Source of the DNA: Rhizodiscina lignyota
Lineage: Eukaryota
Assembly (NCBI GenBank): GCA_010015805.1
Contig: ML978121.1
Span: forward strand, 2,294,001 to 2,358,000
Reading direction: 5' to 3'
Length of the DNA: 64,000 nt
The notes under the pieces are model-generated. The model ran no database searches. It worked only from the letters and a program-made list of their open reading frames with translations, and was not told the origin of the DNA. This document shows positions 1 through 64,000 of the stretch, in pieces; position 1 is the stretch's first letter; each line of letters begins with the position of its first letter. The position numbers were made by a program, and so were the translations under genes.

Positions 1-1237
1 TCCGATTGTCATACACAACGACTGTGCCTGGCTCCCATTTGGCGCGGGTGTGGAATTCAAGGCCTGTCTGGAGATGTGAATAGAGCATCCTTGTGATTGC
101 ATCGCTTTCTTCATCCTTCAGTCCCACGATGCCGCTGATGTACTCGGGCGGAAACCAGAGCGCTTTTCGTCCAGTGACAGGATGTTTGCGGACGATCGGG
201 TGTACGGTGTCGACGAGCTCGCGGCGGTACACACTGACCTTGGATCCGTGGACCGCTTGCCGCTGGCCTGAATGCAAGGCGTCCAGTCCCTCGAGGAAAG
301 CTTTCATTGGCTCCGAAAGTTTATCATATGCTTCCATGGAGTTCAAATACAGCGTGTCGCCACCAGTCTCCGGGTTCTCGAGGACGGCCAAAAACGTTGT
401 GCCCATTGGATTCCTGTCCTGCATCAGATCGTGTGAAGAATATCCAGCAGACCTCGGTACTCACTTTTCATAAGTCATATCAGAGTGCCATCGAGTCGTG
501 GTCAGCATACCAGCACTGTAGTGGTCAAATACGGTCTTGTTGCTATCACGGAGGTTGGCCAAGATCTCTGGATGACCTTTCATGTGGGAGCCAAATGAAT
601 GAACGTGCAGTCTTCCGAAGTGGCTACCGTACTGCTTCAGGAACTCGGGGCTTTGGTGGACAAAGTCTTGATCGCGGAATACCAGCAAGCCGCGTTCTGC
701 TGCCCAGAGTGACAATTCGTCCTTTTGCTGGTCTGTAAGGGCGCTGAGCTGGACGCCTTTGACCTCTGTTCCAGTCGAGGGGGTCATATCTTTCTTTTCC
801 TTGATCGCTGCGAACAAGGCTTTCTTTTCGGGGTCAGCCCTGGAAGCTGGGTCTACATGATCATATTGTTCATATGGAGCCTCCTTGGTAAGCGTTGTGT
901 GAGCCAAATAGTGCTTCCATGGATACTGCCGACAGGGTTAGACACCGAATGACAGGGAATTGCAGAGACGCACGTCAGTGTAGTCTGCCTTGAGAAGCTG
1001 GAGCATCTCCGTTTGCCCTTTTGGGTTGATAGGGCCCTCAGTAGTGTTTCCGGGAAACTTGAAGTCTTTCGGAGGGACGAAGTCGGTATTTGGCTTCGTG
1101 CCCGTAAACCATTTGTAGCCTTTGAATTCGACCTCCCAGCCTCCTGGAACCTTTGTGTATTTTGGCTCGTCATTGATGGGGAGACTCAACGTTTCAGCAG
1201 TGCTGGGAACAGTTTCCGTGACGGTAGACGTTGCCAT
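1..1237 (-). CDS. TauD/TfdA-family Fe(II)/alpha-ketoglutarate dioxygenase (sulfonate dioxygenase, JLP1-like); 3' end runs off the window
   Basis: Exons 1237-974, 925-465 and 413-<1 are joined by GT..AG introns. Motifs ERGLLVFRDQ, WHSDMTYE (HxD), GGDTLY, HPIVRKHPVTG and WEPGTVVVYDNR. Confidence 0.9.
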
Positions 1238-2264
1238 GTTTGATGGTAGTATTTTTTTCACGGTCTTGATTTCGTTTCTTTGCTTGGACGAGTGATCGCA
1301 GCTCTTTCTTCCTCGCAGATATATGCAGAAAACAAACCCTCGATTCTATACATTGTCTACCCGAGTTTTCCTGTTTCTGTTGATAATAGACTACTCTGTT
1401 GTAAGAAATCTAATTGTCATTGGAGGAGAGAAGTCTTGGAGTGAGCAGATTCGGAAGAGCCGCCCCGGATAAGAGCAAGACGTGATGAAAGCATCTGCAA
1501 GTGTTCCATCCTTTGCGTATTCCTCCCCTTCCTAATTCGTCCATGATTGACAGAGATAAGGAAGTCATACATGGAAACTTCGCTTTGATGCCTGCCGCTG
1601 CTACCGACATCGATGTACTGGTAACAGGCTCTGTAGCTCTTCTACTTCCACTTCTACTCTGCATATGAGCGGGACTTTTGAAGGATTGGTATAATTCTTT
1701 CAACCATCAAGAATGCGAAGGCGCCGCGTTAAGAATATGAGGCGTGCAGATCGTTGCTGTAAAGGGTTACCGCGGAGCTCTTCAGCTTTCATTTCCGTCC
1801 TAGTGTTTCACCGACGTCCACCCAGCCACATCAACATCCCAACCAGCGACAAGGAGCCCCATCTCCCAAGCCTGCGGAATACGTTGTGACCAAGTCGACT
1901 GGGCAGTTTCTAGATTGATCACTACCATGTCTCCACGGTCTTGGATAGGGCAACCGGACTTCCGCGCTGAACATTTCGTCGGCTGCTTACTGGCGGCGAA
2001 GATCATGACCGGGTACTTGGATCAGAGCGTCGTGGCATCTGTCTCTAAAGCTGCTCCTCACTGATAAGAGAACGTACATGCCAGGGCCTATCGTGGAAGT
2101 ATCAAAGCGATGCAGAATGTCCGTGATAATGCTCGGCCAAGTGGGATCAAGATCCTTACCTGATCGCATGCCTATCATGTTGCTATTACTACCGTTGTCC
2201 CAACGGCCACAATCCGAAAGCTGTCTCTGGAATTTGGGGTTCGACGTAGCGACAAACCAGCAAG

Positions 2265-4042
2265 ATGGATGAAAAGAAAATCGACTCGAAGCAGGTGTCT
2301 GCGGAGCCCGAGGTCGTGCGGGAAAGCCTGGAAATCATCGAAGCTGCTCACGAGCATGCTGATGAGGCTCTCGGATTCGTCGAGAAGCATGAAGGCTTCA
2401 CCTTCACGCCAGAGCAGGACAAGGCAGTCCAGAGGAAGATTGACCGTCACATCATGCCATTGGTAAGACCTGGTATTCATCTCGGAGTGTCTAATTCACC
2501 ACTAACGACTACAGATGTTCGTCTCATATGTTTTCCAGTATATGGACAAGAGTGTCATGGCACAGAGTCTAATATATGGATTGCAAGAGGACTTGCACCT
2601 TGTCGGCCAGCAGTATAGCTGGTGCGGGTAGGTGGCCCATCCAACGTCTATTTTGGGATAGTCCTTTTCTGACGAGAATTTCAGCTCTGCATTCTATTTT
2701 GGCTACCTTGCCTTCCAACCCTTTGCTGGGCGCCTTCTGAACAAAGTCCCCCTGGGCCGATTTGTCTCCATTACTGCTTTCGCTTGGGCTATCATCCTAT
2801 TCTGCACACCAGGTGCTATGAACTTCTCCGGCCTCTTTGCCTGCCGATTTTTCCTCGGCGCTGCTGAGGGTGGAATTTCTCCTGCCTATGTCTTGATCAC
2901 TGGGATGTGGTATAAGAAAGATGAGATTCCTCAACGCATGACGTTCTGGTTCACTGGTAATGGTGTTGCCATCATTATCCAAGCCCTGCTCTCGTACGGC
3001 ATTGGCCATATAAAGACGTCTGTCGCAACTTGGAGATGGTTCTTCATCATCTTTGGAATATTGGGTTTGGCATGGGCCTTGGTTCTCTTCTTGTTCATGC
3101 CTGACAGTCCGCTCACTGTAAGTAATCATCCAAAACTCTATGCGGCCATAATGCCAATTATTGCTTCGTGGGACGAGTAACTAATGCTTTCTTGTAATAG
3201 GCCAAATTCTTGACTGATGACGAGAAGATTATTGCTGTTGAACGACTTAGAGCGAACAGAACAGGCGTAGCGAATAAGGAATTCAAGAAGAACCAATTTA
3301 TAGAGGGTCTGACGGATCCGCTCGTATATTACTCCTTCTTCTATGCAATCTCCTGCGTTGTTCCGAACAGCGGAGTATCATTTGTAAGTCGAGACTTGGA
3401 CACTACCTTTAAATGCGGCGCGCTAATTCATCATAGTTTGGTACGCTGATCATCAAAGGCATGGGATTCAACAACTTTATCAGCTCTGTCCTTCTTATGC
3501 CATTTGGAGCCGCCGAATGTATAGCCCTTATCTCTTCAGGCTACATCACCCGGAAGTGGCCAAACATGCGGTGCATCATGCAGGCCTTCTGGTGCGCTCC
3601 CGCTGTGCTCGGCGCTGCCTTGGTTTATTATCTTCCGGCGGGAAATACGGCAGGCCGCCTCGCTGGATTTTGTATTACGGGCTTCTCCAATACTGCGCTT
3701 CCGCTTCAATTCTCTCTTGTCAGCTCCAACATCGCCGGACATACAAAACGATCCGTGAGCAACGCAGTCATGTTCTTGGGGTATGCAACAGGCTTCATCA
3801 TTGGACCGCAGTTCTTCTTGCAAAGCGAATCGCCGAGATACCCGACTGGATTCAAGACAATGATGATTACCTTTGCAATTTCCTGTATTGCACCATTGTG
3901 TCTGTGGGGCTATTTGACGTTGTTGAACAGGCGTAAGGAGGCCCGACTCGTGGAGAGCGGGGGCGAAAATGTATATGCGAGGAATGAAGAGTTTCTAGAC
4001 TTGACGGATAGGGAGCAGATACATTTCCGATATTCTAAGTAG
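2265..4042 (+). CDS. MFS transporter, allantoate permease (DAL5/anion:cation symporter) family
   Basis: Five exons (~2265-2462, 2515-2627, 2684-3117, 3201-3382, 3437-4042). Motifs RKIDRHIMP, RFFLGAAEG, WYKKDE, NIAGHTKR, IIGPQFF and C-terminal FLDLTDREQIHFRY. Confidence 0.92.
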
Positions 4043-4491
4043 TCCTCATCATAGCAACACGAGGAGGCTTATGCAGTATGGCCAGGTTATCAACTTTTGA
4101 AGAGCATGAGTTGTTCACTGCAAAAATGTATAGTCAAAGAAAGAGCCGATACCTACAGTCTATGGCCATTGATAGTAGCATAAGGCCAGCGATCCCAAAT
4201 TTTATGCATTTTGAAGCTCACAGTGCAGAGTTGTGAGTAGCAGCGCCACTCGGCGTGGTCTAGATTCAGATGCAGCCAGGGGTCAAAGAGCCAATCAGAA
4301 GCCCAGGAGGCAACCTCCGGATCTTTTCCTTACAGGTCCCACCTTTCGCACAAAGGCGCCTCCAACACCCAGGCACCCCAGGGCTCACGGGTTTCTTGCC
4401 ATACTCCAGCCTATACGAGTTGCGCTCAGTTCATACTAGGCTGACGAATCGATATGCCACTCAGAAGTGGCCTGACATTCTGTTAGGCGCT

Positions 4492-6865
4492 ATGGAGCCG
4501 AAGAAATATCTACCTATACTTCCCGCCACCCGCACTGCACCTCAAATGCCATCCAAAGTCACGAGGCAAGGCCCGAAGAGAAAGCGTGCAAATGTTACTA
4601 GAGTTGCATGCAATGCCTGTCGCTTTAAAAAGATAGGTGTAAGTGAATTGACGTGCTTGTTTTCACGCGCCGAGGTGGATTCCTTCTAATGCGCGGCCGC
4701 TTCATAGTGCGATGGGAGAAGACCAATCTGTACGCCATGCCAGAATCGTGGTTTCGAATGTGCCTATGTTACTATGGATGAGTCGGAAACTACCTCAATG
4801 GCCCACAAACGTGAGAACGAAAGCTTGAAACAGAAATCCAACGACTTGGAAAAGTTGTTCCTCCACATGGCCTCCGCACCGGAAGATGTGGCTCTGGAGG
4901 CTCTGCAACTACTCCGAGCCACATCTGATCCAGTTTCCGCACTTCGCCTCTCTGAGCAAAAGACAGCCCGGGCAGTCTTGCCGCCAATATACTCCGGGCA
5001 AGAGTTAGAGCTGATGGTGCGGCATCCCGTGGCATATCCGATGTCGACTCCACTGGAGAGCGATACACTCGCACGCCTGCTATCTGGACAAGCAGACATG
5101 AAGTTTTTAAATCGCAGAGTGGGATTTGGATTGTCTCACGCCAGTCCCGGGGCTACTACTGATACTTGGCCCGACAACAGATCAAGCGAGAAAAGCATTC
5201 ATGGGAGCGAACATGCTCTGTCTGATAAATCGGATACCACTGCTTCACCAATCGGGCCAGATCAGTTCATATTTGACTTTGATTTCGATCCACGCTTAGC
5301 TCACTTGGATATTGCTTTTTGGACTGCCGTTCCAGTCACAAATCAATATGCCGCAGCTGCAATTTCGCTGTACTTGGAGACAGACCACCTCATCCAAGGA
5401 CTATTCGATACCGGGCTGTTCATCAACGATCTGATAAATCGTAGACAAGAACATTGTTCACTTTTCATGGTCAACTCATTGCTCGCATTTGCATCTGTAA
5501 GCATGCGTCATGACCAGCCCGATTAAGGGTTTGTTCTAATGAATCCAGCAAGCGTATGCGTCCAAGGATATGCAAGCATCCTCCAGAAGCTATGAGTTCG
5601 AAAACGAGGCCGAAACGCTATGGCATGCTGAAACATCTTCTACCGGAAAACTCGGATCTGAGAGCTTGGCCGACACTGCAACTATGATTTCCGGCCTGGT
5701 TCTGCTCTTCCAGTCCCTCGCGGGTCACGGGCGCGGCGATAGCTCAATAAAGTACCTGAGAATCGTACCCCAGATTGCGGTTAGAATGAGGCTATTCGGC
5801 GTGGAGAATACATTGAATGCCGAGGACTCCGCTTTTAACTCTCTATCAGAAGAGAAGCAAAAATCCACTGCACACGCTACTTGGGGGGCATTCAATCTCG
5901 TTGTGTGAGTTATGTAACACCTTGAGCGTTCAAATTCCTGACAGCGCCAGCATGCAAACACTCGTTTTCATGGTAGACACCCCAGAGTTTCCGCCAAAGG
6001 TGCCTGTTCCTGAGATCGAGTCTATCCCTCCAACTTTTTCTTCATTCTGTGGTTTCTGGATGATCGTCTCGGAGATAAACCTAGTCTATCACCATTCGAA
6101 CGCCGCTGGCGGTGTGGCAGCCAGTTTCGCGCTGTCAAAATATCAGATGCTGCTGTCTTTCGCAGATAACCTCCAGGAAGACATGGTTCTAAGCGATGGA
6201 AGCCCTGATCATGTAGTTGTGTTTCAGTAAGGCTTTCAATCCATACTCAAAGTTAATTTGCTTCGCTATGACTGATGATGTTTAGTCTCTTCTACCACGC
6301 TGTCATTCTTGATATCTTCCGGCCATTTATTCCGGCCGAGAGACAGCACGGTTTCAGGTGTTGGTCTCAGTCAAAGTTTGCAACATCACCGGAGGCTATC
6401 TTCGCCGCATCCCTGAAGCAACTGAAGCGCCTTATTCTCATTTACAGGAGCCAGCACCGAAGTGCTACTTATTCCATCTTCTGGAGCGCGGCTATTTTCT
6501 ACGTAGCTAATGCGGTGCTGAAGGATACAAGTGATCCAAAATGGCACTTCTACTTCTTGGTGTGCATAAAAGGCTTCCAGGCGCTGTTCACCTCCTTCCA
6601 AGTGGTTGAAGGTATTGTACAGGGCCTGCTGACAATGGCGATCGAGAGTGGTGCCATGAGCAGTTCAGAGACGCAGATTTTGATTCAAGAACTCCGCGAC
6701 CGCGATGATCGGTATCGGTATAAGCTCATGGATGCGACTAGAGGGGGCTTCGTCCTGGATCTGGGCCTCGCGATGACGAACCCCGACGCTGCGAAAGTCG
6801 AGTGTCTGGCGGATCGGTTTGAGCAGATGGCTATGTTCAACGAGTTTACGGATGGAGTAGTCTGA
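4492..6865 (+). CDS. Zn(II)2Cys6 fungal transcription factor with middle homology region (NirA-like)
   Basis: ACNACRFKKIG|CDGRRPICTPCQNRGFEC is rebuilt across an intron at ~4639-4707. Further exons match the ORFs at 4774, 5570, 5817 and 6275. Stop TGA at 6863-6865. Confidence 0.9.
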
Positions 6866-7337
6866 AATGCTTCTCAAAGGCGGCGCAGAATGTCTAGGTT
6901 TGGTGAAAGGGGGGAGTCTTTGGGATTCAGCATTATACCCATTAGCAACAGTATGGCTAAGTTTGACGGCTCCGCCCTGCGAAGCATGCTTTCGGTTCTT
7001 TACAAATCATTCACTAAGCGCAACGTCGCTAGAGAATAGAAATGCGGCAACATGATGAATTCTAATGCCTAATTCATACTCTCATTTCGCCGTTCTGTTA
7101 CTTGCTCTCATTCGCCTCTTTACCAAAGCATTTAGTTACTGCAAGCTTATATGAAATAATCGCTAGCTGAGCACAACAGGGCGGACAGACCAGTATCCAT
7201 ATGCTCCGTTGACCGCTGACAGTCAACAACCAGGCGAACACTGCCTCAATATTAACGGTTGCAGCATTCCTTCAATGTTCCAAATCACACTCTGCTCAAC
7301 AACATCGCAGTTACGGAGCGAGGATAGCAGTAGTTGG

Positions 7338-8141
7338 TCAAGTGTATTCGTGTTCCTTGCCCTCCAATCGTATGACGGTAAGAGCCTGGCACAGCTTTGC
7401 CATGGAAGCGGCATCACGGTGTAGTTCTTCGAAGACTTGATTCGCATCCCCAAGGCCCAATTTCTCTGCTGTCGCAAGATTTCGTTGCGATAAAGCAGGC
7501 GCCACAGAGGGAGCGACAGCTTGAATTGTCTCCAGGAAGATATCCGCTCCTAGTTCGCCGATACCTTTGAATTCCTTCACCCTCTTCTTGACTGTGCCGT
7601 TCGCATTCTCAGAGCTCTTGACGTCGACTAGGCGACTCGCATCTCCGTCGTACTTCTCCCTCAGATGCTCTGCTAGCTGACCCAATGCCGTAGCTGTCTT
7701 CTCACGGTAATGCGTGTACCCGCCTTTCGTCAAGACATCAGTGCGCTCTTCCCAACTGCTCTTCTCCAAAGTATCGATGTTTTGGTAACCTGCAGAGACA
7801 CACTGGGCAAGTGTTTCTTCTGCAATCGTATGGGATATCCTCGCCGAACTAATGAGCGCGTTGAGCAAATGCGCGAGCACAGTTTCAGGCGTTGATTCCT
7901 GCGCCTTGTCCACAGCGATGAACTCCGACATTGGTCTTCCCTTGGCTAGTAACAGCTCAACTGTTTTGGGCTTCCTCCCGCTCTGAGTTTTGGCTTTGTC
8001 CTCTGTAGTAGATGAGCTGCTCTTTTTTGACTGCTTCACTGGTTTGCTATCCTTGTCACTGGGATGTTTCTCGGATGTATTGCTTTTCAGGGAAGGCTCG
8101 TCCTTCGTGGACTGGCCAGTCTGGGAGCGTGTGGTGACCAT
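7338..8141 (-). CDS. Helix-hairpin-helix (HhH-GPD/endonuclease III-like fold) protein with Lys/Ser-rich N-terminus
   Basis: Intronless 267 aa ORF. Motifs SARISHTIA and GGYTHYREKTATALG, plus HhH motif EFKGIGELGADIF. Confidence 0.7.
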   Translation of the reverse strand: MVTTRSQTGQSTKDEPSLKSNTSEKHPSDKDSKPVKQSKKSSSSTTEDKAKTQSGRKPKTVELLLAKGRPMSEFIAVDKAQESTPETVLAHLLNALISSARISHTIAEETLAQCVSAGYQNIDTLEKSSWEERTDVLTKGGYTHYREKTATALGQLAEHLREKYDGDASRLVDVKSSENANGTVKKRVKEFKGIGELGADIFLETIQAVAPSVAPALSQRNLATAEKLGLGDANQVFEELHRDAASMAKLCQALTVIRLEGKEHEYT

Positions 8142-8253
8142 GGCTAAATGTGATAGTTTTGGGCCGCTTGAGTTATGCGGTTTGGATTATTGGTCTTCGC
8201 AATTAATAAGGATGTTTACTCCTCCATATACCATCCACCTATGTCATACTCCG

Positions 8254-8261
8254 TGACGTCA
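8254..8261. promoter_or_regulatory. CRE-like palindrome TGACGTCA (ATF/CREB bZIP site) upstream of the HhH gene
   Basis: Exact palindrome ~110 nt upstream of the ATG at 8141. Confidence 0.4.
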
Positions 8262-8486
8262 TGTATGGCTCATAGAATTTCCCGCCTTGATGAAGGTTTT
8301 CAAAATTCTCCCTGGAATTCGTAACGATTTTCATCAGATGCTATTATTAGCGATTTGGCGCTCCAAACCCCTGAAAAGGGGCAAATAGGATAATGTATTG
8401 GACAACCCCCGCCTCAAAGCCCAGAAATTAAACCCAAGCACGCGCTTTTTTGGTGTATACATCTACATAAGTTTTCTCTGAGTCCC

Positions 8487-10019
8487 TCAAGAGTGATTGA
8501 GAGGTATTTTGGTCGGTATACGCTCATCTGTTTGATAGTTCGATGCATACTTGGCTGCGCCGGCCCCAGCTATCCGCCCAAACACGATTGTCTCCGCAAA
8601 GTTGCAACTACTTTGGTAAGAATGCCCCCAGATACTTCCGCATTCGCCTGCCCCATATAGGCCTTGGATTGGTTGGCCCTCAGGATCCAAGATTTCGGCG
8701 CGTTCGTTGCGCCGTGGCCCGCCTTGAGTGTTGTACAACAGAGGCTTTACGATCATGGCGTAGTATGGTGCCTTGATTGGTGCCATGGAGTCCCTTCTCC
8801 GCCCAAAGTCGTCTTCTGATTCAGTGGCTTCGTTGAAACCTGACAATGTCTGTTGAAGCTCCGCTTGAGGAAGTCCGGTGACTGATGAAAGTTCTTCAAC
8901 AGAATCTGCCTTCTTAATCCATCCTTTTTTAATCTCTTCGGTGCTGTAAGGGGACCATTTATATCCCTTTACGACGACTTGATAACTGAAGACCTCCAGA
9001 ACGAGGCTTCGGTCCGTTTCGACGTTGACTGCATCTGTGACCAGCCACATGGGATCGTGGACGTATTTGCCGGACTCCCCGTCTAATGCTGCAGTGTCTG
9101 AGTGGCCTCTGTGAGACTCGAGACGAGTTTCATTAATGAACCGCTTCCCACGCTTATCCACGAAAATGAAATTCGGATGCCGCAATGCAAGACCAAATCC
9201 GAACTTCGAATCCGGCGGTTGAAAGCCAAGTACTGACGCTTCAGCCGTCATATGCCAAAGGCTCGTACCGACATATTGTGCCAGCCTGATATTGTCCCCA
9301 GTGTTTACGGCGGATCCAAGCAAGCCGATATCGCGGGGACCCAAAGAATCTCTCTTCAGCTCTGCATCATCTTCAAAACCACCACATGCCATAATCACTG
9401 CCCTGGCGGAGATTCGGTCGCCGTTGTCGAGGAGTACTCCCGCAACTGATCCTTCGCCTTCCCGTTCAATACGGCGAACATGCGTACCAGTCCTAATTGT
9501 CACATTCTGTTCTCGTCTAAGTTGCGAGTCCAGGAGCTCCCACACTCTCCTACCCGCCGTCGGAGCCGGACAACGATCTGTTTGTTTAATATGATAAACT
9601 CTTAAGTCCAGGTCTTCAGCGGACTCTAATTTGGGGAACGTCAAGCCGGGTATGTAGTAAGTCCACATCCGCTCAAATTTGTTTTCTTCCCACTCAGCAC
9701 CAAGCTCTTCCAGCCAGCTGGGAATCTCATACAATCCTTCAACGTACGCATCAATCACCCGTTTCGGAGTCGTTCCTTGAGAGACTTCTCCTAGATATTG
9801 TGAGAATTGAAGCCCGTCCGACTTTTGTTTCTTGTGAAAGTCGGTGGGCATAGTCATGTTTGCGGAGGACACGAATGAGTTTCCGCCGGCCTTGTCTGCC
9901 TTGTCTATGATGAGGACCCTGGCGCCGCATCGCGAAGCTTGAAGAGCTGCGTTCGCACCTGCGGAGCCATACCCGAGGATAATAACATCGTAATGCTCAG
10001 CAAGCACGGCCTGTGTCAT
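8487..10019 (-). CDS. FAD-binding oxidoreductase of the fumarate reductase/succinate dehydrogenase flavoprotein (FAD_binding_2) superfamily
   Basis: Intronless 510 aa ORF from the ATG at 10019. Motifs DVIILGYGSAG (Rossmann), AVIMACGGF, NTGD, GKRFINE, TQGGPRRN, GLYGAGE and FGRIAG. Confidence 0.88.
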   Translation of the reverse strand: MTQAVLAEHYDVIILGYGSAGANAALQASRCGARVLIIDKADKAGGNSFVSSANMTMPTDFHKKQKSDGLQFSQYLGEVSQGTTPKRVIDAYVEGLYEIPSWLEELGAEWEENKFERMWTYYIPGLTFPKLESAEDLDLRVYHIKQTDRCPAPTAGRRVWELLDSQLRREQNVTIRTGTHVRRIEREGEGSVAGVLLDNGDRISARAVIMACGGFEDDAELKRDSLGPRDIGLLGSAVNTGDNIRLAQYVGTSLWHMTAEASVLGFQPPDSKFGFGLALRHPNFIFVDKRGKRFINETRLESHRGHSDTAALDGESGKYVHDPMWLVTDAVNVETDRSLVLEVFSYQVVVKGYKWSPYSTEEIKKGWIKKADSVEELSSVTGLPQAELQQTLSGFNEATESEDDFGRRRDSMAPIKAPYYAMIVKPLLYNTQGGPRRNERAEILDPEGQPIQGLYGAGECGSIWGHSYQSSCNFAETIVFGRIAGAGAAKYASNYQTDERIPTKIPLNHS

Positions 10020-10559
10020 TGCACGTGAGGTTTTCACTGGCTGAGGAAGGCAATCGATGACTTTGAAATGGCGTGTTGATGAAAGAGAATGGAAAGAGAG
10101 AAAGGCCGTTGTTCAAGGATGCTTGAAAGTTACTTCCACTCGTTGAGATGAAAACTACCGTAGTCTTCGCTTCAAGAATGATATGCTTAATGCATGTAGA
10201 GCTACGTGCGTACCTTGTCATAAATTTTCGATTTACGTCATTGTGACTTCATGTGAATTTCTGCTTGGGGGAATCGGTTCGTGAATCGTCCGTCTACCAG
10301 TATTTTAACGCCAGCCCTAGCGTGCACGCGACTGTGATGTCGAAGGGTGCGAACGTGGTAGAATTTTGATACCCATTTTACCTTGCATAAACGCCGCATC
10401 TAGAAGGGAGATTTCGATATTATTAACAGAGTCGGCCATCTTTCGTTCGCAATTGCCGTTCTCATGAAAAAGCGGCGGAACTGAAGCCTAAAGATCCTCT
10501 TTGCATTGCGCCAGCGTAGACGTACTGTTGGCGACCAGGAAGTTCGTTGAGATTATGTC

Positions 10560-11786
10560 TCAAGAGCTCGATTTGGTCGCCTTGCCTAGACTCATGCCAA
10601 CCTCAACTGAAACCTGAATGCGCTGGCTGCTGCAGTTAAGTAGATCTTCGTCGAATTCGATCCTTCCAGTTTGGAAAGCGACAATAATGGAAGAGCCACC
10701 GAACTGGAACACGCCGAGCTCGTCGCCTTTGCTAATTCTACTTCCCGGTTGTTGCCACTGCTCATGGATGCTACGCATATGCCGTCAGCAAAACCCCAAC
10801 GTGTGGATTGAGATGGGTTGTTTACCGGACGCTTCCGACATCTGTCGCTCCTATTGCAACGAATAGAACCAAACCGAAGTCCTCTGTCTCAATTACCACG
10901 TACTCCCTTGCGTTTCTCGTAAGGATGTCAACATGGCTGTCCAGCGCGACTGGGTCCACTTGATAATAGTCACCGGGCATGCTTCGGAACTGCTTTATCG
11001 TGCCCGTTACCGGGGAGTGATATCTGTGGTAGTCTTGTGGACTGAGTCGAAAACTTGCGACCGAGCCATCGTCGAACTTTGGGCCTAGCTGCGAGTCCAT
11101 GACTAGATTCGTAATGCTAAAGTCGAGCCCTTTGATCCAGAGCTTTTTTGCCTTGGAGACTGTTTCGTACGTCACGACCCGTGAATCGGCGACAACAACA
11201 GCACTCCTCGGATCATCTTTCTCGTGGATAGGTCGGGCGCCAGGAGCATGGCGGCGTACGAAGAAGTCTTCGAATGTCGGATAAGCATTTATATCTGACG
11301 GCTCAAAGTCATCCATGTTGATGTGGTAAGTCTCTACAAATCCTTTGATCTGCTTTTTAGAGCCGTACAGCCCCTCTTCTCGGCCTGGTCTCAATGTTAG
11401 CGCATTCTCCAGCACAGCTTCTAGCTTGTCGGAGGAGCGAGCACACCAGCTCTCATCGTTCTTTTGTGTGTCCATAGTCGCATTTCATGTGTGGTGTCGA
11501 TCCAATTCGTCACGGGATTAAAGAGGAACAGTAGCTTGAGTTTCTTCAGAATCGGTTGCTGCTCGCGGATAAGCTTTCCGCTCTAGTAAATATTAGCATC
11601 ACACATCTACGAGGGCGCATTGTAGAAACCTTGCGATCCAGGCTTAGCCATCCGACCTCCTTATTCTGGGCCTGTGAGGACGTGAAGTCAGGACATGTTT
11701 TGGCTGCCAAGCGTTCTGCCACTTACGAGCCGCACAAAGGAGAGAAGGTAATCCAAGATGTTATGGATGACTGTGAAGAAACCCAT
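10560..11786 (-). CDS. Phosphatidylserine decarboxylase family proenzyme (short PSD2-like paralogue without C2 domains)
   Basis: Five exons from ATG 11786 (MGFFTVIHNILDY). Motifs FEDFFVR, FRLSPQDYHRYHSPV and IGATDVGS, plus autocleavage motif FQFGGSS. Confidence 0.9.
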
Positions 11787-12523
11787 TTTGATGAAGTTGA
11801 TTGTACATGCTAGTTGTGGTATACGAAAAAATATAATGCCCCTGTTAACTGAGAGAACCTGGAAAGAAAACCTTGTCGCAACCCCAGTGATATCATACTG
11901 ACGTTGTGATCAACCCCTTGAAGCGTCAACCTTGAATCAAGCGAGCAATGAAACTACCTATCGAAAAAAGAAGCGTCTGAGGTAGTCCCTGGTAGATCGA
12001 TGCGAATGACTGAGATAGAGGTGCATTGCATGACGATGCAGTTCAATGCAAGGCTTGCAAACCCATGAGACTGGATTGACGCTTCCCGAAGTTGGCAGAG
12101 ATCAGGACGGCCGAATCCAGTCAAGGCACGGAGTACTGTTACGACAATAGTCCGATGTGCTCCCAGACATTGTCGGAACATTCAATGGCTTCTACTTAGA
12201 CTTCACCGAAATCCCGGAATTGTTGTAGAATAGATGGTAGTCGTTTCTCTCCTCGTTGCCGCCGAGTTTTCGGATGGGCCGCTTCCGCCGGAGGGCACCC
12301 CTTCATCAATCATCTCCCGAGGTGAAGTACAACCAAGTAACGAGCATTGAATTGTTTAGAGCCTAAAGTTTGAGTTTCCAATCAAAATTGTATATTCCAA
12401 ATCTCACTATAAACGCCTTGCATATATCTCCGCACAATATCCTCGTAGTTGACACCTATTTTAGGATACCCAATATCCCCCGTCTTACGTCTCATCATCC
12501 GCTTTGGAAAGTGACAGGCAACA

Positions 12524-13987
12524 ATGAGTACGAACGGAGCGACAAATGCAACTGGTCAGGACAGTCTCACTCGTCTCACTGCCCGGCGACTTAGACAGAT
12601 TGCTTCTAATAATGTGCCGACACATCTTAAGGAGAAAGCAGCACTTGCAGTCCTCGACTATCTTGGAGCCGTTGCTTCAGGGTTTCAAGCGCCATGGGCT
12701 CCTCAAGTAGTCCAATATGCTCGGAAACGAAAGGGAGTACCAGAGTCATATGCTTGGGGTTTGGGAGAGGACACCTCAGCAGAAACTGCCGCCTTTGTTA
12801 ATTCTGTCCTGGCTCACAGGTACGAGTCTCATATGCTTTCCCTTCGGTGAAACATTTATTAACATCATTCAAGCGCGATACGAGACGACATGCATCTCAA
12901 ATCCAATTCGCACATCGGCAGCATGGTCATTTCTGCTGCCCTGGCTCTCGCTCAGCGCGAGGGCTGGACTGGCGAGCAGCTGCTTAAAGGCATCATTGGA
13001 GCATATGATGCCGCATCTTTCCTAGGCGTAGCTGTCCAGCAAAGCCCTGGGTATAACCGCCATATTCGCCCTAGTGGTATCTGTGGAGCTTTCGGTTCCG
13101 CGGCTGCTGCAATTGCCGCGACGAATGTTAGCGAAGAGGTTGCTGTTAATGCCCTGGCGTTTGCTGCGAACATGGCGAGTGGCTTCAACGAGTGGGCTTG
13201 GATTGGTGGGACGGAGATTTATGTCGAGATGGGCACCGCCAGTCAATCAGGTATTGCTGCTTTCGACCTCGCAAACGCCGGAATGCAGTGTAGCGAGACC
13301 ATTCTGGAAGGAAGAGCAGGTTTATTTGCTGCGTTTAATGCTTCTCAGGGCGAGTCGCTTTTCAGGAAGGGACTCGCGGGCGAAATAGGTAAAGGTCTGA
13401 TGGATATCCGCTTCAAGCCAGTGCCAGGTTGCAACTATGCTCAGACGCCACTCGCAACTGCGCTGAGGTGCACCAAAAACCATGACCTGTCAGCCGGAAT
13501 CAAACGAGTGGTCGTGGACTGTACGATCGGAGCGAAGAACTACCCAGGTTGCGACAATCCAGGCCCTTTCTCCACCATTCAGGAGACGAAGATGAGCATC
13601 CAATTTGGAGTCTGCGGAGCCTTGTTGAACGGTAATGTCTCCGAGCAGCTCTTCAAGAAATACCATGATGCGACTATCACCAAGATGGCTGCCGAGTGCG
13701 TCGTCGAGGCTGCGAAGGAATATGATCAGAGCTTTAGCGAAGGACGTCAACCTGCGAGAGTAGAAGTGACATTAGCAGATGGCACAACGGTGAAAGAGGA
13801 GCTGCCTGACGTGCCCTGGGTAGATTCAAATGGAGTGGTGAGCCGGTTCTTGGAGGATACCAAACCAATGCTAAGCTCGGAGGACTCGAGGAAGAAAATG
13901 GTTAGTTTGTTTCAAGGTCTGGAAGGGGTAAAAGATGTATCGGAAGTTTTCAATCATTTTAAGCAAGCAAACCAGCTACAGACATAG
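12524..13987 (+). CDS. MmgE/PrpD family protein (2-methylcitrate dehydratase / cis-aconitate decarboxylase-like)
   Basis: Two exons with an intron at ~12820-12872. Motifs AVLDYLG, AAFVN...RDDMH...HIG, LEGRAG, FKPVPGC and KMSIQF. Confidence 0.88.
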
Positions 13988-14656
13988 GAAACATTGATTT
14001 GAGTTAAGACGAGATCGCAAACGAGGATTTTGCGTAGAGCAGTGCATGAAAGGCTGGATCCTAGATATGTCCTATTGAAATGCGCTCTCCAGGACCTGGC
14101 TGAAGGAATTAATTGGTTTCGGGGTTCTCAGACACCTTCCAGTCTCCCGAAAGGTTCCTCTGAAGCCTGGTTATTGATAGCCGCTTAGAAGTGACTGATC
14201 CGCTCAGGTTTATGCACATGTCATTATTGTGCATTTCAGAAAATAGAATCATAACTCGAATCTCGATAGAGATGTTCATACTCGAAGGTAGGTATGACAG
14301 GGTTGTCGCTGAGTTAAAATTTGGCAGATAAGTGGCTTGAAGAAAGGGGGAAGTCGGCTACGGCGAGGTCAGTGCAGAATTATGCCTGGTGGTTTCTTAG
14401 TTCACCTTCAAGTTTGCCTCATCTCGTGATGTGGACCCAATTACAGCTTGATTGGATTGCCAGAAGTTTTTTCATACCGCTGGTGCTTGTTGGGACGAGA
14501 AGAACGTGACGGAATGTTGCTGCGGAGGCGGGAGGTGGGCGCTTCCAGTCGAACATAGCATGCTCTTGTGGCTGTTCTTTTCCCAAAAAGCAAAAAGATA
14601 TCGATCGAGCGTAGAAACTGTCCAAAAATGAATTAAAAAGAAGATGCGAGGGACTA

Positions 14657-14728
14657 TGCGTTCATCGGGAGTCGAACCCGAGCCTATTGCTTGGAAGGCA
14701 ACAATCCTAACCGTTAGACCATGAACGC
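14657..14728 (-). tRNA. tRNA-Gly(TCC), intronless
   Basis: Reverse complement is GCGTTCA TGGTCTAACGGTTAGGAT T GTTGC CTTCCAA GCAAT AGGC TCGGGTTCGACTCCCGA TGAACGC A. It has a 7-bp acceptor stem, a TTCGA T-loop and anticodon TCC; a T5 terminator follows at ~14635-14639. Confidence 0.96.
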
Positions 14729-14942
14729 CGAAAATCACATGAGACGAATTTTTTTTAGTCTATATATAGCGTCTTTTTGTGAACAGCCAGATTTCCACTC
14801 AATTTCGTCCACGAGATGAACGATCTGCACCTGAAAAGTAGTGCAATGGAATTAAAAGCCAGTCGCAAAGTAAATTCAAATGCAAAATAGCAATCTTTAA
14901 TACTATATTGTGCTTGGCTTGCTACGTTTTGCATTCAGCTTT

Positions 14943-15092
14943 GACACAACTCCAACACAGCTTCAACATATTTTTAACACAGCTTCTACACACCTTCAAC
15001 ACACCTTCAACACAACTTCTACACAGCTTTAACACACCTTCTACACACCTTCAACATAACTTCTTAGATATAGCTTACACACAGCTTACACA
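14943..15092. repeat. Degenerate ~11-bp minisatellite (ACACA(G/C)CTTC(A/T)), ~13 copies
   Basis: Repeated units acacagcttca / acacaccttca / acacaacttct are directly visible. Confidence 0.8.
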
Positions 15093-15239
15093 GGCGCGGT
15101 TTCGAGATAGAATCTAGTAATTAGCGCAAGAGTTCTGATCCATGGGACAAAATATATTCTAATATTCTAATGACCCATCCCAAAACCAGAACTCTATAAG
15201 GTATCCTAGAAATCCAAGTCCCGTCTCAAAAAGCGCCCG

Positions 15240-16244
15240 CTAAAGCGCAGAGTTCTTCCCTTCAACCGTGAAGACGCGTTTGATCGCCTCCACTTCATTC
15301 TTGCTCAATCCGCACGCATCGCGAATGTAGCCCTCCGCGCTACCATACATCTTCTTCATCATCTGCAGCGTAGCCAACATGTTATCCTTCGTGCACGTCA
15401 CCATTCTCTCCGCTCCCGCTCTGCCAGGCCCACCCGGCTTCTGGAACTCCTCGTTCGCCATTATGCGCTCCAGGAAGAACGGCTTCATCTCTTTCAGGCC
15501 GATCTCTGTAAGCGTATACTCATGCGCGATCGTGTCGTCGTCAACGCCAAGCAGGGACAGCAGCACTGCGGTGAATACACCAGTGCGATCCTTACCAGCC
15601 GTGCAATGTATCAAGACGCCTTGGTTTGGCTTCGCGGGATCTACGTAAGCTAGATGGCGAAAGATGCGGGCGAAGTTGGGGACGCCGTGCTCGAGGATGG
15701 CCTTGTACGCTCTCGTGAAGCCCTGTTGCGGATCTGCCATGAGTATCATTGGGCCGTACACGCTGTCGGCAACAAACCCCCTGGAAATCTCCGGGGTAGC
15801 TGGTGGTGATCTCACCTCCGTGCCTTCCGTGCCGTACATTTTGTAGCGGAGCGCAACCTGCTCCGGGCCATAGTCCTCCTCCTTGAAGACAGGTGCCCAC
15901 ACCCGCTCAATTGTGCCGTTCCCATCTGCACTCACGTCCTTCAGGCGTTTCTCCCATGCCGCGACATCGCCTTCTGTATTTACGTTCTTGTCCATCTCGG
16001 GCTTTGCCCGGATGTCGAAGATTGTAGATATCCCCAGCTCATCACGCAGGCGCTGTATCGCAGCTGCGTCGCATTTGCAAGGGTCGGCAGCTCTGAAGAA
16101 TATCCCTCTTCGGACTGAGCGTGGTATGGAGGGAGACGCGATCTGATATCCGCCAATGTCTCGGATATTGGGAAGGTTGGTGATTTGAACGAATGGATGG
16201 GAGGAGGGATCCATTGAAGCAAGGGGCGAATGGATCTCAGACAT
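15240..16244 (-). CDS. Protein tyrosine/serine phosphatase (Y_phosphatase3, IphP/PtpB-like)
   Basis: Motifs NIRDIGG, IFFRAA and IFDIR, plus P-loop IHCTAGKDRTG. Probable in-frame 93-nt intron at 15723-15815. Confidence 0.9.
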   Translation of the reverse strand: MSEIHSPLASMDPSSHPFVQITNLPNIRDIGGYQIASPSIPRSVRRGIFFRAADPCKCDAAAIQRLRDELGISTIFDIRAKPEMDKNVNTEGDVAAWEKRLKDVSADGNGTIERVWAPVFKEEDYGPEQVALRYKMYGTEGTEVRSPPATPEISRGFVADSVYGPMILMADPQQGFTRAYKAILEHGVPNFARIFRHLAYVDPAKPNQGVLIHCTAGKDRTGVFTAVLLSLLGVDDDTIAHEYTLTEIGLKEMKPFFLERIMANEEFQKPGGPGRAGAERMVTCTKDNMLATLQMMKKMYGSAEGYIRDACGLSKNEVEAIKRVFTVEGKNSAL

Positions 16245-16654
16245 GAGAAATTAAGGCTAGAAGAAACAAGCCCGATGATGTCTGCGCAAAGAAATCTTGA
16301 CACGATATTCAGGGTCTATCGCGAGCGAATTTCCGCCGTAGGCTGCCGAGGTCGGCCTGTACTACCCCGCGATCCCTCTACTGCAGGGCGGTGAGAAAAG
16401 TGAAAGAGGCTTCGAATCGGCTTTGAGAATTTGAAAACGTGAGAAGAGGTCAATAAATTTTTCAATGTTCTGAAGAAGTACAGATATCTTGAAGTTGAAG
16501 GATGAAGCAGGTGTGAAGCCCAATGACATAAATGCCGAAAAATACGGCCCGAACATGGAAACGCAAAAGCGAACTTTTCCCAGAAGCAATTCAGCTTTTG
16601 GCGAGAAAAAGAATCCCTGCGATGATTCATACACCAGCGCTATCCAAGTGGTAT

Positions 16655-18181
16655 TCATACAACACTGTAAAATTGTGGCTCCTTGTCCGATTGCGTTTGC
16701 TGTTCTTGGTCCTGGCTAGGATCATGGGTTTCGGAAGAGACGCGTTGCTGATTGGCCTCCTTGTTGTCTGCTTGTACATACTCGTCATACGATAGGCCAA
16801 CGTTCTTTGCTTGTTGTCTGGTCTTGCGGGTGCGAAAAAGCCAAACCAAATGGCAGCCGATGATTCCGAATTCGAGAAGGAGCCTGTAAAGACTTAGATC
16901 TCTGACGGTGAGTATGGCTCTGACAGCAGCTTACGCGACAATGTAGGAGATGCCACCTAGCATATCCCAAGTCTTCTGCACAGCTTGGGGTCTAGTCAGC
17001 TTCTAAGCCGTGAAATGAAGCGTTGATATTCCATACCTAAAGCCAGAAGGGAGAACAAAGCGCCAAGGATGTCGATTGTCAAGAAGCGCATGCCTATTGA
17101 TGCAAGAATCAGACAGGCAAGTAATGATACTACGGCCACAAGTTTTACGGGAGACTTACTCAATCCAACAACTCGGCCCTTGCACTTGTAGATTTCCCAA
17201 TAAGGCGGAAGGAGACCGATGGCAAGCATTACTGTGGCGATAATGCTGAGCATATCAATCGGCCACGATACCCCGTGTTTGTAAGGTATCTATATTGCAT
17301 CAGTCACTACTATGGTATGCTTTGAGGTAGTAAAGCGTGGTCGACTCACACGTAGACCAAAGATCAGGACAGATTCCAGAGCCGCAAGTATGCCAGCGAT
17401 ACCCAACCCAGCGAGAGATGCCTTCCAGACAGGCCATTTCCTGAATGGTATCAGCACTGCGCGCTCGTAGACCCGAGGTAGCTACTGCACCTTTGATAAT
17501 AGGCGGTCTGTGACCAGCATATCATGCAAAGTACAATGAATACCTGCGGCTGCACTTGGACGGGGACGTTGAAGTTCTGCACATCATTAGACCTGGACAA
17601 CGCGAACCGAGGAGGTGGTTACTTGAATGATCGCATATGCACCGAGTGGGGGGTGCGCTGGGGTCATCAGCCGTTATCTCATTTCACTATCACCATGCTT
17701 GAACATTACCTGCAGCCCAGAGGAACAACATAACCAAAGGAACGCCATCGGCGCTCTTACGTCTCCAGTTCTTCCATATCCTGTATTCCATTAGAGATTC
17801 AACCACGCAGGTTGTAGAGTGGAGCGTACTGTGGGATCAACTATGAACGTGTTGGAATGCGATAAGCAATGATGACATATCGTGCGTGGATTTGTACCTG
17901 TATACACCAGAATCTTCAAAGAGTGTAAGTAGACTCAATGTGCGTTACGTGGATGACTCGGAACTCACACTGTCCTCTCGTTAGTCTAATTTAATGCAAG
18001 AGATGGTCGAACTTACTCGTCCCAATGAGCTATGCGAGGAATTTCGTGAGTATTAGCGGACAGGAAATATGCCGATGCAACTCACACCCAGAACCGTGGC
18101 TTGCTACTGTTGGTTAGTGGCCATGCAAGGCATGAGAGTTCGCAGGAAGCATACTACGGGGATAGTCTCTTGGGGCACCAT
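16655..18181 (-). CDS. PQ-loop repeat membrane protein (cystinosin/PQLC-type), ~14 exons including micro-exons
   Basis: The spliced product reads MVPQETIPVQATVLGLIGTIFWCIQLIPQIWKNWRRKSADGVP...NFNVPVQVQPQ...GLLPPYWEIYKCKGRVVGL...DILGALFSLLAL. All introns are GT..AG. Confidence 0.88.
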
Positions 18182-19711
18182 CTCTCTTTGACCATATATA
18201 GTGTTTAAAGAGCATTGATGAAGTGGTAATGGGGAAGCAATGAAGGGGGTAGAAGGTCTTAAGGGTAGATTTAGGTGGAGAGCAAACAGAAGGGAAATCA
18301 ATACCAAGAAGCGCTATTATTTTGATTTGACATAGGTCAATCAAGCGCAGCTACCGCAGGACGTAGCTCCTGCTGTACCTCATGTTGAGGTAAGCCCTGC
18401 CGCCCGCCCAATGCGAGAATGTGGAGAAGACGTTTCCGGTCATCAGTTGCCGGATGGAGCTGCCATTCCGTCATCAGATCACCTACAATTGGGTCTGACT
18501 GGCTGAGGAGGAGCTGCCTCAGGATTTGGCTCCATCTTCCAAGACTGTGGGGTAAGCTGAGTGTGAGTGATCGATGGAGACTATCCCTACGAAGCTGCAT
18601 ATTCCCATTTAGATTCGTTCCCTCCTGCATTGGACCAGACGTAGGTAGGGAATGAAGCGACACGCATGTGAAAACCGATAGAGAATTGTGGGGAATAAGA
18701 GACACAAAGCACCACATTTGAGTACAGGAGAGCGTGGTTGTGCAGGAGGGAGGGCTGGAAGGGCTCTAAAGGCACGATGTATACTCCAGGATGCTGCAGG
18801 TTGCTCTGGATGATCCGCGATTGGACGACAGGGCTGACAAGTTCACACAAGGCTAGACCAAAGAGGCTCTGGTCGGCGAATGGGAGGAGGTGGCAGCACT
18901 GGCGGGCTAAAATGGAGTCAAATCCGTGCGGTAAGGCACTCGGTTAAACGTGAACGCAAACGCGCGCCATCAAACAGTATGAACACCGACCGGTGGCGCC
19001 GTTCGCGCTGCCACCTTTGCCCACTTTCCAAGAGATCTGGGAAGGGCGGCACGAGTTACTTGCGCTCCGGTGTGATGGGTAAGCGAGAATATCATTTCCA
19101 AAGGAGAGGCGATGTCCCACGATAAGGGATATTGCGGAGAAGCGTGCACGTCGCGCGTCGAGAGGGACAATTGTAGCTTCGCCACTAGTATCTCTCATGC
19201 TCGATCCCGATCCTGCTAGCCCTTGACCATGATAGTCACACCATCCGTATCCGAAAGGTCCTCAGGGAACGAGTCTAAAGTAGTTCCCGGCGCAAGTCCA
19301 AGGTACTATTTGAAGTCTGATGTTGGTGGTCCATCCGCACGAGAAGTTGGGCGGACCGCTCCAAGCGCGGGAAAATAAAGAAAAGGGGCTCCACATAAAG
19401 ATGACGAGATGGGTATTAAGACAGCAGCGGATATGCTGTGTAACATCCAACATCGCATGGAACGTCCTGTCTCGAACCCCCAGAGATGGCGGCACCGTCC
19501 GCCCGTTACAAGCCGACAATTGCCCACAAGCAGGCGTCACGTGTTGCAAATTTTGCTCGACGTCACGCACTAACTTACTGCAAACGAAACAATCCCGGTA
19601 GAAATTTTACAAACTTGAAAATTCAAGCTTCAATTCAGTTCTGAGGATCATCTACCCTTTCTTCTGATACCTTTTGATACCCTGAGCGCCGGAGCTCATT
19701 CATTCGTTGAG

Positions 19712-20970
19712 ATGACCGAAATCACACATCCCACTATCAAAGGTCAGTCCAAAAGCACCGTGCGCTCGAGGTTGGGCGTCATTCTCCATCACTTCACTGT
19801 CATATGTTCCAACGTGTAACAAGAGTCTCAATTCTAAGAAGAACGCATCTTCCATCCCATCTGCCCATTTCCATTTGCAATTCTTAGTCGACTTCTATCC
19901 TCCGAGCCCAACGACTGGTATTCAATTTTCCTTCCGTTAACATTTCCTCAGATGGCTGGTTCCGCGAGATATCCGACATGTGGCCAGGCCAAGCCATGAC
20001 TCTCAAAGTGAATCAAGTCCTGCACCACGAAAAGTCCAAGTACCAAGACGTCCTGATTTTCGAATCCTCCGACTACGGCACCGTCTTGGTCCTCGACAAC
20101 GTGATCCAATGCACCGAGCGCGACGAGTTCTCCTACCAGGAGATGATCACTCACCTGGCCATGAACGTGCATCCTGATCCGAAAAAGGTGCTCGTCATCG
20201 GTGGTGGCGACGGCGGCGTGCTGCGTGAGGTCGTCAAGCATCCATCCGTCGAGTCGGCGATCTTGTGCGACATTGATGAGGCGGTGATCAGATTGAGCAA
20301 GAAGTATCTGCCCGGCATGGCAGTGGGCTTCCAGCATCCGGCGGTGACGACGTTCATAGGAGACGGGTTCAAGTTCCTCGCGGAGAAGAAGAACGAGTTT
20401 GATGTCATCATCACGGACTCTAGCGATCCTGAGGGACCTGCGGAGAGCCTGTTCCAGAAGCCATATTTTGAGCTGCTGTACTCGGCGCTCAAAGATGGTG
20501 GTGTCATCACCACGCAAGGTTGTAAGCCCCCTCCTTCCCTTGCCTCACTAACAGTGCGCTTTTTCGCAGCGGAGCTGGTGATGTTGTGGAAGCTTCGAGG
20601 GGTTGAATTGGGCTGCCTTGCGTTTGATATATTCTTCTTGTTTCATCCGCAATCGTTTTAATCACTCGAGCTCAAGCTTACGTATGGCGTAGCTGAAAAC
20701 CAATGGCTTCATCTCTCGCTCATCACGAACCTCAAGAAGGCCTGCAAAGAAGTCTTCCCGGTCGCCGAGTATGCGTACACTACGATCCCGACGTATCCTT
20801 CTGGTCAGATAGGCTTCATGGTCTGCTGCAAGGACCCCGATCGCGACGTGACGAAGCCACTCAGGAGCGTCAGTCCGGAGGAAGAAGAGAAGCTGTACAA
20901 ATACTACAGCAAGGAGATCCATGAGGCAGCATTTGTCCTTCCAACCTTTGCACGAAAGGCGTTGAGATGA
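19712..20970 (+). CDS. SPE3: Spermidine synthase
   Basis: Exons 19712-19742, 19952-20518 (or 20521) and 20693-20970. Motifs [37 protein letters not shown] and YPSGQIGF. Confidence 0.97.
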
Positions 20971-21432
20971 TGCACTAATGGGGATGGGACTGGTGGCGGC
21001 GTTCGGTGCGACGAAGTAATGACCTTTGCCTTTGCGGTACTCGGATCAAGGATGGCTGGTGTCGATGATGGTTTCTCTTTTGCTAGATCATGAAACGACT
21101 TCTCGATTAGGTAGTTACTACGGGGAATCTGCTAGCCAAACAACATAGAAAGGAAAATGTAAAGGGGGAATACAATGAAGTTTTCAAAAACCACTGCTCG
21201 CCCTCCACCTGGTGTATCAACATAAGAAAGTTTGTAGTTAAAGGTGATGACCAGCATTGTGTGAGAGAAGTATCCGTTTCGGCCACGCCCTGGGAATCAC
21301 AGCCGCTTTCAACGATCCAAATAAGCCACTTTTGGACCCAATACGCCAGATGTAGTGGGTTGCATCGCTCTGCCCCTTTACTCAACCCACAACTTAATCT
21401 CCCCATACCCCCAACTATGCACTCCTTGACAT

Positions 21433-22978
21433 CTACTCTTCAGGCACACCCTCGTCGCTCAGGGCGTTGCTCTGCTCACGGTGCATCCGTGCCTCGATCT
21501 CCTTAAGCTGTGATTCGCGTGCCAACAGCTCCTGTCTCTTCTCGTTGATCTCGCGTTGTACCTTGACCTCAATCTCACGGAGTTTCTCCTCCTCACGGCG
21601 CAGTTGCTCTTCCTTGAGACGGACAGATTGCGAGGCAAGGTCTTCGGGGTTCATGGAGGAATCACTAGTAACCCTGTGTTAGCAAATAAAATCAAGATCC
21701 TGCAAAAGCTGGCCAGGAGAACATACGCAGCAGCACCACCTTCGACGCTCTTGCTAAGCTTCTCCGTTCGGTAGTTCTCGTAAAGAAAGTCGTGGGTGAT
21801 CTCCTTCAGGTCCGCCAGATGTGAGTGCAGCAGAGCGCTCCTGACAGCCAGGAAATCACTGTGTCTCGGGTTGTCCACCTCTACCACACCCCACGGGTAC
21901 TGCCTTGCCCTAACTCGACGGCCACCAATCTCGACAACATCTTCAGATCCGACAATTGCAAATGGCATCAGGCCACGCAGCTCAGCGTTCTCCTCCACAG
22001 TGTCCTCGTCATCCTCCTCGATGTCGTACGGGAAGTTGTAGACTGGGATACGGTAGTGCTCGATATCCTCCATGACAAGCTTCTTCGACTCGGCGAGCTC
22101 AGCAGGTGTGAGGGAGTCGGCCTTGCCGATAACCGGGATAACGTTGACGCGGGGAGAGAGGCGCTTCATGAGCTCAATGTCAAGCTCGCGGAGGCTGCGA
22201 ATTTAAGTTAGAGACAAGCAAGCCTTCGATAGAGCCAGGTGAACAAGAGATGCTTACCCATGGCCGGTGGGCGTAATGAAGTAGAGAAGAACGTGTACAC
22301 GGTTGTCACGGAAGCGAGGGTTACGCTTGATACGTGACTCCTCGGCAAGGATGTCATCATATTGTCGCTCGAGGTAACCGACGATTTCTGAGAAACTGTT
22401 GTAACTGTTAGCTGGGAACTCTGGCTGCTGTGCTTTTGTGGCGGTGGTACCTGGCCTCGTTGTCTATCTGATCACCAAAACCGGGAGTGTCGACGATTGT
22501 GAGAGAGATACGCGTGCCTTCTTCATCTAATTCGAGCTCTGTCTTTTCTTTAGCATGATCGACCTTGTTGCGCTTCTGTTAACCTGGTAGCGAGCACATA
22601 CCGACTGTGATGGGCTTGATCTTGACACCCTCTTCGACGTGCGCAACAGTTGGGTCATCTGAGTCCTTGTGCTGGAGAACTTTCTTGCCGCAGAGGGTAT
22701 TCACAAAGGTAGTACGACCTGAATCGCAAAATTGAGTTAGCGTGTGAAGTCCACGTCAGGGTCTGAGTAGAGATTGTACCAGTGCCAGACGCGCCGCACA
22801 CCATGAGACAGAACTGGATACCCTTCTTGACATTCTTCTTCCGGCGGATCTTGATCTATAAACGGCCAAAGTCAGCAAAAGTCGCGTGGATCGCATGTGC
22901 GTCGCAGCTGCGCGGGAGAAGTGAGGGTGGAAGAGCGTTTCGCGGGATACGTACGGCGTTCATGGAGGGCGAAGACAT
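21433..22978 (-). CDS. CDC11: Septin Cdc11/AspA
   Basis: Multi-exon. Motifs RRKKNVKKGIQFCLMVCGASGTGRTTFVNTL, DTPGFG, VIGKAD and RQYPWG, plus a C-terminal coiled coil. Confidence 0.95.
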
Positions 22979-23472
22979 AACGCGGTCCAATTGCGAAATT
23001 CCTGCGCGTGCTGAAAGCGTTTTGAGGGAAGGAGGAGGGTAAGTCAAGAGTGTTTCGTGAGGAGGCAGAAATTAAGATTCGGATCGTCGTCGTTACAGGA
23101 GTTGTCACTTCTCCAGAAAAGGGGAAGGCCAAGCCAAGTCAAGGGCCTGCAGAGCCAACAACGCAGTGTCCGTGCGCATCCAACGGAAGGACCCGAGGAT
23201 GCACCTCCCTCCCCTCATTCGCTGCAGCTCATTACCACCAAAGCTTCCATGTATTTTGCTCTCACGACAATTCAGAGCACCGTGGACGGCTGAATCGGAG
23301 CTCCAAAGAGCGCTGGATCTCTGTGCAGAGGCTCAGCATGGCGGACGCAGCAGCTGTGCGAGGTACAACGCGTCACATGCGCTGACCGGGCCATTGCCTA
23401 TCCACCATACACGACTCTTCCATTTGCGCCGCAACGTTCCTAGATCATCTATACTTACAATACCTAGAAGAC

Positions 23473-24810
23473 ATGGAGACGAGGCGTCCTATATTGGACG
23501 CCATCGGTCCTGCCGTTCTGAACGTATCCTTCAGTAGTGACAATACGTGCTTTGCGGTTGCCATCGAGGATGGCTTCAAGATATACACCTCCGCAGACTG
23601 CGAACTGCGAGATGGGCGGGATACCGAGGACGGCGTCGCCATTGCAGAAATGCTTGGTACGACACGATATCTTGCTCTAGTGGGCGGTGGCCGACAACCA
23701 AAGTTCCCTACAAACAAGGTACCTTAGATGCGCTCCATAGTTGTCTGTGCCATAGCCGAAGCTGAGGTTGACTCTGTGACGTAGGTCATCATCTGGTGTC
23801 AACGGACCCAACGTCCTCTCCAAACTCTGTCCTTCTCTGTCCCTGTCATCCGCGTCCATGTCAACAAATCGCATTACCTCGTGGCTCTGCAAGACTCCAT
23901 AAACCTTTACGCGAATCCTCAAAACGGTGCAGTAGCCCCTGCTAAGCTATCGTACCACCACACTACATCAAACCCATACGGCCTCTGTTGCCTTGGCCAG
24001 AAGTTCACGACATTCTTAGGCCAGCGACCAGGCCAGGTATGGGTGGTGGAGCTTCCCTCGCAAGGCAGAAAGGGAGACATCGGCATCATCCCTGCTCACA
24101 CGAGCTCTCTGCGAGCACTGGCGATGAGCAAAGATGAAGAGTACATTGCCACGGCCAGCGAGAAAGGCACTATAATACGGGTATTCAGTACATCCACGTC
24201 TGCAAAAATCGCTGAGTTTCGACGCGGTATTGATCCTGCAATCGTCTATGGTCTCGCCTTTTCTCCTGGCAATGGTCGACTCGCTGCTACTTCGGACAAA
24301 GGCACCCTGCATATCTTTGAGCTGCAATCAGTTAGTAAAGCACCAACTACAGCTTCAAAGTCCAGCGCTGCATCCACCATTTCTGGCCGGTCTTCTTCTA
24401 GTAGTCCTCCAAGCAATGGTGACGACTGGGAAACCGTATCAAGCGGCGGTCCACCAGAACCAAAATGGGGCGCCCTAGCATCAGTCCCAATAGCGCCTCG
24501 CATCTTCCGCGACACTTACTCCTCCGCATCATGTCCCTTCGAACTCGGTGACGAACCAGATAGATGGCAAGCTGGACGTATTGGATCCATGTCAACCATG
24601 TCTCCCAGAGACGGGAAATGGAACGTTGAGGTGCCAGGTTGGCCAGGAGGGAGGCCGCCGAAGGGCATTGTGGGCTGGCTGAGTGAGGAAGAGCTTGTTG
24701 TGATTGGGGCAGGGCAGAGCAGTCTGTGGCAGAGCTTCATTGTTCAGAAGAATAGCGAGGGGAAGTTGGTTTGTGGTAGGAGGGGATGGAAGAAGATCAA
24801 TGACCACTAG
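23473..24810 (+). CDS. HSV2: PROPPIN WD40 protein, Hsv2/Atg18 family
   Basis: Intron at ~23719-23784. Motifs LALVGGGRQPKFP, AHTSSL and ATASEKGTIIRVF, phosphoinositide-binding FRRG, and SDKGTLHIF. Confidence 0.85.
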
Positions 24811-26240
24811 AGATGTTCTGTACAATATGCATCTGGAGGAGTCAAGGCGCAGACCCTGCCACAGGATCCATGTCTCGCATGAGTAGTTTTATGCACATTC
24901 TTATGGATTTGTGATCCTCGAGCGTTTCTCAAAGAGCTTTCTCTTATTAGCACAATCTAAAAGACGATTCAGCCATACATCTCCAACGATTCCATTCGTG
25001 AGAGCGGTCTTTTTGCTTCAATAAAGATCATTTTCAACAATCTCAGACCGACACCCGACCGACACCCCAACCTCCTCGACTTTCAATCCCACCCCCAGGA
25101 TTACTGCCCCCGGGAAAGGCATAAGCGAAAATGTTAAGTATGATTCATCATCGTTGCTGGCACGCGCTACGCCAGCGGTGTTTTATGATGATGACCTTCA
25201 CCTTGTAACGGTGCAGGCGTACACATGCTAAGACGGTTCGTCTTAGGTCCATTACTCGAGACACACTTCTCCACACGATCATGGGCTCCAGTGTAAAATA
25301 TGGATATGCGAGAATCAAGTGACCGACTAGCTAGAAACTTCTTATAATGCTTACCGCTACGGCTAACCACACATGATTTTCCACCCCTTCTTGATTGAGA
25401 TATCCTGCTACAAAATTGGAGAAGGATCATTTACATGAATACAGATGACTATCCCACGTATCTCACCCCAAACGTTGGTTGAGCGCGGTGCTGATTTCAT
25501 CTGCCATCCCGTGTTGTTTCGTATTTTCTTTCACTTTTTTGCATTACTCAAATCACTTATTTATATGGCAATATTCCTTTTAATGGCTTTGCCCTGTTGA
25601 GTCGCCTCGGCCAACTACGAAGCTGTTGCCTAGCGCCTGGCCCAGAGCACCTGTCGTCCGAGTCTCGTGGTCCCGCCGCGAAAGAGTTTATAGTGGTTTA
25701 TCAACTAAAAGTAATCCAGCACCGACCGCACTTCATAAATACGACAGCGCCCAGATGGCTTTTTTCCTTTTTCCTTTTTCCTTTTTTGCAAAGCAGCCAC
25801 GAACGACGCCGACTACCGGAACTGGTTCTTCTAGTCAGGCTGGTACGTGAAGGCCACGGGACCTTCCCAACGATCATCGGGCTTCTGTGGACTATCAAGG
25901 TGCGATCCTCACCATGATGTGGTGGTAAACCGCACTGCCGGTTTGTTGTAATAATCATCCCCTTGCCATAACGATGCGGATGTGGAAACCAAGGGCACGA
26001 ACACCGATGACCCGAACTTGGAGAGCAAGAAGTTCCCTAGCTCTTTCTGAATGTCCCGGCAGTAGATTGTAAGCAAACAACAATTTATACCGCAATATGT
26101 CTCGCGCTTCTATGGCTACCTAGGACTCGTGGCTCCGATGATGATAGACCATGCTAACAGGCGAATCGTTGAACGAGGATTCCATTTTGCGAATTGAGAG
26201 GACTTTATACACCTACAGATTTACAGATAATTATACATAC

Positions 26241-27232
26241 CTAGAGCATGCCTCTTCTCCAGGCCTTAGTCGCCAGTGCCTCAATTTTTGGCACTTCCAC
26301 AACTCCTTTGATAGTATGATCGCCTACTGCTTCAATTATTGCTTCCGCCACTACATCGGCCTTCAGCGGCTTCACACCTCCAGCGCCCATGAATCCGCTC
26401 AATACTCCTCCAGTGAGGCCATTGAACATCGAGCCCACGGTCGTGGCAGCCGCAAGGCCCAGTGTGATCGTTCTGCTGGAGTCGTACATCATGCCCGGCC
26501 TGATGAATATCGATCGCATGTCTGGGAATGATTTCGATATCGTCGACTCGGCAGCGCGTTTGGTATTGATGTAGCGTGCTGGTAGAATCGGCGCTCCGCC
26601 TGCAGCTGAGATGTAAACGAAGGAAGACACCTTCTGCGCATTACTCTCTCGGGCGAGCAAGATGGCAGAGTCCCGATTCATGAGCTCGTATGTTATCTGT
26701 CCATCCTTCTCCTGCGGTTCTAAGTCTTCTCCTTCTTTCCGCTCCAATGGGTTCTGACTCCCCATTTTCGTGGCGGAGAATGCTCGCTGAAGACCTCTGA
26801 TGGGGCTTTCACGACCAGATATTACCCTTTTGTAATCCGCTTCAAGAAGTATGCCCATAGAATGAACTACAGCATCTGCACCGGAAAGGAAGGGATCGTA
26901 GGTGGAAGGCTTTAGGATATCGGCTCGTTCCCACTGAACGGATTTCGACCATGAAGGTGGTGTCGATGAAGCAGTGACATATTGCCATTGAGGCTCACCA
27001 GAGCGACTACGTGTCTCTCAGCAATCGTTTTGGTCATGAAGATAAACTTTGAAGTCGTACCTGACCGCAGTGACGTCCCAGTTTCTGGCAACAGCTGCTT
27101 TGCAAACGCGACTACCTGAGGAAAGCGTAATTCCGTGAGAATGAGACCATCAAACGCGCGCATATCAGAGCACATACCTAGAAACCCACTTCCTCCACAA
27201 ACAACAATCTTCTTCTTCACCGCAGCCGCCAT
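26241..27232 (-). CDS. COQ11: Atypical SDR / NAD-dependent epimerase, COQ11 (YLR290C)-like
   Basis: KKIVVCGGSGFLGSRVCK is rebuilt across introns. Motifs VVHSMGILLEADYK, FVYISAA, YINTKRAAE and RPGMMYD. Confidence 0.8.
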
Positions 27233-27725
27233 TATTGCTGCAACCGAAGCTCCATCAGCTCGGTGAACTTTTCTCGAATCGTTGACATCAGGACACTCGG
27301 AAAGAGCCGATAGGGCTGCAGGGATGGCAAGCCACGACGATCAGGTTCGTTGGTTCAAGTTTAATGCGCTCAACCTGGAAAACGTCCCCGACCACGCGCT
27401 TTCGGTGCCAGCCATCGACGATCCAGACGAAGAACTCTTATATTTCGGTCCAGGTCCTGTGGATGCGATTCGCAAGCAGCTTCCAGTCGACAATTCTGCA
27501 AACGATTCTGATCAACAGGCGGCTAACGTTGCGCCTTCTCAACTTCTTCAGGGAGCTCCACAACCAGAGCACGTCTCGCACGCGGTACTTCCATCAGCAC
27601 GACTTTCGCACCTAGAACTCTACCCAGCACCGCCAGTCTGGTACGACGACGCACCCATATCACCGGCACCAGACCCAGCCAGGAAGAAACAGCGTACTAA
27701 GAAGTCGGGTGCCTCAAAGGCCGCC

Positions 27726-28544
27726 ATGAGCACTCCTCAAAAGCGTCGCGTTAAGGGCAAGCGAATCTCTCGCCGCTTCATCGTCGGGAACGAGGCCTGG
27801 CCTGTCAGCGATGCCGACCGCGCAAAGAATCCAGGCATTCCTGAAAATTATAAGATCAAGTGGCGCCTGTACCTGCGCAATGTCGAAGGCGGACCGGACC
27901 TCAGCACGTGGCTGGACAGAGTCACCTTCAAGATCCACGATGACTTCAAGCCCAACAACAACCGCATGATCGAGAATCCGCCCTTCGAGTTCATTGAGTT
28001 CGGCTTCGGTGGTTTCTTCATCGATGTGCGCTTGCACTTCAAGACAGTGGTGGGGGAGCGTCCGGTTTGGCGCCACCAGGTACACTTCCTGCAGCTTGAG
28101 CCGTATGGCAATGAGGAACAGAGGGCCGCGCAAGTTGCGAATGGCAATCACGTCATCAGCGAAACGCTTGAGGTCATCGAGTTCAACGAGCCATACGCGG
28201 AGCTATGGGATGCCCTCACATCGGAGAACCAATGGGACTACCTTGAGCAACAGAAGGCAGCGGCGCAGCGCGGAAGAGGCAAAGGCAAGGGACAGGCAGC
28301 GTACAAACTCCCGCCGGGACAAGTGGCGAAAGATGAGTTGGGCAACGAGAGAACGGTGGAGTTGAAGGAGAAGGGCACACACAAGGATCCATACAGCAAG
28401 GCGATGGAGAAGGAGATGCTGGATCTGATCAAGCGTGCATCGGACGAGGTGGACAAGGAGATGGCAGAGGTGAACAAGAAGCGCGAGAATGTGGAGAGGC
28501 AGCTTGCGGAGCTGAAGGCGAGTGGTGATCTGAAGAAGAAATGA
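27726..28544 (+). CDS. YAF9: YEATS-domain protein, Yaf9-like (upstream in-frame ATG at 27324 is possible)
   Basis: Motifs KRRVKG...FIVG, VTFKIH, PPFE..E.GFGGF and HFLQLEPYG, plus a C-terminal coiled coil. GCCGCCATG context at 27726. Confidence 0.8.
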   Translation: MSTPQKRRVKGKRISRRFIVGNEAWPVSDADRAKNPGIPENYKIKWRLYLRNVEGGPDLSTWLDRVTFKIHDDFKPNNNRMIENPPFEFIEFGFGGFFIDVRLHFKTVVGERPVWRHQVHFLQLEPYGNEEQRAAQVANGNHVISETLEVIEFNEPYAELWDALTSENQWDYLEQQKAAAQRGRGKGKGQAAYKLPPGQVAKDELGNERTVELKEKGTHKDPYSKAMEKEMLDLIKRASDEVDKEMAEVNKKRENVERQLAELKASGDLKKK

Positions 28545-29242
28545 GCTGTTGCACAAGGTCACTTTGGGTAGACCAGTTTGGGCAATGGGTCGCCTGAAGA
28601 AGGCATGAGACTCTGACGGCCCTATCTCGATTTGTCGGGATTTTGTTTTATTGCATAGCGTAAGGATGGGAAATACCAGGAAGGCATACGACGTGTGGGT
28701 ACATGTCGCTGTGAAAATAAAGGTTCGGCTCAAATACTCTTGTTGCTGTTCACCAGTGTGCTCTATCCCACTGCCCTGTTAATCTTAGCAAGGTCGACAA
28801 ATCACAAAGTCAGTCGAAATGCTTCTCAGTTTACATTCAGGAATAACGTAAGATTCGCTGATCTCATACCAGTTCCCCTTCTATTCTGGTAGGAGCGTCT
28901 CCAGTAGACTCTGCTCTTAACGGTGATGGAGTGTTTCGCGTTGCAATTCCGGTCCACGCTCCTTCCCAATGCCGACGTCGCGACTGCCATTTCTATCCTC
29001 GACCGCTTCTCTGGTTGTATTCTTCATTTCGCACTCACCCGTCCTTTCTTCCATCATGCCGCAACATGGTTGATTGGCTTCCTTAGCAGACCATGCAGCG
29101 TCCTTTCTTGCATGAAAAGGCGCACCAGTGTCATCAGCAAGTTCGTCCCGTTAACATGATATTCTCATCCCCAAGTTCTCCTTTGTGATCACGGAGGACT
29201 ATCATCAAACAGTCTCGAAGCGAATGATAGAACCGTTGAGCT

Positions 29243-32200
29243 ATGCTTCCGCGCTCTTCAAGCGACGCCGCAATCCGTTTACGTCGGACGAAGTCGTCTT
29301 CATCCGTTCAGAGAAGCCCTCCTGCCCACCTCACCGAGCCTTTCGATGCAGAAGCTGCGCAACACCATGCTCAAATCGCAGCCCTCACCGCATATGAAAA
29401 AGCTCATGGACGTCGAGATCCAATGTACTCTGTTCCAAACAGCGCAGCACCAAGACGAAGTCGAAGGTCTTCCAATGCATCCGAGGGCAGGCATTTAGTG
29501 GCACACCGTGAGAGCGGGCGACGAAACACAGTTTCCACAGCAAACAGCAGACCTGGAAGCGAGGCAAGGCTTCAAGTTCCTGAGAGGCAACAGTCAGTAG
29601 CTGGGAGTACAGCGACATCTCGACCTAGCCTCAGGCTCGTGCCGTCTTCCAGGGCCACGTCGAGAGCACGCACTCATACTATTTCTGAGGCCGAAACATC
29701 AGTATTGGCTCCGCCAAGATACGTGCGCAAGGCGCAGTCTTCCATCGATTTCACTGAGAAGACATCTGGGGTAAACAAGGAGCAACTGCTCAACGAGTAC
29801 GTCAAAAGCCAACAGGACATCATTTATGACAACCACGAGTCGACACTACAAAGCATATCGGAGTGCGACCTGCAAGCCTTGCCGCAAATAAACGAGCGAG
29901 TCTTTTCTCCATTCATCGGGCAAAACTCATTAGACCCCATTCTGGAACCGGAGGAAGAGCCTGCAGAAAGGCTTGTGCGCAAGCGTACATCCTTCATCTC
30001 TACACCATTCGCTGGCCGTGGCCGATCAAATACTTATGAGCCCGTTCACACAACTACCACGAGTATTGTGACTTACGACAACATGCATCATTCTACGACG
30101 CATACGGAAAGTGCGTCCAACCTGCCAGCGTATGAGCTTCCGCCTAACCGTAAGACTCGCTCGATGTCGTCCACCCTACGAGACAAGATCATGCGAGTTT
30201 TTCGTAGATCGTCGCAGACCCAGCCCGCAGCACCTTTGCCACAACAGCAAGTCGTGGCCAGTCGTGCACATTTCGGCGATCTTTGGGATGTTACTCCGAC
30301 TTATTTCTCGTCAACTGCTGCAGATATTCCTCCTCAAGGTGTGGATACGCTTTCACGTCCTAGGTCTCGGACACTCTCTTTGAATCAAATTCACCCCGAA
30401 GCGGGACAGGCTCTTGGCTCTCGTCAGTCAAGTGGTTCATCGCGGAAGACCGAAACTCAGACTCGGTCTAGGGTAACTAGCTGGACGGATTCAACAGCCG
30501 CTGATACTATCAGGACCGGTCATAACAAGCGGTTGTCTGTTATTGATGAATACGGCATGCCCCGCCCAGTCAGAGAACTCGGCCAGGTCGAAGAGGAGGG
30601 GAACAATCTAGCACCGGTGGCGACCCCGATGCTGGGACGTAGAATTTATGACCGACTAATGAGACGACAGAGCGAAGCTGCAACAGTGGCAGCGTCTGAA
30701 AATGAAATCCAGAGTGCTTCTCCCGATATCGCAGATACGAGATCCAATAATGAGCGAGTATGCACACCATTACCTGCAGGCGCTTCCGCAGTATCAGTCC
30801 ATGCTACGCTTCCTTCCAAGCAGCGAAGAGTGAGCTCCCTAGCAAGTCGGGCCAGGGAAGCAGCGAAGAGCACCATCCGTGCCGTGACACCAGACAGTAG
30901 ACGTGTCTCAAGTCGCGCCAGTCATCGCAAAGAGATCTCATCTCCGTTGCCGCCTACTCGTCAAATGGAGGAAGAAGCTGCGTTCACGTTCGATCCATTG
31001 CCCGGTGGATTCCCCACACCACCACGTTTTCTGCCAGCATATCGTACTGGATCAACTGAGGACATTGCTCCGACGGCCGCACAGGTTGCAAACCGTGTTG
31101 CACGAAGCCGAGATAGATGGAAGTCGCCCCTTGATGTGCGCGCGGAGAAACTCCCTCCTATATCAGCGAGAGACTTTGCCAAGCGATGTCCTCAGCAAGA
31201 TGCAGTGCTTCGGACTAGCTCGAAGTCAAACGTAAATGTGCTCCACAGCGAATTGGACACCGTGAACGGTCGGTTGCAGAATGATATCAACGCAATTTTC
31301 AGTCCAGTAGAACGACCGGCTTCGCGCAGCGATCTACACGGTACCATTTCGCCGAGCCTCTACTCTCGCGCCACCGACGACTACTCACCGGTGAAACGGG
31401 GTGACAATGACAGCATTGTGTCATTGGATCACCAGACTCCATTTCCCAACCTTGAAGCAGGTACAGCCGTTGTACTTCCTAGCTATCGCATCTCTCCAGG
31501 ATCAGCCAGCCCAAAGAAGTCAGCTTTGAAGCACAAGCCGACGCATTCGGTCCAAAGTAGCAGAGACTGGCGTGCCTGGTTGAGCAATGAGGTTGCGGAA
31601 TTGGAGACCCGCGAAAAGTTTGAGCTTGGGGGTGACTTTGTGATGAGATTTGCAGAGCAGAAAAGAGATCCGGACCGAGATTATGTGCGTATTGAAGAAG
31701 AGTATGGCAGTGAGTATCAGCGGAATAGCCGAAAGTCAAGCACAGGTCCCAGCATGATAGGCAGCTGGAACGGCAGTGCCCTGAGTGGGCACAGGAGAGA
31801 ACATGCTCAAATCGTTGACGGCGAGGGTACGCATATGGATATTGAAGCAGTTCTCGACATGTATAAGAGGAAAGCGTCAGGAGCGTCGGCGATCTCACAA
31901 GAAGCCACGACTTCGAGGAGAGTCTCCAATGCCAGCGGCATCCTTCGGAAGCCGGTCACGGCACTTACAAAGGTGGAGAAAGATAGTGATCAGAGCAAAG
32001 AAAAGACGGAAGAGAAGGGCAAGGGAAAGGAAAGCGAAAGACCACCTTTGGTTGAGCGTTCATCAAGCCGCATGAACGATCGCTTCCCGATGCTTGATAC
32101 TGGCCGGCCGCCGAGCAGGACCAACCACTTGAAGCCGCCCAGCTCGGCCTCGGAGCAACGAGCTCCATCAGCAGCCTCGTCGAGGCAGCCGCAGGACAAG

Positions 32201-33058
32201 AACAAAGAAAATGTGCCGATTGTTGAAGTACCGATAGCTGAGAGGTCGACATCGGTTTTCCTGACGTCCTCCAGCCAAACGGCATCCAACACCCTCACCG
32301 TACCCGAGAATCCCCTTTTATCTGGAGCCCATAAGCCGAAGAGCATGATCCCACTCCGAACAAGAACGGAGCCTTCCTCATCGCAGCCCAGATCGAGGGA
32401 GTCGAGAAAGCGTTCGCACAATAGAACACAGACTCCAGTCATCACTCAGCAAAATGGAGACGAGAACATGCCGCCATCACAGCAATTGTCGGTGACACCG
32501 ACCATCTCCGTGACTCCACATTCGTCAAACAAGGGCTTCGTCACACCGTCGACAAGGAGTGCTCGAGATAGTCTGCCCAGTTCTCCTCCTCGGCCTAGAT
32601 CCACAGCGGATTTGCATGATATACGCTCTGCCATGGACAGCAACGTTGATGCCAGCGCAAATGACAGCGAGAGTGGAACCGGGCGCGGACCGCGCCCCGT
32701 CTCAGTGCAGTCCATTCGTCGCAAGCCACTCGCCACAGCTTCAAGACCCAGTCTCTTCGACGATGCAACAGTCAGGCGGATTGTCGAGGGACCTTATGCG
32801 AGAGACGCCAGTAGCATTAGTAAGGAGAACAGGCCTGCCACGCCCAAGAGCCTGAGGACGAAAAAGAGTACCGGGAGTATTGGCGGCTCTAGCGGAGTTT
32901 ATGTGTATACTCCCACTGGCGGACAGAAGATGGCGGATGAGTGGTTGAAGAGGAGGATTGGTGGGGGCGTATATGGAGCTGCTGTGGGTACCAGTCATAT
33001 AGGAGAGAGTGGTGCTAGTGAGTGGAGCGATGAGGCTGGAAGCCCAAGGTTTGTATGA
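29243..33058 (+). CDS. Large Ser/Arg/Pro-rich, likely disordered hypothetical protein (1271 aa)
   Basis: Uninterrupted 3.8-kb ORF with low-complexity composition and short motif-like islands (RVTSWTDST, SPSLYSR, DWRAWLS, HRREHAQI). Confidence 0.8.
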   Translation: MLPRSSSDAAIRLRRTKSSSSVQRSPPAHLTEPFDAEAAQHHAQIAALTAYEKAHGRRDPMYSVPNSAAPRRSRRSSNASEGRHLVAHRESGRRNTVSTANSRPGSEARLQVPERQQSVAGSTATSRPSLRLVPSSRATSRARTHTISEAETSVLAPPRYVRKAQSSIDFTEKTSGVNKEQLLNEYVKSQQDIIYDNHESTLQSISECDLQALPQINERVFSPFIGQNSLDPILEPEEEPAERLVRKRTSFISTPFAGRGRSNTYEPVHTTTTSIVTYDNMHHSTTHTESASNLPAYELPPNRKTRSMSSTLRDKIMRVFRRSSQTQPAAPLPQQQVVASRAHFGDLWDVTPTYFSSTAADIPPQGVDTLSRPRSRTLSLNQIHPEAGQALGSRQSSGSSRKTETQTRSRVTSWTDSTAADTIRTGHNKRLSVIDEYGMPRPVRELGQVEEEGNNLAPVATPMLGRRIYDRLMRRQSEAATVAASENEIQSASPDIADTRSNNERVCTPLPAGASAVSVHATLPSKQRRVSSLASRAREAAKSTIRAVTPDSRRVSSRASHRKEISSPLPPTRQMEEEAAFTFDPLPGGFPTPPRFLPAYRTGSTEDIAPTAAQVANRVARSRDRWKSPLDVRAEKLPPISARDFAKRCPQQDAVLRTSSKSNVNVLHSELDTVNGRLQNDINAIFSPVERPASRSDLHGTISPSLYSRATDDYSPVKRGDNDSIVSLDHQTPFPNLEAGTAVVLPSYRISPGSASPKKSALKHKPTHSVQSSRDWRAWLSNEVAELETREKFELGGDFVMRFAEQKRDPDRDYVRIEEEYGSEYQRNSRKSSTGPSMIGSWNGSALSGHRREHAQIVDGEGTHMDIEAVLDMYKRKASGASAISQEATTSRRVSNASGILRKPVTALTKVEKDSDQSKEKTEEKGKGKESERPPLVERSSSRMNDRFPMLDTGRPPSRTNHLKPPSSASEQRAPSAASSRQPQDKNKENVPIVEVPIAERSTSVFLTSSSQTASNTLTVPENPLLSGAHKPKSMIPLRTRTEPSSSQPRSRESRKRSHNRTQTPVITQQNGDENMPPSQQLSVTPTISVTPHSSNKGFVTPSTRSARDSLPSSPPRPRSTADLHDIRSAMDSNVDASANDSESGTGRGPRPVSVQSIRRKPLATASRPSLFDDATVRRIVEGPYARDASSISKENRPATPKSLRTKKSTGSIGGSSGVYVYTPTGGQKMADEWLKRRIGGGVYGAAVGTSHIGESGASEWSDEAGSPRFV

Positions 33059-34313
33059 TTTGCTAAGATCATGTGGAGAAGAGAGGGGCTCTGAGATTCG
33101 CAGAATGGCTAAGCAACGGGGAAAATATGGTTTAAGGAAGAAAGACCAGGCAACCAGTTGAAGCAAGTGTCGCGATACGCATAAACTGCAACTGAGTATT
33201 GCTACTAATCACAAATAGAGAATAGCATTGATAGTGGAATGAGTATATTTGAGACTGACTAGTCCCACAAATATACGAAATTCCGCGATGCTGTAATATC
33301 GAAGCAACAAATAGGAGACTACCTTTCAACATCCACTTTCCACCTTTCCTCTTCAGGACAGCTTATTAGATGCGACACAATTCCAGTCACTTTTCCGACG
33401 GTAATGGATTATCCCACTCCACACTGAGCTCGTAAGATTCGCTCGCTCTTTATCCCACTTGAGGAATGAAGTCCATTATACTCGACGCTCAAATGCGAGG
33501 TTTCTGCGATGATACGGCCGAATTCCTCTAATTCCAGAGATCATTCCGTCAAAAAGAAAAAGGGGGGGGAGATCTGTAGCCCTCGTTCGTACGTCTTGAA
33601 TCGCCAGGGCAGCATAATGCCAAGCAGGGAATGATCTATCAGCACTACAGACGTCTCTTGCAGAGTCGGGTAAGACTGATCTCAAAAGTAGAGGTTGAAT
33701 TGCCGTTGGGGTGTGTACCGTACGTCCAAGAAGGGGCGGGTTAATTCCGTACGATGCTCGAAAGGGACGGTGGAATTATTAAGAATGGAGGATTGTTAGA
33801 TAAGCAGCTCGAGCGTCGGAGAAAAACCAAGTTGCTGATTGGACGATTGTTAATCTTCAGTAGCGACCAAGCCACTCAAGCGGATCCGGAGCATGACCTA
33901 GCCGGCCCGACCATTCTACGCCAGGGGACATTGGTATGCTGGTGGTTTGAGGTTGTGGAGAACGTCCACCACTTCATGATGTCAAAATGGTGGCGCCCAA
34001 AGACGCCATACGAGCCGCTTTCGGCAGTACAGCGAGGTGAATAGAGCCACTAAGCAAGTGACTTATTATTAAGTCTTTCATAATTTCGCTCGCTCGCTTG
34101 GGTGGTGTGCCGAGATTCCAAAGCATTTTTTTTCCTACCGTCGTCTTTGCCCTACACGGCAGCACACTGGAGAGTTCGTGAAGGCAGCTTAACCGCTTCC
34201 AATTAGCCACTTTCCCTCCCACCATTCCATAAACTGTCGAGCTGTCTCGTTCCAATCCAAGTGCCGTTCCGCCGTTTCAGCAGTCAAGCTCATAATTCCT
34301 TCCGAATCACATC

Positions 34314-35214
34314 ATGTTGTCCCTACGTGCCCCACTTACTCGTGCCTCAGGCCAATTATCAAGCACTGCGACTGTATTCCGCGGTGGAAGGGTATATAGC
34401 TCTTTCTCTTCTTCAGTTATTGCCCACCATTCAGCTCCAGTTGTATCCTCTGTGCACTCATCAAACCTCGGAACACCAAGCTCTCAGTCAACCCGCAACT
34501 TCACATCAACTTCCACAATGGCGTCCAAGCTCTCTTTCCTCGACGCGATCAAGAATCGCCGCACATACTATCAGATCAATAAGAACGTCCCAATCTCTGA
34601 CGCTAAGATCGAAGAGCTTGTCAAGTTTGCCGTCGAAAATGTTCCCAGCAGCTTCAACAGCCAGTCCGCTCGCCTGGTCGTCCTGCTCAAGGCCGAGCAC
34701 GACAAGTTCTGGGACTATGTCCTCGAGCTCTTGAAGCCGATGGTTCCAGCTGAGCAGCTGCCTAACACCGAGCAGAGGATCGGAGGATTCAAGGCCGGCT
34801 ACGGCACCGTAAGTGTTCCATAATACACAAACTACAATCAGACGTGCCATCACATCTACATTCTCCCGAACAATCACTAACAGTCACCGTCAGATCCTCT
34901 TCTACGAAGATCCCGAGCCCATCCAAGCCCTCCAGAAGCAGTTCGCCATCTACGCCGACAAGTTTCCTCAGTGGTCCGAACACACCTCCGCCATGCACCA
35001 GTTCGCGCTGTGGACTGCGCTTGAAGCCGAAGGCCTCGGAGCCAACTTGCAGCACTACAACCCTGTCATCGACCTGAAGGCGAGCACTGAGTGGAAGATC
35101 CCAGTCGAGTGGAGCTTGAAGGCACAGCTCGTGTTTGGCGGTCGTGGTGGCGCGCCCGGCGAGAAGAAGTTCAAGCCTATTGAGGGCGAGAGGCTGTTCG
35201 TTTACGGAAAATAG
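34314..35214 (+). CDS. Nitroreductase family protein (Frm2/Hbn1-like)
   Basis: Motifs RRTYY, PSSFNSQSAR, AGYGT|ILFYED and LGANLQHYNP. Intron at 34809-34893. A second in-frame ATG lies at 34518. Confidence 0.92.
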
Positions 35215-35761
35215 ACGATATAAAGGAAGAATGGTAGAGAAAGGAGAAAATGCATAGCTTGGTGTTTGGGAGAGATCGGCAGCTTTTGTGCCTGTTACAT
35301 AGCAGGCGTATCTTTGAGAAATTCAAGACTTCGCAAACTTGATCTAGAAGGAGTCCGAATCATCGACTTCACCCTTTTTTTGCCTATATTAATACCCGAC
35401 TGACTTGAACACTAAGAGATATCACCATGACGCCATCAACCAGTTACACAGTCGATCAAGCTTATGAAGTGGGAATCAACGCATGGGCGCAAATATTGTA
35501 ATACCATTGCGGTTGTCGTTGCGAGTTTAGTGTGCCATATTGTTGCTTTGGATCCCTTGGGTTCCGCTCATCAGGCTCGGACTGGTAATGTCTGCCCGTG
35601 CGACATCAGGTATTCTGGTCGATCGATAGTTGGCAGGGCGGAAAAGCTGTATGGCGACCCAAGAACAGTTTGCACGGCCCCAAATAAGACTGAAAGAGGA
35701 TTTTAAAGGTTATAAAACAGCGCGAGGCCCGGAGACGTTGTTCTCCAAAATTCCAATCGAA

Positions 35762-36439
35762 ATGGACAAAGACAGTGAATCCAGTACTACATCACGTGGC
35801 CTTACAACAGTTGACGCCACTGAGAGAGATGAAACACCAAACATAAATCAGAATGAAGATGAATCAAAGGAAGATCCTAAGCAAATAGGCGGGAGTGCAG
35901 GATCAAAGCCATCCGAGCCCAAAAGGATCAGTCCTTCACCCTTGCATATCTACGTGGCAGTTGGAAACCGTCTCAGTGTGAAAGACAAGCACTATAGCTA
36001 CTGGATATGGGTGGAAAGACCCGAGGCCGTTGACGAGGGCTGGATAGCCTCTGGGTACGATTTCTGGCCGCCAGAATGGGAGGTTTTCCAAACGTTCCGT
36101 CCGTTCCAGCATCCGCGGCGCGCGCCCCAAAGCTTTATGGGCCTTCTAAGAATCGGCGAAGTTGCCGATGAGCAACCGGATGACTTCTATGAACGACTTG
36201 AGCTAGGCGAGGAGCAGGAGCCGCCGGCGATCGAGAACGAGGATTCCGAAACCTGGATACTACGCGTAGTTGAGGCGCTGCAGAAGGATGGTGTGGCCAG
36301 GACACCGGATTCCTTCATCTCCACGCTTTCGGAACTAGCTCGGTCATGGAAGGATCTGATGGCTAAGGAGGATGATCTTGCCATGGTATGGCCAGACGGA
36401 CGTCTGCCGCGCGTAGACTTGAGACGAGGTTCGCATTGA
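35762..36439 (+). CDS. Hypothetical protein, paralogue 1 of a local 4-member family
   Basis: ORF from ATG 35762 sharing motifs with the genes at 37078, 38376 and 44408. Confidence 0.75.
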   Translation: MDKDSESSTTSRGLTTVDATERDETPNINQNEDESKEDPKQIGGSAGSKPSEPKRISPSPLHIYVAVGNRLSVKDKHYSYWIWVERPEAVDEGWIASGYDFWPPEWEVFQTFRPFQHPRRAPQSFMGLLRIGEVADEQPDDFYERLELGEEQEPPAIENEDSETWILRVVEALQKDGVARTPDSFISTLSELARSWKDLMAKEDDLAMVWPDGRLPRVDLRRGSH

Positions 36440-37077
36440 TCAGGCAAAGCACGATCATTTGTTGGTATTGAATATTGAGGATATCTGGGCAGGCCGCAAT
36501 TCCAAACATGTTTATCTTCTAAGCTCCACGTGCGTGATTCGAAGAGCACTGTGCCTTAACCGTGACTTGCCCTTGGTGAAGGTGGAAACGGTGTAGCAGG
36601 AACGGATATTACCCTCCAATCCAAGGGAGAGCAACATTGAAACTTTGAAGGCCTAGCGTACTATGTTTCAATCAGTATTAAAGATTGAGCAGCTTGACTA
36701 ATGGTACTTTACATTGATTGGAGAGACCAAGTATCTTAGTTCAATGTTTCGAACTTGAAGCACAACTGTTTGTCGCCCACCAAATGTGCTCGTGTTGTGA
36801 GGTGGCACCATGCGTAGTAGTGACGCCACCAGCATCATCGACTATATGGAGACAAGAGTCTGTTCTTCTTTCTCCATAGCTGTTATGACTTGAAGTGTGT
36901 AAAGTGTCGAGTGAGGCGACAGTTGCGTCAAAGATATCACGGCAACACGGGATCACACGACACTGTTTTGAGAGCTTTCCACCTCTTATGTTTCTCTCTC
37001 AATCAGCCTGCTTACAACATCTCCCGAAGGTGCCGCTCTGCTTCATGCTCAGCGGGTTGCTGGCACGCACATTAAAC

Positions 37078-37876
37078 ATGGAGCAGCCAGCAAGCGATGA
37101 CAAAGAATCGAATGACAACATGGCAATGTGAGTGAATCTGACAAGGACCGCTACATATACAAAAGTAATGTAATTACAGTGACCCAGAAGAAACAAAGGT
37201 GATCGACTCTGATGAATTGTCAACAGAAACGTCCGTGCCTCCCGGAGAAACAGAGACTCTCAGTCACTCTTTCATCTTACGTGCCCTTTTTGCTATGAGG
37301 AGAGCGAGAATTAATCAACGAAGCGAGAGAGAAGTGGCTGGCGAGAAGAAAGCGAGCGATGAAAAGAAACAGACTTCTCCTCTGCACGTCTTCGCGGCTA
37401 TTGGTCGGACTGACATACCGAAGGATGAGGAATTTCACTTCTGGATATGGGGAGAGAGACCTGGAGTCCACGACAAAGGTTGGTATCGCACAGTGGTTAT
37501 GGGCACCTTGTCTGGTCTATGGGAGACTGATCCTCGCACTCAACCTGGTGATCCAAGACCTTATCCCAAGGAATTTCTCGGCATCGTCAAGATCGGAGAA
37601 GTCCTTGGTGAGCATCCGGGAAATTTTTTCTCTCGTCTCAACCCTTTGAGGGTCAAGTGTACTGTCGGAGAGGCCTCCCGAACCTGGTGCCATCGAGCAA
37701 TCCATGCGCTTCAAGATGATGGATTCGTTCCTGGTGCCTTGTCTGCTCATACGCTTCTGGATAAACTCACACAAGATGCGCGAGAATGGCAGAAGGATTT
37801 GGATAGTCGTGGTGTTGCCAGTTGGGCTGATGGGGAGCTACCGAGGAGTTGCGATGGCGATGCGGATGAGGCTTGA
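37078..37876 (+). CDS. Hypothetical protein, paralogue 2
   Basis: Exon 37078-37127, intron GTGAGT..TTACAG, then exon 37180-37876 in frame. Motifs SPLHVFAAIG, FHFWIWGE, KIG, WCHRAIHALQDDG and WADGELPR. Confidence 0.75.
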
Positions 37877-38375
37877 CGGGCGGATTGATGAGGCGATCAA
37901 ATTTGTAAGCATGAAGTAACTCGCAAACATACGGCGAGTACTACTAAGGACACTGCTCGTGTCCTCGTCAAGTGACAGAGAGAGCAGAGTCAGTTGAAGG
38001 TCACAATTCAAAGAATTATTTTTGACGTACGAAGATCACGTGTACCGAATTTGGACGTCATGACCTACCCAATTGCCTGCATCGAAGAAAGACCGTCCGA
38101 ATATATACCTCATGTGTCAAGATCACATGCGCTACATATTCCTGCATCGTTAGAGCATAGTGTTTCCTGCTGATAATCGTCCTTGTGTCTGGTGATTCAA
38201 GCGTGACGGACCAGAATGTAACAGAATGTGGCAGAAGAGGACCGATTGTGCCAAGGAGCAAACAACACTAATAAAAAATACAATAAATAGTGGATATGGA
38301 ATTCGTTCTTTGGTCTTATTTCTCTTTCTGGGATAAGATAAACTTGTTACTCAATTAACACCTGAGCCTTGGAAG

Positions 38376-39107
38376 ATGGCAGATGCCGCAGATGAGAAGT
38401 ATGTTGAAGCTACGCTGTTCGGAGACTACCGAGACGCTCGAGAAGGTGAACTACAAGATCCAGAACAAGCTCAAGAATCCACGAAGCCGTCCCAGCAACA
38501 GACTCGACCACCGCCGTATGACCTGTTCCTGGCAGCGCTCAACCGTCCCGGAGTTTCCGACAATGAGAACGAGAGAGACGAATGGATATCCCGTGGAGGT
38601 TCACAGTCCGTGTACGACTGGATGGTTTGGGTAGAAGACCGTGACAATGCTGGCAGAGGCTGGTATTGGTATATCGCTTCTGAACCTTCTTCGTTGGAGC
38701 CTTTGACAGGATACTTCAACGAGTTTGCTCCTACAGCCACCAGAAAGAGGAGTCTGCACCAGTGGAGGATACATCAAAACTTTGGCAGTCCAGCTGATGG
38801 CTATCCAGACCAGGTGGTTGGAATGACGAAGATTGGTGAATTTCAGGCGCCTTCGGCTGGAGAGGGGTTGAGAAATTTGACCAGCACTTTATCAAGAGCT
38901 CGGTCCCCAGGGAAGAATGAAGAAAGTGTGCACTGGGTCAGGCGAGTTCTCGAGGAGCTAAGATGGATTGCTTCAGCGAAGAACTCACATATGGACCCCG
39001 ACGAAGTCCTGGACGCGATAACAGGCCTGGCGTCATTGTGGGTACGTTCCTGGTTGGAATCCGATCGGAAGCGCATAACCAAGCATTTCGAATTCTGGGA
39101 AGCATAG
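38376..39107 (+). CDS. Hypothetical protein, paralogue 3
   Basis: 243 aa ORF with motifs GSQSVYDWMVWVE, GWYW, GMTKIG and NEESVHWVRRV. Confidence 0.75.
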   Translation: MADAADEKYVEATLFGDYRDAREGELQDPEQAQESTKPSQQQTRPPPYDLFLAALNRPGVSDNENERDEWISRGGSQSVYDWMVWVEDRDNAGRGWYWYIASEPSSLEPLTGYFNEFAPTATRKRSLHQWRIHQNFGSPADGYPDQVVGMTKIGEFQAPSAGEGLRNLTSTLSRARSPGKNEESVHWVRRVLEELRWIASAKNSHMDPDEVLDAITGLASLWVRSWLESDRKRITKHFEFWEA

Positions 39108-40172
39108 CAGAACTGTTGAGATTCGAGTGTAAGATATATGTAAGAGTATGAGAGACAGAAGAAGTGTGATGAGATGTGACGGTCATGATACCCTTGCTGG
39201 AGAAAAGGAACGCTCCGGCCTCACCAAAAAGTTGAGCCGTTGTTACCATGGACCGATTTGCTACGACGTATACTCTCTCGTCAATGTATGTTATGTGTGT
39301 TGAAGCTATGTATTTCTAAAAAAAAATTTGATCCAACGCCGGCTGAATGAAGCTCTCAGACGTTGGTGTCGAAGCCATAGCTAGGTAGCTGGATGTTGGA
39401 GGAGAGAGGATCAGGAGACTCAACTTTTTGCCACCTCAGGGGCGCAGCACGCCGAAATTTTGCCGCGTGCACCAACTTCGGGCCGACACTTGGAGAAACC
39501 CACCAATCATCGTGACCGTACCACCTGCACGTATCTAGATCCGTAGAGCGAACTCCTCAGCTCTCGGTACTCATGCCTGCATAACGTTGCCTCACAGTGA
39601 ATCTTCCATGCGGAAAGGATTCCCCAAAGCGGGTTTCATGTCGGCAGACGATCCAACGACGATCTTCCTAGATGTCGTCGCAGCCCGCCCTTTTACCCAA
39701 TCATCACAATTAGTCAACGCGCCGATAAGAGTCGCTCAAGCAGAAACGGCAACTCAGAAAGCAAATAACGTCTCTTCTCTCTCTTATCGAGAGCAGGCTT
39801 CCGCAGTAGCTCATGCCCCACAGCATACCGTTGTTCGACCCGCAGATAGGAGCGGAGTACGACATGCAAGTAGGTCAGCGTGCATACTAGCCATACAACC
39901 AAATTCTCCTCATATTTCCTGTACGACTTCCTCCATTTCAGCATGTGAATTTCCTCGAGGAATCTCTACTTTCATGGCTGTCAATTCCTTTTGTAGCATG
40001 CTGTGATATTCAAAGAGGTCCTCCTATAACTAGGCATCAACACGACAAAGGCTACTCTCAAGACCTTTGAATGCTTAAAACCACATTCAATTTCAGAAAG
40101 TGAGAGGAGAAAAGGCATCCCGTCCATAGGGAGGGTCAAGGTTTTCAAGAGTTTTGGGAGAAGCTACAAACG

Positions 40173-42046
40173 ATGCGGCACAGCATCACATCCGTCACAC
40201 GCTCGGCGTCGGCCGGCGACCTCCCAGAGAAAGTATTCGATCAGTCTCTGAGCGAAGATGCAGCACTCGAGAAGCTCGGGTACGAGCAGGAGCTCAAGCG
40301 TTCATTTGGCCTCTTTGGTATGATCGGATTCAGCTTCAGCATTGTGACGTGCTGGACCGCCCTTGGTGGTGTTCTCATCGTCGGAGTGGAGTCTGGAGGT
40401 GCTCCGGTCATGATATATGGATGGATTGGAGTGTGCCTTGTCGCCCTCGCCGTGGCGTATAGCATGGCAGAGATGTGCAGCGCATATCCAGTTGCAGGAG
40501 GACAATATTCGTGGGTTGCAATATTAGCACCCCAGAAATGGGCGAGAGGCCTCTCGTACGTGTGTGGATGGTTCATGGTAATCGGTGAGAGCTGACCACA
40601 AGGCGACACGTTCAAGTCATCTATGCTACTAACACATCGTAGGAATTCTGGCGATGGGTGCGGTGAATAACTTTATTGGTTCTAATTTCATTCTCGGGAT
40701 GGCCCAACTTACGCATCCGGACACGTATACCATCGAGCGGTGGCACGTATCTCTGCTCGCATATCTCTTCGCTTTCGGGGCTTGTGCATCAAATATCTTC
40801 CTCCCACACCTACTTGACAAGATCTCCCGCGGCATCCTGTTGTGGAACATCGCGTCCTTCTTCGTGGTAATCATAACGATACTCGCAACGAACGACCACA
40901 AGCAACCTGCACACTTCGTCTTCTCTGACTTTCAGAATTTCACCGGATTTGGGAACAGCTACACCGCGGTACTAGGCATCCTGCAAAGTGCATTCGGCAT
41001 GTATGTTAATCTTGTCCTCCCCATATGCCTCATCATCTTCTGGGTGCCAGTATTCCGTAGTTTCTCCTTGTCCGGACTTCTGCTGACTATGTGGTTTTTT
41101 AGGTGCTGCTACGACGCGCCAGCGCATATGACGGAGGAGATGAAAGACGCAAGAAAGTCGGCTCCCAAGGCAATTGTATACAGTGTCTACATTGGAGCAT
41201 TTACTGGTCTTGTCTTCCTCATTTCGGCGTGCTTCTGCATTGGGGACATCGACACTGTGGCTACCACTCCGACTGGCACGCCACTTATTCAAATCTTCTT
41301 TGACAGTACTGGCAGTCGCGGCGGGAGCTGTGCATTGGCAAGCCTGATCACGGTCATTGTGATTTTCTGCGCCAACTCGCTCATGGCGGAAGGCGGGCGC
41401 GCGGTGTGGGCCTTTGCAAGAGATGGAGGACTGCCGTTCAGTTCAATTTTAAAGAAGGTCGAGAAGAAGAGGCAAGTGCCGGTATATGCGATCCTCTTCA
41501 CGATGGTGGTCCAGATGGCATTCAACTCCATTTACTTTGGCACCGTCACGGGGTTTACGACCGTCATCTCGATTGCTACCGAAGGATTTTGTAAGCGCCT
41601 TACGACTTGCCTTTATAATAATATTTTTGTGCTGATTAGCGGCCTAACTTCTCATTCCAGATGTGTCCTACGCTATTCCTCTTCTCGCGCGCATACTGTC
41701 GCGCATCACCAACTCATACACCCATCTTCCAGGTCCTTACTCCCTTGGGCGCTACGGTCTCATCCTCAACATTGTGGGCTTCCTGTATCTCATGTTTGCG
41801 GTCGTGATCTTCAATCTACCTACTCTGTCTCCAGTCACCAGTGAAAATATGAATTACACTTGCGCGGCAATCGGCGCGATTATGCTGATTGCGGCGGTGA
41901 CGTGGATTCTTACGGGACGGAAGCATTTCAGTGGTCCGGAGGGTGGGAAGATCATGGATGCGAGGCATGGAGAAGGAACTGTCTTGGAGGGGATGCCTGA
42001 TAGGAGTTCAGTTGCACCAGAAGTCCAAGAAGAGAAGAAAGCATAG
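40173..42046 (+). CDS. Amino acid/choline/GABA permease (APC superfamily, HNM1/UGA4-like)
   Basis: Motifs LGYEQELKRSF, SMAEMCSAYPVAGGQYSW, YDAPAHMTEE and AFARDGGLPFS. Introns at ~40586-40642, 41001-41102 and 41591-41660. Confidence 0.93.
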
Positions 42047-42451
42047 ATTGTATTGACTTGGATGTGCATTCTTCTATTGCATAGTACATAGCGTAGCGCT
42101 TCAGTATGACAATCGACGATTACCTGATGCGGTGACGATATGATGCACGTGTCGCGTTCACACGAGGACGATGAGTCACAGCACAAGAGAGAATATCATG
42201 CGCTGATGGAATAATCTATGCCTGCATTGAGGGAGATTGACTTTGCTCTAGCTGTACATCATGATGACCAGACCCCCTCCCGAAGCAAGCAGTAGGATAT
42301 CAGTGATGAAAGCCATGTTGTATTCCTTTCCGTTACCCATAAAGCAAATACCATTGAGAACCATGCTGACCATTACGCCGTCGACCCATGTCATCCCCGT
42401 CATGGAACCATCACGCCACCATGGTGAGAGTTGAAGAGTGAAGCGAGAAGC

Positions 42452-43068
<617 letters not shown>

Positions 43069-44407
43069 GTTGAGTAAATAGAGTGAGGGAAAAGTTTAGA
43101 TAAGTTTGATGATGAAGACACGCCTTTTTGGACGTGTATTGATGGATACGGGTTGATGGTGGACGGAGCGCTTGAAAATGGCGAGATTTGCGATGAAGGA
43201 GAGAAGGAGAAAAGAGGGAGAAATAAGAAGGGGAATATGGCTTTATAGTGCGGTGAGTGATCAGGCAGTCGTGGGCGGCGCTAAACCTACTCTGGCTGCG
43301 GCGAGCGTGTCGCAAGGAACAACAAAACCATCAGGCCGAGTTCTAGCGGGCAAAGCTTTGGTCCTAAGTTGCGCTGGAAAGCAGCGTCTCATAAGCACAT
43401 CAAAGTTCGCGGGCGCCTGCTGCTGAATGCGCGAGTGAGACCGCTGCGCCGTGGTCGAGCCGAGGCCGGCCCGCGCTAAGCAGGAACACCAAACCTTCAC
43501 GCGTCGCTCGTCGCGTCGCTTTGCACCAAGTATTCAGGCTCCCAAGCCATCTGAAAGTCATTCTTCTAAGATGCGCATCCTTGTATTAAGCGAGCGTATT
43601 CTCTTGAAGTCCATGACTTCGGTTACCGCCACACCCCTCTCCGACGCGCAATTTCTCCATGTCGCGTCCACTGTCTGACCAGACTTGGACTGTTGAACGA
43701 GCATCATATTAAACTAACGTTGGATCTCTTTCGAAGCAGCGCGACATAGCGCGCAGACACGAATACATATGCTTGCGAAAATGGCTCTATCTAGTCACAC
43801 CTAGATTAAGCGTTCCATGCGTCGTCACCGAGCCTCACGACCATCCTACGACTACTGATGAATCGCATGTACTGAACTTGAGCGGAGCACACAGCCCACG
43901 GCATTATCCTCGAAGTAGGTCTGGATCTCCTCTGAGCGGTGGAAGGAAGACTAGTAGCTTAGCGGATTTGGTGATATTTATATTACCCCGTCCAGAGCTG
44001 AAGCGTACTGGATCGCCCAGTTATGGAATATTCAATGTGAAAAGAGCTATTTAAGCCTAATATGCTGTTTTCTTGCTCTCTGCCGTCGATGAGGCTATTT
44101 ACCGACGGACCTTGGTGGGTTTGAGTTAAGCGGAATCCGCTCAGTGCAGCTGTGACTTCGCCGTCTGCACTGTCGCTGCAATGGATAGAGACAAGCACGT
44201 CGGCGAACGGAGGTTCGCTTTAATCACTCAAGCTTGGACTGTTGCGTAAGTAGTATTTTCATTCACTCTGGAGTCTCTTTCATTATATTCGAAGCATTTT
44301 TGAAATTGGCACTCCTATTTGCTTGTCGTCCTAGAAGAGCCCCGGTGCTATCCACGTAAGATACATGTGCGTCCGTCTTCTACGCACTTTTGTATGCCTG
44401 CTTCACC

Positions 44408-45204
44408 TCACTGGCAGAACGTGTAGTCCCTCGGTATCTCCGCTTCAGCCGCCCTCCAGCCCTCGGTCCTTGGAAGTCGATCGTACTTCTCGTACCACGT
44501 CTCCGCCACGTCTACCATGTGAGCCATGAAGGCGTCAGTGTCGAGCTCTGGGTTCACATCGATCTTCTTGTTACGCTTGAGAGCCTCAATTACGCGACGA
44601 ATCCAGTGGACAAAGTCTTCGTTGCCCCGCGGCAGCACCACCGGACGGATCGTATCGTGGAGGTCATTTATGCAGCCATGACCATCAGGCCCCAGATTTC
44701 CAATCTTGGCCATGCCCGTCATGTAGATGGGAAAGCGTTCGAGATCTCCCGGATAGCGCCAATTGTGGATCAGGCGCCATTTTGGAGGCCGGGGTGGATC
44801 TTTCTTTGCCAGCAACACCAACAGCGGCCCGATGTTCGATTCCAGGTCGACCCTCCAGGACCATCCATGATAGTTCGCCAGTGCAAACCCACTGCTCTCC
44901 ACCCAGATCACCCAATTGAACATCGACTGGCTCCCAAACCTCCGAAATTCTGTGCGACGCTCAGGTCGGGAAAATCCACCGCGAGCCAAGGCCGCGATCC
45001 AGATCGCTTTTCCCACGTTCTTAGAATATTCGCTAGCCGTCGAGCCCTTAGGACGCGTCGCATTATCACCTGCAGCTGGAGTCTTGGATGATGATGGTCG
45101 TGGTGGGAACTGAGGGTTGTGACCCAGATACTATTAGAAGTTAATAAAGTTCACATATAGAACATCCTTATGCACACTACCATCCGTGTGCGTTCGTATG
45201 ACAT
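44408..45204 (-). CDS. Hypothetical protein, paralogue 4
   Basis: Putative exon 45204-45181, intron, then exon 45130-44408 in frame. Motifs GSQSMFNWVIWVE, GWSW, GMAKIG and NEDFVHWIRRV. Confidence 0.72.
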
Positions 45205-46182
45205 TGCGAGATGGAAGGATCTGAATGATTTTGCTGGTTGAGTGGCGTTGTGAAGATGTTGAAGATGTTGCAGGTGGAGGAGGGCAATAGTGAAGTTCGC
45301 GTTTGCGAACAAAGGTCTACCGTCTTACAACACAAACACGACGTGCTTTAAGCCGGCTTCGGAGGAATCGTAGAATGGCGCTTTGGAAGTCTTTAAAGCA
45401 GCAATTGAGGCTTTGTGATCTTAAGCGCTATGGTGCTGTTACTTCATTGGCGAGCCGTTTGAGCAGATTGGTATCCGATTCTGAGATTGACATTGTATAG
45501 ACCGGTTTACTGGGATTTGGAAATACTGTTTGTATGGATCTTCTCTTCTGGTTTTCGTAAGTTGGTGCGGATTGCCCCATCTATCAGGTTGAGATGGCCG
45601 TCGTTCACCGCATTGAACCTGCCATCTCCAGCAAGTCGTACTTGCACGCCAACAACAGCTGCCTAGCTTTTAATATTCCAAGACTTTGTAAGCCAGTAGA
45701 CTTCAAATTCCGGAAACCTACCGTCCAAGCGTGGGATACGAGATTCGCTGTACAGTTCCGAAGAGGGCAACAAGCTAGCCGTTTGCAAAAGTAAATTCAC
45801 CAATGCTCGCGCGAGGAGCACACCTGGCACGCTTCAAAATATTCGGGAATTGTTAACAAAGTCGGCTTGTTCGATAGTGGGACAAGAGTCTCTTCACTCC
45901 CAGAGACGGGCCATTCTACTGGGGAGTTGCATTGGAAAGTGTTCTGGTGTCTGCGAATGATTGGGCTCATTACCGAATGGTTGGAGAGGGAGACATCATA
46001 GATGTAGATAGAAGGGTTATTGGACACATGCTATGATAATAGTTCTTCGAAACAAAAGGTCGTGTATCATCTGCCGTGCACTACTCGTGCATGTATATCT
46101 ATAAACACTAGGGCAGTGAGCATATACAAATCAAAAGACCAACCCATTTATCCAATCCGTTTATTCCAATTCGTTCCCGTCA

Positions 46183-47303
46183 TCAAATCTCTGGCATCGA
46201 GTCCACAACTGCGTCTCCCTTTACCGGTCGTCCTTCTACAGCTGCTTCTGCCTTCTCCGCCTCCGTAATCGGCTCGGTTGTGTTCTTGCTCTTGCCAAAG
46301 CCGAACCCACGTCGTTCGGTGTACCCTTCCCTGAAGCAGAGACCCGGATGGAAGATATTCAAAGACAGCACGCCAGCTCCAACAATTGCGCCCTCCAGCC
46401 CAATGAAGTATTTCTGCGTCTCGATCAGATGTCCATTCCATCCTTCGCTCAGCTCCGCAACTCTGTAGACGCTCCGCGTGAAGATGCACAACGTGCAGAA
46501 CGCTAGGGCGATCAAGAACCCTTTAAACGCCCATGACTCTCTGAGTCGCGCATGCGTAGGGTCCAGTGCACCTTCCTTGCCAAGCTCTTTCACTCGCCTA
46601 AGTGTCTTGAGGGCAAAGTCCGCCGAGAGGCAAATGAAGACGAAGAGTGTGCCAACTTGGAAGGCCAGACCGGCAATCATGATGTTGTTGCCCTTCGAAG
46701 GATCCTTTCCGGAATGAGTGGCTGCTGATGCCCAACCACCGCCGGCAGCCTGGAGTAGGAGCGAGACGACGTCGCATGGTATGAAGATACGCGGGTACCA
46801 GAGTGGCTTCAGACGTGAGTTCGAAGGACCGAAAGTAATAACGATGCGGGAGAGACACAGGTACAGGCCGGCGGCGAGGAAGGCTGGAGCAATGGTGAGG
46901 CAGACGATCTGCATGAGGAAGCCGTTCTATAAAGGCATACAATGTTAGGATTTGAGTTATTCCTTGCAGGGAACAGACGTACCTCGAGGAACGGATTGAA
47001 GTAGCTCATGATCCTTCCCACGTATCCAATAACTTCCAGGATACATCCTGACACCATCGCAATGGTAAAGCCAAGAAACCGTTTTGACAGAATTCCCTGG
47101 CAGAAAAAGACGCCCAACGAGAGGCCGAAGATCGCCAGGAATGCGCTATTCGCGCCGAGGGATGGTCGGTATGCCCAGTACGACAGGCTCAGAGGGCAAG
47201 TATCGAGTGTGCACTGCTCGCGGCAGTTTTTGCGCGCGTCGTAGCCGTGCGCCGCAGCGATACAGGCGCGGAACGCGCTGAGGCCAGCTTCTTGAGCAGA
47301 CAT
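46183..47303 (-). CDS. RTA1/RSB1-like lipid-translocating exporter
   Basis: Motifs YRPSLGAN, LEVIGYVGR, IAPAFLAAGLY, CDVVSLLLQAAGG, RSVYRVAELSEG and HPG. Intron at ~46928-46982. Confidence 0.93.
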
Positions 47304-48261
47304 GGTGGAGAAATTGAAAGGCCAATGAAAGAAAGTAGAAATGCAGAAGAGAGTGAGCCCAGCCTTCTACCTCGACCCTTCTATGCGAAGTGTAGTGATA
47401 CGAGATCTAGGCAGTCGCTCAGAGGTTTTCTTTTGGTCTCGGGCGAAAAGGACTTGGTGTGCAGGAAGGATCAAGACGTGTTTTTGCCGTTTGCCACAGC
47501 CTTTCACACACAAATGTATTACAGCATAACAATAAAAGGAGGGGATAGAATTGGAGAGGATGAAAGGCCGACAAGAGAGAGAGATGGGGAATTGATAAGT
47601 ACACTTACATGTATCGAGTCATGTCCCAAAATCTGGCATGATATCGAAGGCCGAAGCGGACGAGCTTCTCGATGCGAAGTCGCTTAAAGGAAGTCATTCC
47701 ACAATCGCATAGCGCGCCCGGAGCTAGAGCTGCTTCAGGGTAAGGTTTCGATGGCTGTTTTTCTCCGAGAGAACAAGGCTTTCGGCAAGAATCCGAGCCC
47801 GGCGATAAAGTGACATTCCTCGTATCCGCGGCGGCAAGACCCTGGGCATACTCCGAGAGCCGCAGCTTGGCGATACAAAGTGCGGAAGACGCAGAATGCC
47901 ACCGAGGTTCTGCATGCCATTGCTCTAGGTCATGCTATGATTTGCATTTGCTAAGCTCTATTAGCTTTAGGCAAATGATAGATGAAAGCAAGCATTCCGT
48001 CAACTCCTTTATCTTCGTTTTTAAGCAGTTCTACGTTGTTATTGTTGCGGTCGGCGTTAAAGTTGATTGTCCGAAACGCTGCCGTGTATTCCTAATAAAG
48101 GTCGATCCAGGATATATACGATTTATCCACTGCGTATGATACATTCTGAACCATTGAGTAGTTCCTCATCTGCCTCATGCTTGTCTGTTTGCCCTTTTCA
48201 ATCAATGCTAGTAGAGCCCATCGGTCTAGGTAAATTTCACTTTTGCCCCAGGACGGCGTAT

Positions 48262-49510
48262 TTACCAATCATGTCCCAGATCAACAGGTGGCTGATAGTG
48301 GGCATCCGAGCCATCCAAGCCTTCAAACAAATGCACTCCCCACGTCTTGGCCGGGTTATTGAAGCGATGCAGCCACCGGTTGCCGATGTACTCAATCTCC
48401 TTCAGGTCTTGGAAGTCAAGCTTCTCAACGCAGCCAAGAGATGCCCAGTTCTCTTTGTGGTAGGCCTCGTGGGAGCTCTTTGGGATGACCACGTGCCCTC
48501 TCTTCATGCCCCATGCCAGAGCAACTTGAGCTGTGGTGCATCCCCTCCTCTCCGCAATGGCTCTCATAATCGTGTGGTTCAGTAGTGGAGGCGGCGAGGG
48601 AAACACATTCGGCCGCCCCCTTGGGCTCTGATCGTCAATGTCGCCGTAGTCCTTCCGTGCGGCGGCAATGTCTTCCTTGAACTCATCACCACAAGAAGTG
48701 TGTGGGTCTCGGGCGTCTCCATTCTCGATGCTGCGGCCCTTGTAGATTGGGTTCGTGTTGCCGAGCGGGCTGTAACCAGTGACCTTAATGCCATTTGCCT
48801 TGTGCCACTCCTCCCACCATCGCTGCTGGAGGTACGGGTGGAGTTCAAATTGATGGACGTAGGGCTTGATCTTCGCTGAGCGAAGCAGGCGGAAGAGCTC
48901 GCTAGGAGCGAAGTTGCAGATGCCAATTTTACGGACCCTGCCATCCTCAACGAGCTTTTCCATCTGTTGCCATGTCTGAATACATTGTCAGTACGACTGC
49001 GGAATGCATTGAATACGACTCAATGAACGCTAAAGGGAAATTTTGCCATACCTCGACGTAATCAAAGATATGAGGTCCCTTACCACCGGGCTGACCAGCA
49101 GACCAATGCATCAGGTATAGATCAAGATACTCCAGCCCAAGCTCCTTGAGCGTCTGGTTGTATGCTTCCTCAACTTTGTCATGCATATCATTAAATAGCT
49201 TGCTCGTGACCCATATTTCTTCTCTCTTTACTCCTACAGCTTCCAGCCCTTCCTTGATGCCCTTGCCCACGGCGACTTGGTTGTCGTACGCCTTCGCGGT
49301 ATCGACATGACGAAAGCCCAGTTGGAGAGCCGCTTTGATAGATGCAGTGGTATTCTTGGGGCTAACTAAGAGGTCCCATGAACCGACGCCAATCTGAGGG
49401 ATATCAGCTATCGGTGCAAGCTCGTCCTCCTGGGGTCTCGTGAGGGGGATCTGCTCCGCGAGGAGAGATGCGGGGAGGGAGAGAGCTGCATAGAGCGACA
49501 GCAGCTTCAT
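48262..49510 (-). CDS. Aldo-keto reductase with N-terminal signal-peptide-like segment
   Basis: Catalytic tetrad context HVDTAKAY, TSK and YLDLYLMHW, plus IGICNF, QFELHPYLQQ and VIPKS. Intron at 48976-49051. Confidence 0.92.
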
Positions 49511-51062
49511 GGTGAGTATGCTGATATACGATATGCCAGATTGTAAGTTCAAATGCTTCAATTGAGCTTGTTAAAGTGACATTAACATCGTACGAAGGAG
49601 CGAGGAGGAGCTGTTGCGGCGGAGCTGATCCTGCAGCTGCAGGGTGGAGAAGCTCCGTCTCATCACCCGAACGACGCTGATGTCACCACCACCTTCCTGT
49701 CTTGCCAAGGAACGCGGCCCCTTACATATCCATCAATTCACCTCCAAAATTCTATTCACTTTCGTAGTTGATGTATTCATATTAAGCATCATACGAGAGA
49801 GAATGGAGAAGCTATAAGACAACCTGATCATTCACTTCTGTGTGTGCTTTGGCAGGTTCACATGGACTCAATCGCTCCTTCATTTTGGACTCCTTAGACC
49901 TCTGTTGCGACTTGGGTTCTTTGAAGTGTCTTACTATCCCTGGGGCACATCAAAATGCCTGATTCTTTTCTTTCTTTTCTTTCTTGGGGTTGTCTGACTT
50001 CTTGTGGTCCCTTTTCTCGACCGGCCCAGATCTACTTCTACCTTGGTCTGGGAGAGAGAATGCATTGCGGCTTTGCAGGGTACGAGATAACAATTCGAAT
50101 TAGCCATAGACAAACAGGACTTTTCAGTAGCGACGACAGCGACGATAAGCCAGCCTCAGAGTCCAGCGAGAAGCAATACTACATCGCCTCCGTGCGGGAC
50201 ACCTCCTGCTAACGACACACGGTGAGTAGGGCGAGCTTAGAAGATAAAAGGTGCTCTACTGCCGCAGTGTTCAATTTAAAAGATAGGAAATTTCGTCCCA
50301 AACAAATACGTCTTTCAGGCGCAGCGTACGGACGATCGACGTTGCCCTCCTATTGCTAGATATCTAAGAAGCTTCGAGAGGTCGGTCAAAGAGGTCGGTG
50401 AACGCTCAACAGTCTAATTCTTTGCCCTCAGAGTACAACACTAGATGGAAGGCAAATCCAAAGTATGCTACACCGCAATCTGTGACTTTTCAATGCCACT
50501 GTACCTAGCTTCCCTTCGTGTTTAAGATCCCATCAGCCCATATGCAAACACGTCACCTGCGGCGCATGTGCATACTCAATATTTGCTAGTTCCACCATGC
50601 CCCTCGATTCGTACATCGCTATATTGGGACTGGGCGTCTCTAGCCAATGACGGTGTTGCACGCCACACCCGCTCTGTGGGGTAACTCTCATTCATGGATT
50701 GGCCTTCTGGAATCTCTCCCACCGAGCCCGTCAACTCGATGGACTGTGAGACCGGGGCTGTATAAGCATGCTTGGATGCTGGTCAGGCACCTGCATGGCT
50801 CGATTTAGGTAACTGTCTATGTCATCGGCCTCCACTTTGTGAAAAGACTTGACGTCTTCAGCCGGCCGCTTCCCGTCTCTTCTCGTTCCCAATTCAAACC
50901 TTCGTTTTTGATTGCGCTGTATCATTTTTAATCTCAGCTGAGGCTCTTATTCAAGTAACGTTACTTTCGCTGTCGATTTTCGCCTCCAGCTTTCTGTTGC
51001 TATTCTTGTAATACTTTGTAATTAAGTTAATTCTACCAGCCCATTCACATCCGTCAGCAAAG

Positions 51063-51935
51063 ATGAGGCTTTCAACGCTACTCACGACCACTTTCGCGCT
51101 CTCCAGGGGCGTGACTGCGTTCTGGAAGGGCCTCAACGTCGGCGCCAACAACCCAGACGGATCCTGCAAGACACAGGCGCAATGGGAAACTGCGTTCAAG
51201 GCTCTCGCTGGCCTTCCACCCAAGTTCACCGCAGCGAGACTCTTCGCGTCCTCAGACTGCAATACACTTCAGAACGCAGTGCCCGCTGCGATCGCCACTG
51301 GCATAAAGCTTTTGGTGGGCGTGTGGACGGAGGACGCTATCCACTACGGCGCCGAGAAAGCAGCACTGGAAGCCGCGATCAAGGCCCACGGTTGTGATTG
51401 GATGATGGCGGTCAGCGCGGGAAGCGAGGACTTGTACAGAGGGGATACGACTGCTGCAACTCTGGCGGGGCAGATACATGATGTACGGGGTATGGTTCAG
51501 GATTCACTGGGTTGCAAGAAAGTGAAAGTCGGACATGTGGATACATGGACGGCATGGGTCAACGGTGCCAACACCGACGTAATCAAAGCCTGCGACTTCG
51601 TCGGCAACGATGCGTACCCCTACTGGCAAGGCTCGACGATTAGCCAGTCCTCCGACGTCTTCTGGACTGCGATGAACCAGACCCGTGATGTTGTCAACAA
51701 GGTCAAGCCAGGAACTTTGGTCTTCATCACAGAAACGGGATGGCCTGTTACTGGGAGCAGCTTTGGCAGCTCCGTTCCAAGCAAGGCGAATGCACAGGCG
51801 TATTGGAAGAGTGTGGGTTGTGCCGCGCTTAAGCAAGCGCACACGTTTTGGTATGCGTATGAAGATTATTCCAGCAACCCAAGCTTTGGAGTGATCGGCC
51901 AGAACGGGAAGGCAATCTATTCTCTTACTTGCTGA
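51063..51935 (+). CDS. Secreted GH17 beta-1,3-glucanase/transglucosylase (EglC/Bgl2-like)
   Basis: Signal peptide, plus motifs GSEDLYR, VGHVDTW, DAYPYWQ and ITETGWP. Confidence 0.93.
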   Translation: MRLSTLLTTTFALSRGVTAFWKGLNVGANNPDGSCKTQAQWETAFKALAGLPPKFTAARLFASSDCNTLQNAVPAAIATGIKLLVGVWTEDAIHYGAEKAALEAAIKAHGCDWMMAVSAGSEDLYRGDTTAATLAGQIHDVRGMVQDSLGCKKVKVGHVDTWTAWVNGANTDVIKACDFVGNDAYPYWQGSTISQSSDVFWTAMNQTRDVVNKVKPGTLVFITETGWPVTGSSFGSSVPSKANAQAYWKSVGCAALKQAHTFWYAYEDYSSNPSFGVIGQNGKAIYSLTC

Positions 51936-53588
51936 GCATAAATTCCACGGACTAGAGTCTAGGGGCAGGATAGAGAGTAAATACCGCATCTTCAGAAGAG
52001 TCTCGATGACATGACATGACGAAAGTCCTGTAATAGTACTTGAACTTCGATAAAAAGACTCAAAGGTCTAAAATTGTTGTACCTCACTTATTTGAGTCCA
52101 TCTGTGCTCACGTCAGTGTGCTTGAGATCTCTTCTAACGCAACGCAAACCTGAATAGGATGTGCTTGCGCTATTTTCAAGACGACATAGTGCTCATGCGT
52201 AGCGCGTGCAACTGCGTTTTGATTCTCTCTGCCATGGAAGGAAATTGTTCTGCAATTGAACTTCGGAAATTCGGAACGAAGGTAAATCAGCCATCTTGGC
52301 CTGCTCCGACTATTGTATCACATGAGCTATTACCATAATGATGCCACATCGAAGAGTGCCCTGCCAAGTCGCTTCCAAGAATGATCGGCTGCTCTCCTGG
52401 GTCTCATGAGGCTCTTCTCGGTGAGAGAGCCACATCCGTGCTCCACTTGGAAAAGATAGGCGAATGACGAATAGTCGTCCCTTAGTCCCATATATGCCGC
52501 CGGAGCCGACTTCCGACAGGAAACACAGGAGGGATCTATCTTACCGTGGTTGCTCCGATGCGGGCTGTCAAGCGCCGCATATTGACTGTCTTGTAGAGTG
52601 ATCGGCTGGTGCGTATGCGGGATCGCTAAAAACAGTAGCACAAGGTGGAACAGGGATGGTAAGAAGAAACGGAAATCACGCAGGGCCACATGTTTATGCG
52701 CACGCACGAGAGTCCCTTTTCTTGGTCCATAGCGTTTCGTTTTGCGATGGGCCCTTGTCTTCGTAATTGGTGTCGGAAATGAGAGGTGCTGTTCGCTTGG
52801 ACAGCCTGACGCGCACTCTTGGTGCGATGATGAAGCCCGGCAGGGGTTTCAACGCGCTAGAATAGCGGCAGAAGCACGCTAGAAGCCATCTCATGACTCC
52901 ACCCGAGAAGGCTCCAGTCTTGTGATGGCCGGGATGACAGGGTGGTGACTGGACGCTCCCAGACAGCGCGGGATGCTCATTCCAGGTGGGAGGAAGCGAA
53001 AGACAGGTGAGAGGGTCCTCCCGTCGGTGGTGCTACGCGTGCATCCGGCCAGGCACATGTGGGACTTGGTGGGAATGCCGCTGGCAGAGAGGAGTCGGTG
53101 AACTTTTGCACGAGCTGGGGGACTGCTGGCAGAGCAGCCAACCAGCGGGCTCGCATGCGGGATCTGCCAGCGTTCCTAGTAACGACTTCACCGTTCGTTC
53201 AGTCGGCACCTCCGCTTGGGCCAGCTTGGCCCTAAGGCCCTACAGGCATGACTAGCTTGATCGGGTGATGGTTTCATGCAGGATAACAACGGGGACGCGG
53301 TGGGCAGCGTTTCTGAACATGACGACCCTTGTTGCGGCATGACTAGATGCGCTCACCGGAATCCAGATAAATTGGTGTGCGTATCTGCCTCTTTATTGAG
53401 GCTTTAAATCCTTCGCTACCTCCCTGACAACTCATCAACAATCTACGCTGTCTGTGACACTCTCCGGCAGAGCAGTGCAATTTAATAACCACTCAATTGA
53501 ACCCACCCCGCCTCACACACTCAAGTTCAACGCTCTCCACACATATTCAGCTCCTCAGCTCAGCTGAAAACGCATATCGAACCATCCA

Positions 53589-54176
53589 ATGCCCACTAGT
53601 GGCCCACCGCCGCCAATTCGCACCGTTACATCGTCGTCTACCGCTCCAAACTACCTTCCAACTCCAAAGTCCACCGTGATTTCACCAACAACTCCTCGCT
53701 CGGCTACCAGCACCAAGACGCCAAATACGCCAGCTGAGCGTAGCTTTTTCGGCGCTCTCGCTCAAAACATTCGAGAGCGCTCTCGAAGCCGATCCCGTGC
53801 TCGTCAAGAAGTTCATAAATCCCAGGCCTCGCCCTCTTCCTCTCCCACAAGCACTCCAATCTCTACGATCACACCAACAACACCAACAACAATGTCTCCG
53901 AGAACGGACAGATACTCTCGGCCTCACAGCATGAGGGTACCGAGTGAAGCTAGTACGGCTAGTAATTGGAGCAGCAGCTCCGCTTCCAAGAGGGCGAGCA
54001 CGCACAGCAGCGAAGTTAGCTTCGAGAAATTCTCCTATGGTCGACACAGCAACGACGTAAGTCTCATCCCCACCTCTATATTTTGACACATGCTGATTAT
54101 ATTATAGTGGCTGTTCAACGGCTTCTCTGTCAAAGATACCGCCAGCAAGATCTTCCATCGCAGCCGCGAGGAGTAG
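53589..54176 (+). CDS. Small Ser/Thr/Pro-rich hypothetical protein
   Basis: An intron at 54057-54107 (GTAAGT..GCTGAT..TAG) joins YGRHSND|WLFNGFSV. Stop TAG at 54174-54176. Confidence 0.75.
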
Positions 54177-54243
54177 GATCCAAGCTTCAGTATGACGAGG
54201 GGAAAGAGGAAGAAAGAGTAATGCGGAGGACCATTGCAGTCGA

Positions 54244-54283
54244 GTTTTCGGCATTTTATGTTTTCGGCGTTTTATGTTTTCGG
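54244..54283. repeat. 16-bp direct repeat GTTTTCGGC(A/G)TTTTAT x2.5 in 3' UTR region
   Basis: Directly visible. Confidence 0.7.
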
Positions 54284-54713
54284 TTCAGGGTCATTCATGA
54301 AGCTCACGAGTGATGAGATGATACCAACAGCAAATTCGAGGAGAGCTGCTCGGCGAGACTGGCACTTTGCGATGGCTCTCGAAAATCAAAATGTCTGGCA
54401 GGACTGGACCTGCATGGGACGATGTCAGCAGCGCTGGGGATCACCATGCTTGAAAGCGTTCTGCGATTTCCACGTCCCAATTGAGGAACGATATACCCTG
54501 TATCATATCACACTTCGTGTCGATATTTTTTATCCAGCAAGCATTTATCATTTTGCAACTACTGAAACACTTGAAATTCTTATGAGGATTGAGATGAATG
54601 TGAACTGTTGAGACCATGTCAAGGTCATCGAAATATTGCATTAATATGATTCTTTAGAGTCGTGGTTCTTAGTAGCCATATACAGTTCCTATTTTCTACG
54701 TTCTATCATTTCG

Positions 54714-55109
54714 TCATCCCTTTAATAAGACAATGCCCACCACAAGCAAAATGGGAATGAATCCAATGTGGTGCAGCACCTCCGCCTCCAGCCATCCATT
54801 CCCTCGATATCTCTGTGTAAAATACCCATCCGCAAGTACATTCACTATCCCTACCAGAGATAGCGTCCCGGCAGCTCTCCGTTGGCCCGTCCAGCACAAA
54901 CAGAACAATGATGCGCCTAGACAAATATTGCGGCTGCCATAGACCTGCACGTAGGTAATCTCGTTGATTGACGCGTCGTCCGAGAGTGGAATGCCGAACT
55001 GGCGAGTCAATTCGATTGGGTTGATGAAGGAGAAGGTGCCGATTGAGATAGAGAGGGCCGAGAAGATGTAGGCGGCTGTAAGGGCGAGGTTGGATGCGAT
55101 GGATGGCAT
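54714..55109 (-). CDS. Small 4-TM membrane protein (DUF4267-like)
   Basis: Hydrophobic helices with motifs FGIP, YGSRNICLG, LADG and HH. Confidence 0.7.
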   Translation of the reverse strand: MPSIASNLALTAAYIFSALSISIGTFSFINPIELTRQFGIPLSDDASINEITYVQVYGSRNICLGASLFCLCWTGQRRAAGTLSLVGIVNVLADGYFTQRYRGNGWLEAEVLHHIGFIPILLVVGIVLLKG

Positions 55110-56371
55110 CTTGTGCAAGATGGAGGGATCGGATACCAATCGAATATGGTGATAGATGCCTGCGAGAAGACTATATTGCAGTGGCTATACTAAATGTAAT
55201 CAGAGGGCCTTTGGGCTCTTATAGATCCCTCACACCACTGAATGACAATCAATATGAGAGTTCAGCGAGCACGAAGATCGTGCCGGAGGGCGAGTGGCCT
55301 GGTGATCCGGGGACTTAGATGCCGGGCAAGCCACAAATGCCTCCTTAGGCCAAGCAGCAAGATGGAGTCATTGTTACACTCATAGAGGCAATCAAAATGA
55401 ACGCTTGGTAAGAATTAGAGATGATATTCTAGTTGAACGGTGTGGTGGAAAGAGCGTGTTCCGCAGCGCGATATCATCGCATGAGCCTTCTTTTGGGCAT
55501 CGCCCGATTAATAAGCTCAGCCAAATCAACAACAGCACAACTACTTCGTGCAACGAGACCAAGATCAATAATAGAAGAGTAGGACTATCCATATCATGCA
55601 CCTTTCAACAACTACGATTAAGATATGAAGCTTCGGTTATAAGATCCTCGGCACATAATGTCGCCAGGTTTGTGGAAACTCTGCTTACGTTCGCACTGTC
55701 CGGCACTGACTCGTTTGGACACAGTGGGAGTTACATTTATCCCAACTCCACACTTGGACGACTTTCAACAGCATTCTAAGCTAGGTGCACTTCAACCCGA
55801 CCACACGTTCTGCCCACCGTCGATTGCAGTTCACCTTGGAAGAGCTGTATCCTCCGTCGGCCATTCTGAATTGAGGCTTGAAAGGAGAGTAGAAGCACTC
55901 GCTGGTCAACCTACCGAGAGACCGAATCTATGAATATTCAACTATGCCCGTCAAGGCTGTAGGCTTTCTGCGAAGCTTCCACTCCATATCACAATCATGC
56001 AACTTTCGGCTCGGTTCGGCGGCGCTTCCCCTTGTTGTTCTCCGCTCTTCGCAGATGCCTCCTTACAACTCCACCATCGTGCATGTAGAAAGCTGGATGG
56101 ATTAGCCAATTGCATCTATGCCTGCCATGCGAACAATGGCTAAGGTACCTTCCCCTCCTTCTGACAGAGTTTCCCCAGACCTCTGTGGGCGTTCCTGCAT
56201 CGAAAGGAGTGTAATCCCGCACATACTGCTTAGCATTATGCTCGAATCCCTTCTCTGCGGTGTCATTTCTCCCGAGATGTATGTTCCATATAACATTTGT
56301 GATACTGATGAGTTAAATTTAAATTGCTACCCATCGTGTTTTCGCTTTAGGAATCCACTCGCGTAGTCAAA

Positions 56372-58988
56372 ATGCATATTTTCCTCCTCGCTGTCACTGC
56401 TATATCTCTAATAGCCGGATCTCATTCTAGGTATGCTACATCATGAGCTGCGGATATTCTAGCTGACAAATTTCAGGACGATACGAAGCCTCGACTATGC
56501 TGGCGGAGAGTTCCCAAACGTTCTTCCAGTCAAGTTTGCTCAAGGAGATGCCCCAATGTTGGAAACCAACATCTACCGAGGCCAGAAGATCACCTTGAGT
56601 CCTGAGTCACCAGTAGTGACTCTCGACTACGGCACCGAAACAGGAGGGTTTGCCCACATTGATGTCGATTCCCTCAACGGACCAACTCAAATCGAATTCA
56701 AGTTCTCAGAGGCGTTTTATGGTCTCAATAACCCTTATAGTGATGGCCCTTGGACCTTTGCCAATGGCCTTTCGAGCACGTTCTCGACTGAGACATTCAA
56801 TATTACCAAGCCTGGAATAACAACTGCATATTTCATTCAAGGTGGTTTCCGCTGGCAAACAATTACTCTACTACCAGGGAGCCAAAGCCTTACCTTTCGA
56901 ACCGTTGGTGTCCAGTCAACCGTCCCGAAGGAATCTCCCGAACTCCTGCCCGCCCAGTTCTCCGCCTCAAATGAGTTGTACGGAGATATCTGGAAGCTAG
57001 GTGCGCGGTGTGTACAGGCGGCTTGCATCCCTGCGTACTCAGCGCCATCTACGTGGAAGGTCACCTCCGAAGGCGCTTACATTGTCGGTCAGCAGCCAGC
57101 AGTATCATCCAAATCAACAGACTTCAACGATCTTTACGAGCTCAGCTTCAGTACAAAGATTGTTCGGGGAGGGTCTGGCTGGAGTATTGGCACCACGGGC
57201 TCTGAATTTGCAAATGGCAACTATTTTGTGCTTACCAGCGACTACCCGCCTAGCACCTTTGAGAATACAAACAGGAGTCTCGTACCTCCTAATACCTTGG
57301 CCTTCTCATATGGATGGAACCTTGTCAATCAGACAACTCTAGACACTGGACCAGTAATCCACCGGAAAATCAGCGTAGACATTCACGAAGGCCAATGGCA
57401 TCGAATATCTACGAAAATGAACAATGGCTCGTTCTCAATCTCCATCGATGGCAAAGAGGCAGCAACGATCTCGCTTAGAGAGTATCATCAGCTGTACAAC
57501 CCTGCTCCGGCAAGCGTCAGCGGCGGTCCTTTCGGCTTTGGTCCGTTCCAAGATCAGATAGCATATGTTAAAGATGTCAAGGTGGTTGCATCAAACGGCA
57601 CTACACTCTACTCCAACCCGATGACATCTCCCGATATTCTCTTCGAATATAGTGTGCATGAGCTCACGGACAACGTTTGCCTCGATGGAGCGAAACGCGA
57701 CCGTCTAGTATGGATCGGGGATTTCGCACATACTGCTCGAACGCTCGGAACAACGACCAACAGACTCTACTTCATTCAGGGAACGGTCGAATTTGCGTTT
57801 GCACGACAAGCTCCAGACGGCTTTGTTCCCATTTCTGGCGCCATGGGATCGCGGCCGGCCCCCGGCCCAGTTGGTGGAGGCGCTGCCTTGACAGACTATC
57901 AGATATTTTTCTTAAACGCCGCTTATGCCTACTACCAGTATTCTGGGGATTTGGCATGGGCGAAGAAGTATTGGCCGCAGATGAAGAGGGTTGTCCAGGG
58001 ACTATATGGATTCATTGACCCATCTTCGGGCCTCATGGCTGGAGACGGATCCTACTTCATCGGGCCTGCGAATGGAACTGCTGTAACCTCCCTGTTTACT
58101 TGGTCACTACACCACATGAGCGAGATAGCGACAGTATTAGACGATAGCGCAGCGGCTTCGAATTTCACAGCTGTAGCTGATTCTCTGAGCAAAGCAGTAC
58201 AATCACAGCTGTGGTCCGACTCTCTTGGCACCTTCGCTCTAGCTCTTAACAACAAGACCGACTTCGGTGTCACTGGAATCGCCTTATCAATCCTATCTGG
58301 CATCGCCAATGAGGCCCAGGCAATCACCTCGATCCAGAAGGCCCTCCCAAAGCTCTACAACAAGATTGGTTATAATGACCAGTCCAATACTGATCCGTCA
58401 ACGCACATCTCGCCGAATACAAACGGCTTTCTCCTCGAGGCTATCATGCTCACTGCCTCCACATACTCCCACAACGATGGCATCCTCGCCGCTCAGCTCG
58501 CAGAACCCGCCGCACTACTGCTCGACGGCATGTGGCGTAACATGGTGGTTCAGGACCAGTACTACTCTGGTGCAACGTGGGAATACATGAATGCGAACGG
58601 CACCCCTGGACTGGATCGGTACACTTCTCTGAGCCATCCATGGGGGAGTGCACCCAGCTATGTTCTTCCTCAGTACGTGCTTGGATTGCAAGCTACGGAG
58701 CCGGGCTGGAAGAAGTGGACATTGCGGCCATTTGTATGGAGCTTTGGACTAGATTGGGTGAAAGGGAAGTCAGAGACACCCTACGGCAGCATCGTCGCGA
58801 GCTGGAGAGTTGACGGAACAAGGCTCGAGGTCATTGTGAGCTCACCAGAAGAGACAGAAGGCACAATTGCTCTTCCCGTTTCTGTGTCGTCCTATGTCCT
58901 GAACGGAAAGAGCATTACGGCCACGAAGACGAGTGTAGTCAACGTACATGGAGGAGAAAAGGTCGCGGTTGAGGTCGAAATGAGCTAA
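56372..58988 (+). CDS. Secreted GH78 alpha-L-rhamnosidase-like six-hairpin glycosidase
   Basis: Signal-peptide exon 56372-56430, intron, then exon 56477-58988 in frame. Motifs LDYG, DGAKRDRLVWIGD, WEY, SLSHPWGSAP and TPYG. Confidence 0.9.
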
Positions 58989-59077
58989 GTATCAATCTAA
59001 TACAACATTCTTGAACGTCATGTATCTTCACACTCATTCCAACCACCTTCCCTTCGCTATCCCACACGGTCTCTTCC

Positions 59078-60218
59078 TCACGGATATCCCTGTCGCATAT
59101 CTGTGTGCTCGTTCAATCCCCACGCATGACTGCTCCCATCATGCACCGTCGCCCTCCTCATATCCCTCTTATACTTGCCCTCATAGTCACCACCCGTCAC
59201 GCGATGCATCACGCACGTGTTATCCCATGCGATCATGTCGCCGTTGTTCAGCCACGGGATGGCCACAATGTACTTGGGCTGCTGCGCGTGCTGGTATAGC
59301 GTGTCCAGCAATTGCCTGCTCTTCTCCGGGTCGACGCCCTCGATGTGATGTGCGTGGCTTGCGATGTACAAGTTCATCCTACCAGATGGCTCGTGCTTCT
59401 GCACCAGCTTGTGTCGTGACATGAAGGCCTTCTCCGCGTCCAAGTGGCCGAGCAGCTCCGGGGAGGCGGTCTTGCGCGAGTGCATGAGGTTGTGGTTTAC
59501 CACGTAGTCCTTCTCCAGCAACTCGGCTTTCAGATCTTCCGGTATCTCATCAAATGCAGTGCGCGTGTCGGCGTACTCAGTTGCACCGCCGGTCCCTCGT
59601 GGTGGGAGTTCGTGGGCCTTGAGCAGCGAGACACCCGCCCGGCGTGGATTGAATGACGAGTCGACGTGGAAGAGGTAGTTACCCTACCGCAATGCTCAGC
59701 ATAATATTTTTCATATAGTTTCGAGAATGATGTACTTCGAATACGTATACAGGTCACGTGTGCGACGGAAAGTCAAGGTCCGCTGAAGATGCGTTTAACC
59801 CGCAGATGAAGGCACTTACCTTGTTGTACGCCGCTCTCAAGGAGTCCAGCGGTGCAACTTCGCCGTCTATCGTCAAGTTGCTCACGTCGAACAGCTCCTC
59901 GTAGGGGAGACGGTGTGGCTTGCCGAGTTTGGAGTATGGCTTCACGTCGTCGAGCTCCCCAAACCGGCGGGAGAATTCGACATGTTGTGTGTCGTCCATT
60001 CCAGTCTGGCGGAAACTGAGGACACCGTACTACGGAATGTTAATTGTTGATTCGAAAGGGACTGTTGAGAGGGTATAGGTGCCAACCTTGGCCAATGCAT
60101 CTTTAATCTTTGCAAAGTCCTCGTCTGTTACATTCTGAAAGTTGACGCCTTTGACTTCGGCACCAAAGGTAGGGTGGAGCGGGACGACTTCGATGTCAGA
60201 GGCGGTACTGTGAGGCAT
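59078..60218 (-). CDS. TauD/TfdA-family dioxygenase (2,4-D dioxygenase-like subfamily)
   Basis: Three exons. Motifs PLHPTFGAEV, FHVDSSFNPRRA (HxD), TEYADTR, WDNTCVMHR and RDMRRATV. Confidence 0.92.
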
Positions 60219-60864
60219 CTTGATTGGGATATATGCGACAGATCTATTTTTATACTCTGTCTGTATAGATAGGATATACGAGAAATTAAAGGTCTATTCA
60301 GTATTTTCTGGGAACTATCATCACTATAAATGCGCGGGGCCCAGCGGGGTCGATAAGCTGTTCATTGCCGTATCAACCGAGCAAGTCTAACACGCCTACA
60401 TGATGGATTGTGGACTTCATTCCGATAGTGGCATAGGTTCTGTCATATGTTTCTGTGGGCATTAGGGTTCGCAGGTGAAGTCTACGTTGGCCAGGGTAGC
60501 TCGACGTGCACAGAAGTTTATGACAGAACGTTCGAGAGCCTCACCCAGTCACATTCGGAGCAGAATGCCCAAAATCGGAGACGATTGACGGTTTTTTCAC
60601 TGTCGGAATGCCCCAGTTCAGAGATCAGAGATCGACGGACAAAGGAACTCAATTTGTAGTGTACATGAAGTTGAGTCTAAGATTGCTCGTGGGGGGTAAA
60701 GGCATAGGGGTCATTGCGATTCGCCAGGTCAAACCATCTCTCACCCTCCCAAACGCCAGTTGCAGACGCCGTCTCCCCATCCTAACCAATTTGAGCCATG
60801 TCAGCTCCAATAAATGCCTCAAGCGGCACAGTTTAACTCCCGACGTCCTCCGAGAATTGCGAGC

Positions 60865-62101
60865 TTACGCAACAGTCTCCTTCTCCTCGTACGCAGGGGT
60901 CTCCTCGTACACTGGAGGAGCGGAGTCGAAGCTCTCCCTTGGCTCACCATCGGTCTCAATGTCCTTGGGAACGACTTGGTCCTCATCCTCCGCGACCTTG
61001 GCATATCCACGGCGGCCACCGCGACGGAACTTAATCCAGATGAGAGCAATGGCACAGCCAATGACCATACCAATGGCGTAGGTAGCCACACCAGCGGCGA
61101 TACCGACAAGGATAGGAACGGCAACAGCAACAACAAACTTGCCAAGGCGGTGCAGGAAGCGGTGGAGCTTAGGGTGAGGGTAGTGCTTTCCGTGGTGCAT
61201 GCCATGAGGGCGACCGTGGTGGCCACCGTGCTCTCCCATTGGGCGGCGATGAGAGCCATCGTGATGACTGTTAGGTCCGTGGTGCATGTTGGTTGGAGGA
61301 CGGGTGGAATCCATCTCTTTCATGCCCTCGGTGCCCTTGGTGCAGCCCTTGCCAAAAGGCTTGCCAATCTTGGGCATGGACTCCACAATACCATGAAGCT
61401 TGTCCTCAAGGAACTGGCGCCACTCGCAGAGAGGGCCATCGCACTCCTCATTATCGGAGCCCTCGATGTGTTTCTTAAAGTCGTTGACCTTAGAAGCAAC
61501 AATCATCATTTCGCCATTAGTCCTCTTCAGAACCTGAAGATCAACAGTCGGAACGTTGACGCGCTGCATGTTGATCATATGGATGTTCAGTGTCATGTGG
61601 AGGATCTCGTCGCCATCTTCCGTCGTCTCGGAACGAGAGGCAGAGAAGCCCCAGCCAGTGACTGAAGCATCATTCTCAGAGTACGCGCTGAAATCGTTGC
61701 GGATATCGGCCAACGTAACTTCCGGGGGAACCTCGAGGACATATGGGCTCTCTCCGGCCTGGCTTCCGATGAATTGTGTCGGTGGGTAGAATACCTTGCC
61801 ACCGAGTTCGAGCGTGCCTGGCTGCGAGCCGACTGAAATGTTCATGAACTGTAGTACACGTCAGCATTTGATGGTGTAGCCTTGACAAGTCTTGGAGCCT
61901 TACCAAGTTGTTCTCCTCTGAAGAGGTCGTCTTGCAACCTTCACAGGGCACAAGAAGGGCTTGGCTGCTCGGGTCGAGGAGTGTCCATGTGGACAGGTCA
62001 GAGTCGGCCTTGATGTCGGTAATAGAGAGGTCTGGAGGGAGCAGGAAGGCATTCGCGGCGAGCGCGAGCGTGGCGGCTAGGCCGAGCGAACGGGCAGCCA
62101 T
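60865..62101 (-). CDS. Signal-peptide, His-rich, C-terminal transmembrane hypothetical protein
   Basis: Begins MAARSLGLAATLALAANAFLLP; intron at ~61851-61903. His/Gly-rich tract, then hydrophobic VAVPILVGIAAG...IALIW, then RRGGRR and PPVYEE. Confidence 0.8.
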
Positions 62102-62805
62102 GGTTGTGAGGTAGAAACAGAAAGAACAAAAGAACCAGATTCTCAGTTATCGAACCGGTGGTAGATGAAATGTAGATGCGGCACGGTTGAAAGACCGTTT
62201 GTACATGTGGGAGGAAGAAAGAGGAAGCCTGGAACACGGAGGTGGTGAGATGGGTGGGCAGGCAACGTCAGCGCGCCAAGCCGATTGGGGGGCAGCGCCA
62301 GCCCGGTGGCTGTGCCGGCAGAACTCCGGGCGCGGCGTCTTTCACGCAATCATCGCAGCATTCCTGCTCCTTGGCTCCAAATATATCCACTGCTCCGGGA
62401 CAGGCGGATGATGACAGGATCTGGAGTATCGATTATCGAAACACAAACAATGACATTTACTGCGGAGTGGACCCATGGCCCCCTTCCAGACTAGCATTGG
62501 GCGGGTTTCTACACTTCCTCAGCCCCAACGTCAAAAGAAGCACTCTGACACGTGAGGAGGACGAGCTCGCAAGACGGAACCTGGAATGTCATGAACACTG
62601 TGTCACTCATCCTACATCACGTAATAAGTGTAGAGAACTCAAGTTTTGATTTTCTTCCAGTCTATGCATCTCTCGCGCTCTAATTCAATCGTAGTAGCCC
62701 CACTCTTCTTAAACTCGCAATAAAATCCCAGAGCACAAAACCTTAACCCAGAATATATGAGGCAAACCCCAATGAGCAAGGAAAGAAAAGAAATTTCAGC
62801 CATAA

Positions 62806-63969
62806 TTACCGCTCTCCTTTTGTGATAACGTCGCCCATCGGGTATGGTCGGTTTTCCCAAAATCGGGGATAATATGATCCCCCAGAGACATAGCTAGAGC
62901 ATTCTCCAGGGGACTCATTATCCTCATTACAAGCAGCGTCCTCGGAATCACTGCCCAAGGGCTCAGAGCAGTCAACACCTCGGAGGCTCACGTCCGTGGA
63001 GGCTTCAGCGACTATGCCCACGACTGGAGCGGGAAGCTCATCGAACCGAAGGTCTAGTGAGGGCATAGTTATTGAAGGACGACTGCGCTTACCTTTCCTC
63101 TTCGCGCTCAGACGCTCGGGCTGTGGAGTTGTCTTCCCAAAGCGCACAAACGCGGTAACAGGCTCTTGAAAGGGTTCAAAGAGCGCTGCGCTAATCTTGG
63201 GTGTGCTTCGTGAGGTCTGTTCGGACAGCCCAGCTAAGGGAGCAGGCTCCGGGAGAGATTCGAGTATAGTCCCACCCAAATCCAACATATATGAAGGGAC
63301 ATCCATAGAAATACGGATACTCGTTTTCTTAATAGTACCCCGCCGAGGCTGTAGAGCATCCTCATCAGCCGGGAGCTCGGAAACAACAGACTCCCGAAGG
63401 GACCAATTAAACCTGAAGGGTCGCTGAGGCTGAGGTTGCATCAGCGTAGGATTGAGAGGCCTCGGTGGAGAAATTCCGGAATTACCAAATATATGGCCCT
63501 CCCATTCCGATGCGATGTGAGAGACAGGATAATTACGCTGCCGCCGATTTGGATCCGCCCAACGTTCGCGTTCGTCATTCCTCTCCTGGAGCCAACTTGA
63601 AGCGATACCGAGATCGTTACTCGACCGATCCTGATGGTTATGGTCGGAAGGACCTTGTGTTGGGTAATTGATACTGTTAGCCAACGGTTGCTCAACCTGT
63701 CTAGAACGAGCAGGCTTAGAAGGCAGATCGACACCTCGATAAGAATTATTTGGGAGATAATCCTGACCATGTGATGGGATGTATAGGTCCTCATCATATG
63801 TAGCTCTATGCCCGCGGGCCCCATAGGGCCTATAGCGGGCAGGCAAATTACCACTTCGGTGGTTATCAAGGCCACATGAAGGAGTCGGCCTCGGGGCCGT
63901 TGTTGGCATAGGAGCGCTCCGCTCGGGCTCCGCCTCGCTCTTTTTCCAGGTCACGAGCGACTTGATCAT
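62806..63969 (-). CDS. Hypothetical Pro/Ser-rich protein
   Basis: ~390-codon ORF with no recognisable domain; start uncertain near the window end. Confidence 0.5.
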   Translation of the reverse strand: MIKSLVTWKKSEAEPERSAPMPTTAPRPTPSCGLDNHRSGNLPARYRPYGARGHRATYDEDLYIPSHGQDYLPNNSYRGVDLPSKPARSRQVEQPLANSINYPTQGPSDHNHQDRSSNDLGIASSWLQERNDERERWADPNRRQRNYPVSHIASEWEGHIFGNSGISPPRPLNPTLMQPQPQRPFRFNWSLRESVVSELPADEDALQPRRGTIKKTSIRISMDVPSYMLDLGGTILESLPEPAPLAGLSEQTSRSTPKISAALFEPFQEPVTAFVRFGKTTPQPERLSAKRKGKRSRPSITMPSLDLRFDELPAPVVGIVAEASTDVSLRGVDCSEPLGSDSEDAACNEDNESPGECSSYVSGGSYYPRFWENRPYPMGDVITKGER

Positions 63970-64000
63970 GTTAAGCAAACGCGTAGACCTCTTCGTCGAG

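Follow-up and report, generated by a model that had tools for sequence, protein, structure and literature searches.

A probable one-nucleotide exon in a PQ-loop protein gene of Rhizodiscina lignyota and the same layout at orthologous fungal loci

Does a gene of Rhizodiscina lignyota (Dothideomycetes, order Aulographales) depend on an exon of a single base? The question arises on the minus strand of the window, the 64,000-nucleotide stretch of DNA that was analysed, where one T at position 17969 separates two sets of splice signals in the 5' part of a gene for a PQ-loop protein. The coordinates and letters that the earlier note had given for the series exon, intron, T, intron, exon were all exact on re-reading the sequence. 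Its two claims about the coding frame, that the T builds the codon A-T-A (Ile) across three exons and that removal of the 103 nt as one intron causes a frameshift, were borne out as well: the frames on either side of the split differ by +1, a frame of 277 aa is open only with the T included, and removal of the whole stretch leads to a computed stop after 25 codons. The T at 17969 is very probably a genuine one-nucleotide exon, most likely constitutively included, a reading in which splicing at this base is deduced from the orthologues. The gene model comprises the following parts:

16655..18181, minus strand: PQ-loop protein gene with 14 exons, 13 introns and 277 codons plus stop (assembled model, match to Pfam PF04193)
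18155..18181, minus strand: exon 1, 27 nt, start codon at 18181-18179 (spliced alignment)
18104..18154, minus strand: intron 1, 51 nt, GTATGC..CTAAC..TAG (spliced alignment)
18086..18103, minus strand: exon 2, 18 nt (spliced alignment)
18030..18085, minus strand: intron 2, 56 nt, GTGAGT..CTAAT..TAG (spliced alignment)
18017..18029, minus strand: exon 3, 13 nt, ending ...GGGACGA, the final A being base 1 of the split Ile codon
17970..18016, minus strand: intron 3 (intron A), 47 nt, with GTAAGT donor, GACTAAC branch motif and ACAG acceptor
17969..17969, minus strand: putative exon 4, the single base T, middle base of the codon A-T-A (Ile20)
17914..17968, minus strand: intron 4 (intron B), 55 nt, with GTGAGT donor and GAAG acceptor
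17898..17913, minus strand: exon 5, 16 nt, the first A being base 3 of the split codon
17841..17897, minus strand: intron 5, 57 nt (spliced alignment)
17830..17840, minus strand: exon 6, 11 nt, with most of the PQ motif (spliced alignment)
17781..17829, minus strand: intron 6, 49 nt, containing the ATG at 17791-17789 that is the start codon in the public annotation
17710..17780, minus strand: exon 7, 71 nt, the remainder of the first PQ-loop repeat (spliced alignment, Pfam)

Six introns, each 47-57 nt long, divide the first 86 nt of the coding sequence (CDS) into exons of 27, 18, 13, 1, 16 and 11 nt. All 13 introns of the gene measure 46-66 nt, and the twin introns around the T, with 47 and 55 nt, lie in the same range as the other 11 (46-66 nt). 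At 17973-17963 (minus strand) the sequence reads ACAG-T-GTGAGT, with one base between a canonical AG acceptor and a GT donor. Each of the twin introns is complete by donor, acceptor and length; the upstream one contains CTAAC, whose branch A lies 11 nt ahead of the final G, and the downstream one lacks an exact CTRAY motif, the nearest sequence being ACTTAC. The T-retaining junction in the model is ...GACGA-T-ATTCTGG... (ACGATATTC).

[quoted passage not shown] The last 248 residues of our model are identical to P0001 from residue 5 of the latter on. Because its start codon lies inside intron 6, P0001 is without all six micro-exons; it also misses its first membrane helix and, in repeat 1, the PQ motif, so that the first repeat covers profile positions 21-60 in the annotated protein and positions 2-60 only with the micro-exons. 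These six upstream exons are intact, in frame and flanked by GT..AG, and 48 of 75 residues over the N-terminus are identical to P0002. In this PQ-loop transporter-like protein, the codon that would take its middle base from the T is that of Ile20, a residue of the first membrane helix. The available text of a review lists the family among class IV fungal 'GPCRs' or Stm1-like transporters (PMC13308352). A protein search with P0001 yielded no further protein of near identity, and the best hits after it were 50-55% identical, along with a 172-aa fragment at 76%; solved structures searched by sequence gave no meaningful match (best E-value 0.56).

The need for the T was assessed with a purpose-written spliced aligner (BLOSUM62; GT..AG introns of 35-300 nt; penalty of 10 per intron; no gaps; any exon length). 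When the N-terminal 75 residues of P0002 were aligned to positions 17400-18400, the modelled exons were recovered exactly, 17969 included, by an aligner that is gapless and designed to find frame-restoring paths, and that misplaced exons at two of the metagenomic loci described below (L077 and L071) before hand inspection. All six queries (P0002, P0008, P0065, P0126, P0099 and P0023) returned identical micro-exons 2-7 of 18, 13, 1, 16, 11 and 71 nt; with P0099 the alignment begins one codon later, giving an exon 1 of 24 nt instead of 27. Masking of the T lowered the best score from 216 to 196. The best GT-AG path without the T, which scores 20 lower, lets an exon run into the GTAAGT donor, invents a 6-nt exon and loses conserved residues, and was rejected. 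Among 20000 dinucleotide-preserving shuffles of the 103-nt span, 710 contained AG-T-GT with two introns of at least 40 nt, and only 4 of those 710 combined this with a GTRNG donor and a CTRAY motif upstream.

Related proteins, and orthologous loci in which the codon is not interrupted, serve as length markers. Of 155 related proteins fetched, 126 have an intact motif around the split codon, with Val in 80 and Ile in 46, and a G/A-T-N codon for Val or Ile is exactly what a retained middle T yields. When eight homologues were aligned, all correctly modelled ones continued through the split codon without a gap, and the single gap nearby came from a frameshifted Macrophomina model (P0003). Orthologues in which the codon is uninterrupted show no difference in length.

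A scan of metagenome contigs with the alignment matched 152 stretches to the pattern and confirmed 110 of them, the best 80 of which were kept as loci. The twin introns that the earlier note had suggested looking for in orthologues are present with the same layout at the same codon in 31 of these best 80 (31 of 73 assessable loci); 30 came from the aligner run, and L077 was added on a re-run with a shorter query, having been missed because a one-residue downstream deletion misled the gapless aligner. In 42 of the best 80 the codon is uninterrupted and always encodes Val or Ile (34 by the strict motif and 8 with variant residues: L011-L013, L024, L030, L033, L034 and L051), and in 7 the N-terminal part is off the contig or unaligned (L020, L023, L036, L047, L048, L070 and L078). 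No locus with just one of the twin introns was found among the best 80 of the 110 confirmed loci. The shared layout consists of an exon of 13 (14) nt, an intron of 43-72 nt, the T, an intron of 47-95 nt and an exon of 16 nt.

Counting the window, there are 25 distinct twin-intron sequences. The single base is T in all 25, within a codon GTN or ATA/ATT. The upstream intron has CTRAY 9-18 nt before the AG in 23 of 25; the other two, L068 and L069, carry CTCAC. The downstream intron likewise has CTRAY in 23 of 25 and lacks it in the window and in L035. At an identity of at least 70% the intron sequences form 18 clusters, and the median identity between clusters is 0.53, as compared with 0.49 for shuffled sequences (95th percentile 0.53). 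A T in 25 of 25 sequences, together with an identity between clusters close to that of shuffled sequences, indicates that AG-T-GT stayed fixed while the remaining intron sequence drifted. In all 18 lineage representatives the twin introns lie at CDS positions 58 and 59, and the introns at positions 75, 86, 157 and 192 are absent in varying combinations. Intron 1 lies at CDS nt 27 in 17 of the 18, the contig of the 18th beginning further downstream. The idea that the twin introns arose from a single intron duplicated in tandem was considered and found unsupported: their similarity within a locus is weak (z from -1.3 to 4.3; window, 2.3) and can be accounted for by shared splice motifs.

Loci were tentatively assigned to classes by their closest named protein over the N-terminal 64-75 residues, the classes of some of the named genera being those of established taxonomy. 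Loci with the one-base exon layout include:

L068, L069: closest to Cenococcum (Gloniales), 100%
L018, L028, L037, L058, L072: closest to a cluster including Dendryphion (Pleosporales), 78-89%
L042, L060, L079: closest to Sordariales (Sordaria, Neurospora), 89-92%
L035, L046, L052, L075: closest to Apiospora and Xylariales-type proteins, 82-89%
L043, L055: equally close to Mollisia (Leotiomycetes) and a Lecanoromycete, 84-88%

Where the codon is uninterrupted, the loci come nearest to lichen-forming Lecanoromycetes, Tuber and yeasts. This distribution would be explained most simply by one old origin in the common ancestor of the classes concerned and a later disappearance of the complete 5' intron block from some lineages. 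The twin introns appear never to have been lost singly and to have disappeared only with the whole six-intron block (86 nt of CDS). On balance we lean towards an AG-T-GT pair that predates the split of the Dothideomycetes from the Sordariomycetes and Leotiomycetes, and probably that of the Sareomycetes too, which would make it the deepest and most widely conserved one-nucleotide exon described.

The closest approach to transcripts comes from uninterrupted open reading frames (ORFs) on Logan contigs. At the two Cenococcum-like loci, L068 and L069, the exons measure 27, 18, 13, 1, 16, 11 and 71 nt. Splicing them yields an N-terminus that agrees in 64 of 64 residues with P0080, P0132 and P0133, which are uninterrupted ORFs of 314 residues from Logan contigs 2.4-4 kb long. 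In genomic DNA the corresponding loci are split by 13 introns, and the collection gives only a 77-residue last-exon ORF for them. As the 314-residue ORFs are uninterrupted, whereas the matching genomic loci are not, we infer that these Logan ORFs, known as protein sequences, derive from spliced transcripts. They have Val at the split codon, which is G-T-G in L069. The same cluster contains the annotated Cenococcum geophilum proteins P0124 and P0125. Another Logan protein, P0126 (15 contigs), is identical to P0125 over the last 294 residues and differs only upstream of the split site, where the annotation of P0125 reads the exons in another frame. P0138 (Logan) differs from the Dendryphion nanum model P0137 by having ten more residues, exactly those that 13+1+16 nt encode, and the last 289 residues of P0064 (Logan) are those of the Glonium stellatum model P0135, which retains introns upstream. 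These comparisons support the view that the public models of Cenococcum, Glonium and Dendryphion are wrong at the split site and are corrected by the putatively transcript-derived ORFs.

Errors at this site are widespread in annotation. The assertion that gene finders miss such an exon holds for P0001, which is without the micro-exons, and for relatives whose models go wrong at the same spot. Of the 155 proteins, 29 lack an intact motif: 10 are ORF fragments without the region, and 19 are annotated proteins from named fungi. Their anomalies are:

Truncated start: Rhizodiscina, Tothia, Staphylotrichum
Exact 10-residue deletion: Dendryphion, Aplosporella, Niveomyces
16-residue deletion: Bombardia
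Micro-exon in the wrong frame: Macrophomina, Neofusicoccum, Sarea, Thozetella, Cenococcum (two models)
Retained intron: Lasiodiplodia, Glonium
Wrong residue (Gly, Arg, Thr or 'AV'): Mollisia, Cercophora, Phyllachora, Pleurostoma

A Gly or Arg arises in such models when the first G of the intron is borrowed in place of the T. The 19 anomalous models are consistent with being footprints of the one-base exon, on gene structures deduced from the protein anomalies and from look-alike metagenome contigs. Conversely, annotations with an intact N-terminus, such as P0065 of N. crassa, may already contain the exon silently. Functional and structural work on the family would start from wrong sequences.

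Several other explanations for the one-base frame difference were weighed. The whole 103 nt could be a single intron with a non-canonical border shifted by one base (GT..AA or TA..AG), which would leave the T unused, give the codon AGA (Arg) and produce the junction ...ACGAGATTC.... The frame is then kept, and residues of the predicted kind do occur in public models, namely Gly in Mollisia scopiformis P0036 and Arg in Cercophora scortea P0042. However, such splicing requires non-canonical borders; none of the 126 intact proteins has Arg or Gly in the middle of this helix, where Val or Ile only is found; Gly is predicted where the Logan ORFs matching L068 and L069 have Val; and AG-T-GT with a separate upstream branch site in 25 distinct sequences is left unexplained. 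We regard a shifted border as very improbable. A reading that keeps the exon and makes its inclusion regulated, in which the donor at 18016 joins the acceptor at 17914, skips the T and shifts the frame so that splicing sets the protein level, is compatible with the exon being real and is not an alternative to it. Such skipping, raised by the earlier note as an on/off switch, is mechanistically possible, its product stopping after 25 codons, and incompletely processed transcripts do exist, as two Logan ORFs of the Cenococcum cluster (P0129 and P0130) that start further downstream indicate. No skipped form was seen in the data examined, so the switch found no support, and we consider regulated inclusion unlikely.

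Two further readings would dispense with the exon altogether. If translation started at the annotated ATG at 17791-17789 in intron 6, or if the N-terminal part were a decaying remnant, the upstream micro-exons would be unused. This start is that of the public model, but it deprives the protein of its first membrane helix and of the PQ motif in repeat 1, and fits poorly with six upstream exons that have kept their frame, their splice borders and their similarity to P0002; moreover, the same kinds of truncation and skipping elsewhere are contradicted by the uninterrupted Logan ORFs. A downstream start or a decaying remnant is quite unlikely. Finally, a one-base frame problem is what an insertion or deletion error in sequencing or assembly looks like. 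A Logan contig assembled separately from run X1 (depth ~154) has 0 differences and 0 gaps relative to the window over 17600-18300, which argues against an assembly error, with the limit that X1 and the window may share reads, and the same layout recurs at 31 other loci. An indel artefact has next to no probability. The X1 contig is of genomic type, with no splice joints over the locus, and a search for sequencing runs containing the window listed X1 and no RNA run.

With a genuine one-nucleotide exon at 17969 as the preferred reading, its splicing would involve two ordinary short fungal introns adjoining the T, each recognised as a unit by intron definition. Because the upstream acceptor and the downstream donor are 1 nt apart, two spliceosomes could not act simultaneously, and removal would have to be sequential. 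The twin introns would be excised one after the other, the neighbouring intron presumably acting as the flanking 'exon' in each reaction, and either order would give the same mRNA. The pattern of both introns or none would fit intron loss by recombination with fully spliced cDNA, in which case special selection is not needed to explain it. If the pair is as old as proposed above and is lost only with the whole block, it would form a natural system, replicated across the phylogeny, in which to study the order in which an intron-defining spliceosome removes two introns separated by one base. At least 18 diverged versions, with differing intron lengths and losses of neighbouring introns, form a comparative series for splicing order and minimal exon size.

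One-nucleotide exons are already known, and the PQ-loop case differs by its T, its host gene and its much wider spread among lineages. In recursive splicing, zero-length exons are formed at AG/GT ratchet points, for example in Drosophila Ubx. Ratchet points resemble the twin introns in the juxtaposition of acceptor and donor and in successive removal steps, but retain nothing and separate introns of tens of kilobases, whereas here one coding base would be retained between introns of ~50 nt; given a retained T between AG and GT, the site is not a zero-length recursive one. The single-nucleotide exon of Arabidopsis reportedly lies in APC11. According to the available text of its description, this exon is constitutive and required for the reading frame (Guo & Liu 2015, PMC4674806), a need that it shares with the PQ-loop exon, but it belongs to a plant, to another gene and to another splice-site context. 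Stwintrons, the spliceosomal twin introns of Pezizomycotina, are closer in that they occur in the same fungal group and are removed consecutively (PMC9024468). As characterised in the accessible part of that source, the internal intron of a stwintron interrupts a splice signal of the external one and everything is removed; at the PQ-loop locus GT, AG and branch motif are uninterrupted, and full removal of 18016-17914 shifts the frame, so this reading was rejected. A literature search, with supplements outside its scope, found no one-base exon in a PQ-loop gene or among stwintrons.

Among fungi, a long-read annotation of the basidiomycete Coprinopsis cinerea lists, in its available text, 13 exons of 1 nt in 13 genes (PMC12230235), where, as in the PQ-loop case, fungal spliceosomes handle 1-nt exons and their omission breaks gene models. 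The nearest parallel is the one-nucleotide exon of the Fusarium CYP621A P450 genes, which the accessible text presents as the first fungal case (Nelson & Syed 2026, PMC12940212). Both cases involve fungal spliceosomal introns and a base flanked by AG and GT that is the middle codon position in a conserved motif; in both, the two introns read as one 'intron' would be about twice as long as usual, a relative without introns provides a length marker, and automatic annotation misses the exon. The Fusarium exon is reported for one genus and is demonstrated by SRA reads, whereas the PQ-loop exon, deduced from orthologues, extends to at least 18 diverged lineages, at loci closest to Dothideomycetes and Sordariomycetes proteins. 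It would be the third documented lineage of fungal 1-nt exons. The base is G in Fusarium (AG-G-GT) and T in the PQ-loop gene (AG-T-GT), and as a T it fits the exonic consensus of neither splice site, which weakens the idea, put forward in the available text of the Fusarium paper (PMC12940212), that G is favoured at one-base exons.

The first 86 nt of the coding sequence of the PQ-loop protein gene are cut by six introns into exons of 27, 18, 13, 1, 16, and 11 nt. Spliced alignment of 80 orthologous metagenome loci (the best 80 of 110 confirmed) showed that this six-intron 5' block is present in many of them and missing as a whole from others. Features of the gene discussed here are as follows (window coordinates):

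17830-18181, minus strand: 5' intron block, six introns of 47-57 nt
18154-18195, minus strand: possible small upstream open reading frame (ORF) with an out-of-frame ATG
18007-18016 and 17958-17968, minus strand: similar 5' ends of the introns flanking the one-base exon
17789-17791, minus strand: annotated ATG of the public protein NA57DRAFT_70693, inside intron 6

The N-terminus of NA57DRAFT_70693 consists of four residues encoded by intron 6, followed by exon 7, and this model lacks the true first 25 residues of the PQ-loop protein. An out-of-frame ATG precedes the start codon of the PQ-loop gene by 14 nt and opens a 13-codon reading frame overlapping the start, which may represent a small upstream ORF.

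The two introns flanking the one-base exon are alike in about ten initial bases (GTAAGTTCGA vs GTGAGTTCCGA). Over their whole length, their similarity reaches only z = 2.3 relative to shuffles and is therefore not evidence of duplication; an origin of these introns by duplication is thus not supported.

Intron structure varies among the orthologous loci, two of which carry the following features:

L006, 2992-3828: intron-free copy with a complete ORF
L071, about 2880-3014: GC..AG intron (GCAAGT donor) after the 16-nt exon

The ORF of L006 encodes 278 residues with zero introns, and its N-terminus is closest to a Pleosporales-like group; in the other loci of this group, the first 225 nt hold as many as eight introns. 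Either L006 is a contig of cDNA type, or it represents an intron-less (retro)copy. The intron directly following the 16-nt exon in L071 was missed by our aligner, which is restricted to GT donors. The second intron of L043, L055, and L059 lies one base earlier, giving exons 2 and 3 of 17 + 14 nt rather than 18 + 13 nt, an offset that may reflect an intron shift or border ambiguity. Six uninterrupted copies on lichen-type contigs (L003, L004, L032, L019, L038, and L051) contain in-frame stop codons in the N-terminal 225 nt, several of which fall on the conserved Trp that follows the PQ motif, and are probably pseudogenised duplicates.
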